A DNA stretch of 64,000 nt from an uncultured Bacteroidales bacterium (GTDB lineage: Bacteria; Bacteroidota; Bacteroidia; Bacteroidales; CAYRRV01). Below the pieces are notes generated by a model, which worked only from the letters and a program-made list of their open reading frames with translations, did no database searches and was not told where the DNA came from. Location: positions 212,538 to 276,537 of the forward strand of contig CAYRRV010000001.1 in NCBI GenBank assembly GCA_964426725.1. Direction: 5' to 3'. Numbering within the stretch: the first letter of the stretch is position 1; each line of letters opens with the position of its first letter. This document shows positions 1 to 64,000 of the stretch, one piece after another. A program made the translations under genes and the position numbers.

Positions 1-1161
1 ATTTACATCAATCTGGTCTGAAGTAACACCCGGTACGGCAATATCTACGGGGTTATCCACGCCAAGATAAAAAACATTCATCTTGGTTGCAGAAATAGTA
101 AGTGATGGTTCTGATACAGTGTAAGAAGCATGAAACGGTTTTTTTATATCAGCACCTCCATCAGGCGATTTCAGCACGATTAGGCCACCCCAGTTTCTTG
201 GACCCACGGCTGTTGGACTTATATTATAAATACCTTTTCCGCTTTGAATATCAAGGGAATCATAATTTCCGGTCATATGATAGGTATACATGCCAGTTTC
301 TTCATTATAGGTTGAATCATAAGAACCAACATATATTTTGGGTGCCTGGGTTGTATCATAAGCAGCAATAAATACTTTTGCTGAATATGGATTTCCTTTC
401 AATACATAATTTGTATTGGGTATAACAACTGCTTCTAATTGGTTAAATTTAAATGCTCCAGCATCAATGCGCGTGTAAAGATAACGAAGTGCTTCCGTTT
501 CGGCGTTTCGAATATCACTCTGCAGAGATGACATGATTGTAACCACGGCAATAAGCGGCAGATGTTCGAAATGCTCGGATTCCCAAGATGCCGTGTGTCC
601 TTCAACCGGGGGTGGGTTATCGGTATTCAGGCTGGAAGCAATGGATGAACGCACACTTTCTGCATCAGGACTTATCACTTCTTCGAAAAGAAATTCCCTG
701 AAATCCTCAATTGCGGCCCTTAATCCTTTCGCGGCCGCATCATTGTTATCTCCAACCATAATTTGAGCAGGAACATCCGTGTTGTCTTTACCTTGAATTT
801 TCATACCATGCACATCTTTCCCATCAATTGCTTCAGTATCTTCTCCCTCGGATGCTTCAATAATTTGTAATTTTAAATCCTGGATTAGATTAACCAGTTC
901 ATCTGCCTTGGTTTTCACCTCGTAGGCTTTATCTCTCCATTTCTTAGCCTTCTCAGGGTTTTCTGCCACGGCCCGATCAAAATCTTTATAGAGAACCTGA
1001 TTTTTTTCCACGAAGTTTTTTGTGGTTTTCGTGAGACCTTCATCTACCTTGACAAATGCATCAAGCACATCCTTGGATACATTCAGCGCTAACAATGCAG
1101 TAAGCACCAAATACATCATCCCGATCATTTTTTGTCTAGGTGTCTCTTTTCCGTGTCCCAT
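1..1161 (-). CDS. gldM: Gliding motility / T9SS protein GldM (PorM), N-terminal 387 codons; C-terminus lies beyond the window edge
   Basis: Absent from the ORF track because it runs off the edge. My minus-strand translation from the ATG at 1159-1161 reads MGHGKETPRQKMIGMMYLVLTALLALNVSKDVLDAF... and stays open to position 1. It carries the PRQKM..MYLVLTA.LALNVS N-terminal anchor signature of GldM/PorM and sits directly downstream of gldL. Confidence 0.85.
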   Translation of the reverse strand, partial: MGHGKETPRQKMIGMMYLVLTALLALNVSKDVLDAFVKVDEGLTKTTKNFVEKNQVLYKDFDRAVAENPEKAKKWRDKAYEVKTKADELVNLIQDLKLQIIEASEGEDTEAIDGKDVHGMKIQGKDNTDVPAQIMVGDNNDAAAKGLRAAIEDFREFLFEEVISPDAESVRSSIASSLNTDNPPPVEGHTASWESEHFEHLPLIAVVTIMSSLQSDIRNAETEALRYLYTRIDAGAFKFNQLEAVVIPNTNYVLKGNPYSAKVFIAAYDTTQAPKIYVGSYDSTYNEETGMYTYHMTGNYDSLDIQSGKGIYNISPTAVGPRNWGGLIVLKSPDGGADIKKPFHASYTVSEPSLTISATKMNVFYLGVDNPVDIAVPGVTSDQIDVN

Positions 1162-1213
1162 ATGTTAATCAATAGAATAAACTTAACTTTAAAAATTAAT
1201 ACAAAATTGGGTT

Positions 1214-2179
1214 TTATTTTTTTGACACATTCATTGCCGAAAGCATATTACCATAAACCGTGTTCAAAGCGGCTAAATTATCGCTTAATCTTGATATTTC
1301 TTCCTTGTATTTTTGGGTTTCTTCAACAGAATTCTTCAGGTTGTCCATCATTTTATCGAATCCACTGTACAAGCCCTGGGTCCCTTTCAAATGATCATTA
1401 TTTTCTTTTAATTGTAATTCGTAAACAGCATTAAGTGCAGCCAGGTTTTTGTTGAGTGATTCGAGTTGCTCGCCATAATTTTTTCCACCTGAAGATATAT
1501 TATTATAATAGTTACCAATTGATTCAGTGAGTTTCTGATAAGATTCCGTGAGGGTACTACCAGATTTTAATACCTGCTCAGAAATTTCTTCACCGGTACG
1601 GTTAACCAAATCGGCTGTTTTCCTGTAAGAATCATCAAGGGTTGACATTGACTGGCTCAGGTGTTGCGTGTTCTCAGTATATGTGTTTGTAATCGAACCG
1701 AGAGCTTCCGCGGCCTTTTGAAAGTTCATGACATAATTATTCGTGGCAAGAGAAGCGTCCGTAATCTCACTAATTTTAGAGGCAGTTTCGTTCATTTTAT
1801 GTAAACCGTCGCCCAACCGGTTAAAATCATCGGCAGTTATTGCTGATGTATCAACTATCTGGTCGAATCTCTCGAGAACGGCACTTGTTTTACCACTGGT
1901 AATATTTTCCCTGTATGATTCCATATCATCGGGGTCAGTCATTCCGGCTAACTCAGGATATACAAGAGTCCAGTCGAGTTCCTCGTGCAGCGGTTCAAAT
2001 GCTGAAAAGAAAAAGATAACGGCTTCCGTGGTGAGCCCTATGGTTAACATCATTCCTGCCCCGGGCCAGTGCTGAATTTTAAATAATGCACCAACAATCA
2101 CAACAGAAGCGCCAAGTCCATAAAGCTTGGCCATAAAATTTTTCCATCCTGAACTCTGGACTATTTCGGCAACATTCAT
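1214..2179 (-). CDS. gldL: Gliding motility / T9SS protein GldL (PorL)
   Basis: Two N-terminal TM helices (LGASVVIVGALFKIQHW, MMLTIGLTTEAVIFFFSAFEP). The long coiled-coil C-terminal part contains a repeated NLAALNxVY motif. ATG start. Gene order is gldK-gldL-gldM. Confidence 0.85.
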   Translation of the reverse strand: MNVAEIVQSSGWKNFMAKLYGLGASVVIVGALFKIQHWPGAGMMLTIGLTTEAVIFFFSAFEPLHEELDWTLVYPELAGMTDPDDMESYRENITSGKTSAVLERFDQIVDTSAITADDFNRLGDGLHKMNETASKISEITDASLATNNYVMNFQKAAEALGSITNTYTENTQHLSQSMSTLDDSYRKTADLVNRTGEEISEQVLKSGSTLTESYQKLTESIGNYYNNISSGGKNYGEQLESLNKNLAALNAVYELQLKENNDHLKGTQGLYSGFDKMMDNLKNSVEETQKYKEEISRLSDNLAALNTVYGNMLSAMNVSKK

Positions 2180-2206
2180 GGTAAGTTCTTTTTTAAAATA
2201 ATTTTA

Positions 2207-3532
2207 CTATCTACCCAGGTATGAGCGTACACACCTGAATCCAATATAAGATTTAGTACTGTCTTGATAATCATATGTTCTGGTACCGCATTGCAGGTAA
2301 TAGGCAATATCTTTCCAGGATCCGCCTCGAACAACTTTTCTCTTTAATCCTGGAGGATCTTCCGGTTTTGCATTATACTGATAGTTTGGGTTCAGATCAT
2401 GTGAAAAAACATAAGCGGACTCATCGTACGCGTTCGCGGTCCATTCGGCTACATTTCCAGACATATCAAATAAGCCATATTCATTAGGATCGTAAGAGCC
2501 AACACGAATTGAATAAACACCACCATCATCGGCATAGTTCCCGCGTAATGGTTTAAAGTTGGCCAGGAAACAACCCTCGTTATTTCTGGTATATCTTCCA
2601 CCCCATGGATACATGGAAAGATCCAAACCACCACGGGCCGCATATTCCCATTCAGATTCAAGAGGTAACCGGTATTCATGTACAAAAGGTTTCCCTTCTT
2701 TGGCAAGTGCATTATTGAGATATTGTGTTCTCCAGATGGCAAATGCATTAGCCTGTTTCCAGGAAACTCCTACAACAGGGTAGTCATCATAAGAAGGATG
2801 CCAAAAATACAAGGTGGTCATGGGTTCATTATAGGAATAGGAGAAGTCTCTTATCCAACATAATGTATCTGGGTAAACAGGTAATGCTTCCCGGAATACA
2901 AACGCGGAACGGTTCGCTATTTCCACGGTTTCTCCCTGATTATTAGTTACGGTTCCCTCGTATTGCTTGGTTTGATAATCATATCTGTTTTCTGGTTTGG
3001 CAGCTTGTTGCATATCAATCCAATAATACTCGTAAATGAGTTGCCGGGTATCAATTTCCTTTCTGCCCCAGAATCTTTCATTTTGAGGATAGTACATTTC
3101 CTGCAGGATCTCGTTGATTTCTTCATCACGGGTATCGATTCTTGTTTCCCAGTTGATATTGGGAGGATCAATAGGGTTCCCGAATTCATCTTCCGAGATA
3201 ATAAAATCTTCAATTCTCTCTCCAAGCATTCTTCTCATAATGGAATCTCTTACCCAATGAACGAATTGGCGATATTCATTATTTGTAATTTCTGTTTCGT
3301 CCATCCAGAATGGTTCAACTGAAACAGTTCTTGTCATGGTGTTTTGTGCCCAGGATACATCCTGATCACTTGGTCCCATGTTGAAACTACCTTGTGGAAC
3401 AAAAACCATCCCAAAAGGATCTGGCTCGAAAAATTGCTTTCTTTTTTCAACACCGGTAAGCTCACCACCGCTGTAGCTACCGCAACTACTGATGATTAAA
3501 GGAATCGTAAGTAAGCAAATCAGTCTTTTCAT
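2207..3532 (-). CDS. gldK: Gliding motility / T9SS lipoprotein GldK (PorK), FGE-sulfatase (SUMF1-like) fold
   Basis: Lipoprotein signal (LTIPLIISSCGS). SUMF1/FGE-type motifs are present (GNVAEW, RGGSW, GFRCV). It lies between a porP-like gene and gldL, as in known T9SS operons. Confidence 0.9.
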   Translation of the reverse strand: MKRLICLLTIPLIISSCGSYSGGELTGVEKRKQFFEPDPFGMVFVPQGSFNMGPSDQDVSWAQNTMTRTVSVEPFWMDETEITNNEYRQFVHWVRDSIMRRMLGERIEDFIISEDEFGNPIDPPNINWETRIDTRDEEINEILQEMYYPQNERFWGRKEIDTRQLIYEYYWIDMQQAAKPENRYDYQTKQYEGTVTNNQGETVEIANRSAFVFREALPVYPDTLCWIRDFSYSYNEPMTTLYFWHPSYDDYPVVGVSWKQANAFAIWRTQYLNNALAKEGKPFVHEYRLPLESEWEYAARGGLDLSMYPWGGRYTRNNEGCFLANFKPLRGNYADDGGVYSIRVGSYDPNEYGLFDMSGNVAEWTANAYDESAYVFSHDLNPNYQYNAKPEDPPGLKRKVVRGGSWKDIAYYLQCGTRTYDYQDSTKSYIGFRCVRSYLGR

Positions 3533-3611
3533 AACTCTAAAGGTATTATTTTTGCTAATTTATTTTCTAGTTTCTTGTTTTATTAATTTTTTATAAAAAT
3601 ATATATTTTTT

Positions 3612-4577
3612 TTACAAAAATCGTATGCTCTTGTATTTTTGTGGAACCTTTTCTTTTTTAATTGTAAAACAGTACGATAACATTAACTCATGAGAACCCG
3701 TGCTATAATTTATCAATTTTGAAGTTGCAAAATCATAGGAGTATCCTATTCTCAGCCCGTTAAACAATTCTATTCCAAGCATCCCTGTTACCATTGAAGC
3801 GACCCTGTAAGAAACGCCACCCCAAAACCTTTTATTGTACATGAGATTCGTATTTAAGTTAAGGCTGTTAATTTTCCCGTCGGATTGAACGAATAGCGAG
3901 GGTTGAATCTCAAATAATGGATTAGCAAGTTGCATCCTGTATCCTCCCATTACAAAAAAATGAGGTTTCATCTGATAGACACCATTTTGCCTGTATTGAA
4001 TCTCGGGCTGACCAAAATTAAGCACTGACCCTCCCACGTAAAGGTTGTCTGTTTTGTAATATAATCCCATTCCCAAATCAAGTCCTATGCCCGTGTCATC
4101 ATTTTGTGGCACAAGTTCATCTTGTCCCCCGGAAAGTTCGGTATCTGGATAAACCCATTCCATCCCGCTGATCCCGGCATTAATAAATCCTCCCCTGATA
4201 CCAATGCCGAGTCGACCATCTCCTACATTCATCTGGTATGCATAAGTAAGATTCATGGAGAGATTATTGTTATATCCTAATTGATCTGTTAAAATTGTTA
4301 AACCTGCACCACTTGAAACCCCGAATAACCGGAAAGGAGTACTGGCAGAAAAAACAGCCGACTCAGGATTTCCTGCAAATCCAATCATATCTTGCTTAGC
4401 AAGTGCATTCAGGCAAACCATATCACTGCTACCGGCGAACCCGGGGTTAATAGCCATATGATCAAACATAATTTGACTAAAAACAGGAGCTTGCTGTCCT
4501 GAGACAACAGAAAATAAACCAGTTACGATAAAACTGGTCAATAGAGTGAACCTTATTTTTTGTCTGATGCTCTGCAA
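3612..4577 (-). CDS. porP: PorP/SprF family T9SS outer-membrane protein
   Basis: A signal peptide is followed by QQAPVFSQIMFDHMAINPGFAGS, which matches the QQDPQFSQYMFN..NPAYAG family signature. The remainder is beta-barrel-like and ends in IRFL. The ORF-track start is a TTG, with no in-frame ATG before the signal peptide. It is the first gene of the porP-K-L-M operon. Confidence 0.8.
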   Translation of the reverse strand: MQSIRQKIRFTLLTSFIVTGLFSVVSGQQAPVFSQIMFDHMAINPGFAGSSDMVCLNALAKQDMIGFAGNPESAVFSASTPFRLFGVSSGAGLTILTDQLGYNNNLSMNLTYAYQMNVGDGRLGIGIRGGFINAGISGMEWVYPDTELSGGQDELVPQNDDTGIGLDLGMGLYYKTDNLYVGGSVLNFGQPEIQYRQNGVYQMKPHFFVMGGYRMQLANPLFEIQPSLFVQSDGKINSLNLNTNLMYNKRFWGGVSYRVASMVTGMLGIELFNGLRIGYSYDFATSKLINYSTGSHELMLSYCFTIKKEKVPQKYKSIRFL

Positions 4578-4888
4578 GCCTTTTATTATTTGTATTTATA
4601 CGAAAGTAAAATAAGTAAAAATATTATATCTAAACAAATTTTATTAACAGCTTATTGTTAATAATTCATTCTTTTCTATGAACGTTATACTATTTTTTTA
4701 AAATAATGTTCCGTAAAGGGTCAAAAAAAAATAGTTTTTTCACTAATCCCCCGGTAATTTTCGTGTAAACCAATAACGATTATCCCTGTACAAATATTTC
4801 GCGGTTCGATTTATTTTTTCAATTGTTATTTTAACGGGGGCTCCTCTAACTTTTTAATTAAAAAGCGTGATAAGTTAAATAAATACCA

Positions 4889-4980
4889 GTGTCTTGTCAA
4901 TGAAAAAATGAAGGTTGATCTGTGCCATATGTCTTGAATGAATTGACATTCCTTCTGCAATATCCAATGTGACGGCTCAC
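4889..4980 (+). repeat. Copy 1 of a ~92-bp dispersed intergenic repeat
   Basis: GTGTCTTGTCAATGAAAAAATGAAGG...CTGTGCCATATGTCTTGAATGAATTGACATTCCTTCTGCAATATCCAATGTGACGGCTCAC. By hand alignment it matches copy 3 (42134-42225) at 76 of 92 positions without gaps. Confidence 0.85.
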
Positions 4981-4996
4981 GAGGGTACTGGGGATG

Positions 4997-5026
4997 AAAA
5001 AACAGCGGTAGATGAAATACTCTACC
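4997..5026 (-). terminator. Possible rho-independent terminator of the topA / arginase-like operon
   Basis: On the minus strand, hairpin GGTAGA-8 nt-TCTACC (5007-5026) is followed 4 nt later by a T6 run (plus-strand A-run 4997-5002). It lies ~60 nt downstream of the stop at 5084. The stem is only 6 bp. Confidence 0.4.
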
Positions 5027-5083
5027 CGAATTGAGTGATATAAGCAAAGAGAAATATCGTTCAGGTCAGATTTTACTTGTATA

Positions 5084-6256
5084 TTAATTAATCCGCTGGA
5101 AATTTTTCCACCATCTATCGGGGATTTCCTGATTACACGCGTCCTGATAGTCTTTATAGGAGCATGCAATTATTTTGGTCGTGTTTTTTTCAGCAGTTTC
5201 ATTTCCGATCACGGGAATTTCCATCCACCACCGATCACTTTGCAGGCTCTTGTAAAAGATTAAATCATATTCAACTGTATTTAGCTTAATGATGAATTTC
5301 TTGAAACCTTGTCTGGTTAATTCCGGGGATTCATTTTTTCTTGAAGAAAATCCTTGCATGAAATACCAAATGATCTGCGCGGCCAGATGGGATGTAATAT
5401 TATTGATGTCGTACCTGGGATTTACCTCAAAAATCCCGAATGCGGAAATTTTTTCACTTAATCCTGCATAGCGTGCTAATTGACAGATTTCTTCACCATG
5501 AAGGCCATTAGAAGAACTGTTGTAATGGCCCGGGGCATCAGAGTGTCTGATAGCTCCTATATCTATAGAGACAAAACTGGAATCCCTGAGAATGGGCTCT
5601 GCTTCAGTAATATTTTGGCGGAGTTGTCCAATTCGCATATTGTCATACATATGCTTGTCAAGTTCATCAAGATGGGATGAATCCACGAAATATTGTTGAT
5701 AGGCCAGTGAGGTTAGGTTGAAAAGGGAATCATTTTTATTACTGATTAGTTTCCGCAGGAAGTTCAACGAGTGTAAATCGTTTATGGCAGTGTGCATATC
5801 TACACGCGAATCGATTGACACGAGTGAAACATCTGATTTAAGATAAGTAAGTGCCTTAAAAACGGGATAGGATAATTCCTGACTTCCTCCCATTATAATA
5901 GGTATAGTTCCTTTTTGTATTAATTCCTGCAAAACATCTTTTAATCCAAAATATGTATCTTTTGGATGGGTTCCTTGTTTAAGATTTCCAAGGTCAATTA
6001 CTCGTATTTGATTATTGATTTTATTGAGCTGGTAAAGTTTATTTCTTATTGTATCAGGAGCATTCGCGGTACCTATATTATATGTGCCTCTTTCTTCGGG
6101 GACACCCAGGATGCCAATATTGTATCCTGAAGTATCGGGAATGGGTTGATCGGGTGTGTGAACACGGGTAAATTTACAAAAAGCACCGGGCTGTTCAGGA
6201 GTTAATTCTGTTGATTTATCCAGGCTTACCGGATCAAAATATTCATTCAGATCCAT
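5084..6256 (-). CDS. Arginase/formimidoylglutamase (ureohydrolase) family protein with degenerate metal-ligand motifs and a C-terminal extension
   Basis: Ureohydrolase-like layout, but the canonical motifs read GGSQE (for GGDHS), DSRVD (for DAHxD) and SIDIGAIRHSDAP (for SxDxDxxDP). A ~80-aa extra C-terminal region has two RWW motifs. The ATG start lies 2 nt after the topA stop. Confidence 0.65.
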   Translation of the reverse strand: MDLNEYFDPVSLDKSTELTPEQPGAFCKFTRVHTPDQPIPDTSGYNIGILGVPEERGTYNIGTANAPDTIRNKLYQLNKINNQIRVIDLGNLKQGTHPKDTYFGLKDVLQELIQKGTIPIIMGGSQELSYPVFKALTYLKSDVSLVSIDSRVDMHTAINDLHSLNFLRKLISNKNDSLFNLTSLAYQQYFVDSSHLDELDKHMYDNMRIGQLRQNITEAEPILRDSSFVSIDIGAIRHSDAPGHYNSSSNGLHGEEICQLARYAGLSEKISAFGIFEVNPRYDINNITSHLAAQIIWYFMQGFSSRKNESPELTRQGFKKFIIKLNTVEYDLIFYKSLQSDRWWMEIPVIGNETAEKNTTKIIACSYKDYQDACNQEIPDRWWKNFQRIN

Positions 6257-6258
6257 TT

Positions 6259-8574
6259 TTATTTTTTCTTATTTTTTTTCTTGGAACTTTTCTCAATTAT
6301 TTCTTTTACTTCTTCATAGGTAAGTTTTTCAGGATCTTTACCCTTGGGGATCCTATAATTCTCTTTATTATAAGATATATAGGGCCCGTATCTTCCTCTC
6401 AGGATAAATAACTCACCATCATTATTGAATTTTTTAATGATCTTATTTTTTTCTTTTTCTCTTTTTTTCTCAATAAGTTCTATTGCTCTTTCCAGTTCAA
6501 TGGACATAGGATCATCTACGTTTTTCTCCAGGGAAACAAATTTTGAATCGTGACGAACATAAGGACCAAACCTTCCAATGCCTACAACCACTTCTTTATC
6601 CTCGTATTCACCAAGCGAACGGGGTAATTTGAATAACTTGAGAGCTTCTTCAAGTGTAATTGAATCCATCTTTTGGCCTTTCAACAGACCGGCGAATTTT
6701 GGTTTTTCTTCATTCTCGGAGTCACCAAGTTGAACCATTGGTCCATATCTTCCTATCTTAACAGACACGGGTTTTCCTGTTTCGGGGTCATCTCCCAGGT
6801 ATCTTTCACCTTTTGATTTTGCTGAAGTTTCGATTGTTTCCTCCACTTGTTTATGAAAGGGCTTGTAGAACTGGTCGATCATTTTTTGCCAATCGAGCTT
6901 TCCTTCTGCTATTTGATCAAAATCTTTTTCCACACTCGCCGTGAAATTGAAATCCATGATGTTTTTGAAATTTTCCATAAGGAAATCATTCACGACCATG
7001 CCCACGTCTGTAGGGAACATTTTGGCTTTCTCGGTGCCGGTTGTCTCTGTTTTTTGCTGTTCTACTATTTTATCGTTCAATATGGCAAAAACTTTATATT
7101 TCCGTTCTTTTCCCGGTCGGTCTTCTTTAACAACGTATCCACGATGCTGGATGGTTGAAATGGTAGGGGCATAAGTCGAAGGCCTGCCAATACCTAATTC
7201 TTCCAGTTTTTTTACCAGGCTGGCCTCTGTGTATCTTGGCGGGTGATGAGTAAATCTTTCTGTTGCCGAAATATCGTGCCGGATAAGGTTTTCTCCCTTT
7301 TCCAGTGGTGGTAAAAGGCCTTTAGCCTGTTCATCGGTGTCTTCATCGGTTGATTCGATGTAGACCTTCAGAAACCCTTCAAATTTTAGCACTTCTCCAG
7401 TAGCGGTAAATTTTTCGGGGGCTTTTGATATATCGATGGTGACTGTAGTTTTTTCCAACTCGGCATCACTCATTTGAGAGGCAATTGTCCTTTTCCATAT
7501 TAATTCATACAAGCGCTTTTCCTGATATGAACCGCTGATTTCGGCATTTTCCATGTATGTTGGTCTGATAGCTTCATGGGCTTCCTGTGCACCTTTTGCC
7601 TTTGTTTTATATTGTCGGGTTTTAATGTATTTTTCTCCAAATTCTTTATTGATCAAATCCTTGCAGGCATTAACAGCCGAGCTTGCAAGATTTACCGAGT
7701 CGGTTCGCATGTATGTTATTTTTCCGGCTTCATAAAGTTTTTGAGCAATTGACATGGTTTGGGCTACTGAAAAACTTAACTTACGGCTGGCTTCCTGCTG
7801 TAGTGTTGATGTCGTGAAAGGGGGCGCGGGTGATTTTTTTGATGGTTTGGTAACAATGCCACTGATAGTAAACTCCGAGCCAATACATTTTTGAAGGAAA
7901 GCTTTAACTTCTTCAGGTTGTTTAAACCGTTTTGAAAGTTCCGCGGGAAATTCTTTTTTATTTTTTTTAGCGTGGGTAGCCTCGAAGATACCCGTGATAC
8001 GAAAATCCGAGGAAGGTTGAAACTTTTGAATTTCCCGTTCCCGATCAACAATTAATCTTACAGCGACAGATTGCACCCTGCCGGCTGAAAGAGCAGGTTT
8101 AACTTTTTTCCAAAGTACTGGTGAAAGTTCAAAACCAACGAGACGATCAAGAATTCTTCTTGCTTGCTGGGCATCAACTAAATTTCTGTTGATTGACCTG
8201 GGGTTTTTTATCGCTCTTTGAATTGCTTCTTTGGTAATTTCATGGAATACAATCCTCCGGGTATTATCTTCCGAGAGTTTTAATACTTCATAAAGATGCC
8301 ACGCGATTGCTTCTCCTTCACGGTCTTCATCTGAAGCCAACCAAATAGTATCAGCATTTTTAACAAATTTTTTCAATTCGGCGACAATCTTTTTCTTATC
8401 ATCCGCAATAATATAGTCAGGTTTATAGTTTTTATCGAGGTCGATTCCAAGGTTTTTTTTGGAGAGATCCCTGATATGACCATAACTTGATTTAACAAGG
8501 TAGTTTTTTCCCAGGAATTTCTCTATTGTTTTAGCCTTGGCAGGGGATTCCACGATTACTATATTTTCTTCCAT
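6259..8574 (-). CDS. topA: DNA topoisomerase I
   Basis: Toprim N-terminus (IVESPAKAKTIEKFLG, DEDREGE). Catalytic region ITYMRTDS. C-terminal repeats GRYGPM/GRFGPY/GRYGPY, followed by a Lys-rich tail. Confidence 0.95.
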   Translation of the reverse strand: MEENIVIVESPAKAKTIEKFLGKNYLVKSSYGHIRDLSKKNLGIDLDKNYKPDYIIADDKKKIVAELKKFVKNADTIWLASDEDREGEAIAWHLYEVLKLSEDNTRRIVFHEITKEAIQRAIKNPRSINRNLVDAQQARRILDRLVGFELSPVLWKKVKPALSAGRVQSVAVRLIVDREREIQKFQPSSDFRITGIFEATHAKKNKKEFPAELSKRFKQPEEVKAFLQKCIGSEFTISGIVTKPSKKSPAPPFTTSTLQQEASRKLSFSVAQTMSIAQKLYEAGKITYMRTDSVNLASSAVNACKDLINKEFGEKYIKTRQYKTKAKGAQEAHEAIRPTYMENAEISGSYQEKRLYELIWKRTIASQMSDAELEKTTVTIDISKAPEKFTATGEVLKFEGFLKVYIESTDEDTDEQAKGLLPPLEKGENLIRHDISATERFTHHPPRYTEASLVKKLEELGIGRPSTYAPTISTIQHRGYVVKEDRPGKERKYKVFAILNDKIVEQQKTETTGTEKAKMFPTDVGMVVNDFLMENFKNIMDFNFTASVEKDFDQIAEGKLDWQKMIDQFYKPFHKQVEETIETSAKSKGERYLGDDPETGKPVSVKIGRYGPMVQLGDSENEEKPKFAGLLKGQKMDSITLEEALKLFKLPRSLGEYEDKEVVVGIGRFGPYVRHDSKFVSLEKNVDDPMSIELERAIELIEKKREKEKNKIIKKFNNDGELFILRGRYGPYISYNKENYRIPKGKDPEKLTYEEVKEIIEKSSKKKNKKK

Positions 8575-8815
8575 AGGTTAATTCATTAAAATATAAATTT
8601 ATAAATCAATGATCTAATGGAACATATCATCAAAATTTTACCGCCTTCGGCGAGTTCTCCACCGGCTGTCGGATCGATCCGCATAATTATCGTGAAACTT
8701 TTAAGTAAAATTTTAATGAACGTTTCATCAGAAATAAAAACACAAAAGTAAAACAAATAAGAAGCTTTAATCAAAAAATTAAAATAAATAATTACTATTT
8801 TTACCATCAAACTCC

Positions 8816-11167
8816 ATGATAGTTATGTCTGAAAACAGTTGTAAACGCAAGTATATCATTATTTTCTGGAGCTTGTTTGCTTTACCTTTTTTAATACTGG
8901 CATTGATGATTACTCTTGTTGCAACGGGTAGATTTGGCTATATGCCAGATTTCAAGGAATTGGAAAACCCGCAACGAAACATTGCCTCAGAATTAATTAC
9001 CGCTGATAACAAAGTATTGGGTAATTATTACAATGAGAACCGAACCTTTGTTCGCTACGAGGATCTGTCGCCCTATCTCGAACAGGCACTTGTTGCTACT
9101 GAAGATATCAGGTTTTACAATCATTCCGGCATTGATGGACGCAGTCTTATAAGAGTGGCCTTAAAAACCATCCTCATGGGTCAATCCAGTGCCGGTGGTG
9201 GTAGTACTATTACTCAACAGCTTGCCAAAAATCTTTTCCCGAGAGATACAACGTTACAAAGTCGGAGAATAGCCCAAAAGCTTAATCTTGTTAGAAATAA
9301 ATTTAAGGAGTGGGTAACGGCTGTTAAGCTGGAGAGAAATTACACGAAGAAGGAAATTCTTTTGATGTATTACAACACGGTACCATTTGGGCATCTTTCG
9401 TTTGGTATTAAATCGGCATCCCATACCTTTTTCAATAAAACGCCTGATTCTCTTACCATTGAAGAAGCTGCAGTTTTAGTCGGTTTATTGAAAGCTCCCA
9501 CGAGATATAGTCCCGTCTTGAATCCTGAAAATGCTATCAGCAGGAGAAACATTGTTTTAGGGCAAATGATGAAGTATAAATATATTACCCCGGAAGAGTT
9601 TGACTCTCTCACCAACATGCCGATAAATCTGGATTACCGGGTGCAGGATCATAATGTAGGACATGGAACTTATTTCAGGGAATATTTGCGAATTATTCTT
9701 ACTGCTAAAAAGCCCGAGCGAAAAATGTACCGCTCATACAAGAGTTATCAGGAAGACAGCATTGATTGGGTTACCAACCCACTATTCGGGTGGTGCAACA
9801 AAAACATTAAACCAGATGGTACCCCGTATGATCTTTACAGGGACGGGCTCAAGATTTATACCCCGGTAAATTATACTATGCAAAAGTATGCTGAAGAAGC
9901 TGTAAAGGAACATTTGGGAGGGTACTTGCAGGACCTTTTTTTCAGGGAGATGAAGGGTTATAGTAAAGCTCCTTTTTCCAAGGAGCTCACAAAAAAAGAG
10001 ATTGATAAAATCATGCAGGGTGCTGTTCAGAGTTCAGATAGATACCGCTTGCTCAGGTTAAGGGGTATTTCAAAGGATTCCATCATGGAAGTATTCAATA
10101 CGCCTGCAGAGATGAAAGTTTTTTCATGGGAGGGAGAAAAAGATACAGTTATGACCCCGCTAGATTCCATAAAATATATCAAGCATTTTCTTCATGCCGG
10201 GTTCATGGCTTTAAATCCGATAAATGGTGAAATCAAAGCTTACGTTGGGGGGATTAACTTCAGGAATTTTAAATATGATCATGTTAAGATAGGGCGAAGA
10301 CAGGTAGGCAGCACCATCAAGCCTTTCTTGTATACCCTTGCCTACCAGGAAGGGTATAAACCATGTGATAAGGTTCCTAATGTGCCGGTTATCTTTCAAG
10401 TGAATGATTCAACCTGGTCACCCCGAAATGCTGGTCTTGAAGAATACGAGGGAAAGATGGTTACCCTGAAATGGGGATTAGCCAACTCGGTAAATTATAT
10501 TTCTGCATGGGTGATGAAACAATTTAATCCTCAATCTGTAATCAAGATCATGCGTGACATGGGCGTTGAAAGTTATATTGATCCGGTACCCAGCATGGTG
10601 CTTGGTACTCCCGATATTTCTCTTTACGAGATTGTTTCTGCTTATGGGACTTTCGCGAACAAGGGAATTCACACGTCCCCATTATTCGTGAAGCGGATTG
10701 AAGATAAAAACGGGAACGTTATCAGCACTTTCAAGCCTCAAAAAGCAGAAGTGATAAACGAAGTAACAGCTTATCTAATGATAGAATCTCTTAAAACAGT
10801 TGTTGATCAGGGCACTGCCGGCAGATTAAGATATGTTTACGAATTTGAAAATGAAATAGCAGGTAAGACCGGGACTACTCAAAATTATTCGGATGGCTGG
10901 TTTGTTGGAATAACACCCGATTTAGTTGGAGGTGCCTGGGTAGGAGGAAAGCAACGTTCAATTCATTTTGACAGCAACCTCGGTTATGGTTCAAACATGG
11001 CATTGCCAATTTATGGAATATTCATGAAAAAGGTTTTGTCCGATTCTACTTTGAACGTGTCAAAGGAACCTTTTGAAAGACCGGATGGTTTTAACGTGAA
11101 TCTTGATTGTGATGAACCTGATATTGGAGGGTCATCGGATGATTATGACATTTTCAGTCCTTATTAA
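8816..11167 (+). CDS. mrcA: Penicillin-binding protein 1A (bifunctional glycosyltransferase/transpeptidase)
   Basis: N-terminal TM anchor. GT51 motifs EDIRFYNHSGID and GGSTITQQLAKN. Transpeptidase motifs STIKPF and KTGTT. Confidence 0.9.
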   Translation: MIVMSENSCKRKYIIIFWSLFALPFLILALMITLVATGRFGYMPDFKELENPQRNIASELITADNKVLGNYYNENRTFVRYEDLSPYLEQALVATEDIRFYNHSGIDGRSLIRVALKTILMGQSSAGGGSTITQQLAKNLFPRDTTLQSRRIAQKLNLVRNKFKEWVTAVKLERNYTKKEILLMYYNTVPFGHLSFGIKSASHTFFNKTPDSLTIEEAAVLVGLLKAPTRYSPVLNPENAISRRNIVLGQMMKYKYITPEEFDSLTNMPINLDYRVQDHNVGHGTYFREYLRIILTAKKPERKMYRSYKSYQEDSIDWVTNPLFGWCNKNIKPDGTPYDLYRDGLKIYTPVNYTMQKYAEEAVKEHLGGYLQDLFFREMKGYSKAPFSKELTKKEIDKIMQGAVQSSDRYRLLRLRGISKDSIMEVFNTPAEMKVFSWEGEKDTVMTPLDSIKYIKHFLHAGFMALNPINGEIKAYVGGINFRNFKYDHVKIGRRQVGSTIKPFLYTLAYQEGYKPCDKVPNVPVIFQVNDSTWSPRNAGLEEYEGKMVTLKWGLANSVNYISAWVMKQFNPQSVIKIMRDMGVESYIDPVPSMVLGTPDISLYEIVSAYGTFANKGIHTSPLFVKRIEDKNGNVISTFKPQKAEVINEVTAYLMIESLKTVVDQGTAGRLRYVYEFENEIAGKTGTTQNYSDGWFVGITPDLVGGAWVGGKQRSIHFDSNLGYGSNMALPIYGIFMKKVLSDSTLNVSKEPFERPDGFNVNLDCDEPDIGGSSDDYDIFSPY

Positions 11168-12861
11168 TCGATACCTGGTACAGAAGATATAAGAACCTTG
11201 AGGTATTGTGTTTCAGGAGATTGAAACAGGATATCTGTTTTTCCTTTTTCTACAATTTTCCCTTCTTTCATCACGAGGATCCTGTCCGCCATATGCCGGA
11301 TAACAGATAAATCATGTGAAATAAAAAGATAGGTTAGTTTCATTTCATCTTTCAGATCATTTAAGAGATTTAAAACTTGTGCCTGAAGTGATACATCCAG
11401 CGCGGAGACCGATTCATCACAGATAACGAATTCCGGGTTAATAATTAATGCTCTTGCTATCACGATTCTTTGACGTTGTCCACCCGAGAACTGATGAGGG
11501 TACTTAAACATATCTTTTTCGCGTAAGGAAACTTTATTCAGGATATCAATTATCTTTTCACGGATTTCATCTTTTGTTAAACCTGGAAAGTGAACATTTA
11601 GCGGCTCGGAAAGTGTTTGTATTATGTTTAACCGGGGATTTAAAGAAGAATAAGGGTCCTGAAAAATGAGTTGAATTTTTCTTCTTAAATTTCTAAGGTC
11701 TCTTGCATTGAGTTTATAAAGTGAGATGCCATTATAAATAACTTCTCCCTGATTAGCCCTGATTAGTTGAAGAATCAAACGACCTAGCGTGGTTTTCCCG
11801 CATCCGGATTCACCAACCAGTCCTACTGTTTCACCTTTTTTTACTGAGAAGGAGACATTATCAACCGCAGGTGTATAGGAAACAGGATTTCCTAAAAGAT
11901 TTTTTTGTTTGACAAAGAGTTTTTTCACATTTTTAATTTGCAGAAGGATTTCTCCATTGGTCTCAGGTGGCGGGTTGATTCTTTTAGATTTATCTTTATT
12001 CCCGGTATTCGGGGTCTTTTTTACAAAGTCATCTATAACCGGGAGGCGTTTTTTTCTACCTGAAATCGAAGGGCGGCATGCTATCAGGCCTTTGGTATAA
12101 GGATCACGCGGGTGAGTTAATATCTCATTTGTTTTTCCTTTCTCAACAATTTTTCCCTCTTTCATCACGATGATGTCGTGGGCAATTTCTTTGATTACAC
12201 CCAAATCATGTGAAATAAACAGGAGACTCATTTTGAATTTTTCCTGTAGTTCGCGGAGTAATGTAATAATAGATTTTTGAACAGTTACATCCAGGGCAGT
12301 TGTTGGCTCGTCAGCAATAAGCAGTTGGGGATCATTAGCCAGTGCAGTCGCGATCATTACTCTCTGTCTTTGTCCTCCCGAGAGTTGATGCGGGTAAGCA
12401 TTAAAGATCCTGTCGGGTTCGGGGAGTTTAACTTCTTCAAACAAGGTAAGCACTCTTTCTTTTATTTCTTTTTTATCGCGGTTACCATGTATAGCCATGG
12501 GTTCACCGGCCTGAATTCCACATTTCATCGATGGATTGAGAGATGTCATGGGTTCCTGAAATATCATGCCAGTATATTTTCCTCTTATTTTTTTCAGATG
12601 GTATTCCGGTAAGTTATACAGGTTAATGGTATCATCATTAATTTTGAGGAGAGCCATGCCATTTTTTATTTCAACTCCGGGCGGTAATAAACCATTAACA
12701 GATAGGGCAGTAAGAGACTTCCCGGATCCGGATTCTCCCACGATTCCTAATGTTTTTCCCGTGTCTATTGCAAAAGAGGCATTCTCTACCAGTGAAATAC
12801 TGGTTTCACCCTGGGTTGTAATAGTTAAATTTTGAACCGATAATAAAATCTGTTCATTCAT
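11164..12861 (-). CDS. Fused double ABC transporter ATP-binding protein (Dpp/Opp-type, GsiA/YejF-like)
   Basis: Two Walker A motifs (GESGSGKS, GESGCGKT). Two LSGGQRQR signatures. Two Walker B motifs (LLIADEPT, FVICDES). No permease or binding-protein gene is adjacent. Confidence 0.85.
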   Translation of the reverse strand: MNEQILLSVQNLTITTQGETSISLVENASFAIDTGKTLGIVGESGSGKSLTALSVNGLLPPGVEIKNGMALLKINDDTINLYNLPEYHLKKIRGKYTGMIFQEPMTSLNPSMKCGIQAGEPMAIHGNRDKKEIKERVLTLFEEVKLPEPDRIFNAYPHQLSGGQRQRVMIATALANDPQLLIADEPTTALDVTVQKSIITLLRELQEKFKMSLLFISHDLGVIKEIAHDIIVMKEGKIVEKGKTNEILTHPRDPYTKGLIACRPSISGRKKRLPVIDDFVKKTPNTGNKDKSKRINPPPETNGEILLQIKNVKKLFVKQKNLLGNPVSYTPAVDNVSFSVKKGETVGLVGESGCGKTTLGRLILQLIRANQGEVIYNGISLYKLNARDLRNLRRKIQLIFQDPYSSLNPRLNIIQTLSEPLNVHFPGLTKDEIREKIIDILNKVSLREKDMFKYPHQFSGGQRQRIVIARALIINPEFVICDESVSALDVSLQAQVLNLLNDLKDEMKLTYLFISHDLSVIRHMADRILVMKEGKIVEKGKTDILFQSPETQYLKVLISSVPGID

Positions 12862-13315
12862 GGATTTTTTTTTCTACAATTACTGTATTCTTATTGATTT
12901 TAACCTGCCATCGGTGACTAATAACATTTTTCGCGAACCGGTAGTAAAGTCTCGTTCTGATGCTTGCTTCGAGGGTATCTTTTTTTTCTTTAAATTCACC
13001 GGTTAATTCATATCTTTGGGTGTGGGGGTGATGAGTATGAAACAACCGAACGATTTCAATCAGGGTTGCAATTATCCTGTAAAGTTCACCCTTGTTGGTT
13101 ACAGGGTATTCTTCTTCGTCAAATTCATCACTGATCACGGAAAAATTAATGATATGGTGAAGGTAATTGTCTTGTTTCCTGCCGAATGTTACCTCGTACA
13201 ATAATCCTGAACCTGCAACAAAATGATATGTTGCACCTGAATCAATTGTAGGAGGTGTTATTTTGAAAGGATCTTTGAAAAATTTAAATTTTGCATCAAA
13301 AAGTTCTGCTACCAT
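12854..13315 (-). CDS. Hypothetical protein (no recognisable domain)
   Basis: ORF lying between radA and the ABC ATPase. The ORF-track start at 13330 is a TTG, so I use the ATG at 13313-13315 (MVAELFDAKF...). Its 3' end overlaps the ABC ATPase start by 8 nt. Confidence 0.5.
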   Translation of the reverse strand: MVAELFDAKFKFFKDPFKITPPTIDSGATYHFVAGSGLLYEVTFGRKQDNYLHHIINFSVISDEFDEEEYPVTNKGELYRIIATLIEIVRLFHTHHPHTQRYELTGEFKEKKDTLEASIRTRLYYRFAKNVISHRWQVKINKNTVIVEKKIHE

Positions 13316-13322
13316 TGTTTCT

Positions 13323-14675
13323 TCAGGCAAATATTTTTTTCACAAGAGAATCTATTTTGTCTACTTTTTCAATTTTAATATTATACTTCTTTTTTTCAGG
13401 TTTATTGTAAGATGAAAAAATGATTTTATCAAATCCCAGTTTTTCTGCTTCTAATATTCTGGCATCAATTCTGGAAACAGCCCTGATTTCACCGGTTAGT
13501 CCCACCTCTCCGGCCAGGCATATTTTCTTATTTACCGGCACATCGGCAGACGAAGATAGAATTGCACTCACGATGGCTAAATCCGCCGCGGGGTCAGCGA
13601 TTTTGATGCCTCCTGCAACATTCAGGAAAACATCCCGGGCGGCCAGTTTAAATCCGGCTTTTTTTTCCAGTACAGCCAGTAGCATATTCAATCGTCTTAG
13701 GTCAAATCCGGTGGAAGATCTTTGTGGAGTACCATAAACTGCTGTACTCACCAGGGATTGTACTTCTAAAAGCAGAGGTCTTATACCCTCCAGCACGGAT
13801 GCGATGGTAGTTCCTGCAAGATTATCTTCAGATTGAGATAAAAGTATTTCTGATGGATTAAGTATTTCTCTTAAACCATTGTGGCGCATCTCAAATATTC
13901 CCATTTCTGATGTGCTGCCAAACCTGTTTTTAGATGCTCGAAGGATACGGTAGAGGTGTTTTGAATCCCCCTCGAATTGCAAAACCACGTCCACGATATG
14001 TTCAAGTACCTTTGGACCCGCGATCCCTCCTTCTTTGTTAATATGACCGATAAGAATCACCGGGGTATTGGTTTCTTTGGCGTATCTTAACAGATGGCTA
14101 CTACATTCTCTTATTTGGGAGATAGTTCCGGGACTGCTTTCAATCTGACCTGTCGAGAGAGTTTGAATGGAATCGACCACGATAATCCCGGGTTTCAGTG
14201 CACGGGCTTCCGTGAGGATTGTTTCAAGGGATGTTTCCGGTAAAATAAAACAATTTCCATCAGGCATTCCAACTCGTTCGGCTCTCAGCCTGATTTGTTG
14301 CATGCTTTCTTCACCTGAAACGTACAGGGATTTCAATGAAGTATACTGTAACAATAATTGTAATGCCAGCGTGGATTTTCCAATCCCCGGTTCACCCGCG
14401 AGGAGAATAACCGAGCCTGGTACAATTCCCCCGCCCATTATTCGGTTGAATTCGATAGTATTGGTTTGAATTCTCTCTACAGTGAATCTCTCGATATCCT
14501 GTAATTTTACAGGTTTTGCCTTTACGTTACTTGTTGTTAAGGGATTTTTATCTTTCGATATAATTTCTTCAACGAAAGTATTCCACTCGCCGCATGATGA
14601 GCACCTTCCGACCCACTTGGGTGATTCGGCCCCACATTGCTGGCATACAAACACGGATTTTACCCTGGCCATCAT
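13323..14675 (-). CDS. radA: DNA repair protein RadA/Sms
   Basis: Zinc ribbon CQQCGAESPKWVGRCSSCGEW. Walker A GEPGIGKST. KNRFG motif. Lon-like C-terminal domain. Confidence 0.95.
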   Translation of the reverse strand: MMARVKSVFVCQQCGAESPKWVGRCSSCGEWNTFVEEIISKDKNPLTTSNVKAKPVKLQDIERFTVERIQTNTIEFNRIMGGGIVPGSVILLAGEPGIGKSTLALQLLLQYTSLKSLYVSGEESMQQIRLRAERVGMPDGNCFILPETSLETILTEARALKPGIIVVDSIQTLSTGQIESSPGTISQIRECSSHLLRYAKETNTPVILIGHINKEGGIAGPKVLEHIVDVVLQFEGDSKHLYRILRASKNRFGSTSEMGIFEMRHNGLREILNPSEILLSQSEDNLAGTTIASVLEGIRPLLLEVQSLVSTAVYGTPQRSSTGFDLRRLNMLLAVLEKKAGFKLAARDVFLNVAGGIKIADPAADLAIVSAILSSSADVPVNKKICLAGEVGLTGEIRAVSRIDARILEAEKLGFDKIIFSSYNKPEKKKYNIKIEKVDKIDSLVKKIFA

Positions 14676-15169
14676 TCGTCCTGTAGCTTATTAATAATTG
14701 ATGTGGTAGAGAAACCCTTAACCAGGGGAATGGTAATTACTTTTCCTCCTTTTTTCTTTACAACATCGTATCCAACAATTTTCTCGGGAACATAATCTCC
14801 TCCTTTTACGAGAACATCAGGTTGTACAATATTTATAAGGTTAATTGGAGTTTCTTCATCAAAAGAAATCACGCAGGTAACAAATGATAACGCGGCAAGC
14901 ACGATTGCCCTGGATAGCTGATCATTTAAAGGACGAGCCAGGCCTTTTAATTTTTTTACTGACGAATCCGAGTTCAATCCAATACATAAAACATCACCCA
15001 GTTCAGCAGCCTTTGCCAGGTATTCTACATGGCCGCGATGCAAAACATCAAAGCAGCCATTGGTAAAAACAATTTTCCTGGAAAGAAAACGCCAACGGGC
15101 AAGCTCGCTTTCAATATCATTGTATGATTTGATTTTTTTTAATATGACATCAAGGTTATTTTGATTCAT
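14672..15169 (-). CDS. D-glycero-beta-D-manno-heptose-1-phosphate adenylyltransferase-like cytidylyltransferase (RfaE domain II type)
   Basis: FTNGCFDVLHRGHVEYL (HxGH nucleotidyltransferase motif). About 165 aa. Its stop overlaps the radA start (ATGA). Confidence 0.8.
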   Translation of the reverse strand: MNQNNLDVILKKIKSYNDIESELARWRFLSRKIVFTNGCFDVLHRGHVEYLAKAAELGDVLCIGLNSDSSVKKLKGLARPLNDQLSRAIVLAALSFVTCVISFDEETPINLINIVQPDVLVKGGDYVPEKIVGYDVVKKKGGKVITIPLVKGFSTTSIINKLQDE

Positions 15170-15182
15170 GGAACATTCAGCC

Positions 15183-15536
15183 TTATTTCACGATCTTATT
15201 TGTATTGGTATCTGGGAAGATTATGCTGGGTGTAAAATTTTTAGCTTCCCCGAATTCCATGAACGCGTAAGAAATAATTATTATAATGTCACCTACAGCT
15301 ACCTTTCTTGCTGCCGGGCCATTAAGACAAATTTTTCCTGAACCTTTTTCACCTTTTATCACGTAGGTTTCGAGCCTTTCACCATTATTTATGTTAACAA
15401 CCTGTACTTTTTCTCCATCTATGATATTGGAAGCATCCATAAGATCCTCATCAATGGTGATACTACCCACGTAATGAAGGTTTGCCTCGGTAACAGTAAC
15501 CTTGTGAATTTTCGATTTTACTACTTCTATCATCAT
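15183..15536 (-). CDS. panD: Aspartate 1-decarboxylase
   Basis: [26 protein letters not shown], including the GS self-cleavage site. 117 aa. Confidence 0.95.
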
Positions 15537-15547
15537 AACCTACAAAG

Positions 15548-16399
15548 TTACGAATAAAATTTCATATTATCTATGAGCCTCACGCTGCCTGTTTTCACGG
15601 CAATAAAGGCCCTGGGCATTGCTGTCTGGTTCCAGTTTTCAACCGGTTGAAAGTTTTTTTCATCAACGATCTCAAAATATTCTGTCTGGAGAAATGGATT
15701 CTCGTTAATATTACTGACCACCCAATTTTTTAACGCGGGAACAGACAGTTCATTTCGTTTTTCTTTAGCTTTCGCGAGGATTTTGTTAATCAATCCAGCG
15801 GATTTTCTTTGGGTTTGAGTCAACAATTGATTTCTTGAACTCATAGCCAAACCGTCGGTTTCCCGGATTATGGGACAGGCAATGATATCAACGGGTAATT
15901 CCAGGGTACTTGTCATTTTCTTTATAACGGCAAGTTGTTGAAAATCTTTTTCACCAAAATAGGCTTTATCAGGTTTTACAATATCAAACAGGCGATAAAC
16001 AACCTGAACGACGCCTTTAAAATGGCCTGGGCGGTTTTTCCCTTCCATGATAGAATCCAGGTAGCCAATATCAAAATTTATTTCGTGGTTTTCCGCTTCA
16101 GGATAAATCTCTTCAATGATTGGTATGAAAACGGCATCACATCCTTTTTGCTCCAGTAAATGGAGGTCTTTATTTAGAGTACGGGGATATTTTTTCAAGT
16201 CGTTGGGGTCATTGAACTGCGTTGGATTAACAAATATACTTACTACAGTTATATCATTTTGTTGGTGTGAATGTTCCAGTAAACTTAGATGTCCTTCATG
16301 TAAAGCCCCCATCGTGGGAACAAATCCAATAGACTTTCCTTTTTCTTTTTTTTCACGAAGAAATATTTTTAATGCATTGATCTTGTTAAAGGCTTCCAT
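15548..16399 (-). CDS. panC: Pantoate--beta-alanine ligase
   Basis: GFVPTMGALHEGHLSL and FVNPTQF motifs. 283 aa. Adjacent to panD. Confidence 0.95.
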   Translation of the reverse strand: MEAFNKINALKIFLREKKEKGKSIGFVPTMGALHEGHLSLLEHSHQQNDITVVSIFVNPTQFNDPNDLKKYPRTLNKDLHLLEQKGCDAVFIPIIEEIYPEAENHEINFDIGYLDSIMEGKNRPGHFKGVVQVVYRLFDIVKPDKAYFGEKDFQQLAVIKKMTSTLELPVDIIACPIIRETDGLAMSSRNQLLTQTQRKSAGLINKILAKAKEKRNELSVPALKNWVVSNINENPFLQTEYFEIVDEKNFQPVENWNQTAMPRAFIAVKTGSVRLIDNMKFYS

Positions 16400-16512
16400 A
16401 GGTTAAATAGCTGGTTATTTTTTTTGTTTTCAGGGTGCAAAATTACAAACTCTTGTTAAAATCATCTCGTGTTGAATAACAGACTTTTTAAAGAATTTAT
16501 AATATTTTTTAG

Positions 16513-16520
16513 TAATTTTG
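16513..16520 (+). promoter_or_regulatory. Candidate Bacteroidota -7 promoter box (TAnnTTTG) for the glycogen-synthase-like gene
   Basis: Exact TAATTTTG, 30 nt upstream of the ATG at 16550, in the divergent panC/glgA-like intergenic region. I saw no clear -33 TTTG. Confidence 0.35.
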
Positions 16521-16549
16521 CATAATTATCTAAATCAATCTGGAAATAA

Positions 16550-17368
16550 ATGGAAAACGCGAAGATTTTATTCGTTTCCCAAGAGATTTTTCCTTACTTG
16601 CCTGAATCTGAAATGTCACTAATCAGTCGAAATCTCCCTCAGGGCATTCAGGATTTAGGGAAAGAAATTAGAACGTTCATGCCGAAATATGGTTATATCA
16701 ATGAACGGAGGAATCAGTTGCATGAGGTGATTAGGTTATCAGGGATGAATTTAATCATTGATGATACGGATCATCCACTTATTATTAAAGTGGCTTCTAT
16801 TCAGGCAGCGAGAATGCAGGTATATTTCATTGATAATGAAGATTACTTTCAAAGGAAATATGTTTTAACTGATGATCAGGGAAACGAGTTCGAGGATAAT
16901 GATGAAAGGGCAATTTTTTTTGCCAGAGGGGTAATTGAAACCGTGCGTAAGTTGCGTTGGGCGCCCGATATCGTGCATTGTCATGGATGGTTCACATCTT
17001 TTCTGCCCATGATATTAAAAAAGGCTTATCATGATGATCCATTGTTCACGAACGTGAAAATTATTTCTTCAATATACAATGATGATTTTAAAAATCCGTT
17101 AAATAAGTCATTATCTGATAAAATACTCATGGAAGGGATTGGTAAGGAAGACGTTGAATTAATCAAAACACCCAATTACCCGAATATAATAAAGAATGCT
17201 ATCAAATTCAGTGATGGTGTTATTATCGGGAGTCAGGAAATTGATAAAGATGTAAAAGAACATCTCAATTCAATTGAAAAACCAGTACTTCCTTATCAGA
17301 CAGAAGAAGAATATATTTGCTCTTACGCGGGTTTTTATGATAAATTATTAATGGAAGAAATTGCATGA
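16550..17368 (+). CDS. Glycogen/starch synthase N-terminal-domain-only homologue (GT5-like, 272 aa)
   Basis: KILFVSQEIFPYL...FMPKYG...DIVHCHGW resembles the N-terminal half of GlgA. The protein ends where the C-terminal Rossmann half would begin, and the KTGGL motif is absent. Confidence 0.75.
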   Translation: MENAKILFVSQEIFPYLPESEMSLISRNLPQGIQDLGKEIRTFMPKYGYINERRNQLHEVIRLSGMNLIIDDTDHPLIIKVASIQAARMQVYFIDNEDYFQRKYVLTDDQGNEFEDNDERAIFFARGVIETVRKLRWAPDIVHCHGWFTSFLPMILKKAYHDDPLFTNVKIISSIYNDDFKNPLNKSLSDKILMEGIGKEDVELIKTPNYPNIIKNAIKFSDGVIIGSQEIDKDVKEHLNSIEKPVLPYQTEEEYICSYAGFYDKLLMEEIA

Positions 17369-18672
17369 GAATATTAAAATCCTCAGTCTTTATAAGTGGG
17401 CTTGTTATCGCGGTTATTTTTACCGGAATAATTGGATGTGAAGAAGAAAGTTTTCTCGGGAAAGAACTTTTGCCATCAAAAGATAATATCAATGTAGTTT
17501 ACACGGACGATTTCGGGATCAAAGCAACTACTTACAGAATTGATTCAGCAGGTTCCGGAAGATCTTATTTTGACAACCCGGTTAAACCAAGTACAACCAT
17601 GATATCCAAAGGATTAGTAGGGAATTATCATGATCCGTCATTTGGCACCGGGAGTGCTTCTTTCATGTTTACCCTTCAGCCCCAATCCGGATTTTACACT
17701 TATGGTGAATCACCCACGCTTGATTCTGTTGTTTTATCTTTAGCAATTACCGATTTTTATGGATCGAGCGATCTAGAGATTCCAATATCTGTCTATCAAT
17801 TAAATACTCGTTTGCGGTTCGATTCCATTTATTATTCCAACTCTGATCCGGATGATTACGCGGACATGTCTGAAAGTTGGAGTACTTTAGCGCGTTCATC
17901 AGGTGATACGAATGTTATTTCAGTTCAGCTGAGTAATGAGATAGGTAACTTGTTAATTTCCGCCGATTCATCCACGAACAGGGATGTACTGAATTTCAGT
18001 AGTTATTTTAAAGGATTTTATGTCGCGGCCACCGGGAACCCGGCACCTGGTAATGGTTCTGTTCTTTTTTGTGATTTATTAAATGAAAAATCTATATTAA
18101 CTGTTTTTTATAATGATACATTGAGTACAGAATATTTCGTTGATGATATTTATTCACCCCGTGTTAATCTTTTCGACCATAATTACGAGCTATCAAAGTT
18201 TAATGATCAGCTTTCTGATTCCACGGCTTTTGACACCCTGCTTTATATTCAATCAATGGGTGGAACTGGCGTTCGTTTGTTGATCGAGGATTTGGACAGG
18301 TTAAAAGATTCCCTGCCTCTTATGATAAATAAGGCAGAACTTGTTGTTAAGAATTATGGAGAGGATCCTGATTTAAAAACATTTACATTACCCAATAATC
18401 TCACTTTAAGAGATGAAAATAATGCGCCTATCCTTGATGAATATCTTATCTCGGGTAGTGAATCAAGCCTGGGGGGGAGCTATGATGCAACTTCCGGGAG
18501 TTATACATTCCGGGTAACCAACTTTATCGAGAATATTCTTTTAGGAGATTCTGTTTCAAATGAGTTGAAAATAATAACTCAAAAAGCTGTCAGCAGTGCT
18601 TCAAGAGTTATTATCACGAATGGTACCGGTGAAAATAAAATTAAACTTAAAGTAACGTATACAAAACCCTGA
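17365..18672 (+). CDS. DUF4270-like lipoprotein
   Basis: Lipoprotein signal (FTGIIGCEEE). Ser/Asn-rich secreted protein. Start overlaps the upstream stop (ATGA). The glgA-like / DUF4270 / glmS synteny is recalled from other Bacteroidota. Confidence 0.55.
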   Translation: MRILKSSVFISGLVIAVIFTGIIGCEEESFLGKELLPSKDNINVVYTDDFGIKATTYRIDSAGSGRSYFDNPVKPSTTMISKGLVGNYHDPSFGTGSASFMFTLQPQSGFYTYGESPTLDSVVLSLAITDFYGSSDLEIPISVYQLNTRLRFDSIYYSNSDPDDYADMSESWSTLARSSGDTNVISVQLSNEIGNLLISADSSTNRDVLNFSSYFKGFYVAATGNPAPGNGSVLFCDLLNEKSILTVFYNDTLSTEYFVDDIYSPRVNLFDHNYELSKFNDQLSDSTAFDTLLYIQSMGGTGVRLLIEDLDRLKDSLPLMINKAELVVKNYGEDPDLKTFTLPNNLTLRDENNAPILDEYLISGSESSLGGSYDATSGSYTFRVTNFIENILLGDSVSNELKIITQKAVSSASRVIITNGTGENKIKLKVTYTKP

Positions 18673-18679
18673 TATATTT

Positions 18680-20515
18680 ATGTGTGGTATTGTTGGATAT
18701 ATTGGCAACAGGGATGCATACCCTATATTAATTAACGGTCTTAAAAGGCTCGAGTACCGGGGATACGATTCTGCCGGGGTTTCAATATTTAATGGTATTC
18801 CCCGCACCTACAAGAAAAAGGGGAAAGTGAGTGATTTAGAATCATTTGCTTCTAAAGAAGATATTTCAGGCAAGCTTGGAATAGGTCATACGCGTTGGGC
18901 TACACATGGTGAACCCAATGATGTAAATGCTCATCCTCACACTTCGATGAATGATACTTTTATAATTATTCATAACGGGATTATTGAGAATTACTCTCTT
19001 CTGAAAAAGAAATTAATTGACAGGGGATACAAGTTCAAAACGGATACGGATACAGAGGTTCTTGCCAATCTGATAGAATACATATATATAAAAGGAAAGG
19101 TCACTGCCGAAATTGCTGTCAGGCTGGCTCTCACTAAGGTTATTGGTGCATATGGACTTGTTGTTATTTGCAAGGATGAACCGGATAAGCTGATCGCGGC
19201 AAGAAAAAGTAGTCCTCTTGTTGTTGGCGTGGGGGAGGGAGAATATTTTATTGCTTCTGATGCTACCCCTATTGTTGAACATACCAAGAGCGTGATTTAT
19301 CTGAATGATAATGATGTGGCAATTATTAAAAAGGGAGAACTGATTCTTAAAACACTTAAGAATGACAAATTAACTCCCAAGGTACACAAGCTTGATTTAG
19401 ATATTGGTGAGATAGACAAGGGCGGGTATGAACATTTCATGCTCAAGGAAATATTCGAACAACCCCGATCCATATTGGATACTTTCAGGGGAAGAATTGC
19501 ATTGGATAATTCGGAGATCAAGCTCGGGGGGCTCTATTCCGTGCTGAACAAGTTAGTCGAGGCTAAAAGAATTATAATTATCGGGTGTGGTACTTCCTGG
19601 CATGCCGGTCTCGTTGGCGAGTATCTTTTTGAAGAATATGCAAGAATGCCTGTAGAGGTTGAATACGCTTCCGAGTTCAGGTACCGGAATCCAATTATTT
19701 ACGAGGGAGACGTGGTAATAGCTATTAGCCAGAGTGGTGAAACCGCGGACACTCTTGCTGCCATTAAAATGGCAAAAGAAGCCGGGGCCATGGTTCTGGG
19801 AATTTGTAATGTAGTGGGATCTTCTATTCCTCGCGAAACCCATGCAGGTGTATATACCCACGCTGGTCCTGAAATAGGGGTTGCTTCAACAAAAGCATTT
19901 ACTGCCCAGGTTACCGTGCTTGCCATGATGGCTTTTCTTATTGGTAGAGACAGGAAAGTGCTTAGTGATGAAACGTATAGCGAATTGATCGAAGAACTCA
20001 CGCTGGTACCTGATAAAATCGGGAAGATATTATCTTATAATGACGACTATCTCAAACTTGCTGAATTATACCGGGATGCTACTAACTTTTTATATCTTGG
20101 GCGAGGCTTTCTTTTCCCTGTCGCACTCGAGGGAGCTCTTAAATTGAAGGAAATATCTTACATCCATGCTGAAGGGTACCCTGCTGCCGAGATGAAACAC
20201 GGGCCGATTGCTCTTATTGATCAAAACATGCCCGTTGTATTCATTGCTACCCATGATAAATCATACGAAAAAATTGTGTCCAATATTCAGGAAGTGAAAG
20301 CGCGGAGCGGGATCGTTATTGCCGTTGTTACCGATGGAGATTCGGTTATTAAAAATATGGCAGATCATGTTATTGAGATTCCTCCCTCGCACGAGGCCGT
20401 TGCTGCATTATTGACTGTAATTCCATTGCAGCTTCTTTCATATCATATTGCTGTTTTGCGCGGATGCAATGTAGATCAACCGCGAAATCTTGCAAAATCG
20501 GTGACCGTTGAATAA
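18680..20515 (+). CDS. glmS: Glutamine--fructose-6-phosphate aminotransferase
   Basis: MCGIVGY N-terminal nucleophile. Two SIS domains. C-terminal NLAKSVTVE. Confidence 0.97.
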   Translation: MCGIVGYIGNRDAYPILINGLKRLEYRGYDSAGVSIFNGIPRTYKKKGKVSDLESFASKEDISGKLGIGHTRWATHGEPNDVNAHPHTSMNDTFIIIHNGIIENYSLLKKKLIDRGYKFKTDTDTEVLANLIEYIYIKGKVTAEIAVRLALTKVIGAYGLVVICKDEPDKLIAARKSSPLVVGVGEGEYFIASDATPIVEHTKSVIYLNDNDVAIIKKGELILKTLKNDKLTPKVHKLDLDIGEIDKGGYEHFMLKEIFEQPRSILDTFRGRIALDNSEIKLGGLYSVLNKLVEAKRIIIIGCGTSWHAGLVGEYLFEEYARMPVEVEYASEFRYRNPIIYEGDVVIAISQSGETADTLAAIKMAKEAGAMVLGICNVVGSSIPRETHAGVYTHAGPEIGVASTKAFTAQVTVLAMMAFLIGRDRKVLSDETYSELIEELTLVPDKIGKILSYNDDYLKLAELYRDATNFLYLGRGFLFPVALEGALKLKEISYIHAEGYPAAEMKHGPIALIDQNMPVVFIATHDKSYEKIVSNIQEVKARSGIVIAVVTDGDSVIKNMADHVIEIPPSHEAVAALLTVIPLQLLSYHIAVLRGCNVDQPRNLAKSVTVE

Positions 20516-20532
20516 AGAAAATAAAAACAGAT

Positions 20533-20572
20533 AAAAAAAAACCTGCTGATTCAGTTCAGCAGGTTTTTTTTT
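20533..20572. terminator. Bidirectional rho-independent terminator between glmS and rfbB
   Basis: A9-AACCTGCTGA-TTCAGT-TCAGCAGGTT-T9: a 10-bp stem flanked by an A-run and a T-run. The T-run touches the rfbB stop codon (20571-20573). Confidence 0.75.
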
Positions 20573-21629
20573 ATCGTTTCAGGTATTGTTTCTCGTAATA
20601 CTTTTCATATTCCCCTGTTAAGATTCTTTTCATCCATGATTCGTTGGAAAGATACCAATCTACTGTTTTTTCAAGTCCTTCTTCAAAGGTCAGGGTAGGC
20701 TGCCAATTTAATTCTTTTTTGATTTTCGTGTTATCTATAGCGTATCTTAAATCATGACCGGCACGGTCTTTAACGAATGTAATTAATTCTTCCGAGGAGC
20801 CAGGGGGCCTGTCCAGTTTTATATCCATTATCTTGCACAACAACCGGATTAAATCAATATTCTTCCATTCATTGTTGCCACCGATATTATAAGTTTCCCC
20901 GATTTGTCCCTCGTGGTAGATGAGATCAATAGCTCTTGCATGATCTTCCACGTATAGCCAGTCTCTTACATTTTCGCCTTTACCATAAACAGGAATCGTT
21001 TTATTGTTCCTGATATTGTTTATAGCAAGTGGTATCAATTTCTCGGGGAACTGGTTGGGTCCGTAATTATTGGAACAATTTGAAATGACAACAGGCAGTC
21101 CAAAAGTATGATAATAAGCACGAACCAGGTGATCTGAGCTAGCCTTTGAAGCCGAGTAAGGGCTTCTTGGTGAATAGGGTGTTGTTTCGGTAAAAAATCC
21201 ATCGTCACCGAGACTACCATAAACCTCATCAGTAGAGATATGATAAAAAAGTTTTCCTTTATACTGATCTTTCCAGGCATCCATTGCTGCCATTAGCAGA
21301 TTTACTGTACCCACGATATTGGTGTTAATAAAATCCATGGGTGCAGTGATGGAACGGTCAACATGCGATTCTGCTGCCAGGTGAATTATTCCATCAATTT
21401 TGAACCTGGAGAAGAGTTGCTGGATAAATGGCTTATCGGTAATATCGCCTTTTACAAAATGATAATTTTTTTTTGATTGTAAATCATTCAGGTTATCCAG
21501 GTTACCGGCATAGGTAAGATTATCCAGATTAAATATTTGATAATCAGGATATTTGTTAACCAATAAGCGCACCACGTGAGAACCGATAAACCCGGCTCCC
21601 CCGGTGACCAATAATGTTTTTTCACTCAT
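20571..21629 (-). CDS. rfbB: dTDP-glucose 4,6-dehydratase
   Basis: TGGAGFIGS. YSASKASSDHL (YxxxK). 352 aa with typical RfbB length and termini. Confidence 0.92.
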   Translation of the reverse strand: MSEKTLLVTGGAGFIGSHVVRLLVNKYPDYQIFNLDNLTYAGNLDNLNDLQSKKNYHFVKGDITDKPFIQQLFSRFKIDGIIHLAAESHVDRSITAPMDFINTNIVGTVNLLMAAMDAWKDQYKGKLFYHISTDEVYGSLGDDGFFTETTPYSPRSPYSASKASSDHLVRAYYHTFGLPVVISNCSNNYGPNQFPEKLIPLAINNIRNNKTIPVYGKGENVRDWLYVEDHARAIDLIYHEGQIGETYNIGGNNEWKNIDLIRLLCKIMDIKLDRPPGSSEELITFVKDRAGHDLRYAIDNTKIKKELNWQPTLTFEEGLEKTVDWYLSNESWMKRILTGEYEKYYEKQYLKR

Positions 21630-21635
21630 TATATA

Positions 21636-22670
21636 TTAATTTTTGATTGAATTCCTGTATTTTTTTTCCCATTCCCAGGCCGAACGAAGGGTTTCTTCGA
21701 GAGAAATTTTAGCCTTCCATCCCAGCACTTCATTCGCGAGAGATGTATCCGCGTATACTTTTTCAACATCACCTGTTCTTCGACCAGTTATCTTGTATTT
21801 GAGTTTAACTCCTGTTGCAGATTCAAAGGTTTTAATAATTTCCAGAACCGTATGACCATTTCCGGTACCCAGGTTAAAAACTTCAAAGGATGAAATGTTA
21901 TTGTTTTCCAGGAGTCTATTTATCGCGACCACGTGGGCCCTGGCAAGGTCTACAACATTAATGTAATCCCTGATTGGCGTGCCATCTGGCGTATTGTAAT
22001 CACTTCCGAATACGCGTAGTTCATCCCTCAATCCAATTGCTGTTTGCGTGATGTAGGGTACCAGGTTATCGGGAACGCCAAGAGGCAATTCCCCGATACG
22101 TGCCGATGGATGGGCTCCAATAGGATTGAAATACCTCAGTGAAATGCAGGATAGTTTCTCATTTGCTTTTATGGTATCCTGAATAATTTCTTCACAAATT
22201 TGCTTGGTATTGCCATACGGGCTGTTGGCCTTTTTAATGGGTGCTTCTTCTGTAACGGGTAATTCATCGGGCTCTCCATATACAGTGCAGGAACTCGAGA
22301 AAACCATGATAGGAACATCATGATTTGTCATCCCTTCCAGGAGATTCATCAGTGAGTTAAGATTATTATAATAATAGTGCAAAGGTTTTTGCACGGATTC
22401 TCCCACAGCCTTACTCGCGGCGAAATGGATTATCGCAGAAAGTTTATTATACCGTTTAAAAAATTCCTTTACTTTTTCCTGGTTGGTGAGATCGAATTGT
22501 TCGAATAAAGGTCTTTTCCCGGTAATACTTTCTATTCCATCCAGTACTTCTATTCTCGAATTAGAGAGATTATCAATGATCACCACTTCATAGCCCTCGT
22601 TCATAAGTTCGACCACAGTATGAGAACCGATATAGCCAGTTCCGCCTGTTACAAGAATTAGATTATTCAT
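21636..22670 (-). CDS. galE: UDP-glucose 4-epimerase
   Basis: TGGTGYIGSH. SPYGNTKQICE (YxxxK). 344 aa. Confidence 0.9.
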   Translation of the reverse strand: MNNLILVTGGTGYIGSHTVVELMNEGYEVVIIDNLSNSRIEVLDGIESITGKRPLFEQFDLTNQEKVKEFFKRYNKLSAIIHFAASKAVGESVQKPLHYYYNNLNSLMNLLEGMTNHDVPIMVFSSSCTVYGEPDELPVTEEAPIKKANSPYGNTKQICEEIIQDTIKANEKLSCISLRYFNPIGAHPSARIGELPLGVPDNLVPYITQTAIGLRDELRVFGSDYNTPDGTPIRDYINVVDLARAHVVAINRLLENNNISSFEVFNLGTGNGHTVLEIIKTFESATGVKLKYKITGRRTGDVEKVYADTSLANEVLGWKAKISLEETLRSAWEWEKKYRNSIKN

Positions 22671-22700
22671 GGGATAATATTTTCTTCATTTGTATATATG

Positions 22701-23990
22701 TTATAAACTCCAGTAAGTCATTTTGGTTATTTTATCCCTGAAAATTCCTTTAATATCTACAAAAACGGGATTATCATTCATTAATGACAAGAAATAGGAT
22801 TCATCAAGTACTGCATATTCACGATGATTTACAGCAAGGATTACAACATCGTAGTTATTCCCGGGTTTGTCGGAGAGCCTGAAGCCATATTCTTCTTCTA
22901 TTTCTTCCGCGGATGCATGAGGATCAACAACATCTACTTCAACGCCAAAGGATTTAAGCTCCCTAATCACGTCAATTACTTTTGAATTACGAATATCGCT
23001 CACGTTTTCTTTAAAAGTTGCCCCCATCACGAGTGCTTTTGCCCCGTTGATATTTTTCCCGGCCGCGATAATTTTTTTCACGGTTTGTTTGGCCACGTAG
23101 CCACCCATGGAGTCGTTGATAAACCTTCCTGCATTAATTATTTGCGCGTGGTATCCAAGTTTTTTTGCTTTATAGGTAAGATAATATGGGTCTACCCCGA
23201 TGCAATGTCCACCCACTAGGCCAGGGAAAAATTTCAGGAAATTCCATTTTGTTCCGGCGGCTTCCAATACTTCATAGGTATTGATGTTCATTTTATTGAA
23301 AATGATGGAAAGTTCGTTCATAAAAGCGATATTAATATCTCTTTGGGTATTTTCTATGATTTTGGCAGCTTCAGCTACCTTAATAGAACTGGCCTGGTGT
23401 ATTCCGGCTTCAATTACCATTTTGTATACCTTTACTATATTCTCCGATGATTCTTCATCGCAGCCTGCAGTTACCTTAACAATTCTGGTAAGCGTGTGTT
23501 CCTTATCTCCCGGATTTATGCGTTCCGGGGAGTATCCTACTTTAAAGTCTTTCTTAAATTTTAACCCGGAAAATTTTTCAAGCACTGGCACGCAATCTTC
23601 TTCAGTACAACCCGGGTATACAGTTGATTCATAAACAACATAGTCTCCTTTTTTCAAAACTTTACCCACGGTTTCAGAAGCCATGAGGACCGGGTTTAGA
23701 TCCGGCATGTTGTAATTATCAATGGGTGTTGGAACGGCAACGATATAAAACCTGGCCTCTTTAAGATCTTCAACCGATGAAGTAAACTTAATATCACATC
23801 CTTCAAAGGCAGATGAATTCAGTTCTTTGCTGGGATCAATTTTGTTTTTCATCATCTTGATCCGTTCTTCCTTAATATCAAATCCAATAACAGATGCCTT
23901 TCTTGCAAATTCAAGGGCAATGGGTAATCCCACGTATCCTAACCCAACGAGGGCTATCTTTGCTTTTTTTTCAATTATTTCCTGATACAT
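22701..23990 (-). CDS. Nucleotide-sugar 6-dehydrogenase (UDP-GlcNAc dehydrogenase WbpA-like)
   Basis: N-terminal Rossmann motif VGLGYVGLP. Catalytic GGHCIGVDPYY. 429 aa. The WbpA-like assignment rests on the neighbouring WbpB/D/E-like genes. Confidence 0.8.
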   Translation of the reverse strand: MYQEIIEKKAKIALVGLGYVGLPIALEFARKASVIGFDIKEERIKMMKNKIDPSKELNSSAFEGCDIKFTSSVEDLKEARFYIVAVPTPIDNYNMPDLNPVLMASETVGKVLKKGDYVVYESTVYPGCTEEDCVPVLEKFSGLKFKKDFKVGYSPERINPGDKEHTLTRIVKVTAGCDEESSENIVKVYKMVIEAGIHQASSIKVAEAAKIIENTQRDINIAFMNELSIIFNKMNINTYEVLEAAGTKWNFLKFFPGLVGGHCIGVDPYYLTYKAKKLGYHAQIINAGRFINDSMGGYVAKQTVKKIIAAGKNINGAKALVMGATFKENVSDIRNSKVIDVIRELKSFGVEVDVVDPHASAEEIEEEYGFRLSDKPGNNYDVVILAVNHREYAVLDESYFLSLMNDNPVFVDIKGIFRDKITKMTYWSL

Positions 23991-24010
23991 TTTATCTGAT
24001 TATTTTTCAT

Positions 24011-24985
<975 letters not shown>

Positions 24986-25561
24986 TTATAGTTTATTAAC
25001 CATATTGTTTTCAAGTTTATATTTTTCTTTGCTTTCTGGGCAAATTGCAATTCCATCCTGATCAAAAACAAGCTGGTGACCGAATTCACTCATCCAACCT
25101 TTTTGTATAGCCGGGTTCCCAACCACGAGGGCATAGGGTTTCACATTTTTGGTAACCACGGCACCGGCCCCGATAAAGGCATATTCACCAATATCATGAC
25201 CACACACGATAGTGGCATTCGCACCTATGGAAGCTCCTTTTTTTACAATTGTTTTAACATATTGTTCCTTTCTTACCACGGCGCTCCGGGGATTCACGAT
25301 ATTTGTAAAAACCATGGAGGGTCCCAGAAACACATCATCCTCGCAAATAACGCCCGTGTAAATGGAAACATTATTTTGAACTTTCACGTTTTTTCCCAGG
25401 ATTACTCCCGGGGATACTACCACGTTTTGTCCAATGTTGCAATTTTCCCCGATAGTGCTATCCTGCATAACGTGAGAAAAGTGCCATATTTTGGTTCCTT
25501 TCCCAATCGAGCAGCCCTCATCTATTACAGCGGTCTCGTGAGCGAAATAATCATTTTTCAT
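24986..25561 (-). CDS. Hexapeptide-repeat N-acetyltransferase, WbpD-like
   Basis: Left-handed beta-helix repeats. [14 protein letters not shown] motif as in WbpD-type 3-amino-sugar acetyltransferases. Start overlaps the upstream stop by 1 nt. Confidence 0.75.
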
Positions 25562-26691
25562 CAGGCAAAGTAAGATTTAACAGATTCTACAATGTATTTT
25601 AGTTGATTTTCATCAAGTTCTGTATGCATGGGTAATGACAAAACTGTCTTGCAAAGACCTTCTGTGACCGGAAAGTCTCCTTCCCTGTACCCAAGGTATC
25701 GATAACCATTCTGCAAGTGAAGTGGTACGGGGTAATATATCATGGAAGGTATATTTTTTTCCTGTAAATAATTTTTAAGACCATCTCTTTTGCCATTTTT
25801 GATTTTTATGGTATATTGATGAAAAATATGCGTGGAAAATTCTGAACGGGCTGGAATCGAAATTTCATCTATTTCTCCGAGATGTTTATCATAGTAATCA
25901 GCTGCTTTTCTTCTGGCCGAATTATATTGATCAAGATATTTTAGTTTCACGTTAAGTATTGCTGCCTGTATCGTGTCGAGCCTGGAATTCACACCAATAT
26001 CATCATGGTAATATTTTATTTTGGAACCATGGTTTACCACAGATGATATTTTTTCTGCAAGATTGTCATCACGGGTAAAAATCGCGCCCCCGTCACCAAA
26101 ACAACCTAAATTCTTGGAAGGGAAAAAAGAGGTACAGCCTATATGTCCGAGGGTACCTGATTTTAAAGATTCCCCGTTTTTAAACGTGTATATTGATCCT
26201 AAGGATTGGGCCGCATCTTCTATTATGAAAAGATTTTTTACTGCTGCTAATTCAAGTAAATCCTCCATGGGAGCACATTGACCAAAAAGATGCACGGGAA
26301 CAATTGCCTTAGTTTTGCTCGTGATGGCTCTTTTTACTTGATCAACATCAAGATTGAACGTTTCGGGATCAACATCCACGAGAACGAGTTTTAGTCCCAG
26401 GAGTGCAATTACCTCAACCGTGGCGATAAAGGTAAAATCTGAAGTGATGACTTCGTCTCCTGGCTTAAGATTCAGGCTCATCATGGCCACTTGTAAGGCA
26501 TCGGTACCGTTGGCACAAGGAATCACGTGTTTACAATCCATGTAACGGGCAAGGTTTCCCGTGAAAGTTTTTACTTCTGGACCATTGATGAAAGAACTAT
26601 TATCAATTATATTATGAATGGATGTATCTATTTCTTTTTTTACTTTCAAATACTGGGTTTTTAAATCAACCATTCTTATATTGTTCGTCAT
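25561..26691 (-). CDS. DegT/DnrJ/EryC1/StrS aminotransferase, WbpE-like
   Basis: [15 protein letters not shown]. The [14 protein letters not shown] segment holds the PLP lysine region. 376 aa. First gene of the sugar operon. Confidence 0.8.
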
Positions 26692-26756
26692 TTTATAAGT
26701 CTTTGATGTTGTTTATAACTTATCTTTACCTCTTGTATATATTTATTAATTTTGTA

Positions 26757-26764
26757 CGAACCAA
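26757..26764 (+). promoter_or_regulatory. Candidate -7 promoter box (TAnnTTTG)
   Basis: Exact TAATTTTG, 11 nt upstream of the ATG at 26775, which would give a very short leader. Confidence 0.3.
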
Positions 26765-26774
26765 CCATTAAACC

Positions 26775-27803
26775 ATGGAAATAGATATAACAAAAGAAAT
26801 TAAAGATCTTCTCTTTTATAATGAATTCGTTATTATACCCGGGTTCGGCACATTTATCACACGGTATGAAAGTGCCCGTGTTGATCCTGCAGCCAAAACT
26901 TTGAATCCACCAAAAAGAAATGTCGAATTTAAGAAAAATCTGTCACATGATGATGATTTATTAAGAAAACATATAGCGAAAACTTTAGATATTTCTGAAA
27001 AAAGTGCCGGAGAAATTATAAGTGAAATTGTCAGTGATTTAAGACAAAGACTTAACAAAGGGGAGGAGATCGTTTTTGAAGGACTGGGCGTGATTATTGA
27101 AGAACCGGGTGGGGAGTACGTGTTTAAAGCCGAGGAGGATATCAATCTGCTGGCCGATTCTTTTGGAATGGACAGCGTGAAACTATTTGAAATTGAAGAT
27201 AAAGAACCAGAGCAAGAGGAAGAAAAGCAAGAAGTGCCAGAGAAAAAACCTGTTATTACTTACGAAAAACCACAACAATATTATACACCCGCGGAAGCGC
27301 CTAATAAAAGTAAAAACTGGTTGATAATACTGGTCACTGCAGCAGTAGTTGTTCTTCTCGTGGCCCTTTTTATATTTACTGACTTTTATAGTACTGTTTA
27401 TAAAACGATTGACGATATTGTTACTTCAAAAAGCAATGAAGAAGTAATCGATTCTGCATTGCAAGAGTACCTGGAAACATACGGGATTGGGGCGGAGTTG
27501 TCGGGGAAGTCAAAAATGTCAGAAGCTCTTTCGCCTGCAGTTGATGAAAAGGCGGGACCGGTATACCAGGTTAAAGATACCACGTATTATCTTGTAGCAG
27601 GTAGTTTCAGGGATTTAATCAATGCTCGTAAACACATGTCTAATCTTGAAAAGAAAGGTTATCAACCAGAAATCATTTCCAGTGAAAACAGGTTCAGGGT
27701 AACACTCTATTCTTTTCAAGACAGGGAAAAAGCTTTCAATGAACTGGAACGTTTAAGAAATCAAAAAGACGGGAGCAATGTTTGGATACTTAAAAAAATT
27801 TAA
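26775..27803 (+). CDS. HU-like (HU-CCDC81 type) domain / TM / SPOR domain protein
   Basis: N-terminal FVIIPGFGTFITRYESARVD...PPKRNVEF is HU-like. An acidic linker is followed by one TM helix (WLIILVTAAVVVLLVALFIF). C-terminal SPOR-like YYLVAGSFRDLINARKHMSNLEKKGY...FRVTLYSF. Confidence 0.7.
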   Translation: MEIDITKEIKDLLFYNEFVIIPGFGTFITRYESARVDPAAKTLNPPKRNVEFKKNLSHDDDLLRKHIAKTLDISEKSAGEIISEIVSDLRQRLNKGEEIVFEGLGVIIEEPGGEYVFKAEEDINLLADSFGMDSVKLFEIEDKEPEQEEEKQEVPEKKPVITYEKPQQYYTPAEAPNKSKNWLIILVTAAVVVLLVALFIFTDFYSTVYKTIDDIVTSKSNEEVIDSALQEYLETYGIGAELSGKSKMSEALSPAVDEKAGPVYQVKDTTYYLVAGSFRDLINARKHMSNLEKKGYQPEIISSENRFRVTLYSFQDREKAFNELERLRNQKDGSNVWILKKI

Positions 27804-27997
27804 CCGGGAATATTAATTGGTTATTTGGTCATCATGTCCGATATATTCCTGAAATAATAATATTTTTATAAGGTATTCACGAGATCGCCTCGCTAAGTTC
27901 TTCGTTTTGCTCGTGTTTAAAACTGTCATCCCGGGATGCATCGGGAATGCTTAATTTTAAGCACTTCTCGGGCTTCAATCTCGAACATTGACAAATG

Positions 27998-30034
27998 CTA
28001 TTTAATCAAAGCACCATTCATTATTTTTTCAACAGGTGCCACGAACTCAAGTTTTCCATCTTTATCTTCTGCCATAAGTATCATCCCATGAGAGGTAATT
28101 CCCCTGATTTTCCGGGGTGCCAGGTTCATAAGAATACATACCTGTTTCCCGGTAATATCATCGGGTTTAAAAAACTCCGCGATTCCCGAAACTACAATTC
28201 TTTTATCCAGCCCGGTATCAATTTCAAGTTTCATCAGCTTTTTTGTTTTTGGCACTATTTCCGCGTGGAGAATGGAGCCAACGCGGATATCGAGTTTAGA
28301 GAAATGCTCGAATGAAATCTCTTCTTTTCGCGGCAGATGCGTGTATTCTACGGATTCATTAATTTCCCTGGCAGCTATTAATTTATTAACTTGATTTTCA
28401 ATGGCATCATCTTCAATTTTTTCGAAAAGTAATTTAGGTTGGTTAATTACATGACCTTCTTTCAGGAGATTTGTATCACGGGCAAACTTCCAGGGGATTT
28501 TATCCAAATTAAGAAAATCTCTTAGTTTAATACACGTGAAAGGTAAAAATGGTTCAAGGATAATACTTAAGCCGGCAGTAATTTGCAGGGAAAGATTGAG
28601 GATGGTTTTGACTCTTTCCTCGTTTGTTTTTATTAGCTTCCAGGGCTCGGTATCAGCCAGGTATTTGTTACCAAGTCTTGCAAGGTTCATGGCCTCTTTT
28701 AAAGCCTCCCGGAACCTGAAATGTTCAAGGTTCTCTTCGAGAGATTCAACTATTTTTGGAATTTCATCTATGACAGCCTTATCTTGTGGGGTAATTTCAT
28801 TAACCGGGGGCACTTTTCCATCAAAATATTTTTGCGTGAGAACAAGAGCCCTGTTCACGAAATTACCAAGAATGGCAACTAACTCGTTATTGTTCCTGTT
28901 TTGAAAATCTTTCCAGGTGAAGTCATTGTCTTTTGTCTCGGGCATATTGGCACATAAAACATAACGCAACACGTCCTGTTTGTCTTTAAAATCTTCCAGG
29001 TACTCGTGCAGCCATACCGCCCAGTTTCTTGAAGTAGAAATTTTGTTATTTTCAAGATTCAGGAATTCATTGGCAGGAACGTTATCCGGCAGGATATAAC
29101 TGCCCTCTGCCCTGAGCATGGACGGGAATATTATACAGTGAAATACAATGTTGTCTTTCCCGATAAAATGTATCAACCGGGTATCTTCATTTTTCCAGTA
29201 TTTTTCCCAATCGGGAGTGAGTTCACGTGTTGCTGATATATAGCCAATAGGTGCATCAAACCAAACATATAAAACTTTTCCTTCCGCGTTTTCTACAGGA
29301 ACGGGTATGCCCCAATCCAGATCGCGGCTTACCGCCCTGGGTTGGAGGCCCTGATCGAGCCAGGATTTGCATTGCCCGTAAACATTAGATTTCCATTCCT
29401 TATGACCATCAATAATCCATTTCTTCAGGAAGTCCTCGTACTTGTCGAGTGGCAGGTACCAGTGTTTCGTTTCTTTCAAGACAGGTTTAGTGCCACTTAT
29501 CATTGATTTTGGCTGAATTAGTTCAGTGGGGCTTAGTGAAGTACCACAACTTTCACACTGATCACCATAAGCATTTTCATTGGAACAATGAGGGCATGTT
29601 CCTGTTATATAACGATCTGCAAGGAATTGATTGGCTTCTTCATCAAAATATTGTTTCGTGGTTTTTTCAAGAAATTCTCCCTTGTCATATAGTTTTCTGA
29701 AAAAGTCAGAAGCTGTCTCGTGATGTGTTTTATTGCTGGTTCTGGAATAAATGTCAAATGAAATACCCAGTTTTTCAAAAGATGCTTTATTCAGGAAGTG
29801 ATATTGATCAACGATTTCCTTTGGTGATACACCTTGTTGGCGTGCCTTGATAGTAATGGGAACACCGTGTTCATCTGAACCACAAATAAACAAGATATCT
29901 TTTTCTTTTAACCGCTGAAATCTTACATAAATATCCGCGGGAATGTACACTCCAGCCAGGTGACCAATATGAACCGGGCCATTCGCGTAAGGAAGCGCGG
30001 CTGTAACCGTATACCTTTTGTAATCTTTACTCAT
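27998..30034 (-). CDS. metG: Methionine--tRNA ligase with C-terminal tRNA-binding domain
   Basis: [13 protein letters not shown] (HIGH). Zn knuckle CPHC...CESCG. KISTSR at the position of the KMSKS motif. Trbp111-like C-terminus. Confidence 0.97.
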
Positions 30035-30147
30035 AATAAAATCTCCAGAAATTCTACTTCAAATTTATATAATCCGCCCTGCTTTCGTTGAGATTTTGGC
30101 GAAAATGATTAAATTGACAAAATTAATTAAGAAATATGATTTAAAGA

Positions 30148-31047
30148 ATGATCAGGCCGGATTATTTATCAAAGGGAGACAAAGTTGCACTAATTGCTCC
30201 TGCCAGAAAGATTGAAAAAAAGGAATTAATTAATTTCACAAGGATTTTTAAGGAGTTTGGATTCCGAATTAAAGAAGGGCGGAATCTTTTTGCAACTCAC
30301 GATCAGTTTGCCGGAACTGACAGCCAAAGATTTAAGGATCTCCAGGATGCTATGGATGATCCAGAGATAAAGGCGATATTTTGTGCCAGGGGTGGATATG
30401 GTACTGTACGAACAGTTCAGGATATTGATTTTACTGGCTTTATGAAACATCCAAAATGGGTCGCGGGATTTAGTGACATTTCAGTTTTACATAACTTATT
30501 ACACTTGCATAATTTTGAAAGTCTTCATTGTATGATGCCCGTGAATTTTAATTCCGATTACTCATCAGGATCCAGTCAATCTGTATTCAGGGCAGTTACA
30601 GGTAATAATCTTTCCTATCAGTTAGAAAATCATCCTTTCAACAGGGTAGGAGAAACAAACGGTTTGCTATCCGGGGGTAATTTATCTGTACTTTTTAGCC
30701 TCAGGGGAACTCCCTTGGAGGTGAACTACGAGAATAAGATATTATTTATCGAGGATGTAGATGAATATCTTTATCATTTGGACAGGATGATGATGAACTT
30801 GAAAATTTCCGGGATATTGCGAAAAATTTCAGGATTGATCGTTGGAGGAATGACGGATTTTAATGATAATCAGGTTCCTTATGGGAAAAGTCCATACGAG
30901 ATTATCGCGAGTTCAGTGGAAGAATACAATTACCCGGTGATATTCAATTTTCCTGCCGGGCATCAAAAGGAAAACATGTGTCTAATCATGGGAAGAGAAA
31001 TTAAAATGGAAGTAAATGATTCGATTAGCAGCGTCTTTTTCACCTGA
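30148..31047 (+). CDS. ldcA: LD-carboxypeptidase (peptidase S66, LdcA-like)
   Basis: IFCARGGYG, GFSDIS (nucleophile Ser) and FPAGH motifs. 299 aa. Confidence 0.85.
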   Translation: MIRPDYLSKGDKVALIAPARKIEKKELINFTRIFKEFGFRIKEGRNLFATHDQFAGTDSQRFKDLQDAMDDPEIKAIFCARGGYGTVRTVQDIDFTGFMKHPKWVAGFSDISVLHNLLHLHNFESLHCMMPVNFNSDYSSGSSQSVFRAVTGNNLSYQLENHPFNRVGETNGLLSGGNLSVLFSLRGTPLEVNYENKILFIEDVDEYLYHLDRMMMNLKISGILRKISGLIVGGMTDFNDNQVPYGKSPYEIIASSVEEYNYPVIFNFPAGHQKENMCLIMGREIKMEVNDSISSVFFT

Positions 31048-31708
31048 CCGGGTAATTCACGTTATGATAATTACCGGGAATTTTGAAAAGGTCGCTTTCA
31101 ATTCTTTCACTCGTGATACCTTTCACCATGTATTGAGATTTTATTTTTCGAACCAGGGTTCTTTCTTCTGTCATCATTGGAAAATATCCTTCATTCCCGG
31201 GAATAAATAAAAAGAAATCAAAAATATTTTCAGATTGTTGGATAATTTGTATAAAATCCGTGAAAAAGTCAAAATTACCAGTTTCAGCTACCCAATAGGT
31301 GACCTCCGTGTTTAATAACTTGTTTCTAACTCTCCATTGAAAACATTTGTGATCATTAAAATACCTGTAATTGTCCGATTTTGTCACCTGGTAATTTTCA
31401 TTCCTTCCAAGGTAATCAAACCGATTATCAATACTGGTAAATTTTTTGGTGGCCGGTTCTATTAAAATAACTTTTTTATCATTGAGATTGATAATCATTT
31501 GCTCCGCGAGGAGACCCTCGCTGCAATAGGTATCTATTCTTAAGTTTTTATCTTTAATATATAGCTGATAAGAAGCCGTATCATAAGGGGTTACTTTAAC
31601 AACCTTTAGTTTTCCTTCAAAAGGCACCTTCTCATTTGAAAAGTTTGAAAATACCAAAAGAATTACCAATAAATACCCTGCAATTTTAATTCTCCCTGAT
31701 TTGTTCAT
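31040..31708 (-). CDS. Hypothetical secreted protein
   Basis: N-terminal signal/anchor (IAGYLLVILLVFSNF). No recognisable domain. Its 3' end overlaps the ldcA 3' end by 8 nt, convergently. Confidence 0.5.
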   Translation of the reverse strand: MNKSGRIKIAGYLLVILLVFSNFSNEKVPFEGKLKVVKVTPYDTASYQLYIKDKNLRIDTYCSEGLLAEQMIINLNDKKVILIEPATKKFTSIDNRFDYLGRNENYQVTKSDNYRYFNDHKCFQWRVRNKLLNTEVTYWVAETGNFDFFTDFIQIIQQSENIFDFFLFIPGNEGYFPMMTEERTLVRKIKSQYMVKGITSERIESDLFKIPGNYHNVNYPVR

Positions 31709-32073
31709 CTGTCAATCCGTCTGTTTATCATCTTTCCCGATGGAAATACCGGGAAAAAAGCAAAAAGGTTGCATTTAACCAAATGATTTTATGAACAATG
31801 TATGGAAGGTTTGAATTTTTCATGTTGATAAATGCCGGAATTTTTAAGAGAGCTGTATCTTTATAAAAAAAAAATGAATGAAACATGAGTAAATAATAGG
31901 CAAGGCCTTTTCATGAACGCGGTGAATAGCAATTTAAATATAAACTCGTAGCACAGGACATACCCGAGATGATAATCAAGGTCCAAGTACTGTCATGAAC
32001 ATGAATAAATCGATTAACCCCGGCAGCTACCGAGGGGAATGCCATATTTCGGGTTTGGACACAATTTTTTTAA

Positions 32074-32442
32074 ATGATGAAATCCAATATTGAAAAAGGA
32101 CATAAATCAGAGGAAGCAGCCACGATCTGGCTTAAACAAAAAGGGTACTTCATTCGTCATAGAAACTGGCGGTACATTAAAGATGAGATCGATATTGTAG
32201 CCGAGAATAAAGATTACATTGTTTTTGTAGAGGTTAAGTCAAGAACATCGCTTGATTATGGATCCCCGGCTGATAATATTACAGAAAAAAAGATGCGATT
32301 CAATATCAGGGCTGCCCAGGCATATATTGATATGTACGAGATTGATAAAGAAGCCCGGTTTGATTTAATGATTATCGTTGATGAACCTGCCAGAACAGAG
32401 ATAGATCATATCGAGGATGCTTTTAGAGATTACATGAGATGA
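32074..32442 (+). CDS. yraN: YraN family (UPF0102) endonuclease-like protein
   Basis: GHKSEEAATIWLKQKGY...EIDIVA...VFVEVKSR is the typical YraN core. 122 aa. Confidence 0.85.
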   Translation: MMKSNIEKGHKSEEAATIWLKQKGYFIRHRNWRYIKDEIDIVAENKDYIVFVEVKSRTSLDYGSPADNITEKKMRFNIRAAQAYIDMYEIDKEARFDLMIIVDEPARTEIDHIEDAFRDYMR

Positions 32443-32454
32443 CAAATAATTATC

Positions 32455-32802
32455 ATGAATATTGAAGAAATCAGGGAATATTGTTTAGACAAAAAGGCAG
32501 TGGAAGAAAGTTTCCCGTTCAATGAAACAACACTGGTTTTTAAGGTGAAAGGTAAAATATTTGCCCTGCTTAGCCTGGACGAGAAGAGGATAAATCTCAA
32601 GTTTGATCCTCTCATGGCAGTAGATCTAAGGGAAAGATATACTTTTGTAACACCTGGTTATCACATGCATAAGAAATACTGGAATACCATTATACTGGAA
32701 AATGAAATTAAAAGAGAATTATTATATGCCTGGATTGACCATTCTTATGCTGAAGTAGTGAAAAAGATGCCATTAAAAATACAAGAAGAATTGAACAAGT
32801 AA
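32455..32802 (+). CDS. MmcQ/YjbR family DNA-binding protein
   Basis: About 115 aa, with EESFPF...LVFKVKGKIFA and W.TI motifs typical of YjbR-like proteins. Confidence 0.65.
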   Translation: MNIEEIREYCLDKKAVEESFPFNETTLVFKVKGKIFALLSLDEKRINLKFDPLMAVDLRERYTFVTPGYHMHKKYWNTIILENEIKRELLYAWIDHSYAEVVKKMPLKIQEELNK

Positions 32803-32820
32803 ATTTAAAATTTGTAGGAA

Positions 32821-33390
32821 ATGAAAAGGATCATGCGATATTTCTTTCAGGGATTATTATACATCGCGCCTATTGGTGTCACTATTTATATATTGTACCT
32901 GGTATTTATGTTTATTGATGGTTTATTAAAATCCTCGCTTGAAAAAGTCATTGGATTTTCTATACCGGGATTGGGCGTTCTCATTATATTCATCTTGTTA
33001 ACTATCCTGGGCTTTCTGGGGCAATCTATTCTCGCTCAGCCCTTCAAACTTATTTTTAGAAAAGTTTTAAAAAAAGTGCCCATAGTACAATTAGTTTATT
33101 CTGCGCTGAATGATTTATTTTCGGCTTTTGTTGGAAAAGAAAAAAAATTCCAGCAAGTTGTTCTTGTCAAGGTGAATACCATTTCGGAACTCGAGAAGCT
33201 TGGATTTATCACCCAAACCGATTTAAGTGAATTAGGAATAACAGACAAAGTTGCCGTGTATTTTCCTCATTCATACAATTTTTCCGGGGAACTGTTTATT
33301 GTTCCTTCACAACATGTAAAGCCATTAGACATACCTCCTTCTGACGCGATGAAATTCATTGTATCTGGTGGGATCACCAGGGTCAGGTAA
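32821..33390 (+). CDS. DUF502-like membrane protein
   Basis: Two TM helices are followed by the PHSYNFSGELFIVP and SGGI motifs characteristic of DUF502. Confidence 0.65.
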   Translation: MKRIMRYFFQGLLYIAPIGVTIYILYLVFMFIDGLLKSSLEKVIGFSIPGLGVLIIFILLTILGFLGQSILAQPFKLIFRKVLKKVPIVQLVYSALNDLFSAFVGKEKKFQQVVLVKVNTISELEKLGFITQTDLSELGITDKVAVYFPHSYNFSGELFIVPSQHVKPLDIPPSDAMKFIVSGGITRVR

Positions 33391-34381
33391 CGACCATGAG
33401 ATTACAGCCACGGATTTCGCTGGTATCAACTCGTCCTGTTACTTCAAACTCACCCGTTTTAAATGATTTTCCCATATCGCTTGTTTCAATAAAAGAACAG
33501 GAGTAAATATTTGCCAGGTCAATCACGTTTAAAGCGCCTGTTTCGCGATTTCTAACGTAAGCAAATGGATCGTACAGGTCACGGGTGAGAACTTTCATCC
33601 AGGGAGGACAACGAAACAGTCCCTGACCTTTGGAATAGGCCTGTGAAAGAAGTTCTGTCATTCCATACTCCGAGTGAATACTTTTTACGCCAAATGCTTG
33701 GGTTAAATTATCATGTAATTCTTCGCGGGTCATTTCTTTTTTTCTTCCTTTCATACCACCGGTTTCAATAATGATAGTATTTTCTGAAAGATCTATTTGG
33801 TATTTAGCCGCGAAGTCAACCAGGGCAAAACTAACACCAAAAAGCGCCACCGGCACTTTTCTTTTATTCATTACAGTTAATCTTGAATACAGTTCATCAT
33901 GATTATAAAGGAAATAGCCGGATTCTTTATACTTACTTTCACTGTTAAGCCGGTTGGTCATGTATATTAAGGATGACCCGGGTCTTTCAAGGTAAGAAGG
34001 TAAAAGACAAAAAAAACAGTAATTTGCCGGACTCCCGTAAAACTGTTGAAATGATTCCAGGAAGCTTTTCTCGTAAAGAGATATGTCGGATACAAGGTGT
34101 CGGGAAGGAATTTGTCCTGAAGTAGAAGAACTTGTAAAGATTTTTTCAATTTTCTGATTCCCGGAGATGACATCATGTTCACGAAAAAACCGTATTGGCA
34201 AAAAAGGTATTTCTTCAATTTTATTGATTTTTTCAGGTTTAATTCCCAGGTACGTGCAATATCTTCTATATATTTTGTTACGCGCAACCTGGTACCTGAA
34301 GATTTCCAGGCATAAAACTGTAAATTCATCCTCGTTCCTTAACGAAAATATTTTTTCCTTTATTTTCCCGGCTGCATTCAT
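33383..34381 (-). CDS. LuxE/PaaK-like acyl-adenylate-forming 'acyl transferase' family protein
   Basis: Bacteroidota 'acyl transferase' pattern (IFRYQ..N..YRRY, TSSSTSG, ETGGMKGR). The ORF-track start at 34411 is a TTG, so I prefer the ATG at 34379-34381 (MNAAGKIKEKIF). The 3' end overlaps the DUF502 gene by 8 nt. Confidence 0.6.
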   Translation of the reverse strand: MNAAGKIKEKIFSLRNEDEFTVLCLEIFRYQVARNKIYRRYCTYLGIKPEKINKIEEIPFLPIRFFREHDVISGNQKIEKIFTSSSTSGQIPSRHLVSDISLYEKSFLESFQQFYGSPANYCFFCLLPSYLERPGSSLIYMTNRLNSESKYKESGYFLYNHDELYSRLTVMNKRKVPVALFGVSFALVDFAAKYQIDLSENTIIIETGGMKGRKKEMTREELHDNLTQAFGVKSIHSEYGMTELLSQAYSKGQGLFRCPPWMKVLTRDLYDPFAYVRNRETGALNVIDLANIYSCSFIETSDMGKSFKTGEFEVTGRVDTSEIRGCNLMVVT

Positions 34382-34420
34382 GACCAGAACATTCTTTATT
34401 TCGGGAAACAAGGTATAATA

Positions 34421-35236
34421 TCAGTCCCGTTTGGTTTTAAGAGTGTCAAGTTTCCTGAAAGAAGTTAACAGACCTTTAATCAATGCTGAACTGAAACCAT
34501 GATGCTCCATTTCATTTAATCCTGATATGGTAATACCAAGGGGGGTTGTAACTTTATCAATTTCTTTTTCGGGATGCTGCCCGCTTTCAAGAATTAGTTT
34601 TGACGCTCCATTTAGTGTTTGGGCTGTAATTTGTTGAGCCAGATCAGCCCCAAACCCGATTTCGATTCCCCCCTGGGTCAGTGCTCTCAGGAATCGCAGG
34701 GCAAATGCAACTCCACAAGCACCGATGACGGTAGCAGCACCCATTAATTCCTCGTTAATAACTTGTGTTTTACCAAGTTGATTGAATAATTCAATAACTA
34801 AAATCGTTTCTTTTTCATGTTTTTTGTCGAAAACGGAAATACATGTCATGGACTCGCGAATCGCGAGAGCAGTATTTGGCATTGTCCGGAAGACGGGAAT
34901 ACCGGGTCCTGTGATGTCAACAATTTCTTTCATCGTGAATCCCGTCACAGTTGACACAATAATATGGTTTGGTGTAAGAACGGGTTTTATTTCATTCAGG
35001 ACTGCGCTAATTTGATAAGGTTTCACGCATATCACGACTATATCAGCATGTCTGGAAGCATCCAGGTTATTGTCGGTAACCTGTAGGCCTTTATTTTCTA
35101 AAAACTTGATGAGATGAGCTCTTCTTCGGGTAATTTTAATAAGAGAGGGTTCGGTAAACCCGGATTTTAAAAGACCAAGGGCCATGGAAATTCCAAGGTT
35201 CCCTCCACCGAGAATGGCTATTTTCTTTTTATTCAT
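34421..35236 (-). CDS. proC: Pyrroline-5-carboxylate reductase
   Basis: IAILGGGNLG Rossmann motif. C-terminal TTPLGITISGL (P5CR dimerisation domain signature). Confidence 0.9.
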   Translation of the reverse strand: MNKKKIAILGGGNLGISMALGLLKSGFTEPSLIKITRRRAHLIKFLENKGLQVTDNNLDASRHADIVVICVKPYQISAVLNEIKPVLTPNHIIVSTVTGFTMKEIVDITGPGIPVFRTMPNTALAIRESMTCISVFDKKHEKETILVIELFNQLGKTQVINEELMGAATVIGACGVAFALRFLRALTQGGIEIGFGADLAQQITAQTLNGASKLILESGQHPEKEIDKVTTPLGITISGLNEMEHHGFSSALIKGLLTSFRKLDTLKTKRD

Positions 35237-35256
35237 GGCTGCATTTTATCAATTTA

Positions 35257-35292
35257 TAAAAAAAGTTCCTGCCGGAATACCGTGCAGGAACT
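35257..35292 (-). terminator. Rho-independent terminator downstream of pgk
   Basis: Minus strand: AGTTCCTGC-11 nt-GCAGGAACT (9-bp stem, 35264-35292) followed by a T-run (plus-strand A-run 35257-35264). Confidence 0.7.
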
Positions 35293-35355
35293 TCAAAAAT
35301 AGATAAAATTTATGATAATAAGGTATTTATAATAACCGGGATTATCAAAATTTGT

Positions 35356-36549
35356 TTATCCTCTTATGGCTTTAATTCCGGGGAGTTCTTTGCCTTCCAT
35401 GTACTCGAGCATTGCGCCTCCACCTGTTGATACGTAAGATACTTTATCGGCGAGGTTATTCTTGTTAATTGCAGCAACGGAATCACCTCCGCCAATAAGA
35501 CTGAAAGCGCCATTTTCAGTGGATTTCGCGATGGCTTTCGCGATTTCAGTGGTTCCTTTCGCGAATTTATCCATTTCAAAAACACCCATGGGACCATTCC
35601 AGAGAATGGTATTCGAGTTTTTTATAACTTCTGAAAACTCTTCAATTGATTTATCTCCAATATCTAATCCCATCCATCCATCGGGAACTTCATCAATTTT
35701 CGATTCGGAAGTATTGGCATCTTTATCAAATTTTTCCGCGTTCACGCTGTCAACCGGCAGGTATAAATTAACTCCTTTTGATTTGGCTTTCTCTATAAGA
35801 TCTTTCGCGAGATCCAGTTTATCATCCTCGCAGAGGGAGTTTCCTATTTTCCCACCCTGTGCCTTGATAAACGTAAAAGTCATGCCGCCACCTATAATCA
35901 GGTTGTCAACACGGTCGAGCATATTCTCGATTACGCTAATCTTGTCCGATACTTTGGCGCCACCCATTACAGCAGTAAAAGGGTTTTTCGGGTTTTCCAA
36001 AACCTTATCTATTGCATCTAATTCTTTCTCAATCAAAAATCCAAACATTTTATTCTCTTCCTCAAAATAGTTGGCAATAATGGTAGTGGAGGCGTGTGCC
36101 CTGTGGGCCGTACCGAAAGCATCATTCACGTACACGTCTGTACCTTCTGCAAGTTTCTTCGAAAACTCCTCGTCACCTTTTGTTTCTTCCTTATAAAACC
36201 GCAGGTTCTCGAGAAGAAGTACTTCCCCGCTTTTAAGATTTTTTTTCATTTGCAGGGTATCATCACCAATGCAATCAGAAGCAAATTTCACATCAATACC
36301 GAGGTGCTCCGAAAGTACAGGAACCACGTGTTTCAGACTGAATTTTTCTTCCGGTCCCTCTTTTGGGCGACCAAGGTGAGACATGAGGATGGCAGAACCA
36401 CCATCACCGATGATTTTCTTTATACTGGGCAGCGCACCTCTGATTCTTGTATCGTCTGTAACTTTATATTCTGAGTTCAGGGGTACGTTGAAATCTACCC
36501 GGGTGATAGCTTTTTTTCCTGAAAAATTAAAATTGTCTATTTTTTGCAT
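35356..36549 (-). CDS. pgk: Phosphoglycerate kinase
   Basis: [24 protein letters not shown]..., [14 protein letters not shown] and STGGGA motifs. The ORF-track start at 36618 adds 23 implausible residues, so I use the ATG at 36547-36549. Confidence 0.95.
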
Positions 36550-36575
36550 GGCATTATTTAGTTTAAGGTAATTAT

Positions 36576-36583
36576 TAATTTTG
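36576..36583 (+). promoter_or_regulatory. Candidate -7 promoter box (TAnnTTTG) for holB
   Basis: Exact TAATTTTG in the divergent pgk/holB intergenic region, 94 nt upstream of the holB ATG. Confidence 0.3.
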
Positions 36584-36676
36584 CAAAGGTAACAAAAGTT
36601 TTTCTTTACTTTTGTCAACCAATGTTATTATAACAAAAATGTTTTTTACGGGGATTAAACACGAAATAAATAGCCC

Positions 36677-37798
36677 ATGTTATTTTCTGATGTTGCCGGC
36701 CATGATCAATTAAAAGAAAGATTAATCGCTTCTGTTAAAGAAGAAAGAATTAGTCATGCCCAAATGTTCCTTGGCAAGGAGGGCACCGGTAATCTTCCCT
36801 TGGCGCTTGCGTTCGCGGGGTATATATTATGTATTAATCGCCAGGATCAGGATGCCTGTGGAACTTGTCCATCGTGCAGGAAAGTAAAAAATTTAATTCA
36901 CCCTGATTTACATTTTGTATTCCCGGTGGTCAAAAAGGATTCCGGTCAAAAAGCGATCAGCGATAATTTCCTCGCGGAGTGGCGAGAAGCAATCCTTGAG
37001 AATCCATACCTGAATCAGGAAATCTGGTTTGCAAAAATCGGATTAGAAAACAAGCAGGGAAGTATTTATGTTGATGAAAGTTCAGAGATACTTCGAAAAT
37101 TAAGCCTGAAAACATTCGAGGGAGAATATAAAGTGATGATTATCTGGATGCCGGAACGCATGAATGTCACGACTTCTAATAAGTTATTGAAGATACTTGA
37201 AGAACCACCTGGCAAAACACTTTTTATACTGGTTTCCTCGGATAGTGAAAGAATACTACCAACCATTCTTTCCCGTGTTCAATTATTGAAGGTACCGGCA
37301 GTTAAAAATGAAGATTTGATTTCATTTATAGGGAAAAAGTTTAATATTTCAAGTGATAAATCTCTCGATATCTCGCGTTTGGCAAGGGGAAATATACTAA
37401 GAGCCTGCCAGGTAGCAGAAAATGGAGGGGATAGTGTTTTTCATGAGGATTACGTGAAACTCATGCGATTATCATTCGGTGGTAACATGGTTGAATTAAT
37501 AGAATGGGTGGAGAAATTATCTGTCATGGGTAGGGAGAAGTTAAAAAACTTTTTCGAGTATTGCCTGGCCTTTACCCGGGAAAATTTTGTAAAGAACACG
37601 GGTTGCAGTGATATTGTCTTCATGACGAGTCAGGAAGATCAATTTTCGAAGAATTTCTCTGCTTTCATTCATGAAAACAATGTAATGAAAATAACAGCGT
37701 TATTTAACCAGGCCCATGCTCACGTGAGCGCGAATGGCTACCCGAAAATAATTTTGCTGGATACGGCTTTGAAAATAAGGCGGTTGTTAAAACAGTAA
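36677..37798 (+). CDS. holB: DNA polymerase III subunit delta'
   Basis: HAQMFLGKEGTGNLPLALAFA, Zn module CGTCPSC, LKILEEPP and SRVQ (sensor) motifs. Confidence 0.85.
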   Translation: MLFSDVAGHDQLKERLIASVKEERISHAQMFLGKEGTGNLPLALAFAGYILCINRQDQDACGTCPSCRKVKNLIHPDLHFVFPVVKKDSGQKAISDNFLAEWREAILENPYLNQEIWFAKIGLENKQGSIYVDESSEILRKLSLKTFEGEYKVMIIWMPERMNVTTSNKLLKILEEPPGKTLFILVSSDSERILPTILSRVQLLKVPAVKNEDLISFIGKKFNISSDKSLDISRLARGNILRACQVAENGGDSVFHEDYVKLMRLSFGGNMVELIEWVEKLSVMGREKLKNFFEYCLAFTRENFVKNTGCSDIVFMTSQEDQFSKNFSAFIHENNVMKITALFNQAHAHVSANGYPKIILLDTALKIRRLLKQ

Positions 37799-37805
37799 TT
37801 TTCAC

Positions 37806-37813
37806 TAATTTTG
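37806..37813 (+). promoter_or_regulatory. Candidate -7 promoter box (TAnnTTTG) for the PSP1/gldH unit
   Basis: Exact TAATTTTG, 28 nt upstream of the ATG at 37841. A TTG sits ~19 nt further upstream (37784-37786) as a possible -33 element. Confidence 0.4.
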
Positions 37814-37840
37814 TAAATCTGTAATTATATAATTAGTATC

Positions 37841-39013
37841 ATGAGTGGTAGTATAATGCGGGGATTTAAAGACCTGGACGAGAATAAATTAAAGATAGAT
37901 AGAGTTACTTTAGATAGCTTGACTAAATTAGGCGCTTACGATTGGCTCGAAGATATTCCGCTTGTTTACACGCATAAAGAAAATCTCGTTGAGGTTCGCT
38001 TTAAAAACACTAGAAAAGGATATTATATTAACACGAATTTCCTGCGGCTGGAGCGGGGAGATATCGTTGCTGTTGAAGCCTCGCCCGGGCATGATATTGG
38101 TATTGTATCATTAACAGGTCCCTTGGTGGCGGAGCAGGTGAAAAAAGTCGGACTCAAGTTGGATTCCCCGGATTTTAAGAAGGTATACAGGAAAGCCAAG
38201 CCCAATGATCTAGATAAATGGAAGGAATCAATTAACCTGGAGCATAAAACCATGTTGAAGGCCAGGAAAATTGCCGAAGATTTGAAACTCGATATGAAAA
38301 TCGGAGATGTTGAGTACCAGGGTGACCGGACCAAGGCTATTTTTTATTACATCGCTGACGAACGGGTCGATTTCAGGGAGCTAATTAAAGTACTGGCTGA
38401 TGAATTCCGTATAAGAATAGAAATGAGACAGATAGGAGCAAGGCAGGAAGCAGGTCGTATTGGCGGAATAGGACCATGTGGACGGGAACTTTGTTGTGCT
38501 ACCTGGATAACCAATTTTGTTTCAGTAACAACCAATTCTGCCCGTTATCAGGAAGTATCCCTGAATCCGCAGAAACTGGCCGGTCAATGCAGTAAACTTA
38601 AATGCTGTTTGAATTATGAAGTAGAGTGTTATCTTGATGCACAAAAAGATTTTCCCGATATTTCTATACCCCTGGAAACAGGAGAAGGAACAGCTTACCA
38701 TCAAAAAACAGACGTTCATAAGCGACTCATGTGGTATTCTTCTTCACCTGATTCAACAGCATCACTTGTTGAAATACCCGTGGACAGGGTGAAAGAAATA
38801 ATCGAGATGAACAAGAAAGGTTCCAAGCCGGCTAGACTCATGGAAGAAGTTAAAGAGAATAAAGTAATTGGTACGGGTATTGATTACGAGAATGAGGTAG
38901 GTAAGGAAAGCCTCACCCGCTTTGAAAAGAAAAAAAGAAAAGGTGGAAAAAGTAAAAAAGGCCAGGGAAGACGCGATAAGAATAAAAAAAATACAGGTAG
39001 AAATGAAAAATAG
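37841..39013 (+). CDS. PSP1 domain protein (RicT/YaaT-like)
   Basis: PSP1 C-terminal domain pattern (IFYYIADERVDFRELIKVLADEFRIRIEMRQIG, CGRELCC, KLKCCL). Ends in a strongly basic tail KKKRKGGKSKKGQGRRDKNKK. Confidence 0.8.
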   Translation: MSGSIMRGFKDLDENKLKIDRVTLDSLTKLGAYDWLEDIPLVYTHKENLVEVRFKNTRKGYYINTNFLRLERGDIVAVEASPGHDIGIVSLTGPLVAEQVKKVGLKLDSPDFKKVYRKAKPNDLDKWKESINLEHKTMLKARKIAEDLKLDMKIGDVEYQGDRTKAIFYYIADERVDFRELIKVLADEFRIRIEMRQIGARQEAGRIGGIGPCGRELCCATWITNFVSVTTNSARYQEVSLNPQKLAGQCSKLKCCLNYEVECYLDAQKDFPDISIPLETGEGTAYHQKTDVHKRLMWYSSSPDSTASLVEIPVDRVKEIIEMNKKGSKPARLMEEVKENKVIGTGIDYENEVGKESLTRFEKKKRKGGKSKKGQGRRDKNKKNTGRNEK

Positions 39014-39470
39014 AAGATTTTTATACATACTCCTGCCAATTATATTTCTTTCATGCGGTAAAGGGATCCTCTACGAGGAGTTCAGGACTATCCCCGGGGC
39101 AAAATGGGATAAGGGGGAGGAGAAACTTTTTGAAGCTCATGTTGAAGATACTTCCGGCATCTATAATATTTATGTCAGCGTGAGAAATTCTGGGGAATAC
39201 AGGTACAGGAACTTATTTTTGTTCGTAAATACAGCCTCACCTGCCGGACAGGTTGTAAGAGATACCGTTGAGATTCTACTTGCCAACGAAAAGGGTAAAT
39301 GGATGGGTAAAGGTTTTGGCGGCATTTGGGAAACCGAAAAAATTTACAAACGGCAGGTACAATTTCCTGTTAAGGGAGTATATGTATTTTCTGTTCAACA
39401 CGGGATGAGAACTGATACACTACATCATATACTGGATGCCGGCATTAGAATCGTGAAGGTAAAAATATAA
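39003..39470 (+). CDS. gldH: Gliding motility lipoprotein GldH
   Basis: I use the internal ATG at 39003 (MKNRRFLYILLPIIFLSCGKG, lipobox). GldH-like body (YRYRNLFLFV...LANEKGKWMGKGFGG). The ORF-track start at 38922 lies inside the PSP1 gene tail. The two genes overlap by 11 nt. Confidence 0.7.
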   Translation: MKNRRFLYILLPIIFLSCGKGILYEEFRTIPGAKWDKGEEKLFEAHVEDTSGIYNIYVSVRNSGEYRYRNLFLFVNTASPAGQVVRDTVEILLANEKGKWMGKGFGGIWETEKIYKRQVQFPVKGVYVFSVQHGMRTDTLHHILDAGIRIVKVKI

Positions 39471-39485
39471 AAAGTCAATACTTAC

Positions 39486-40187
39486 GTGTCGAAAAATAAA
39501 CTGGCCAGGTTTGCTGATATGGAAACCCTCGCGAATGTTATACAACCTCATTTCAGCGAGGTTTACCAAAAAGATTACCGGTTAAAAGGAAAGTGGAATT
39601 CAGATTTTTTTAACTGTGATAATCCTCTCGTTCTCGAGTTAGGGTGTGGAAAGGGTGAATACACCGTTGGTCTGGCCTCCAAATACCCGGGTAAAAATTT
39701 TATCGGGATTGATATCAAGGGGGCAAGAATGTGGAGAGGAGCCCGGCAGGCTATCGAAAACAACTTGGATAACGCTGGTTTCCTGAGAACCAGGATTGAA
39801 TTGGCAGACTCATTTTTTGCCCCGGGGGAAATTGCTGAAATTTGGATTACATTTCCTGATCCTCAACTGAAAAAGCGGCGCAATAAAAAAAGACTAACCC
39901 ATCCCAGGTTTCTGAATCTTTACAGGAAATTTTTAAAAAATAATGGCATTATCCATCTTAAAACAGATAACAGGATTCTTTATAATTTCACCCTCGGGCT
40001 CGTAAAATATAATGGTATTCTACCGGAAATTGCTACCAATGATTTATATAATAGTTATTATGCCAATGAAACACATGGGATTAAAACATTTTACGAGCAA
40101 ATGTTCCTGGATGAAAATTTACCCATTCATTACCTGAAGTTTCAACTTCCCGCGGAAAAGGAAATAATTAACCTGCCAGATGAGTGA
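39486..40187 (+). CDS. trmB: tRNA (guanine46-N7)-methyltransferase
   Basis: KNKLARFADM, LELGCGKGEY and FPDPQLKKR motifs. GTG start. Confidence 0.9.
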   Translation: MSKNKLARFADMETLANVIQPHFSEVYQKDYRLKGKWNSDFFNCDNPLVLELGCGKGEYTVGLASKYPGKNFIGIDIKGARMWRGARQAIENNLDNAGFLRTRIELADSFFAPGEIAEIWITFPDPQLKKRRNKKRLTHPRFLNLYRKFLKNNGIIHLKTDNRILYNFTLGLVKYNGILPEIATNDLYNSYYANETHGIKTFYEQMFLDENLPIHYLKFQLPAEKEIINLPDE

Positions 40188-40524
40188 AGTAAACTTTTTT
40201 GAAAAAGTATACAACGTGGTACTTCTTATACCTCGTGGTCGAGTGACTACATACGGGGCGATTGCCCGGTATATCGGAAGCCCACGGTCGTCGAGAATGG
40301 TAGGATGGGCCCTGAATAGCAACCGGTTTTCAGGGGACTATATTCCCGCGCACAGGGTCGTGAACAGGCAGGGCCTGCTTACCGGGAAAAGATACTTTGG
40401 CACACCTGGCGTTATGAAAGAACTCCTTCAAAATGAGGGTGTCAGGGTGCATGATGATCAGGTACTTGATTTTCAGGAATGTTTTTGGGATCCTGCTAAA
40501 GAGTTAGTGACGCGTCATAGTTGA
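40180..40524 (+). CDS. MGMT-family DNA-binding protein lacking the acceptor cysteine (alkyltransferase-like, ATL)
   Basis: IPRGRVTTYGAIARYIG...IPAHRVVNRQG: the PCHR active-site motif reads PAHR. 114 aa, containing only the DNA-binding domain. The start overlaps the trmB stop, and the last 18 nt belong to repeat copy 2. Confidence 0.8.
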   Translation: MSEVNFFEKVYNVVLLIPRGRVTTYGAIARYIGSPRSSRMVGWALNSNRFSGDYIPAHRVVNRQGLLTGKRYFGTPGVMKELLQNEGVRVHDDQVLDFQECFWDPAKELVTRHS

Positions 40525-40597
40525 TATGCAGATGGGATATCCCTTTATTCCGGGCATGTGGCACAGTTCAATTGTCATTTTTTCAATGACATGATAC
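40507..40597 (-). repeat. Copy 2 of the ~92-bp dispersed repeat (reverse orientation)
   Basis: The reverse complement reads GTATCATGTCATTGAAAAAATGACAATTGAACTGTGCCACATGCCCGGAATAAAGGGATATCCCATCTGCATATCAACTATGACGCGTCAC. By hand it matches copy 3 at ~70 of 92 positions with one gap. Confidence 0.8.
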
Positions 40598-40657
40598 AGT
40601 ATAAAATGTCATGTAAAATCCTTGTCCGATTTATATTTTTCATGTAATTTTAATCGT

Positions 40658-40665
40658 TATATTTG
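40658..40665 (+). promoter_or_regulatory. Candidate -7 promoter box (TAnnTTTG) for mrp/apbC-nifU
   Basis: TATATTTG, 38 nt upstream of the ATG at 40703 and downstream of repeat copy 2. Confidence 0.35.
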
Positions 40666-40702
40666 CACTTATTTAATCTTAGTATAAATAAAAATATTTA
40701 AA

Positions 40703-41806
40703 ATGGGTTTAAATGAAGACCAGGTAATAAAAGTATTTAGGGAAGTGAAACATCCCGAGACCGGTAAATCTATTTTAGAAATGGAAATGGTCAGGGAACT
40801 AGTTGTGGAAACAGGAAAAGTGAGTTTTGATCTCGTTACAACTAAAAAGAAAGATCCTTTTATTAATTCCATTGCAAAGGTTATTGAACGTGCTATTCAG
40901 AGTGAAATTGATGAAAACATTGAAGTAAGCATTACTGTTAAAAGTGCCTTCGTTCCCCGGGGATCAGAACAGGAAAAGATTATCCTTCCTGGGGTTAAAC
41001 ATGTTATCGCGGTTGCGTCGGGTAAAGGTGGTGTTGGAAAATCCACCATGGCTGTTAATCTCTCGGTTGCAATGGCAAAAACGGGAGCAAAGGTTGGCTT
41101 GATTGACGCGGATGTTTATGGGCCTTCAATTCCCAAAATGTTTGGGGTCGAACATTTGAGGCCTCATGTTAAAAAAGTGGACAATAAAGACCTGATAGTT
41201 CCAATAGAAAAATATGGGGTAAAAATGTTGTCGGTTGGTTTTTTCGTGAACTCTTCTGAGGCATTGGTATGGAGAGGACCTATGGCTACCAGTGCATTAC
41301 GTCAACTCATTCATGATGCTGAATGGGGAGAACTCGATTACCTATTCCTTGATTTACCTCCCGGCACCGGAGATGTTCATCTTACTATTGTTCAGGAGGT
41401 ACCTGTAACGGGAGCAATTATTGTAAGTACCCCCCAGGAAGTGGCTTTAGCTGACGCGATAAAAGGTATTAGCATGTTTGAGAGTTCTAAAATTAATGTT
41501 CCGGTTATCGGTTTAATTGAAAACATGGCATGGTTTACTCCAAAGGAATTACCGGGAAACAAGTATTTCATTTTTGGCAAAGAGGGTTGTAAGCACCTGG
41601 CTGAAAAGATGAATCTTCCTCTCTTGGGTCAGATTCCAATTGTACAGGATGTTGTTGAATCCGGAGATTCAGGGAATCCTGTTGTTTTGGATGATAATCC
41701 AATAACCCTTTCAGCCTTTGATTCTCTGGTACGAAATTTTAATGCAGCCCTGGATAAACGTCTTAAGGAAAAAGCGCCTACCAAAAGAGTAATTATAAAC
41801 AAGTAA
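40703..41806 (+). CDS. apbC: Mrp/NBP35 family Fe-S cluster carrier ATPase (ApbC)
   Basis: N-terminal DUF59-like domain. Deviant Walker A VASGKGGVGKST. 367 aa. Confidence 0.92.
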   Translation: MGLNEDQVIKVFREVKHPETGKSILEMEMVRELVVETGKVSFDLVTTKKKDPFINSIAKVIERAIQSEIDENIEVSITVKSAFVPRGSEQEKIILPGVKHVIAVASGKGGVGKSTMAVNLSVAMAKTGAKVGLIDADVYGPSIPKMFGVEHLRPHVKKVDNKDLIVPIEKYGVKMLSVGFFVNSSEALVWRGPMATSALRQLIHDAEWGELDYLFLDLPPGTGDVHLTIVQEVPVTGAIIVSTPQEVALADAIKGISMFESSKINVPVIGLIENMAWFTPKELPGNKYFIFGKEGCKHLAEKMNLPLLGQIPIVQDVVESGDSGNPVVLDDNPITLSAFDSLVRNFNAALDKRLKEKAPTKRVIINK

Positions 41807-41817
41807 ATAATATAATC

Positions 41818-42066
41818 ATGAATAAAACAATGGATAAAGAAAATCTTAAAGAAAGAATTAAAACAGCCCTGGAACTTATCAGACCTTACCTGAAAGCCGA
41901 CGGGGGCGATGTATCTCTTCAGGAAGTAACTGATGATATGACTGTTAAAGTGAAACTGGAAGGAGCCTGCGTGGGTTGTCCCTTTAGCATGCAGACTTTA
42001 AAAGCCGGTGTTGAGCAGGCAATTCGAAGAGAAGTGCCTGAAATTAAGGAAGTAGTTTCAGTTTAA
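41818..42066 (+). CDS. NifU C-terminal-domain-like protein
   Basis: IRPYLKADGGDV...LEGACVGCPFS (CxxC motif). 82 aa. Confidence 0.85.
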   Translation: MNKTMDKENLKERIKTALELIRPYLKADGGDVSLQEVTDDMTVKVKLEGACVGCPFSMQTLKAGVEQAIRREVPEIKEVVSV

Positions 42067-42133
42067 AACGGATTTCCATACTTTTTACTATACCTTGCTT
42101 ACAAAATTTTCATGTTATCAGGGTAACTTAAGA

Positions 42134-42225
42134 GTGTCATGTCAATGAAAAAATACCGGTTTATCTGTGGCACATGTCTTAAATAAAGGGACATTTCTTC
42201 TTCAATATCAAATGTGACGCGTCAC
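42134..42225 (+). repeat. Copy 3 (reference copy) of the ~92-bp dispersed repeat
   Basis: GTGTCATGTCAATGAAAAAATACCGGTTTATCTGTGGCACATGTCTTAAATAAAGGGACATTTCTTCTTCAATATCAAATGTGACGCGTCAC. Lies between nifU-like and the sprE/porW-like gene. Confidence 0.85.
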
Positions 42226-42352
42226 TGGTTTTTACGGCCTGAAAATCTTATTTATCACCTAATGGGAGTGCAGGACATTAAAATTTGTGTCCGTATTATA
42301 AAATAAGATGGGCAAAAAACAGTTTATTGTATAGTCAAAAAATATTAGCTCG

Positions 42353-45016
42353 TTGCGAAGTAGGGGTTTAACATATTTTATTATCATTGTTCTGTTTTTT
42401 TCAGGGTGCAGTACCGAGAAAAACACGTGGATTACCCGTACTTATCATAATGTTACCTCGAAGTATAATATCCTTTTCAATGCCAGTGAAAGTTTCAACA
42501 AGGGAGTAAAAAAAGTTAATGAAGCTTACGAGAATGATTTTACAGGGATTTTACCTGTTTTTACGTATGGGAACAAGAACATTGCTTCAACTGCCATTCC
42601 CGATATGGAAAGAACTCTGAAAAAATGCTCCAAGGTAATTACTTTTCATTCAATAAAGGTTAAGCCTGAAATCAAAGAAGGTCCGATGACACCGGAAGAA
42701 AAGGAGTTTTACGAAAAAAATGAATATAATATTTTTGTTGACGATGCTTACATGTTTACCGGCAAAGCACACTTTTACAAGCATGATTTTCGACTGGCTT
42801 CCGAAACTTTTAAGTTTGTCATAAGGGAATTTGAAAACCAGGATGCCATGTACACGGGATTAATCTGGCTTGCCCGAACGAATTGTGAATTAGAGAGATA
42901 CGACGATGCTGAAAAAGCACTCAATATCCTGGCCAGTCAACCATCCATTCCCGAAAAATTAAAAGAGGATTACTTTACTTCACTAGCCGATTTTTATATT
43001 AAACAGGAAATGTACCGTGAAGCAATTCCTCACCTTGAAACTGCACTGCAACATACACGAAAAAAAGATAATAAAATAAGATATAGTTTTATTCTCGCTC
43101 AATTATACGCGAAAATCGGCGAGGGATTGAAAGCCTATCACATGTATGGTAACGTCATTAAATTCAATCCTCCCTACGAGTTTACCTTTAACGCGAAAAT
43201 TAACCGTGCCTCCGTCTTTGAGGCGGGTGTTGTAAATGCAAAAGAAATAAAGGTTCAACTGCTCGACATGTTAAAAGACGAGAAGAACAAGGAGTTCAAA
43301 GACCAGATATATTACGCGTTAGGGAACATTGAGATTAAAGAGAATAAAATCGATGAAGCTTTAGAATATTATAAATTATCCACCTGGAATAGTGTATCCA
43401 ATGATCGGCAAAAGGCCAAATCCTACATTTCTATCGCTGATATTTATTACGAGTTTCCTGATTATAAAATGGCTCAGTTTTATTACGATAGTGCTGTTAT
43501 GATAATCGATGAAACCCATAATAATTACCAGCTAATATCTGCCCGGGCTGAAAATCTTACAAATCTGGTTAAAAATCTGAACACGATTGAATTACAAGAT
43601 AGCGTTCAGGTACTTGCCAAAATGGGTGAAGAAGAATTGTATGCCTATATTGATAAGGTAATTGAAAATGTAAAGCGGGAAGAAATTGAGGCAAAACAAA
43701 GAGAAAACGAAAGACGGATGCAGGAGCAAATGGCACGAATGCATGATGGACAGGGTTATAACACGTATAATGATCCAACTGCTTCCGGCAAATGGTATTT
43801 TTATAGCCCTTCTTCAAAAAACCAGGGTTCTTCCGAATTCAAAAGAAAGTGGGGTGATCGCGAGCTTGAAGATAATTGGCGAAGAAAAAGCAAAAAGATT
43901 GTTAGCACGGGTGAATATGGTGAACTGGCAGAGGAGGGAGACGTGAATGAAGAACAACAGCAAAAAGTCCTTGATAATAAATCAAGAGAGTTTTACCTGC
44001 AAAATATACCACTTACAGACTCCATGATGCAGGTTTCACATGAGCAAATAAGGGAATCCATTTATAATGCGGGAATGATATACTGGAATGACCTCGGAGA
44101 ACTTGACCTTGCCGCAGAAAAATTTGAAGAACTCGGAAGAAGATATCCCGAAAATGACCATGCCCTGATGGCGTTTTATAATCTTTACAAGATATATAAT
44201 GAACAGGGTAACCTGAATAAATCAAACCTTTATAAAAACCTAATAATTAATAACTTCCCGGAAAGCCAGTATGCTAAATTGCTGACGAACCCGAATTACC
44301 TTGAAGAATTAAAAGCAGAGAAAAACAGGGTATACTCGTTTTACGAGGAAACATACAATCTTTTCCAACAAGAAAATTATCAACAGGTTATTGATAATGT
44401 AAATTACGCGTTCGAAGAATTTAAAGAAAGCGATATATTACCCAAGTATGCCTACCTGAGGGCGATATCAATCGGGAAAACCAATAATAATATTGAAATT
44501 TTTAGAGACACCCTGAATAAGTTAATAAACACGTACCCGGGTAATGAAGTGGCCGATCTGGCAAAGGCCATTATCAATAAAATGAACGTGGAGCATCCGG
44601 AGATAAAACAAAAAGAGGAAATCGTTAAGGCAAAAGAAATTTACACGGGTTTTGATGTAATACAAAATAGTCCTCATTTCTTTGTTATTTTGCTTGACAG
44701 CAAGCAAGGTAACATGAACCAATTGATATTTAATATTATCAATTTCAACCTTGATGTTTATGAAAATGCCGATCTTAGGGTGAATGGAGAAACATTTAAT
44801 AAAGATTTCCAGATTGTTACCGTGAAGCAATTCAAAAATACAAATGAAGCAATAGAGTATTACCAGAATATTACATCAACTGGCGAACTTTTTAAAGATG
44901 TAGGTTCAGATCTTCATCATCAATTTATTATTTCAGAAGAAAACATGAAGGTTCTGCGCGATGATAAAGGAATTGAAAGGTACATGCTGTTTTTCAAAGA
45001 TAACTACCTGGATTAA
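42353..45016 (+). CDS. sprE: TPR-repeat lipoprotein, probable T9SS component SprE/PorW
   Basis: Lipobox (VLFFSGCSTEKN) followed by NTWITRTYHNVTSKYNILFNA, which resembles the SprE/PorW N-terminus as I recall it. Multiple TPR-like segments. ~887 aa, similar in size to SprE. TTG start. Immediately upstream of porX. Confidence 0.55.
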   Translation: MRSRGLTYFIIIVLFFSGCSTEKNTWITRTYHNVTSKYNILFNASESFNKGVKKVNEAYENDFTGILPVFTYGNKNIASTAIPDMERTLKKCSKVITFHSIKVKPEIKEGPMTPEEKEFYEKNEYNIFVDDAYMFTGKAHFYKHDFRLASETFKFVIREFENQDAMYTGLIWLARTNCELERYDDAEKALNILASQPSIPEKLKEDYFTSLADFYIKQEMYREAIPHLETALQHTRKKDNKIRYSFILAQLYAKIGEGLKAYHMYGNVIKFNPPYEFTFNAKINRASVFEAGVVNAKEIKVQLLDMLKDEKNKEFKDQIYYALGNIEIKENKIDEALEYYKLSTWNSVSNDRQKAKSYISIADIYYEFPDYKMAQFYYDSAVMIIDETHNNYQLISARAENLTNLVKNLNTIELQDSVQVLAKMGEEELYAYIDKVIENVKREEIEAKQRENERRMQEQMARMHDGQGYNTYNDPTASGKWYFYSPSSKNQGSSEFKRKWGDRELEDNWRRKSKKIVSTGEYGELAEEGDVNEEQQQKVLDNKSREFYLQNIPLTDSMMQVSHEQIRESIYNAGMIYWNDLGELDLAAEKFEELGRRYPENDHALMAFYNLYKIYNEQGNLNKSNLYKNLIINNFPESQYAKLLTNPNYLEELKAEKNRVYSFYEETYNLFQQENYQQVIDNVNYAFEEFKESDILPKYAYLRAISIGKTNNNIEIFRDTLNKLINTYPGNEVADLAKAIINKMNVEHPEIKQKEEIVKAKEIYTGFDVIQNSPHFFVILLDSKQGNMNQLIFNIINFNLDVYENADLRVNGETFNKDFQIVTVKQFKNTNEAIEYYQNITSTGELFKDVGSDLHHQFIISEENMKVLRDDKGIERYMLFFKDNYLD

Positions 45017-45068
45017 CTTTTCTCCAGGAAGCCTGTTATACCTGTATCACTCTTAATTGGATTTGAAA

Positions 45069-46622
45069 ATGAAAAATGCTGATGTCTTATGGGTAGATGA
45101 CGAGATAGAACTGCTTAAACCGCATATCCTTTTTCTCGAGGATAAAGGATATAATCTTATCACTGCCACGAACGGGGATGATGCCATAAAAATCGTGAAT
45201 TCCCATTCGGTTGATTTAATTATACTGGATGAAATGATGCCGGGAATGACAGGCCTGGAAACACTCAACGTGATAAAGAGCCTCAAGCCTTCTGTGCCGG
45301 TAATCATGATTACAAAAAGCGAGGAAGAGGATATCATGGATCAGGCTATTGGTTCAAAAATAGCCGATTACCTTATAAAACCGGTGAAACCGAATCAAAT
45401 ACTTCTCAGCATAAAGAAAAACCTGGATACAAAAAGACTGGTTAATCAAAAAACTACCACTGCTTATCAGTCCCAGTTTTCTCAAATCGGGATAGAAATT
45501 AATTCCGCCAATTCCTTTAACGAGTGGACAGAAATATACAAGAAGCTGGTATTCTGGGAGTTGGAGCTCGACAGGACAGGTGATGCCGGTATATCCGAAG
45601 TGCTCAATCTTCAAAAAAATGAAGCCAATGCTGGTTTTTCCAAATTTATAAGGAAAAATTATAAATCGTGGTTTTCCGGGAATAATGAATCTAAACCACT
45701 TATGTCACCTAACCTTTTTAGCAAAAAGATATATCCAATCATGGATGATCACGAAAAGGTAGCGGTAATTTTAATTGATAACCTGCGATTTGATCAGTGG
45801 CACGTGATAAAACCACTGGTATCGGAGTCTTTTAATATCACGACGGAAGAACTTTATTGCAGCATTCTTCCAACAGCAACACAATATAGCAGGAATTCAA
45901 TTTTTGCAGGATTGATGCCCCTGGAAATCGGGCAGCTTTATCCTGACCTGTGGATCAATGATGAGGAAGAAGAATCAAAAAATCAATATGAAGAAGAACT
46001 ATTAAAAGGACAATTACAAAGATCCGGGAAAAACACCCGTTTTTATTACGAGAAAGTAAGTAACCTGAAAACCGGGAAAAAAATCCTGAACCGCGTTAAT
46101 GATCTAACAAATTACCCGTTGTCAGTTATCGTTTATAATTTTGTTGATATACTCTCGCATGCCCGTACCGAAATGGAACTTATAAAAGAACTGGCAAACG
46201 ATGAAGCAGCTTACCGGTCATTGACCTTGTCATGGTTCGAGCATTCCCATTTACTGGATATTATAAGGGAATTATCTGCAAGAAAATTCAAGGTAGTAAT
46301 CACCACTGACCATGGGACGGTGAGAGTTTTTAATCCCCTCAGGGTAGTGGGCGACAGGAAAACAAGTACCAATTTGCGCTATAAAACAGGTAGAAACCTT
46401 AATTATAATCCGAAGGAAGTATTTGAAATTCAAAATCCATCTGATATTCACCTGCCAACAATAAATCTCAGTTCATCTTATATATTTGCTATGCATCATG
46501 ATTTTTTGGTGTACCCTAATAATTATAATTACTACTCGAATTATTTCAGAAATACCTTTCAACACGGGGGTATTTCCATGGAAGAAATGTTAATCCCCGT
46601 GGTTGTATTATCGCCAAAATAA
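45069..46622 (+). CDS. porX: Response regulator PorX (CheY-like receiver + PglZ/alkaline-phosphatase-like domain)
   Basis: Receiver domain VLWVDDEIELL...DLIILDEMMPGMTG...KP. C-terminal PglZ features (LIDNLRFDQW, ITTDHGT). 517 aa from the ATG at 45069; the ORF-track start at 45057 is a TTG. Confidence 0.85.
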   Translation: MKNADVLWVDDEIELLKPHILFLEDKGYNLITATNGDDAIKIVNSHSVDLIILDEMMPGMTGLETLNVIKSLKPSVPVIMITKSEEEDIMDQAIGSKIADYLIKPVKPNQILLSIKKNLDTKRLVNQKTTTAYQSQFSQIGIEINSANSFNEWTEIYKKLVFWELELDRTGDAGISEVLNLQKNEANAGFSKFIRKNYKSWFSGNNESKPLMSPNLFSKKIYPIMDDHEKVAVILIDNLRFDQWHVIKPLVSESFNITTEELYCSILPTATQYSRNSIFAGLMPLEIGQLYPDLWINDEEEESKNQYEEELLKGQLQRSGKNTRFYYEKVSNLKTGKKILNRVNDLTNYPLSVIVYNFVDILSHARTEMELIKELANDEAAYRSLTLSWFEHSHLLDIIRELSARKFKVVITTDHGTVRVFNPLRVVGDRKTSTNLRYKTGRNLNYNPKEVFEIQNPSDIHLPTINLSSSYIFAMHHDFLVYPNNYNYYSNYFRNTFQHGGISMEEMLIPVVVLSPK

Positions 46623-46623
46623 G

Positions 46624-47052
46624 ATGGAAAAATACACGATCGATTCTGTTGAGGGGCTTCCTTTTGTTGCTTCAAAAATATTGAAACATATTAATAAACC
46701 CCGGGTTGTTCTTTTACAGGGAGACCTTGGGGCAGGAAAAACTTTGCTTATTAAAGAAATATGCAGTCAGCTAAATGTTGTAGACACGGTAAATAGTCCT
46801 ACTTTCTCTATTGTGAACGAGTATTCAACAGAAACAGGAGATACTGTTTTTCACATAGATCTTTATCGGGTAGAAAATGAAGCGGAACTTTTGGATATAG
46901 GTTTTGAAGAATATATTTTTTCATCCAACTTTTGTTTCATTGAATGGCCGGAAAAGGCCGGTTCATTGATCCCGCGGGAAATGATGAAAGTAACTATTGA
47001 AAAATTATCAGAAACCCGTAGAGAGATTATAATTTTTCCGGAACAACTATAA
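46624..47052 (+). CDS. tsaE: tRNA threonylcarbamoyladenosine biosynthesis ATPase TsaE
   Basis: GDLGAGKTLLIK P-loop, SPTFSIVNEY, HIDLYR. ATG at 46624, just after the porX stop. Confidence 0.88.
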   Translation: MEKYTIDSVEGLPFVASKILKHINKPRVVLLQGDLGAGKTLLIKEICSQLNVVDTVNSPTFSIVNEYSTETGDTVFHIDLYRVENEAELLDIGFEEYIFSSNFCFIEWPEKAGSLIPREMMKVTIEKLSETRREIIIFPEQL

Positions 47053-47386
47053 ATGATCAATGAAACGTACATGAAAAAAATTTTCATTTGTTCACCAGCG
47101 AGGATGAATAAATTTTTAATGATAAGTTTCACGATTTGAATTATACCCAGGTTGAGCGTTTGGAGAGAATCGAACAAGTGCCTTTCGCCAGTCGACGGGT
47201 AACCCCGGTATTGAGTTTGTTGAATTTCACAAAACAAGCGCTGTGAAATGCTTACAGTATCTTCATCGATTGAGTAAATCGCTCCATTTGGGTTATACAA
47301 TTATATTCCTTTGAAATATTCATGATTATTTGAAAATAAAAGGTATTTGTATTATTTTAGTTCATTATTGATTGAAACAGACTATT

Positions 47387-48610
47387 ATGACCGAAAGCCA
47401 GGAATCAACGACCCGATATGCTTTTACACGAAATCTTCTGATTCCGCAGGAAGAAATGCTTGAAGTGCGGAAGAAACAGAAAAAATTGTCAATTGGTATC
47501 CCGAGAGAACTTGAAAAATATGAAAGCAGGGTACCTTTAACACCGGAAGCAGTTGAAATTCTGGTAAACAATGGGCATGATATTATTATTGAAACTGATG
47601 CAGGCAAGGGAGCTAATTACCTGAATACAGATTACAGTGAATGTGGAGGATTTATCGTTGAAAGCAGAAAAGAAGTTTTCCAGTCTGATATTGTATTAAA
47701 AGTAGCCCCGTTATCTCTTGATGAAATTGGTGCAATGAAAGGACACCAGTGCGTTTTATCTACCTTGCACTTGAATAACCAGACCAAGGAATTAATAAAA
47801 AAATTACAGGAAAAAAAGATTACAGCAGTTGCTTTCGAGAATATCAAAGATGAGCACAATTCCTACCCCGTTGTGAGATCCATGAGTTCTATAGCAGGAA
47901 CAACATCGGTGCTGGTTGCCGCGGAATTATTGAGTAATGTTCATGGCGGTAAGGGGGTAATGTTGGGGGGCGTTACCGGTATAACTCCAACGGAAGTTGT
48001 AATTATAGGCGCTGGAACAGCCGCTGAATATGCTGTAAGAGCAGCAAAGGGGCTGGGTGCCTTTGTTAAAGTATTTGACCATTCTGTTCACCGGTTAAGA
48101 CGGTTACAAAACAATATTGGAATTCCACTGCATACTTCTATATTTCATCCCAAGGTACTGATGAAGGCTCTTCGTTCGGCCGACGTGGTTATTGGCGCTA
48201 TGAATCTCGTTGAAAAAGGACCCCGGTTTCTTGTTACCGAAGATATGGTTAAGAATATGAAGAAAGGAACCGTTATTGTTGATATCAGTATTGATCAGGG
48301 TGGATGTATTGAAACATCCGAATGTAAATCCCACAACAATCCCGTGTATGAAAAACACGGTGTTATTCATTATTGTGTTCCCAACATTCCATCAAGAGTT
48401 TCCAGGACAGCCTCTATCGCGCTGAGTAATGTTGTTGCTCCTTTGATACTTGAAATGGGTATGGCAGGGGGCTTGCAACAATTAATCCGTGTAGATAGCG
48501 GGTTTCGTCATGGAATTTATATTTATAATGGAATTTTAACAAACAAGTTCATCGGGGATCATTTTGATATACCCTCCAAGGATATAGACCTGCTGATGGC
48601 CGCCTTTTAA
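47387..48610 (+). CDS. ald: Alanine dehydrogenase (Bacteroidota long-N-terminus type)
   Basis: IGIPRELEKYESRVPLTPEAV. VVIIGAGTAAEYA (NAD-binding fold). The ORF-track start at 47372 is a TTG, so I use the ATG at 47387. Confidence 0.85.
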   Translation: MTESQESTTRYAFTRNLLIPQEEMLEVRKKQKKLSIGIPRELEKYESRVPLTPEAVEILVNNGHDIIIETDAGKGANYLNTDYSECGGFIVESRKEVFQSDIVLKVAPLSLDEIGAMKGHQCVLSTLHLNNQTKELIKKLQEKKITAVAFENIKDEHNSYPVVRSMSSIAGTTSVLVAAELLSNVHGGKGVMLGGVTGITPTEVVIIGAGTAAEYAVRAAKGLGAFVKVFDHSVHRLRRLQNNIGIPLHTSIFHPKVLMKALRSADVVIGAMNLVEKGPRFLVTEDMVKNMKKGTVIVDISIDQGGCIETSECKSHNNPVYEKHGVIHYCVPNIPSRVSRTASIALSNVVAPLILEMGMAGGLQQLIRVDSGFRHGIYIYNGILTNKFIGDHFDIPSKDIDLLMAAF

Positions 48611-48630
48611 TAAAAGGGAGAAAAATTATT

Positions 48631-49026
48631 ATGCTCGGGAGATTCTTAAAGTTATTTCTTATTGTTTTAATTGTTGGCAGTCTTGGCGTGCTGAGTCGAC
48701 TATTTTCTGATTACCTGCCTGATGTGATATCACTTTACTCGGGGGATATCCTTTGGGCTTTTGCTGCTTATTATGTTATTCGTTTCTTCCTTCCCGCGTC
48801 TGGTGTAACCGGTGTAGCGGTGATTGCCTACATGTTCTCTGTTCTGATAGAGATTACTCAACTCGCGCGTTATTCCTGGCTTCAGGATATAAGACACACT
48901 TTGGCAGGAGGATTAATGCTTGGTTACGGTTTCAGATGGTCTGATTTACTTTGCTATTTCGTTGGCATTGTACTTGCCGCCTTATTTGATCGTTTTATTA
49001 TACACACCAAAATGTGGGAGACATGA
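48631..49026 (+). CDS. DUF2809-like integral membrane protein
   Basis: Four predicted TM helices. GD.LWA..AYY...F and E..QL...R.TL.G..LG..F.W.D pattern. Confidence 0.55.
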   Translation: MLGRFLKLFLIVLIVGSLGVLSRLFSDYLPDVISLYSGDILWAFAAYYVIRFFLPASGVTGVAVIAYMFSVLIEITQLARYSWLQDIRHTLAGGLMLGYGFRWSDLLCYFVGIVLAALFDRFIIHTKMWET

Positions 49027-49577
49027 AAACCAGTTTTTTATTATTTTTCACCATATCACTGTTTATTTTTTATGGTTGTAAAAAAGAGGATGCGGGACCT
49101 AAGACAAGTGGAACATTTACTCTTTCATCGAAATTATCCAGTTCCGAATCAGCTTTTTATTCGAATGCATATTCCTTTTCCCGGGGAGAGAAAGTGAAAT
49201 TTGGCGGTGAATTCAAGAATTCGTTCGATATTTTACTGACGAACCAGTATGATAATAACCGCGTTAATGTAATTGGTGCAAGAATGAATGCCCATCCTTC
49301 GAAAGAAGAAGCATTTGCCCTGGTAGATAGTTTTGATAGTATGGAGCAGGCCTCAACCGCTTTCGAAAGTTACAAGGAGGCAGAAGATCTTCAGTATGTT
49401 GAATTATCAGCGGTCTTAGAAATAAATGATATTTGGGGAATTAAAACTTATGATGAGAAGTATGCTAAAGTACTCGTGGAAGAAATAACAATTAATAAGG
49501 ATGACCCGGAGAATCAATACACGGAGGTTAAATTCAGATTTATTTATCAACCCGACGGCAGTAAAACTTTTCCATGA
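49023..49577 (+). CDS. Hypothetical lipoprotein
   Basis: ATG at 49023 (MKTSFLLFFTISLFIFYGCKKED, lipobox) overlaps the upstream stop (ATGA). The ORF-track start at 49014 is a GTG. Confidence 0.5.
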   Translation: MKTSFLLFFTISLFIFYGCKKEDAGPKTSGTFTLSSKLSSSESAFYSNAYSFSRGEKVKFGGEFKNSFDILLTNQYDNNRVNVIGARMNAHPSKEEAFALVDSFDSMEQASTAFESYKEAEDLQYVELSAVLEINDIWGIKTYDEKYAKVLVEEITINKDDPENQYTEVKFRFIYQPDGSKTFP

Positions 49578-49597
49578 TTATGAGGTTTTTTAGTATA

Positions 49598-49625
49598 TAA
49601 TTTTGTTGCAACAGAATATTCTGTT
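49598..49625 (+). promoter_or_regulatory. Candidate -7 box TAATTTTG (49598-49605) followed by a perfect 16-bp palindrome AACAGAATATTCTGTT (49610-49625), upstream of tdh-kbl
   Basis: Both read directly from the sequence. The palindrome begins 4 nt after the box, so it would cover the predicted transcription start. The tdh ATG is at 49831. Confidence 0.4.
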
Positions 49626-49667
49626 TGCAGATGATAGCCGGTTCTAACTATAATTTTTTTCAACCGA

Positions 49668-49728
49668 CCTGTGCCACATGCCTGAATAAAGTGACCTTCC
49701 CACTGCAACATCAAATGTGACGCCTCAC
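49668..49728 (+). repeat. Copy 4 of the dispersed repeat (3' two-thirds conserved, 5' part diverged or truncated)
   Basis: CCTGTGCCACATGCCTGAATAAAGTGACCTTCCCACTGCAACATCAAATGTGACGCCTCAC aligns to the right-hand ~60 nt of copies 1-3. The upstream part carries a T-run where the other copies have an A-run. Confidence 0.65.
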
Positions 49729-49830
49729 TACCCGGTGCTTAAATATATAATAGCCGTATGTTAAACATCATGGGACCATATTCCCTGGTTATCATTTTTC
49801 ATTGTACTTTCGTGAAAAATATCGTGTATA

Positions 49831-50787
49831 ATGGAAAATATTCTCGTAATTGGAGCTTCTGGTCAAATTGGCTCGGAATTAGTAATCAAGCTACGGAAGG
49901 TTTATGGGGATGATCATGTTTTTGCTACTGATATAAAAGAACCTCCTGCAGATGTTAAAGACTCGGGTCCTTTTCAGTTACTTGACGTGATGGATGATAA
50001 AAGACTGATTCATTTTGTAATCCGTCATAAGATCACGCAGATATACCACCTGGCTGCTGTTCTATCAGGAAATGCAGAAAGATTACCATTACAGGCCTGG
50101 AATATCAACATGGAAAGCCTGATGAATATCCTGGAGGTAGCACGCATGATCGAGGAAGTAAAAAGAGTTTTCTGGCCTAGTTCTATTGCTGTATTCGGAC
50201 CAACAACCCCAAAAATTTCAACTCCTCAACTTACCGTGATGGAACCGACTACAGTTTATGGAATCAGTAAACTCGCCGGTGAACGATGGTGTGAGTATTA
50301 TTTTCATAAATACGGGGTTGATGTAAGGAGTATTCGATATCCTGGCCTGATTAGTTACAAAACTGAAGCAGGAGGTGGTACCACCGATTATGCTGTTGAA
50401 ATTTTTTATGACGCTGTTCGACATGGTAAATACGAGTGTTTCCTGAGTGCAGACACAGTCCTTCCCATGATGTTCATGCCCGATGCCATTCGTGCAACCA
50501 TGGAGTTAATGGAAGTTGAGAGAAATAAACTATCTATACACTCGGGTTATAATGTTGCCGGAATTAGTTTTGCACCGAAAGATTTGGCAAATGAAATTAT
50601 TAAATACATTCCGGATTTTGAAATCACTTATAAACCCGATTTTCGTCAGGAAATCGCTGATACCTGGCCTCAAACAATTGACGATTCTGTTGCCAGGCAA
50701 AACAACGGGTGGAAACACGAGTATGATCTGTCCTCGATAACCAAAATTATGCTGAAAGAAATAAAAAAGAAATTTGAGAACCTGTAA
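49831..50787 (+). CDS. tdh: L-threonine 3-dehydrogenase (NAD-dependent epimerase/dehydratase, SDR-type)
   Basis: ILVIGASGQIGSEL. YGISKLAGE (YxxxK). 318 aa. Immediately upstream of kbl. Confidence 0.8.
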   Translation: MENILVIGASGQIGSELVIKLRKVYGDDHVFATDIKEPPADVKDSGPFQLLDVMDDKRLIHFVIRHKITQIYHLAAVLSGNAERLPLQAWNINMESLMNILEVARMIEEVKRVFWPSSIAVFGPTTPKISTPQLTVMEPTTVYGISKLAGERWCEYYFHKYGVDVRSIRYPGLISYKTEAGGGTTDYAVEIFYDAVRHGKYECFLSADTVLPMMFMPDAIRATMELMEVERNKLSIHSGYNVAGISFAPKDLANEIIKYIPDFEITYKPDFRQEIADTWPQTIDDSVARQNNGWKHEYDLSSITKIMLKEIKKKFENL

Positions 50788-50799
50788 AACCTGAATATC

Positions 50800-51990
50800 A
50801 TGTACGGAAAAATAAAAGAATATTTACAAAAGGAACTGCAATCTATTAAAGATGCTGGTTTGTATAAAAACGAAAGAATAATTGTATCCCCGCAAAGGAC
50901 AAAAATAACGCTTAATAACGGTCAGGAAGTGTTAAATTTTTGTGCCAACAACTATCTTGGGCTTTCAGCTCACCCTGAACTAATTAACACCGCGAAAATT
51001 GCCCTGAATACCCATGGTTTTGGTATGTCTTCCGTGCGATTCATTTGTGGTACACAAGATATTCACAAGAAGTTGGAAGAGAAAATAGCAGAATTCTTTG
51101 GTACCGAAGACACTATTTTGTACGCTGCCTGTTTTGATGCAAACGGGGGTGTTTTTGAACCATTACTCTCGGCTGAAGATGCCATCATAAGCGATAGCCT
51201 GAATCATGCATCTATCATTGATGGCGTAAGGCTTTGCAAGGCAGTTCGTTACCGTTACCAGAATGCTGATATGGCAGATTTGGAAAAAAAATTGAAAGAA
51301 GCTCAACAGCAAAGGTTTCGAATTATTGTCACTGATGGTGTATTCTCCATGGATGGCAACGTGGCGCCAATGGATAAGATTATTTCTCTCGCGGAGCAAT
51401 ATGATGCTATCGTGATGGTAGATGAGTGCCATTCCGCGGGGGTAGTGGGCCGCACGGGAAGAGGAGTTACTGAATTATTCAATATCAGGGGAAAGGTTGA
51501 CATCATTACCGGCACGTTAGGTAAGGCTTTTGGCGGGGCCGTTGGTGGTTTTACAACCGGACGAAAAGAGATGATTGAAATGTTGCGGCAAAGATCCAGA
51601 CCCTACCTGTTTTCAAATTCATTACCGCCCATGGTAGTTAGCGCTGGTATACGGATGTTTGAAATGATGTCCGAAACAACAGAACTGCAGGACAAATTGC
51701 ATGAAAATACCCGGTATTTTAAAGAACAAATCACGAACTCCGGGTTCGATATTAAAACCACCCAGTCGGCTATCGTTGCAATCATGCTCTACGATGCAAA
51801 ATTATCCCAGGATTTTGCAGCAAGACTCCTGGAAGAAGGAATTTACGTGATAGGTTTTTATTTTCCGGTTGTACCAAAGGGCGAAGCGCGCATCAGGGTG
51901 CAACTTTCAGCCAGTCATCAAAAAGAAGATATCGATAAAGCAATTGCAGCGTTTAATAAGATAGGAAAAGAACTGGGAGTTTTGAAATAA
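50800..51990 (+). CDS. kbl: Glycine C-acetyltransferase (2-amino-3-ketobutyrate CoA ligase)
   Basis: NFCANNYLGL, DECHSAG and GTLGKAFG (PLP lysine) motifs. 396 aa. Confidence 0.95.
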   Translation: MYGKIKEYLQKELQSIKDAGLYKNERIIVSPQRTKITLNNGQEVLNFCANNYLGLSAHPELINTAKIALNTHGFGMSSVRFICGTQDIHKKLEEKIAEFFGTEDTILYAACFDANGGVFEPLLSAEDAIISDSLNHASIIDGVRLCKAVRYRYQNADMADLEKKLKEAQQQRFRIIVTDGVFSMDGNVAPMDKIISLAEQYDAIVMVDECHSAGVVGRTGRGVTELFNIRGKVDIITGTLGKAFGGAVGGFTTGRKEMIEMLRQRSRPYLFSNSLPPMVVSAGIRMFEMMSETTELQDKLHENTRYFKEQITNSGFDIKTTQSAIVAIMLYDAKLSQDFAARLLEEGIYVIGFYFPVVPKGEARIRVQLSASHQKEDIDKAIAAFNKIGKELGVLK

Positions 51991-52105
51991 GCAAGTTCAA
52001 CCTGTTTATCTTACCTGTATTGAATGTAATTGTTTACATGCAATGCTTTATCGTTTAAAAAAACATTTTATCTTTAGGGTTTTTATTCTTTAAACCCGAA
52101 ATTTA

Positions 52106-54073
52106 ATGAAACAATTCAAGTTCATTAATCTTGTTATTCTCCTACAGTTGTTTGCTCTTCCGGTAATGGCAGATGTTGTTATGCCAAGAATTTTCGGGAG
52201 CAACATGGTTTTACAACAAAACAAGGAAGTTCCCGTTTGGGGATGGGCTAACCCTGGTGAAAAAGTTTCTTTGCAATTTAACGGTCAAAAACTGAACACC
52301 AAAGCCGATATAGAAGGAAAATGGGAGATTGTATTGAAATCCATGATCGCCGGCGGACCATACACAATGACCATTAAAGGTGAAAATACAATCACTTTTG
52401 ACAATGTAATGATTGGAGAGGTGTGGATTTGTAGTGGCCAGTCGAACATGGAGTGGCCTGTCGAGAGATCATTAAACGCGGAAAAAGAAATCGCGAATGC
52501 AGATTATCCCAGTATCCGCTTATTTACAGTGGAACATGAAATGAGTCCCAAGCCGCTTGAGGACCTTACTTCCGGGGAATGGGCAGAATGCTCTCCTTTA
52601 TCCATACCAAATTTTTCGGCGGTTGGATATTTTTTTGGGAGAAATCTTCATGAGCACCTTGATGTTCCTGTCGGGTTGATCAGTACAAATTGGGGAGGTA
52701 CGAACGTGGAAACATGGACAAGTGCCGAAACCATGATTAATGATGTGGATTTTTCTGAAAGAATAAAGGAGCTGGCTGGAGGTAACCTGGAGGAGATATT
52801 CAAAAAGAATGAAAAGGAGATGGAAGAATGGCAGCGTTCGCTGAAGGAAAAAGATGCCGGAATGAAAGCCGGTAAATATGTATGGTCTGATCCGGACAAT
52901 GATTTTTCATCATGGAAAAACATGAAGGTACCTGGTAATTGGGAAGCACAGGGATTAGAAGGTGTTGATGGTGTTGTTTGGTTTAAAACAAAATTTACTC
53001 TGCCTGACGGGGTTGCCGAAAAAGGATTATTGTTGAGTCTTGGTGCTATTGATGATTCTGACAATACTTTCGTGAATGGTGTGCAAGTAGGACAAACATA
53101 CAATAAATATAATACACCCAGGAAGTACGAGGTTAGGGAAGAAGTTTTAAAAGAGGGCGAAAATACGCTGGTCGTGAGAATCGAAGATTATACCGGGGGC
53201 GGGGGAATGCATGGTGAACCATCTGATTTATTTATAGAATCAGGCCAATTTAAAAAAAGCCTGGCTGGTGAATGGAAATACAAGGTTGGTTTGGCAGCTA
53301 TAAATAACAGGCCCAGGCAGGCAGGCCCTAATAGTTACCCAACACTGCTTTTTAATGGGATGATCAACCCTATCATTCCTTACGGTATACGGGGAGCTAT
53401 TTGGTACCAGGGAGAATCTAATGCCTCAAGGGCATATCAGTACCGGCGCTTGTTTAAAAATATGATTATCGATTGGCGGATGCATTGGAAACAAGGAGAT
53501 TTTCCTTTCCTTTTTGTGCAACTGGCCAATTTCATGGAACCATCTCCTGAACCCCGCGATGCTGAATGGGCAGAATTGAGGGAAGCGCAAACCATGGCTC
53601 TTTCTCTTCCTGCCACGGGTATGGCTTCAGCTATTGATATTGGAGAAGCTGATGATATTCATCCAAGGAACAAGCAGGATGTCGGGTACCGGTTATCTCT
53701 CGCGGCCAGGAAAATAGCTTACAACGAGGATATCGTTTATTCCGGCCCCATGTATGAATCAATGGATATTACAGGAAATAGCATCAAGGTGCATTTTGAA
53801 CACGTGGGTTCCGGTCTCGTGGTTAAGGATCGTTACGGGTACGTGAAAGGATTTGCTGTCGCGGGAAAGGATAGTGAATTTGAATGGGCGAAAGCAAAGA
53901 TTATTGATGATAATACCGTTGAAGTTTATTCTGAAAAAATTGAAAATCCCGTTGCCGTGCGCTACGGGTGGGCTAATAACCCGGATGACCTTAACTTGTA
54001 CAACAAGGAAGGATTACCGGCTAATCCTTTCAGAACAGATAACCGGAAGTTGTTAACGGAAGGCCAAAAATAA
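52106..54073 (+). CDS. Sialate O-acetylesterase family (SASA/DUF303) protein with inserted galactose-binding-like domain
   Basis: Signal peptide. GEVWICSGQSNMEWPV (GQSNM nucleophile motif). Central jelly-roll-like segment (WFKTKFTLP...NGVQVG...L.EGENTLVVRIED). Confidence 0.8.
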   Translation: MKQFKFINLVILLQLFALPVMADVVMPRIFGSNMVLQQNKEVPVWGWANPGEKVSLQFNGQKLNTKADIEGKWEIVLKSMIAGGPYTMTIKGENTITFDNVMIGEVWICSGQSNMEWPVERSLNAEKEIANADYPSIRLFTVEHEMSPKPLEDLTSGEWAECSPLSIPNFSAVGYFFGRNLHEHLDVPVGLISTNWGGTNVETWTSAETMINDVDFSERIKELAGGNLEEIFKKNEKEMEEWQRSLKEKDAGMKAGKYVWSDPDNDFSSWKNMKVPGNWEAQGLEGVDGVVWFKTKFTLPDGVAEKGLLLSLGAIDDSDNTFVNGVQVGQTYNKYNTPRKYEVREEVLKEGENTLVVRIEDYTGGGGMHGEPSDLFIESGQFKKSLAGEWKYKVGLAAINNRPRQAGPNSYPTLLFNGMINPIIPYGIRGAIWYQGESNASRAYQYRRLFKNMIIDWRMHWKQGDFPFLFVQLANFMEPSPEPRDAEWAELREAQTMALSLPATGMASAIDIGEADDIHPRNKQDVGYRLSLAARKIAYNEDIVYSGPMYESMDITGNSIKVHFEHVGSGLVVKDRYGYVKGFAVAGKDSEFEWAKAKIIDDNTVEVYSEKIENPVAVRYGWANNPDDLNLYNKEGLPANPFRTDNRKLLTEGQK

Positions 54074-54328
54074 TCCGTGTTTATTTTGAACAACTATGAA
54101 AGGGATTTCTGCTTCTCCTGCAGTGAACAATGTTTCTTTTGAAAATTCAAACTCAATCACGCAATCACGTCCACACGCGCATTTTTGTAAATGCCTGCCC
54201 GGTATAAGCCAAAATAAACAATCGATTTTTAAAGTTTTTACAGGCCTTACGGGTATCATTATACCTTAATTTTTTTATTAATTACTAACTGGGTATTTCA
54301 AGCTGAGAATATATGGCAAAAATTAAAT

Positions 54329-55684
54329 TCAAAGCCAGTTTTGGATGTATTTTTCAACATTGAATTTTCTTTTTGCACCGTTATAATTCATGTAACGTAT
54401 TTTGCCAAAAACCGGTCGTTCCTGCCAGGGACGATCGTGAACACCCCCAATCGACCACATGATTCCCGCGTGGCCATTCGGATCACGGCCGTCCAACGAG
54501 TAGCGATCATTAAGAATTATGGCAATGGATAATGCATCCCCCGGGGTCTTTGTCCACTCCAGTATCTTTTTGGCCCAGTACATTCTCATGTAATTGTGCA
54601 TTTTCCCTGTTTTTACCATCTGAACTTGGGCTGCATTCCACAAGTTATCAAGCGTTTTGCCATTATCAAATTCTTCCAGGCTATAAAGGTATTCTCTTTC
54701 ATCTTCACGATGTATTTCATGAGTTTGCTTAGCCCACTCGGGAAAACCTTCAGTGTTGTCGTAATTGCTGTTATAATAACAATAATTATCTGATAATTCC
54801 CTGCGAACAATCAATTGCTCAAGAAAGGGTTTTGTAAGTGATTTGCCCTGTACATTTTTCACGATTTCCAGTGCGACCCGTTGAGCAGATACATGTCCGA
54901 AATGCAGGTATGGTGAAAGACCCGAGCTAACCTCCCTCGTGGGATCATGAATGTTTTCACCATAATGTTTTATTTTATGATGAATAAAATCATCAAGCTT
55001 TTTCATTGCTTCTTCAGGGCCAGGCCCGGGTTCTATATTCCTGTTTCCTTCATTCTTAATTGCAGGGAATGAAAATATAGTTTCCCAGTTGTTTTTTGCG
55101 AGGGTAACTTTATGTTGGTATTTGAGCCGGGGTAGAGCGGGAAATTCTTCCAGGAATTTTTCCAGTTGCCGGGTAATTTTTGGCCTGAAGGTATAAGCAG
55201 CAAATTCCTGTTTGTTACTAGCGTGCCAGCAAGGAACAATGTTATGTGCATCAACTTCCAGGATCGGAATGCTCGAATCTTTTACAAGACGGGTTTTCCA
55301 TTCCTTTTTGATCTTTAAGGGATCAAAATCGGTTATAACCATGGCAACTTCGTTCTCCCGGGTATATGCCAGGATTTCTTCAGGAGGTTTACCCATGAGT
55401 ACATGAAAAGGAATATTATTCCTGGCAAGTGATTTTTCCACTATTTTAAGGTTTTCAAGCATGAAAAGGTACTGCCTGGTAGTGGCCTCCCCGAAGGATT
55501 CCGCGAGCGTGAATACCACGACCAATGATAATTTCCGCTGGGATGCCTGTTCCGCGGCATACAATAATGCCCAGTTGTCTTCTACTCGTTGGTCGCGACT
55601 CATCCAGTATAGAATAATTTTACCTCTCGCGGTTCCTTTATTCATTGCCCGGACTCTTTCTTCTCTCACAAGGTCAGTTCGCAT
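54329..55684 (-). CDS. phr: Deoxyribodipyrimidine photolyase, class II
   Basis: IILYWMSRDQRVEDNWAL, LSPYLHFGHVS, and a C-terminal YMRMYWAKKILEW...W region typical of class II CPD photolyases. Confidence 0.9.
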   Translation of the reverse strand: MRTDLVREERVRAMNKGTARGKIILYWMSRDQRVEDNWALLYAAEQASQRKLSLVVVFTLAESFGEATTRQYLFMLENLKIVEKSLARNNIPFHVLMGKPPEEILAYTRENEVAMVITDFDPLKIKKEWKTRLVKDSSIPILEVDAHNIVPCWHASNKQEFAAYTFRPKITRQLEKFLEEFPALPRLKYQHKVTLAKNNWETIFSFPAIKNEGNRNIEPGPGPEEAMKKLDDFIHHKIKHYGENIHDPTREVSSGLSPYLHFGHVSAQRVALEIVKNVQGKSLTKPFLEQLIVRRELSDNYCYYNSNYDNTEGFPEWAKQTHEIHREDEREYLYSLEEFDNGKTLDNLWNAAQVQMVKTGKMHNYMRMYWAKKILEWTKTPGDALSIAIILNDRYSLDGRDPNGHAGIMWSIGGVHDRPWQERPVFGKIRYMNYNGAKRKFNVEKYIQNWL

Positions 55685-55802
55685 GATTCATGTTAATATT
55701 ATTTCAAAATATCTTTCTGGCAAATGCATCATGTAAATAAAATGTTTAATTTAGTCAATTGTTTAACTACCGGGATATTTTATTTAAGTTAAATTTAGTA
55801 AA

Positions 55803-56216
55803 ATGGAAATTTATAACAGCGACTATTCAGTGATTATGCAACAACCCCGGGATAATTTGCTCATTTCCTCCTGGAAATCGAGATCGTCGGAGTTGGATGA
55901 GGATGGAGTAAAAAAGGAGATGCTTATGTTATTGGATAATACCAGGGAGTTTCATCCTACAGGAATTCTTGCAGATACGCGTGAGTTTTATTTTGATATT
56001 GATCAGAAAATGCAGGATTGGATCGTGAAGCATCTGATAAGTGAAATCATTGAACTGGGAGTACATAAATATGCCATTGTAGTTACAGAAGATAGTTACA
56101 AGTATCTTTCTCGTGAATTAATTGAGGAAGAGACCTTTGATAATTTTAGTATTCAATATTTCACGGATCATGAAAAAGCCCTGGCCTGGCTGAAAAAGGA
56201 CCGGGCTGATTCATGA
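55803..56216 (+). CDS. Hypothetical protein
   Basis: 137-aa ORF with an ATG start in its own intergenic context. I recognise no domain. Confidence 0.45.
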   Translation: MEIYNSDYSVIMQQPRDNLLISSWKSRSSELDEDGVKKEMLMLLDNTREFHPTGILADTREFYFDIDQKMQDWIVKHLISEIIELGVHKYAIVVTEDSYKYLSRELIEEETFDNFSIQYFTDHEKALAWLKKDRADS

Positions 56217-56292
56217 AACATGTAATGCATATACCTCGTCTTTTTATTATGATGGTTTTTTTATAAATTTGTATAAAATCAAAACCTTGTCC

Positions 56293-56625
56293 ATGCAAAG
56301 ATCACTTATCATTAGTATAATAGCAGCTGTTCTTCTGGTTGTTTTTGCAATTCAGAATGTTGAACCTATTAATGTCAGGTTATATTTATGGGATGTTAGC
56401 TTGTCCCGTGCATTGCTGCTTCTTGTAACTTTCGGGATTGGTGTTATCCTTGGGGCACTTTTTTCTATTCCTACCATGAATAGGAAAAATAAAATTATAA
56501 GAGAAAAAGACAAGTTGCTTCACGAGAAGAATAAAATTATTGAAGAGCTAAACCGCACGATTGATAAATTGTACCCGGGCCAGGAGGGAAAACAAGGTCC
56601 GGGGAAGCAGGAGGATAACGTATAA
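56293..56625 (+). CDS. LapA-family (DUF1049-like) small membrane protein
   Basis: Two TM helices (LIISIIAAVLLVVFAIQN; ALLLLVTFGIGVILGALF) followed by a coiled-coil tail. I use the ATG at 56293; the ORF-track start at 56269 is a TTG. Confidence 0.6.
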   Translation: MQRSLIISIIAAVLLVVFAIQNVEPINVRLYLWDVSLSRALLLLVTFGIGVILGALFSIPTMNRKNKIIREKDKLLHEKNKIIEELNRTIDKLYPGQEGKQGPGKQEDNV

Positions 56626-56634
56626 AAGTATTGA

Positions 56635-57060
56635 TTATTTCTTATTTTTTTTAGCACGTGTTCTGTCTAACGGGTAATCATTTTCTATCCATTCATTAAG
56701 GCCCCCGGATAAATTATAAACATTTGTAAAACCCATATCAACAAGGAGAATACAAGCCTGCCGGCTTCTGTCACCATCCTCGCAATAGACCAGTAATGGA
56801 GTCTCGGGAAGACAATCCTTTACAATATCCTTCAAAAAGTCTGATGTTTCAGCAAGACTGGCATTTTCAAGCCTGCATTTTTTGAATTCTTTCCAAGTTC
56901 TTACATCGATAATCACTTCATCGTCACGTTCAAGAATGATTGAATAAAAAAGAGATGCATTTGCTTCCTCGAAAGTTTTCACGGGATTATCCTGTCCTGA
57001 AAATGTCATCTGAAATATTATCAGTCCCAGGTTTAAATAAAACATTAGTAATAAATGCAT
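56635..57060 (-). CDS. Rhodanese-like domain protein
   Basis: N-terminal hydrophobic signal. IIDVRTWKEF. Active-site loop YCEDGDRS. GGLNEW. Confidence 0.8.
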   Translation of the reverse strand: MHLLLMFYLNLGLIIFQMTFSGQDNPVKTFEEANASLFYSIILERDDEVIIDVRTWKEFKKCRLENASLAETSDFLKDIVKDCLPETPLLVYCEDGDRSRQACILLVDMGFTNVYNLSGGLNEWIENDYPLDRTRAKKNKK

Positions 57061-57119
57061 TTTTCAGGAAAATAAGGTTCGATATTTCTAAAACTACGGA
57101 ATATATTAATAAAAATTGC

Positions 57120-57815
57120 ATGATTAAAAAATTATTTTCCTGTTTTGATGACTTCATTAATCTTGTTTATCCTGGTGTTTGCGCGGGCTGTGGTAATAGT
57201 TTATACAGGCAGGAACGATACATCTGTACAAGTTGCCTGTATAATTTACCCAAGACAGGATTTCATAAAGAGGAAGTCAATTCTGTATCCATGTTATTTT
57301 GGGGAAGATCCGAGATAACCAACGCGGCGGCATATTGTTATTTTCATAAAAAAGGATTACTTCAGAATTTAATTCATCAGTTAAAATATAAAGGGTATAA
57401 GGAACTGGGGTTCGAATTGGGATTTCTTTATGGCCTCGAGTTGGTCAACAGCGCGTATCAGGCAATTGATATTATTGTGCCGGTACCCCTCCACCCTTTA
57501 AAGATAAAGAAAAGAGGCTATAATCAAAGTGAATGGATCGCGAAGGGATTGAGTTCCGCAATGTCTAAGCCACTGAATGTCAGCAATCTGTATCGTGAAG
57601 GATATACAGAGACACAGACCCGAAAAGGACGGTACGATCGTTTTCTGAATGTTGAGAAGGTATTTCAGGTTAAAAAAACATCATTGTTCGAGAAAAAACA
57701 TGTTTTACTGGTGGATGATATTGTTACGACAGGCTCTACATTAGAGGCCTGCGCGAATCTTCTTCTTGGCATTGATGGGGTTACCGTGAGTTTAGTTACC
57801 ATTGGTTTCGCGTGA
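57120..57815 (+). CDS. comF: ComF family phosphoribosyltransferase-domain protein
   Basis: N-terminal Zn-ribbon CAGCGN...CTSC. PRT motif VLLVDDIVTTGSTL. I use the ATG at 57120; the ORF-track start at 56940 overlaps the rhodanese gene. Confidence 0.8.
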   Translation: MIKKLFSCFDDFINLVYPGVCAGCGNSLYRQERYICTSCLYNLPKTGFHKEEVNSVSMLFWGRSEITNAAAYCYFHKKGLLQNLIHQLKYKGYKELGFELGFLYGLELVNSAYQAIDIIVPVPLHPLKIKKRGYNQSEWIAKGLSSAMSKPLNVSNLYREGYTETQTRKGRYDRFLNVEKVFQVKKTSLFEKKHVLLVDDIVTTGSTLEACANLLLGIDGVTVSLVTIGFA

Positions 57816-57822
57816 TACGAGG

Positions 57823-58449
57823 TTAAAACAATAGGTAATAAAATGACAAGGAGATAGTATTATTATACTGCCCCTGATCCAGGTAATAGGTTTGATTACC
57901 AGGATGTTCCCTGGTGGGAAGCAGGCTGTAAATAAATCTCGCGTTAGCAATTATTCTTTCCCCTAGCATGTAGTTGAATCCCACCATTCCTGCAATCTCT
58001 AAAGTATTAAAGTCTTTCTGTGGTTCCACGTAACCATTGCCATCATCCTCCCTGGCACTAATAAGATAACCAAATGAAGGTCCTACTTCGACAAGCATTC
58101 TGTCATTCAGGGAAATCTGGCCTGTAACAGGAACCTGAATATATCTTAGCCTCATCCGGTAATATTGTACTTCTATTATATCCTTAATGAGGCCGGAACT
58201 GGCTCCCTTGCTGAAATATTTGATTTCGATCTGATAATTTACCGGATCCCCGAAAGTAGTTTTTGTATATGCTCCAACAATTACCCCGGGCATATCATAA
58301 CCGGAATACCGGTCACCATCAATTTGATTTAAACTGATTCCAAGTAGCGGACCACCCTCGAAAGCCTGCCCGGCAGCCAGAAATGACAACCCGGATAAGA
58401 AAATCGTGAATAATGATTTTAATAATACCATTGAATAGTTTTTCATCAT
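57823..58449 (-). CDS. Small outer-membrane beta-barrel protein (porin-family-like)
   Basis: Signal peptide (LSFLAAGQA). Alternating beta-strand pattern. Terminal aromatic residue (...FYYLLF). Confidence 0.55.
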   Translation of the reverse strand: MMKNYSMVLLKSLFTIFLSGLSFLAAGQAFEGGPLLGISLNQIDGDRYSGYDMPGVIVGAYTKTTFGDPVNYQIEIKYFSKGASSGLIKDIIEVQYYRMRLRYIQVPVTGQISLNDRMLVEVGPSFGYLISAREDDGNGYVEPQKDFNTLEIAGMVGFNYMLGERIIANARFIYSLLPTREHPGNQTYYLDQGQYNNTISLSFYYLLF

Positions 58450-58578
58450 AATAAGATTTAATTTTTAAAGGTATGATGCCTGCCTGGTAGCAGACAGGGA
58501 ATACCTATGTTGCAAATTATAGTACTGTCGTGTTTGCGTTCGGTAAACATGGATGTTTCATTAAGAATATTTTTAATA

Positions 58579-59262
58579 TTATTTCGTGAGTATTTCGATT
58601 AATTTTTTAACCCCGGTAACTGCTTTATCTTTAATGACAGTTACTTTTCTTGAAACAGGTATATTAACATCCAGTGGATCAATTAGGTAGATAGGTTTGT
58701 CATAGGGAACATAATCTACCAGTCCTGCAGCAGGATATACATTCAATGAAGTGCCAATTACGGCGAAAATATCAGCTTCTGAGGCTTTACGTGCTGCTTT
58801 CCCCATTTCCATGACGGGTTCTCCGAACCATACAACAAATGGCCTGAGTTGAGAGCCTTTCTCGCATTTGTCACCCATGTTCAATTCCCAGCCCTCGATA
58901 TCATATACCAGGGAAGAATCTGCCGTTGATTGCGATTTTCTGAGCTCACCGTGAAGATGGAGAACATTTTTACTTCCTGCCCGCTCGTGTAAATCATCAA
59001 TGTTTTGTGTAATAATTTCAACATCAAAGTATTTTTCCAGTTCCACTAATCCACGGTGAGCATCATTAGGTTCCGCGGTGAGTAATTGTTTTCTGCGGTC
59101 GTTGTAAAATTTCAGGATCAGCTCGGGATCTTTATTCCATCCCTCGATACTTGCTACTTCCATAACATCATAGTTTTCCCATAAACCTCCCATGTCACGG
59201 AAAGTCTTTAAACCGCTTTCGGCACTGATTCCTGCACCGGTAAGTACAACCAATTTTTTCAT
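58579..59262 (-). CDS. cobB: NAD-dependent protein deacylase (Sir2 family)
   Basis: LTGAGISAESGLKTFRD, QNIDDLHERAG, HLHG, FGE. 227 aa. Only one Cys in the whole protein. Confidence 0.88.
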   Translation of the reverse strand: MKKLVVLTGAGISAESGLKTFRDMGGLWENYDVMEVASIEGWNKDPELILKFYNDRRKQLLTAEPNDAHRGLVELEKYFDVEIITQNIDDLHERAGSKNVLHLHGELRKSQSTADSSLVYDIEGWELNMGDKCEKGSQLRPFVVWFGEPVMEMGKAARKASEADIFAVIGTSLNVYPAAGLVDYVPYDKPIYLIDPLDVNIPVSRKVTVIKDKAVTGVKKLIEILTK

Positions 59263-59287
59263 AAAAGTTTGAAATATACTATCTTGA

Positions 59288-59295
59288 CAAATGTA
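59288..59295 (-). promoter_or_regulatory. Candidate -7 promoter box (TAnnTTTG) for cobB
   Basis: Minus strand TACATTTG, 25 nt upstream of the cobB start codon at 59262. Confidence 0.35.
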
Positions 59296-59437
59296 AGAAA
59301 ATCATTTTTATTTTTCTTTAATGCAATTTTAATTCATTTTTATTTTGGACAGGTAAATACCGTAATAATTGTTAAATTAGCAAAATGAATGTGATATTTC
59401 ATCTTCTTGATATTCAAACTGTTTTTTATAGCACCTG

Positions 59438-61402
59438 ATGATAGATCAACGTACAGTTGAACAGATTTATGATGCAGTTGATATTGCTGACGTGGTTCAG
59501 GATTTTGTGACCCTGAAAAAAAGGGGAGCGAATTATCTTGGCTTGTGCCCCTTTCATAACGAGAAGACTCCCTCATTCACCGTGTCTGCCTCGAAAGGAA
59601 TTTACAAGTGTTTTGGATGTGGCGAGGGAGGAAACGCGGTAAATTTCATCATGAAGCATGAAAACCTGACCTATTACGAGGCATTGAAATTTCTCGCGGC
59701 CAAGTACAATATAGAAATTGTAGAAAAAGAGCGAACGGAAGAAGATATTCAACAGCAGAACGACCGGGAAAGCATGTTGGTTATTACCTCTTTCGCACAG
59801 CGTTATTTCAGCAACACGCTTTTCCATGATGAAGAAGGAATTGCCATTGGGCTGAGTTACCTGAAAGAAAGAGGTTTCAGGATGAGTATTATTGAAAAAT
59901 TCGGGCTTGGTTATTGCCCGGGTAAAAAAGACAGTTTCACGAACCAGGCCCTCAAAGAAGGGTACAAGAAGGAATACCTTGTTAAAGCCGGACTCACGAT
60001 AGATAAAGATGGATATGTTTTCGACCGGTTCCGGGGCAGGGTCATTTTTCCGGTTTACAGCCTTAGCGGGAAAGTTATTGCTTTTGGAGGGAGAACCCTT
60101 CAACAAGATAAAAAAACAGCCAAGTACCTGAATTCACCGGAATCAGAAATCTACCACAAAAGTAATGTCCTTTATGGCATTTACCAGGCACGAAAAGCCA
60201 TCAACATGGCCGGTAAATGTTACCTGGTAGAAGGCTACACCGATGTGATTTCCCTGCACCAAAACGGTGTGGAAAATGTAGTAGCATCCTCGGGAACATC
60301 GCTTACCCGGGAGCAAATAAGGCTTATCAAGAGGTTTACAGAGAATGTAACTATAATTTATGATGGAGATGAGGCCGGGATTAAAGCATCGCTGCGGGGA
60401 ATTGATTTGATATTGGAAGAAAATCTCAACGTGAAAATCGTACTTCTTCCCGTGAATGAAGATCCCGATTCTTTTGCCAGGAAACACAGTAACGAGGAAA
60501 TGAATGAGTACATAGCTCAAAATGAAAAAGATTTCATTCTTTTTAAAACCGAGTTGTTACTTAAGGATACAAAAAATGACCCGGTTAAAAAGGCCTCTCT
60601 AATCCAGGGTATAGTTTCCTCTATCGCTATTATTCCTGATGGTATAAAAAGATCAGTATATATTAAAGAATGTTCCGGGCTTCTGGAGGTTGAAGAAAAT
60701 GTCCTGTACACGGAAATCAATAAAAAACGAAAACACAGGTCAGATCAAAATTATAAAAAGGTACAACGGGCAAATAATTTCCAGGATTCGCGAAAAGATG
60801 AAAATGAAACAGGCATAATTTCCGGTGAAACAAGTATGCACGAGAGGGAGCTTATCCGGCTGATGATTAATTACGGGGATAAAGACCTTTTTGAAATGAC
60901 CTTGGAGAATGAGAAAGAACCAGAATCTATAAAAATGGTTAAGGTTGCCGAATTTATCATTGGGGAATTGCAAAAAGATGAAAAAGCATTACAATTCCAG
61001 GATCCTCTTTATAAAAAGATACTGGAAGAATATTCCGCGTTCCTGGAAAGAGATGAATATCCTGACCAAAAATATTTCACGCATCATGCCGATAATGATA
61101 TTAACAGGATAGCCGTTGATCTGCTAAGTGTTCCTTATCCCCTCAGCAAAATTTGGGAAAAAAATGAAAACTATATTGAAACTGAAGAAATGAAATTAGC
61201 CGAACTGGTACCTGAATCTATCATTGCCTTTAAGAATAAAAAAATTATGATTGAACTCGATCGGGCAAGTCGGGAATTAAAGAAGGCTCAGGAAGAAGGT
61301 TCGCTGGAAAAAATGTTAGAATTGCAACAAAAATTCATGGTGTTAAATGATATTAAGAAAACCTTTGCAAAAGATCTGGGTGACAGAATTATACTTTCAT
61401 AG
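59438..61402 (+). CDS. dnaG: DNA primase
   Basis: Zn ribbon CPFHNEKTPSF...CFGCG. Toprim EGYTDVI...DGDEAG. 654 aa. Confidence 0.95.
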   Translation: MIDQRTVEQIYDAVDIADVVQDFVTLKKRGANYLGLCPFHNEKTPSFTVSASKGIYKCFGCGEGGNAVNFIMKHENLTYYEALKFLAAKYNIEIVEKERTEEDIQQQNDRESMLVITSFAQRYFSNTLFHDEEGIAIGLSYLKERGFRMSIIEKFGLGYCPGKKDSFTNQALKEGYKKEYLVKAGLTIDKDGYVFDRFRGRVIFPVYSLSGKVIAFGGRTLQQDKKTAKYLNSPESEIYHKSNVLYGIYQARKAINMAGKCYLVEGYTDVISLHQNGVENVVASSGTSLTREQIRLIKRFTENVTIIYDGDEAGIKASLRGIDLILEENLNVKIVLLPVNEDPDSFARKHSNEEMNEYIAQNEKDFILFKTELLLKDTKNDPVKKASLIQGIVSSIAIIPDGIKRSVYIKECSGLLEVEENVLYTEINKKRKHRSDQNYKKVQRANNFQDSRKDENETGIISGETSMHERELIRLMINYGDKDLFEMTLENEKEPESIKMVKVAEFIIGELQKDEKALQFQDPLYKKILEEYSAFLERDEYPDQKYFTHHADNDINRIAVDLLSVPYPLSKIWEKNENYIETEEMKLAELVPESIIAFKNKKIMIELDRASRELKKAQEEGSLEKMLELQQKFMVLNDIKKTFAKDLGDRIILS

Positions 61403-61576
61403 CAGTTTTAAGCTTAATGTTTCGCCAATTTCCAGCGATTTTTACCGGCCTGCCAAATTACTATTGATGGGGGTACACAATTTGAGGATAAAGCATATCT
61501 GATCTGGTATTTCAGGTTTTTGCTTGTAAAATTTCGAATATTGTATTATATTTAAAATATTTCTAAACCATAACCC

Positions 61577-62275
61577 ATGAACAGGAAGGCAGATCTTATC
61601 ACGTACCTGACGCGGAGGCATTATAAGGATCACCCGGAAGAAAAAGAACCGGGCCCGGTAATTACCATATCCCGTGAATATGGATGCCCGGCTAAACGGG
61701 TGGCTGCCAAGTTGTCAGATATGCTTACCGACAAAACAATAGTCAAGGGAGAAAAAAAACCATGGCGGTGGATTAGCAAAGAAATAATGTACGAGTCAGC
61801 CAGGGAACTGAATCTCGAACCCAAGAGTATCAAGTACGTTTTTGATTACGAGCAGAAGAGCATAATTGATGATATTTTGGCATCTCATTCTCAGAAATAT
61901 TACAAGAGCGACAGGAAGATACGCGGGACAGTAGCCAACGTTATCAGGACGTTTGGTGAGGAAGGACACGTGATCATCGTGGGTCGCGGGGGAGTTGCCA
62001 TTACAAAAGATATCCCTAAATCATTGCATGTACATCTCGAAGCACCATTGGAATGGAGAGCTATACGCGCCAGCCAGAAACATGGAGTGTCTATCGAGGA
62101 AGCCAAACGTGATGCTATTGCTATCGATAAGAAAAGAAAAGAATTCAGGGAGTATTTCGAAGGGAAAAATACAGACTACACCCGGTTTGATTTAACCCTT
62201 AATTGCATGACACTTTCAGTTGATGAACTGGCAAGCATTATCGCGGACACTGCCGGGATTCGGGGAATTGTTTAG
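61577..62275 (+). CDS. Cytidylate kinase-like family protein
   Basis: ITISREYGCPAKRVAAKL... and VIIVGRGG are typical of the cytidylate-kinase-like (PF13189-type) family. Confidence 0.65.
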   Translation: MNRKADLITYLTRRHYKDHPEEKEPGPVITISREYGCPAKRVAAKLSDMLTDKTIVKGEKKPWRWISKEIMYESARELNLEPKSIKYVFDYEQKSIIDDILASHSQKYYKSDRKIRGTVANVIRTFGEEGHVIIVGRGGVAITKDIPKSLHVHLEAPLEWRAIRASQKHGVSIEEAKRDAIAIDKKRKEFREYFEGKNTDYTRFDLTLNCMTLSVDELASIIADTAGIRGIV

Positions 62276-62400
62276 GATTTTATACAGTAAGATTTTTTTA
62301 TATTCTTAATCTTCTTCCGGGAACTTTTTCCCAGATTGATCGTAATCTGTTTTATCCTGTTTTGCATTCAGGACTATCACACTAACCAAAAAATTATACC

Positions 62401-63096
62401 ATGAATAAAACATCATTGATGTGCATGTTATGCTTATGCTTTTTAGTTAATACACCGGGTTTTGCCACTGCAGGCGATAGTTTGCAGGTACCTGATGATT
62501 CGTCCATGAACACGGGAATTTTAGATACTATGGAGATTGATGCATCTGGTAAACTGCCCGTTATGAAAGAGGTTAACCCAGAAAAGCTATCTCCCGGGGG
62601 ATCGGATGGTAATTATTTTGATCGTGTAATTACAAGTACTGGCGATGAATATGTTGTTAAGGTTAAAGACATCAATATTTACGAGATTGTCTATACCTAC
62701 CCTCTTAATACCATAGAGCAGAGAATGGATAAGGATATGATTAAAAAGATAATTTTCTCGGATGGTTCAGAGCAAGTTATCTCAGGAGAAGAAGTAAAGG
62801 AAGAAAAAGACTGGGCCGTGGTTGTTGGTGAAAAAGACTGGGAAAAGGTAATAATTCTAACTTCTGAAGACGAAATAGAAGGGTTGAAAAAACTGGAAGA
62901 ATTTAAAGCCAAATACGTTGGAAACAGGATCAAAACATCTTCTGAATATCTCGAAAAGAATGTTATGATAATTCTGCGAAAGAAAACCGCGCATCTTAAA
63001 GGTAATTATTTGCTGGTAAAAGAAAAACAAGAATACAGGGCATACGGGGATCTTCCTTATATTGAAATGACCGGTATTGCTTACCTTAGGGATTGA
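62401..63096 (+). CDS. Hypothetical secreted protein
   Basis: Signal peptide (CLCFLVNTPGFATAGD). No recognisable domain. Confidence 0.45.
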   Translation: MNKTSLMCMLCLCFLVNTPGFATAGDSLQVPDDSSMNTGILDTMEIDASGKLPVMKEVNPEKLSPGGSDGNYFDRVITSTGDEYVVKVKDINIYEIVYTYPLNTIEQRMDKDMIKKIIFSDGSEQVISGEEVKEEKDWAVVVGEKDWEKVIILTSEDEIEGLKKLEEFKAKYVGNRIKTSSEYLEKNVMIILRKKTAHLKGNYLLVKEKQEYRAYGDLPYIEMTGIAYLRD

Positions 63097-63163
63097 CTGT
63101 CTTTTTTTTATTATCTTTGAGAAGTGTAACCAATTTTAAGATATTTTGACAGACATTTCTCAA

Positions 63164-64000
63164 ATGAAACTTGTTGAAGTCCTGGAAGATAAGCAGAGAA
63201 AAGAATTTCTCCGGTTTCCGGTACGTCTATACAGGCATGACCCTAACTATATTCGACCACTTGATGAAGATATAGAAAAAGTCTTTGACCCCCGTGCAAA
63301 TAAATTTTTCCGGAATGGAGAATGCACGAGATGGATTCTGTTAGATGCAAATGGGAAGACGATTGGAAAAGTAGCTGCATTCGTGGACTGGAAAACTGCA
63401 AAAAACAATGATCAGCCTACAGGAGGCATGGGTTTTTTTGATTGTATCAATAACCAGGAAGCCGCCAATAAATTATTTTTAATGGCAAGGGATTGGTTAA
63501 TGGCGAGAGGCATGGAGGCAATGGATGGCCCGATTAATTTCGGGGATCGGGATCGCTGGTGGGGTTTACTGGTCGATGGATTTACACCTCCAAACTATTG
63601 TGTTCCCTATAATTTTCCCTATTATCAAAAGCTGTTTGAAAATTTTGGCTTTAAAAACTATTTTGAGCAGTATACTTATTATACCCCCATTACCGATGCA
63701 GGGCTTAAGCCGGGGGTTAGGGAAAGGGCCACCAGAATATTCAGGAACGCGGACTATTCTTTTCGTCATATTGAAAAAAAAAGAATCGGGAAGTACGCTG
63801 AATATTTCCGTATCATTTACAATAAGGCCTGGGTAAAGCATTCAGGGGTAAAGCCTATTTCAAAATTACATGCCGAAGCACTCATTAAATCCATGAAACC
63901 AATTCTGGATGAGAAACTCATGTGGTTTGCCTTTTATAAAGATGAACCAGTCGCATTTTATCTCATGATACCTGAAATAAATCAAATCATCCGGCATCTG
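63164..64000 (+). CDS. Conserved hypothetical protein (GNAT-like?), partial; continues past the window end
   Basis: Absent from the ORF track because it has no stop in the window. My translation from the ATG at 63164 reads MKLVEVLEDKQRKEFLRFPVRLYRHDPNYIRPLDEDIEKVFDP...GGMGFFDCI... and stays open for 279 codons to position 64000. It resembles a family annotated as N-acetyltransferase-like in Bacteroidota, but that is from memory only. Confidence 0.5.
   Translation, partial: MKLVEVLEDKQRKEFLRFPVRLYRHDPNYIRPLDEDIEKVFDPRANKFFRNGECTRWILLDANGKTIGKVAAFVDWKTAKNNDQPTGGMGFFDCINNQEAANKLFLMARDWLMARGMEAMDGPINFGDRDRWWGLLVDGFTPPNYCVPYNFPYYQKLFENFGFKNYFEQYTYYTPITDAGLKPGVRERATRIFRNADYSFRHIEKKRIGKYAEYFRIIYNKAWVKHSGVKPISKLHAEALIKSMKPILDEKLMWFAFYKDEPVAFYLMIPEINQIIRHL

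Follow-up and report, generated by a model that had tools for sequence, protein, structure and literature searches.

A dispersed 92-bp intergenic repeat, probably of mobile origin, in an uncultured Bacteroidales lineage

Genomic context

A non-coding repeat of 92 bp lies at positions 42134-42225 of the window, which is the whole 64-kb stretch of DNA from an uncultured Bacteroidales bacterium that was analysed here. The repeat begins 68 nt past the stop codon of a nifU-like gene and ends about 130 nt ahead of an 887-aa TPR gene, which in turn precedes the gene for a PorX-like response regulator that carries a PglZ domain. The gene set of the region is that of gliding Bacteroidota with type IX secretion (T9SS), including PorP/SprF, a GldK-like protein, GldL, GldM, GldN, GldH and SprB. 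Stretches dense in T9SS and gliding genes were seen at 1-4577 (-), 38922-39470 (+) and 42353-46622 (+) of the window, as well as in L006 and L010, and gldM and gldN lie shortly beyond the left end of the window, sprB shortly beyond its right end. The window holds approximately 57 genes, all of them housekeeping genes, and none encodes a transposase, a recombinase or a Y1 transposase. Proteins from the flanks are also found in the assemblies GCA_048614935.1, GCA_048624235.1 and GCA_046538705.1 and in Logan assemblies.

Some other features of the window are separate from the 92-bp repeat. A 96-nt direct repeat (77% identity; 11233-11328 versus 12127-12222) lies within a 565-aa ABC_tran gene; it is the gene's two homologous ATPase domains and not a mobile repeat. 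Two otherwise unrelated intergenic regions share an inverted 27-nt match (85%; 8689-8715 versus 47109-47135) with a 12-nt exact core, ATCGTGAAACTT / AAGTTTCACGAT, and this match could be due to chance or to a shared operator. The long intergenic regions at 31709-32073 (365 bp) and 47053-47371 (319 bp) contain no ORF and no copy of the repeat, and neither gave an Rfam match at gathering thresholds.

Copies of the repeat

The first-pass annotation had described a family of four copies in the window. From a MAFFT alignment of these four (mean column identity 75%, flanks unrelated) we derived an nhmmer profile, which was scanned over the 64-kb window and recovered exactly the same four, with E-values of 1e-18 to 1e-28; the next match had E = 0.28 and no other fell below 0.1. 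Copy c1 is at 4889-4980 (+, full length, E = 6.5e-28), copy c2 at 40507-40597 (-, full length, E = 6.5e-26, placed by nhmmer at 40506-40597) and copy c3 at 42134-42225 (+, full length at 92 bp, E = 3.5e-27, placed by nhmmer at 42134-42226). The fourth copy, c4, at 49660-49729 (+, E = 1.2e-18), is truncated at its 5' end: it covers model positions 24-94, keeping consensus positions of about 22-92 and missing the left-end block. The earlier hand count for c1 against c3, 76 of 92 positions with no gap, was reproduced, and that for c2 against c3, given as roughly 70 of 92, came to 71 of 91 on recount. An independent repeat finder returned the same family as the sole long non-coding repeat in the window (D3, D5 and I1).

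On contigs of the same species, the sequence continues for 8.8 kb to the left of the window and for 6 kb to the right. With a profile made from seven copies, which finds c3 itself at E = 6e-26, three further and more diverged copies were detected in the left extension (E = 1e-16 to 1e-18), at L006:13620-13710 (+), L006:15983-16072 (-) and L006:20536-20625 (-), while the 6-kb right extension contained none. The total is seven copies in approximately 79 kb, or about one per 11 kb, with a strand split of 5 versus 2 and pairwise identities of 54-83%; the copy nearest to the family consensus is c3. If this density held throughout the genome there would be a few hundred copies, a figure that is an extrapolation from the ~79 kb. 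The same-species contigs are 99.8-100% identical and carry identical copies of the repeat; they thus show neither insertion polymorphism nor any sign of current mobility.

A family of this kind might be a product of chance similarity, or of purely local duplication of intergenic DNA, and the comparison does span only ~79 kb of one genome. Against this, the E-values range between 1e-14 and 1e-28, the copies have unrelated flanks, and they are scattered across 58 kb, in either orientation, among genes that are unrelated to one another. Chance similarity is effectively refuted by these results, and we assign the whole explanation a negligible likelihood.

Anatomy of the unit

The consensus is GTGTCATGTCAATGAAAAAATGACAGTTGATCTGTGCCACATGTCTTAAATAAAGGGACATTCCTTCTGCAATATCAAATGTGACGCGTCAC. 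Its right end is a perfect 12-bp palindrome, GTGACGCGTCAC, located at 42214-42225 (+) in c3. The annotated form of this end, GTGA-N4-TCAC, is present in all four window copies, and at up to three mismatches the palindrome matches the window only at these four. In the diverged copies e2 and e3 it has decayed with no compensatory change. The left-end block, the 21-mer GTGTCATGTCAATGAAAAAAT (42134-42154, + strand), has three matches at up to three mismatches where none is expected, all of them within copies. Its first 11-12 nt are a degenerate version of the right-end palindrome, and the proposal that the left end is an imperfect inverted copy of the right end was borne out at 8 of 11 positions when compared with the right-end reverse complement (13 of 25 over a longer stretch). 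As the right end is itself palindromic, terminal repeats in inverted and in direct orientation look alike here. Between the ends lies a central dyad, TGTG-S-CACA, at 42166-42174 (+) in the conserved block CTGTGSCACATG, whose exact and one-mismatch matches are confined to the four copies. Apart from its 12-bp end, the repeat is not self-complementary and has no overall dyad symmetry.

The three conserved sub-motifs (left, centre and right) never occur outside the copies within the window, which indicates that the 92 bp spread as one unit. The ends are less variable than the middle, with mean mismatches of about 0.5-1 versus 1.5-2.7 per column, a difference that is not significant with seven copies (P ~ 0.1).

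Placement among genes

Approximately 7% of the window is intergenic, yet all of the copies are intergenic except for 18 nt of c2. Copy c1 lies between an arginase-family gene, whose stop is at 5084, and the porP/sprF-gldKLM operon, which starts at 4577, both on the minus strand, and is in reverse orientation to the local transcription; it is 27 nt past a terminator-like hairpin (5026-5007) of the arginase-family gene and more than 300 nt before porP. The final five codons and the stop (VTRHS and stop) of an MGMT-like DNA_binding_1 gene at 40180-40524 come from the right end of c2 (40507-40524); the left end of c2 is some 60 nt upstream of TATATTTG, the promoter box of mrp at 40658. Copy c4 is flanked by a 187-aa gene with no known function and by an epimerase gene. 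Outside the window, e2 lies 40 nt past the gldN terminator and adjoins the stop of a convergent TPR gene, and e3 lies about 25 nt upstream of the gltX promoter box. The copies thus occupy the slack parts of intergenic regions. The mixed orientation reported for the window copies holds true: relative to the downstream gene, two are forward (42134 and 49660) and two are reverse (4889 and 40507).

Two inverted pairs of copies bracket transcription units, one enclosing mrp-nifU (40507-42225) and the other a 739-aa TPR gene (L006:13620-16072). With so few copies, this bracketing could be chance. The pairs resemble a composite transposon in layout, but mrp-nifU holds the same place in a relative that has no such elements.

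Tests for RNA, coding and signal functions

The first-pass annotation had left the repeat between a dispersed element and a small structured RNA. The first part of this reading is favoured by the additional copies, their occurrence in both orientations, their intergenic positions, the truncation of one copy and the absence of the repeat from the relative L011; the second part was not supported. An Rfam check had been suggested, and a scan of the whole window with Rfam 15 at gathering thresholds gave no matches. Sensitive Rfam scans around each copy gave only chance-level matches (E = 0.25-9) to differing eukaryotic snoRNA families. Single-sequence folds on both strands were no better than those of shuffled sequences for seven of eight sequences, and RNAalifold on the seven copies gave only -1.2 and -2.0 kcal/mol for the two strands, with covariation terms that were positive, i.e. 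penalising.

It could still be argued that the repeat encodes a multicopy small RNA, or acts in cis as an RNA element of a leader or 3' UTR, as its size of about 92 nt and its intergenic position are compatible with such a role and blocks of it are conserved among the copies. We consider this very improbable. Besides the negative Rfam result and the unsupported folds and consensus structure, there is no Bacteroidota promoter box, TAnnTTTG, in the repeat or at a fixed distance from it, no terminator follows it, its orientation to the flanking transcription is mixed, and the nearest relative is without it.

Coding and signal functions were rejected as well. Frame +3 reads MSMKKYRFICGTCLK followed by a stop in c3, and the consensus, c1, c2 and e3 have in-frame stops. 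The observation that no reading frame is conserved between copies is correct, and in the consensus and most copies every one of the six frames contains stops. As a promoter cassette the repeat fails in that none of the window copies contains a TAnnTTTG box, and sigma-70-like and terminator-like matches within it were not above those in shuffled sequences.

Comparison with relatives

Outside the species, Mrp has its best homologue on L011 (77% amino acid identity), and the next best are at approximately 60-64%. L011 keeps the gene order trmB-MGMT-mrp-nifU-TPR. Neither of its two orthologous intergenic regions contains any trace of the repeat, and both are shorter than those of the window (132 versus 178 bp and 117 versus 286 bp). 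At the end of the MGMT-like gene, the similarity to L011 stops at the right boundary of the repeat; the L011 gene instead ends in ELGF and a stop. The empty-site alignments with L011 are too diverged to reveal an exact insertion or excision scar, and the absence of the repeat there could be a loss rather than a gain in the window's lineage.

More distant relatives were also searched. No member of the family was found in ~40 kb from three of these or in two gltX-upstream regions; distant relatives recovered by a TPR protein search (48-51% identity) lack the repeat. A degenerate pattern, CTGTGSCAYATG-N30-45-TGACGNNTCAC, that matches all four window copies had one chance match in 185,579 GTDB species genomes (one per species); it falls within a cytochrome-like coding region and is not a family member by nhmmer. 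The same pattern had two chance matches in JGI metagenomes, and a looser pattern had five in IMG/VR. Distant-mode blastn against plasmids and phages returned nothing, and a literature search with the conserved blocks as strings found nothing relevant. The statement that the repeat cannot be assigned to a known family stands within the libraries searched: the repeat is confined to one poorly sampled, isolated lineage, and no described family in those libraries matches it.

A separate observation from the L011 comparison concerns mrp itself. Its promoter box TATATTTG and a leader of ~45 nt (40640-40700 versus L011:1140-1190) are conserved nearly base for base though the Mrp proteins are just 77% identical, which suggests that the 5' leader is under constraint.

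A possible protein-binding role

Three to four of the seven copies adjoin T9SS or gliding operons. Upstream positions are seen at porP-gldKLMN and at the TPR-PorX-like operon, downstream positions at gldN and at the gldH operon, and the association of copies with these operons may be a coincidence. The repeat could be a dispersed, putative protein-binding DNA cassette, co-opted for organising or regulating the operons next to it, possibly those for T9SS and gliding. The putative sites, a degenerate GTGTCATGTCAA at the left, TGTG-S-CACA at the centre and GTGACGCGTCAC at the right, might be bound by a dimeric regulator or a nucleoid protein. The three dyads do stand at fixed spacing in every full-length copy, a placement that is independent of orientation fits a function at the DNA level, and the adjoining operons mentioned above agree with this idea. 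Several results speak against it. The T9SS association was drawn post hoc in a region dense in such genes, and the upstream region of sprB is without a copy. L011 keeps the same operons and the mrp promoter without having the repeat. The dyads are never found alone, and the right palindrome decays in the diverged copies. The distance to promoters ranges from about 25 to more than 300 nt upstream, and some copies lie at the 3' ends of genes. On balance, we think that a binding cassette is rather unlikely.

In a bolder form of the same idea, the repeat would be not selfish debris but a mobile cassette, its three dyads putatively bound by a lineage-specific regulator or nucleoid protein, that was recruited beside T9SS and gliding operons. 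If true, one Bacteroidota lineage would have a secretion and motility regulon that is being rewired by a transposable regulatory module. We hold this form to be quite improbable.

Origin of the repeat

An indivisible unit that is found at unrelated intergenic sites in one lineage and is decaying has the signature of a small non-autonomous mobile element. We therefore propose, with a probability of roughly 0.6, that the 92-bp repeat is a lineage-specific dispersed family of mobile origin, most likely non-autonomous and MITE-like, that is now decaying. The mechanism of transposition is one that we infer. A transposase encoded elsewhere in the genome would once have copied the 92-bp unit into intergenic DNA, presumably by recognising its ends, the short imperfect terminal repeats GTGnCnnGTCA. 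Insertions would have survived only at sites of low harm, that is between a terminator and the next promoter or at the extreme 3' ends of genes. Copy c2 has rewritten the end of the MGMT-like gene, giving it a new C-terminus and stop, and the copies have since diverged to their present 54-83% identity. The ends of any matching IS would be expected to start with GTGTCATGTCA / TGACGCGTCAC.

The repeat agrees with the definition of a MITE as a small, non-coding, multicopy, intergenic element with no transposase of its own, as given in bioRxiv 10.1101/2024.01.18.576219. It is short and non-coding, at 92 bp with stops in all six frames, and it is present in multiple dispersed copies with unrelated flanks. 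Within the Bacteroidota, examples of MITEs come from Porphyromonas gingivalis (PMC4596501, PMC5771137) and Cardinium (PMC9769881). Like bacterial MITEs, the repeat has many copies that are mainly intergenic and in both orientations, has short candidate terminal inverted repeats and is restricted to a lineage. Unlike them, it has no detectable target-site duplication, its terminal repeat matches at just 8 of 11 positions and no transposase of a parent IS is encoded in the window; its 92 bp are at the short end of the MITE size range, and it has no sequence similarity to elements in the collections searched. A search for target-site duplications at the junctions of all seven copies, including shifted boundaries, turned up no direct repeat of 3-9 bp in any consistent form; in old copies such duplications may have eroded. 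Given the weak terminal repeat, the lack of a visible target-site duplication and the lack of a transposase gene in the window, we call the repeat MITE-like and do not class it as a strict MITE.

Movement as single-stranded DNA by a Y1 transposase would explain why a target-site duplication is absent. The repeat could accordingly be an element of the REP/BIME type, or a PATE-type element derived from IS200/IS605, moved by a Y1 enzyme (RAYT or TnpA) that recognises terminal hairpins. In PMC3733652, REPs are described as palindromes of 20-40 bp, and REP/BIME elements with RAYTs are GTAG- or CGTC-tagged. The 92-bp repeat is similar to these elements in being extragenic and multicopy, in lacking a target-site duplication and in having one palindromic end with CGTC/GACG, which recalls the CGTC-tagged REP superfamily. 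The unequal strand counts, 5 versus 2, also fit this idea. The differences are considerable. Palindromic symmetry is confined to the terminal 12 of the 92 bp; the rest is unique conserved sequence, which sets the repeat apart from REP/BIME elements, and the unit does not have the form of an imperfect 20-40-bp palindrome headed by GTAG or CGTC. The terminal "hairpin" would have just 4 bp and a 4-nt loop, and it is lost in the diverged copies. Of the conserved subterminal hairpins at both ends that characterise IS200/IS605 PATEs, none that was stable or conserved could be found on either strand. As a hairpin-ended single-stranded DNA, the consensus folded no better than shuffled sequences on either strand (z = -0.07 and -0.30). 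No Y1 transposase is present in the window. We judge movement of this kind to be clearly unlikely.

Dispersed intergenic repeats of about 100-150 bp that lie by promoters and terminators are known from other bacteria, and include the Correia elements of Neisseria, the ERIC/IRU sequences of enterobacteria and the RUP and BOX elements of pneumococcus. These repeats sometimes overlap the ends of genes, and protein-binding sites occur inside some of them. Correia and ERIC elements form long imperfect palindromes whose potential for RNA or DNA hairpins is strong, and Correia elements have 26-bp TIRs and a TA duplication. Compared with these, the 92-bp repeat is without overall dyad symmetry, fold or TA duplication.

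Significance

The type of object that we describe, a small dispersed intergenic repeat, is well known, and its practical value is modest. In metagenome-assembled genomes of this species the repeat probably causes assembly breaks, and it can serve as a strain- or lineage-specific marker. Its interest would rise only if a genome-wide census showed enrichment by secretion and motility genes, or if a new mobilising enzyme came to light. If the MITE-like reading is right, the repeat is one more small non-autonomous repeat family, in an uncultured Bacteroidota lineage with almost no sequenced relatives. Its copies would then mark sites of past insertion, and would account for intergenic regions of unusual length and for one gene end that was rewritten.
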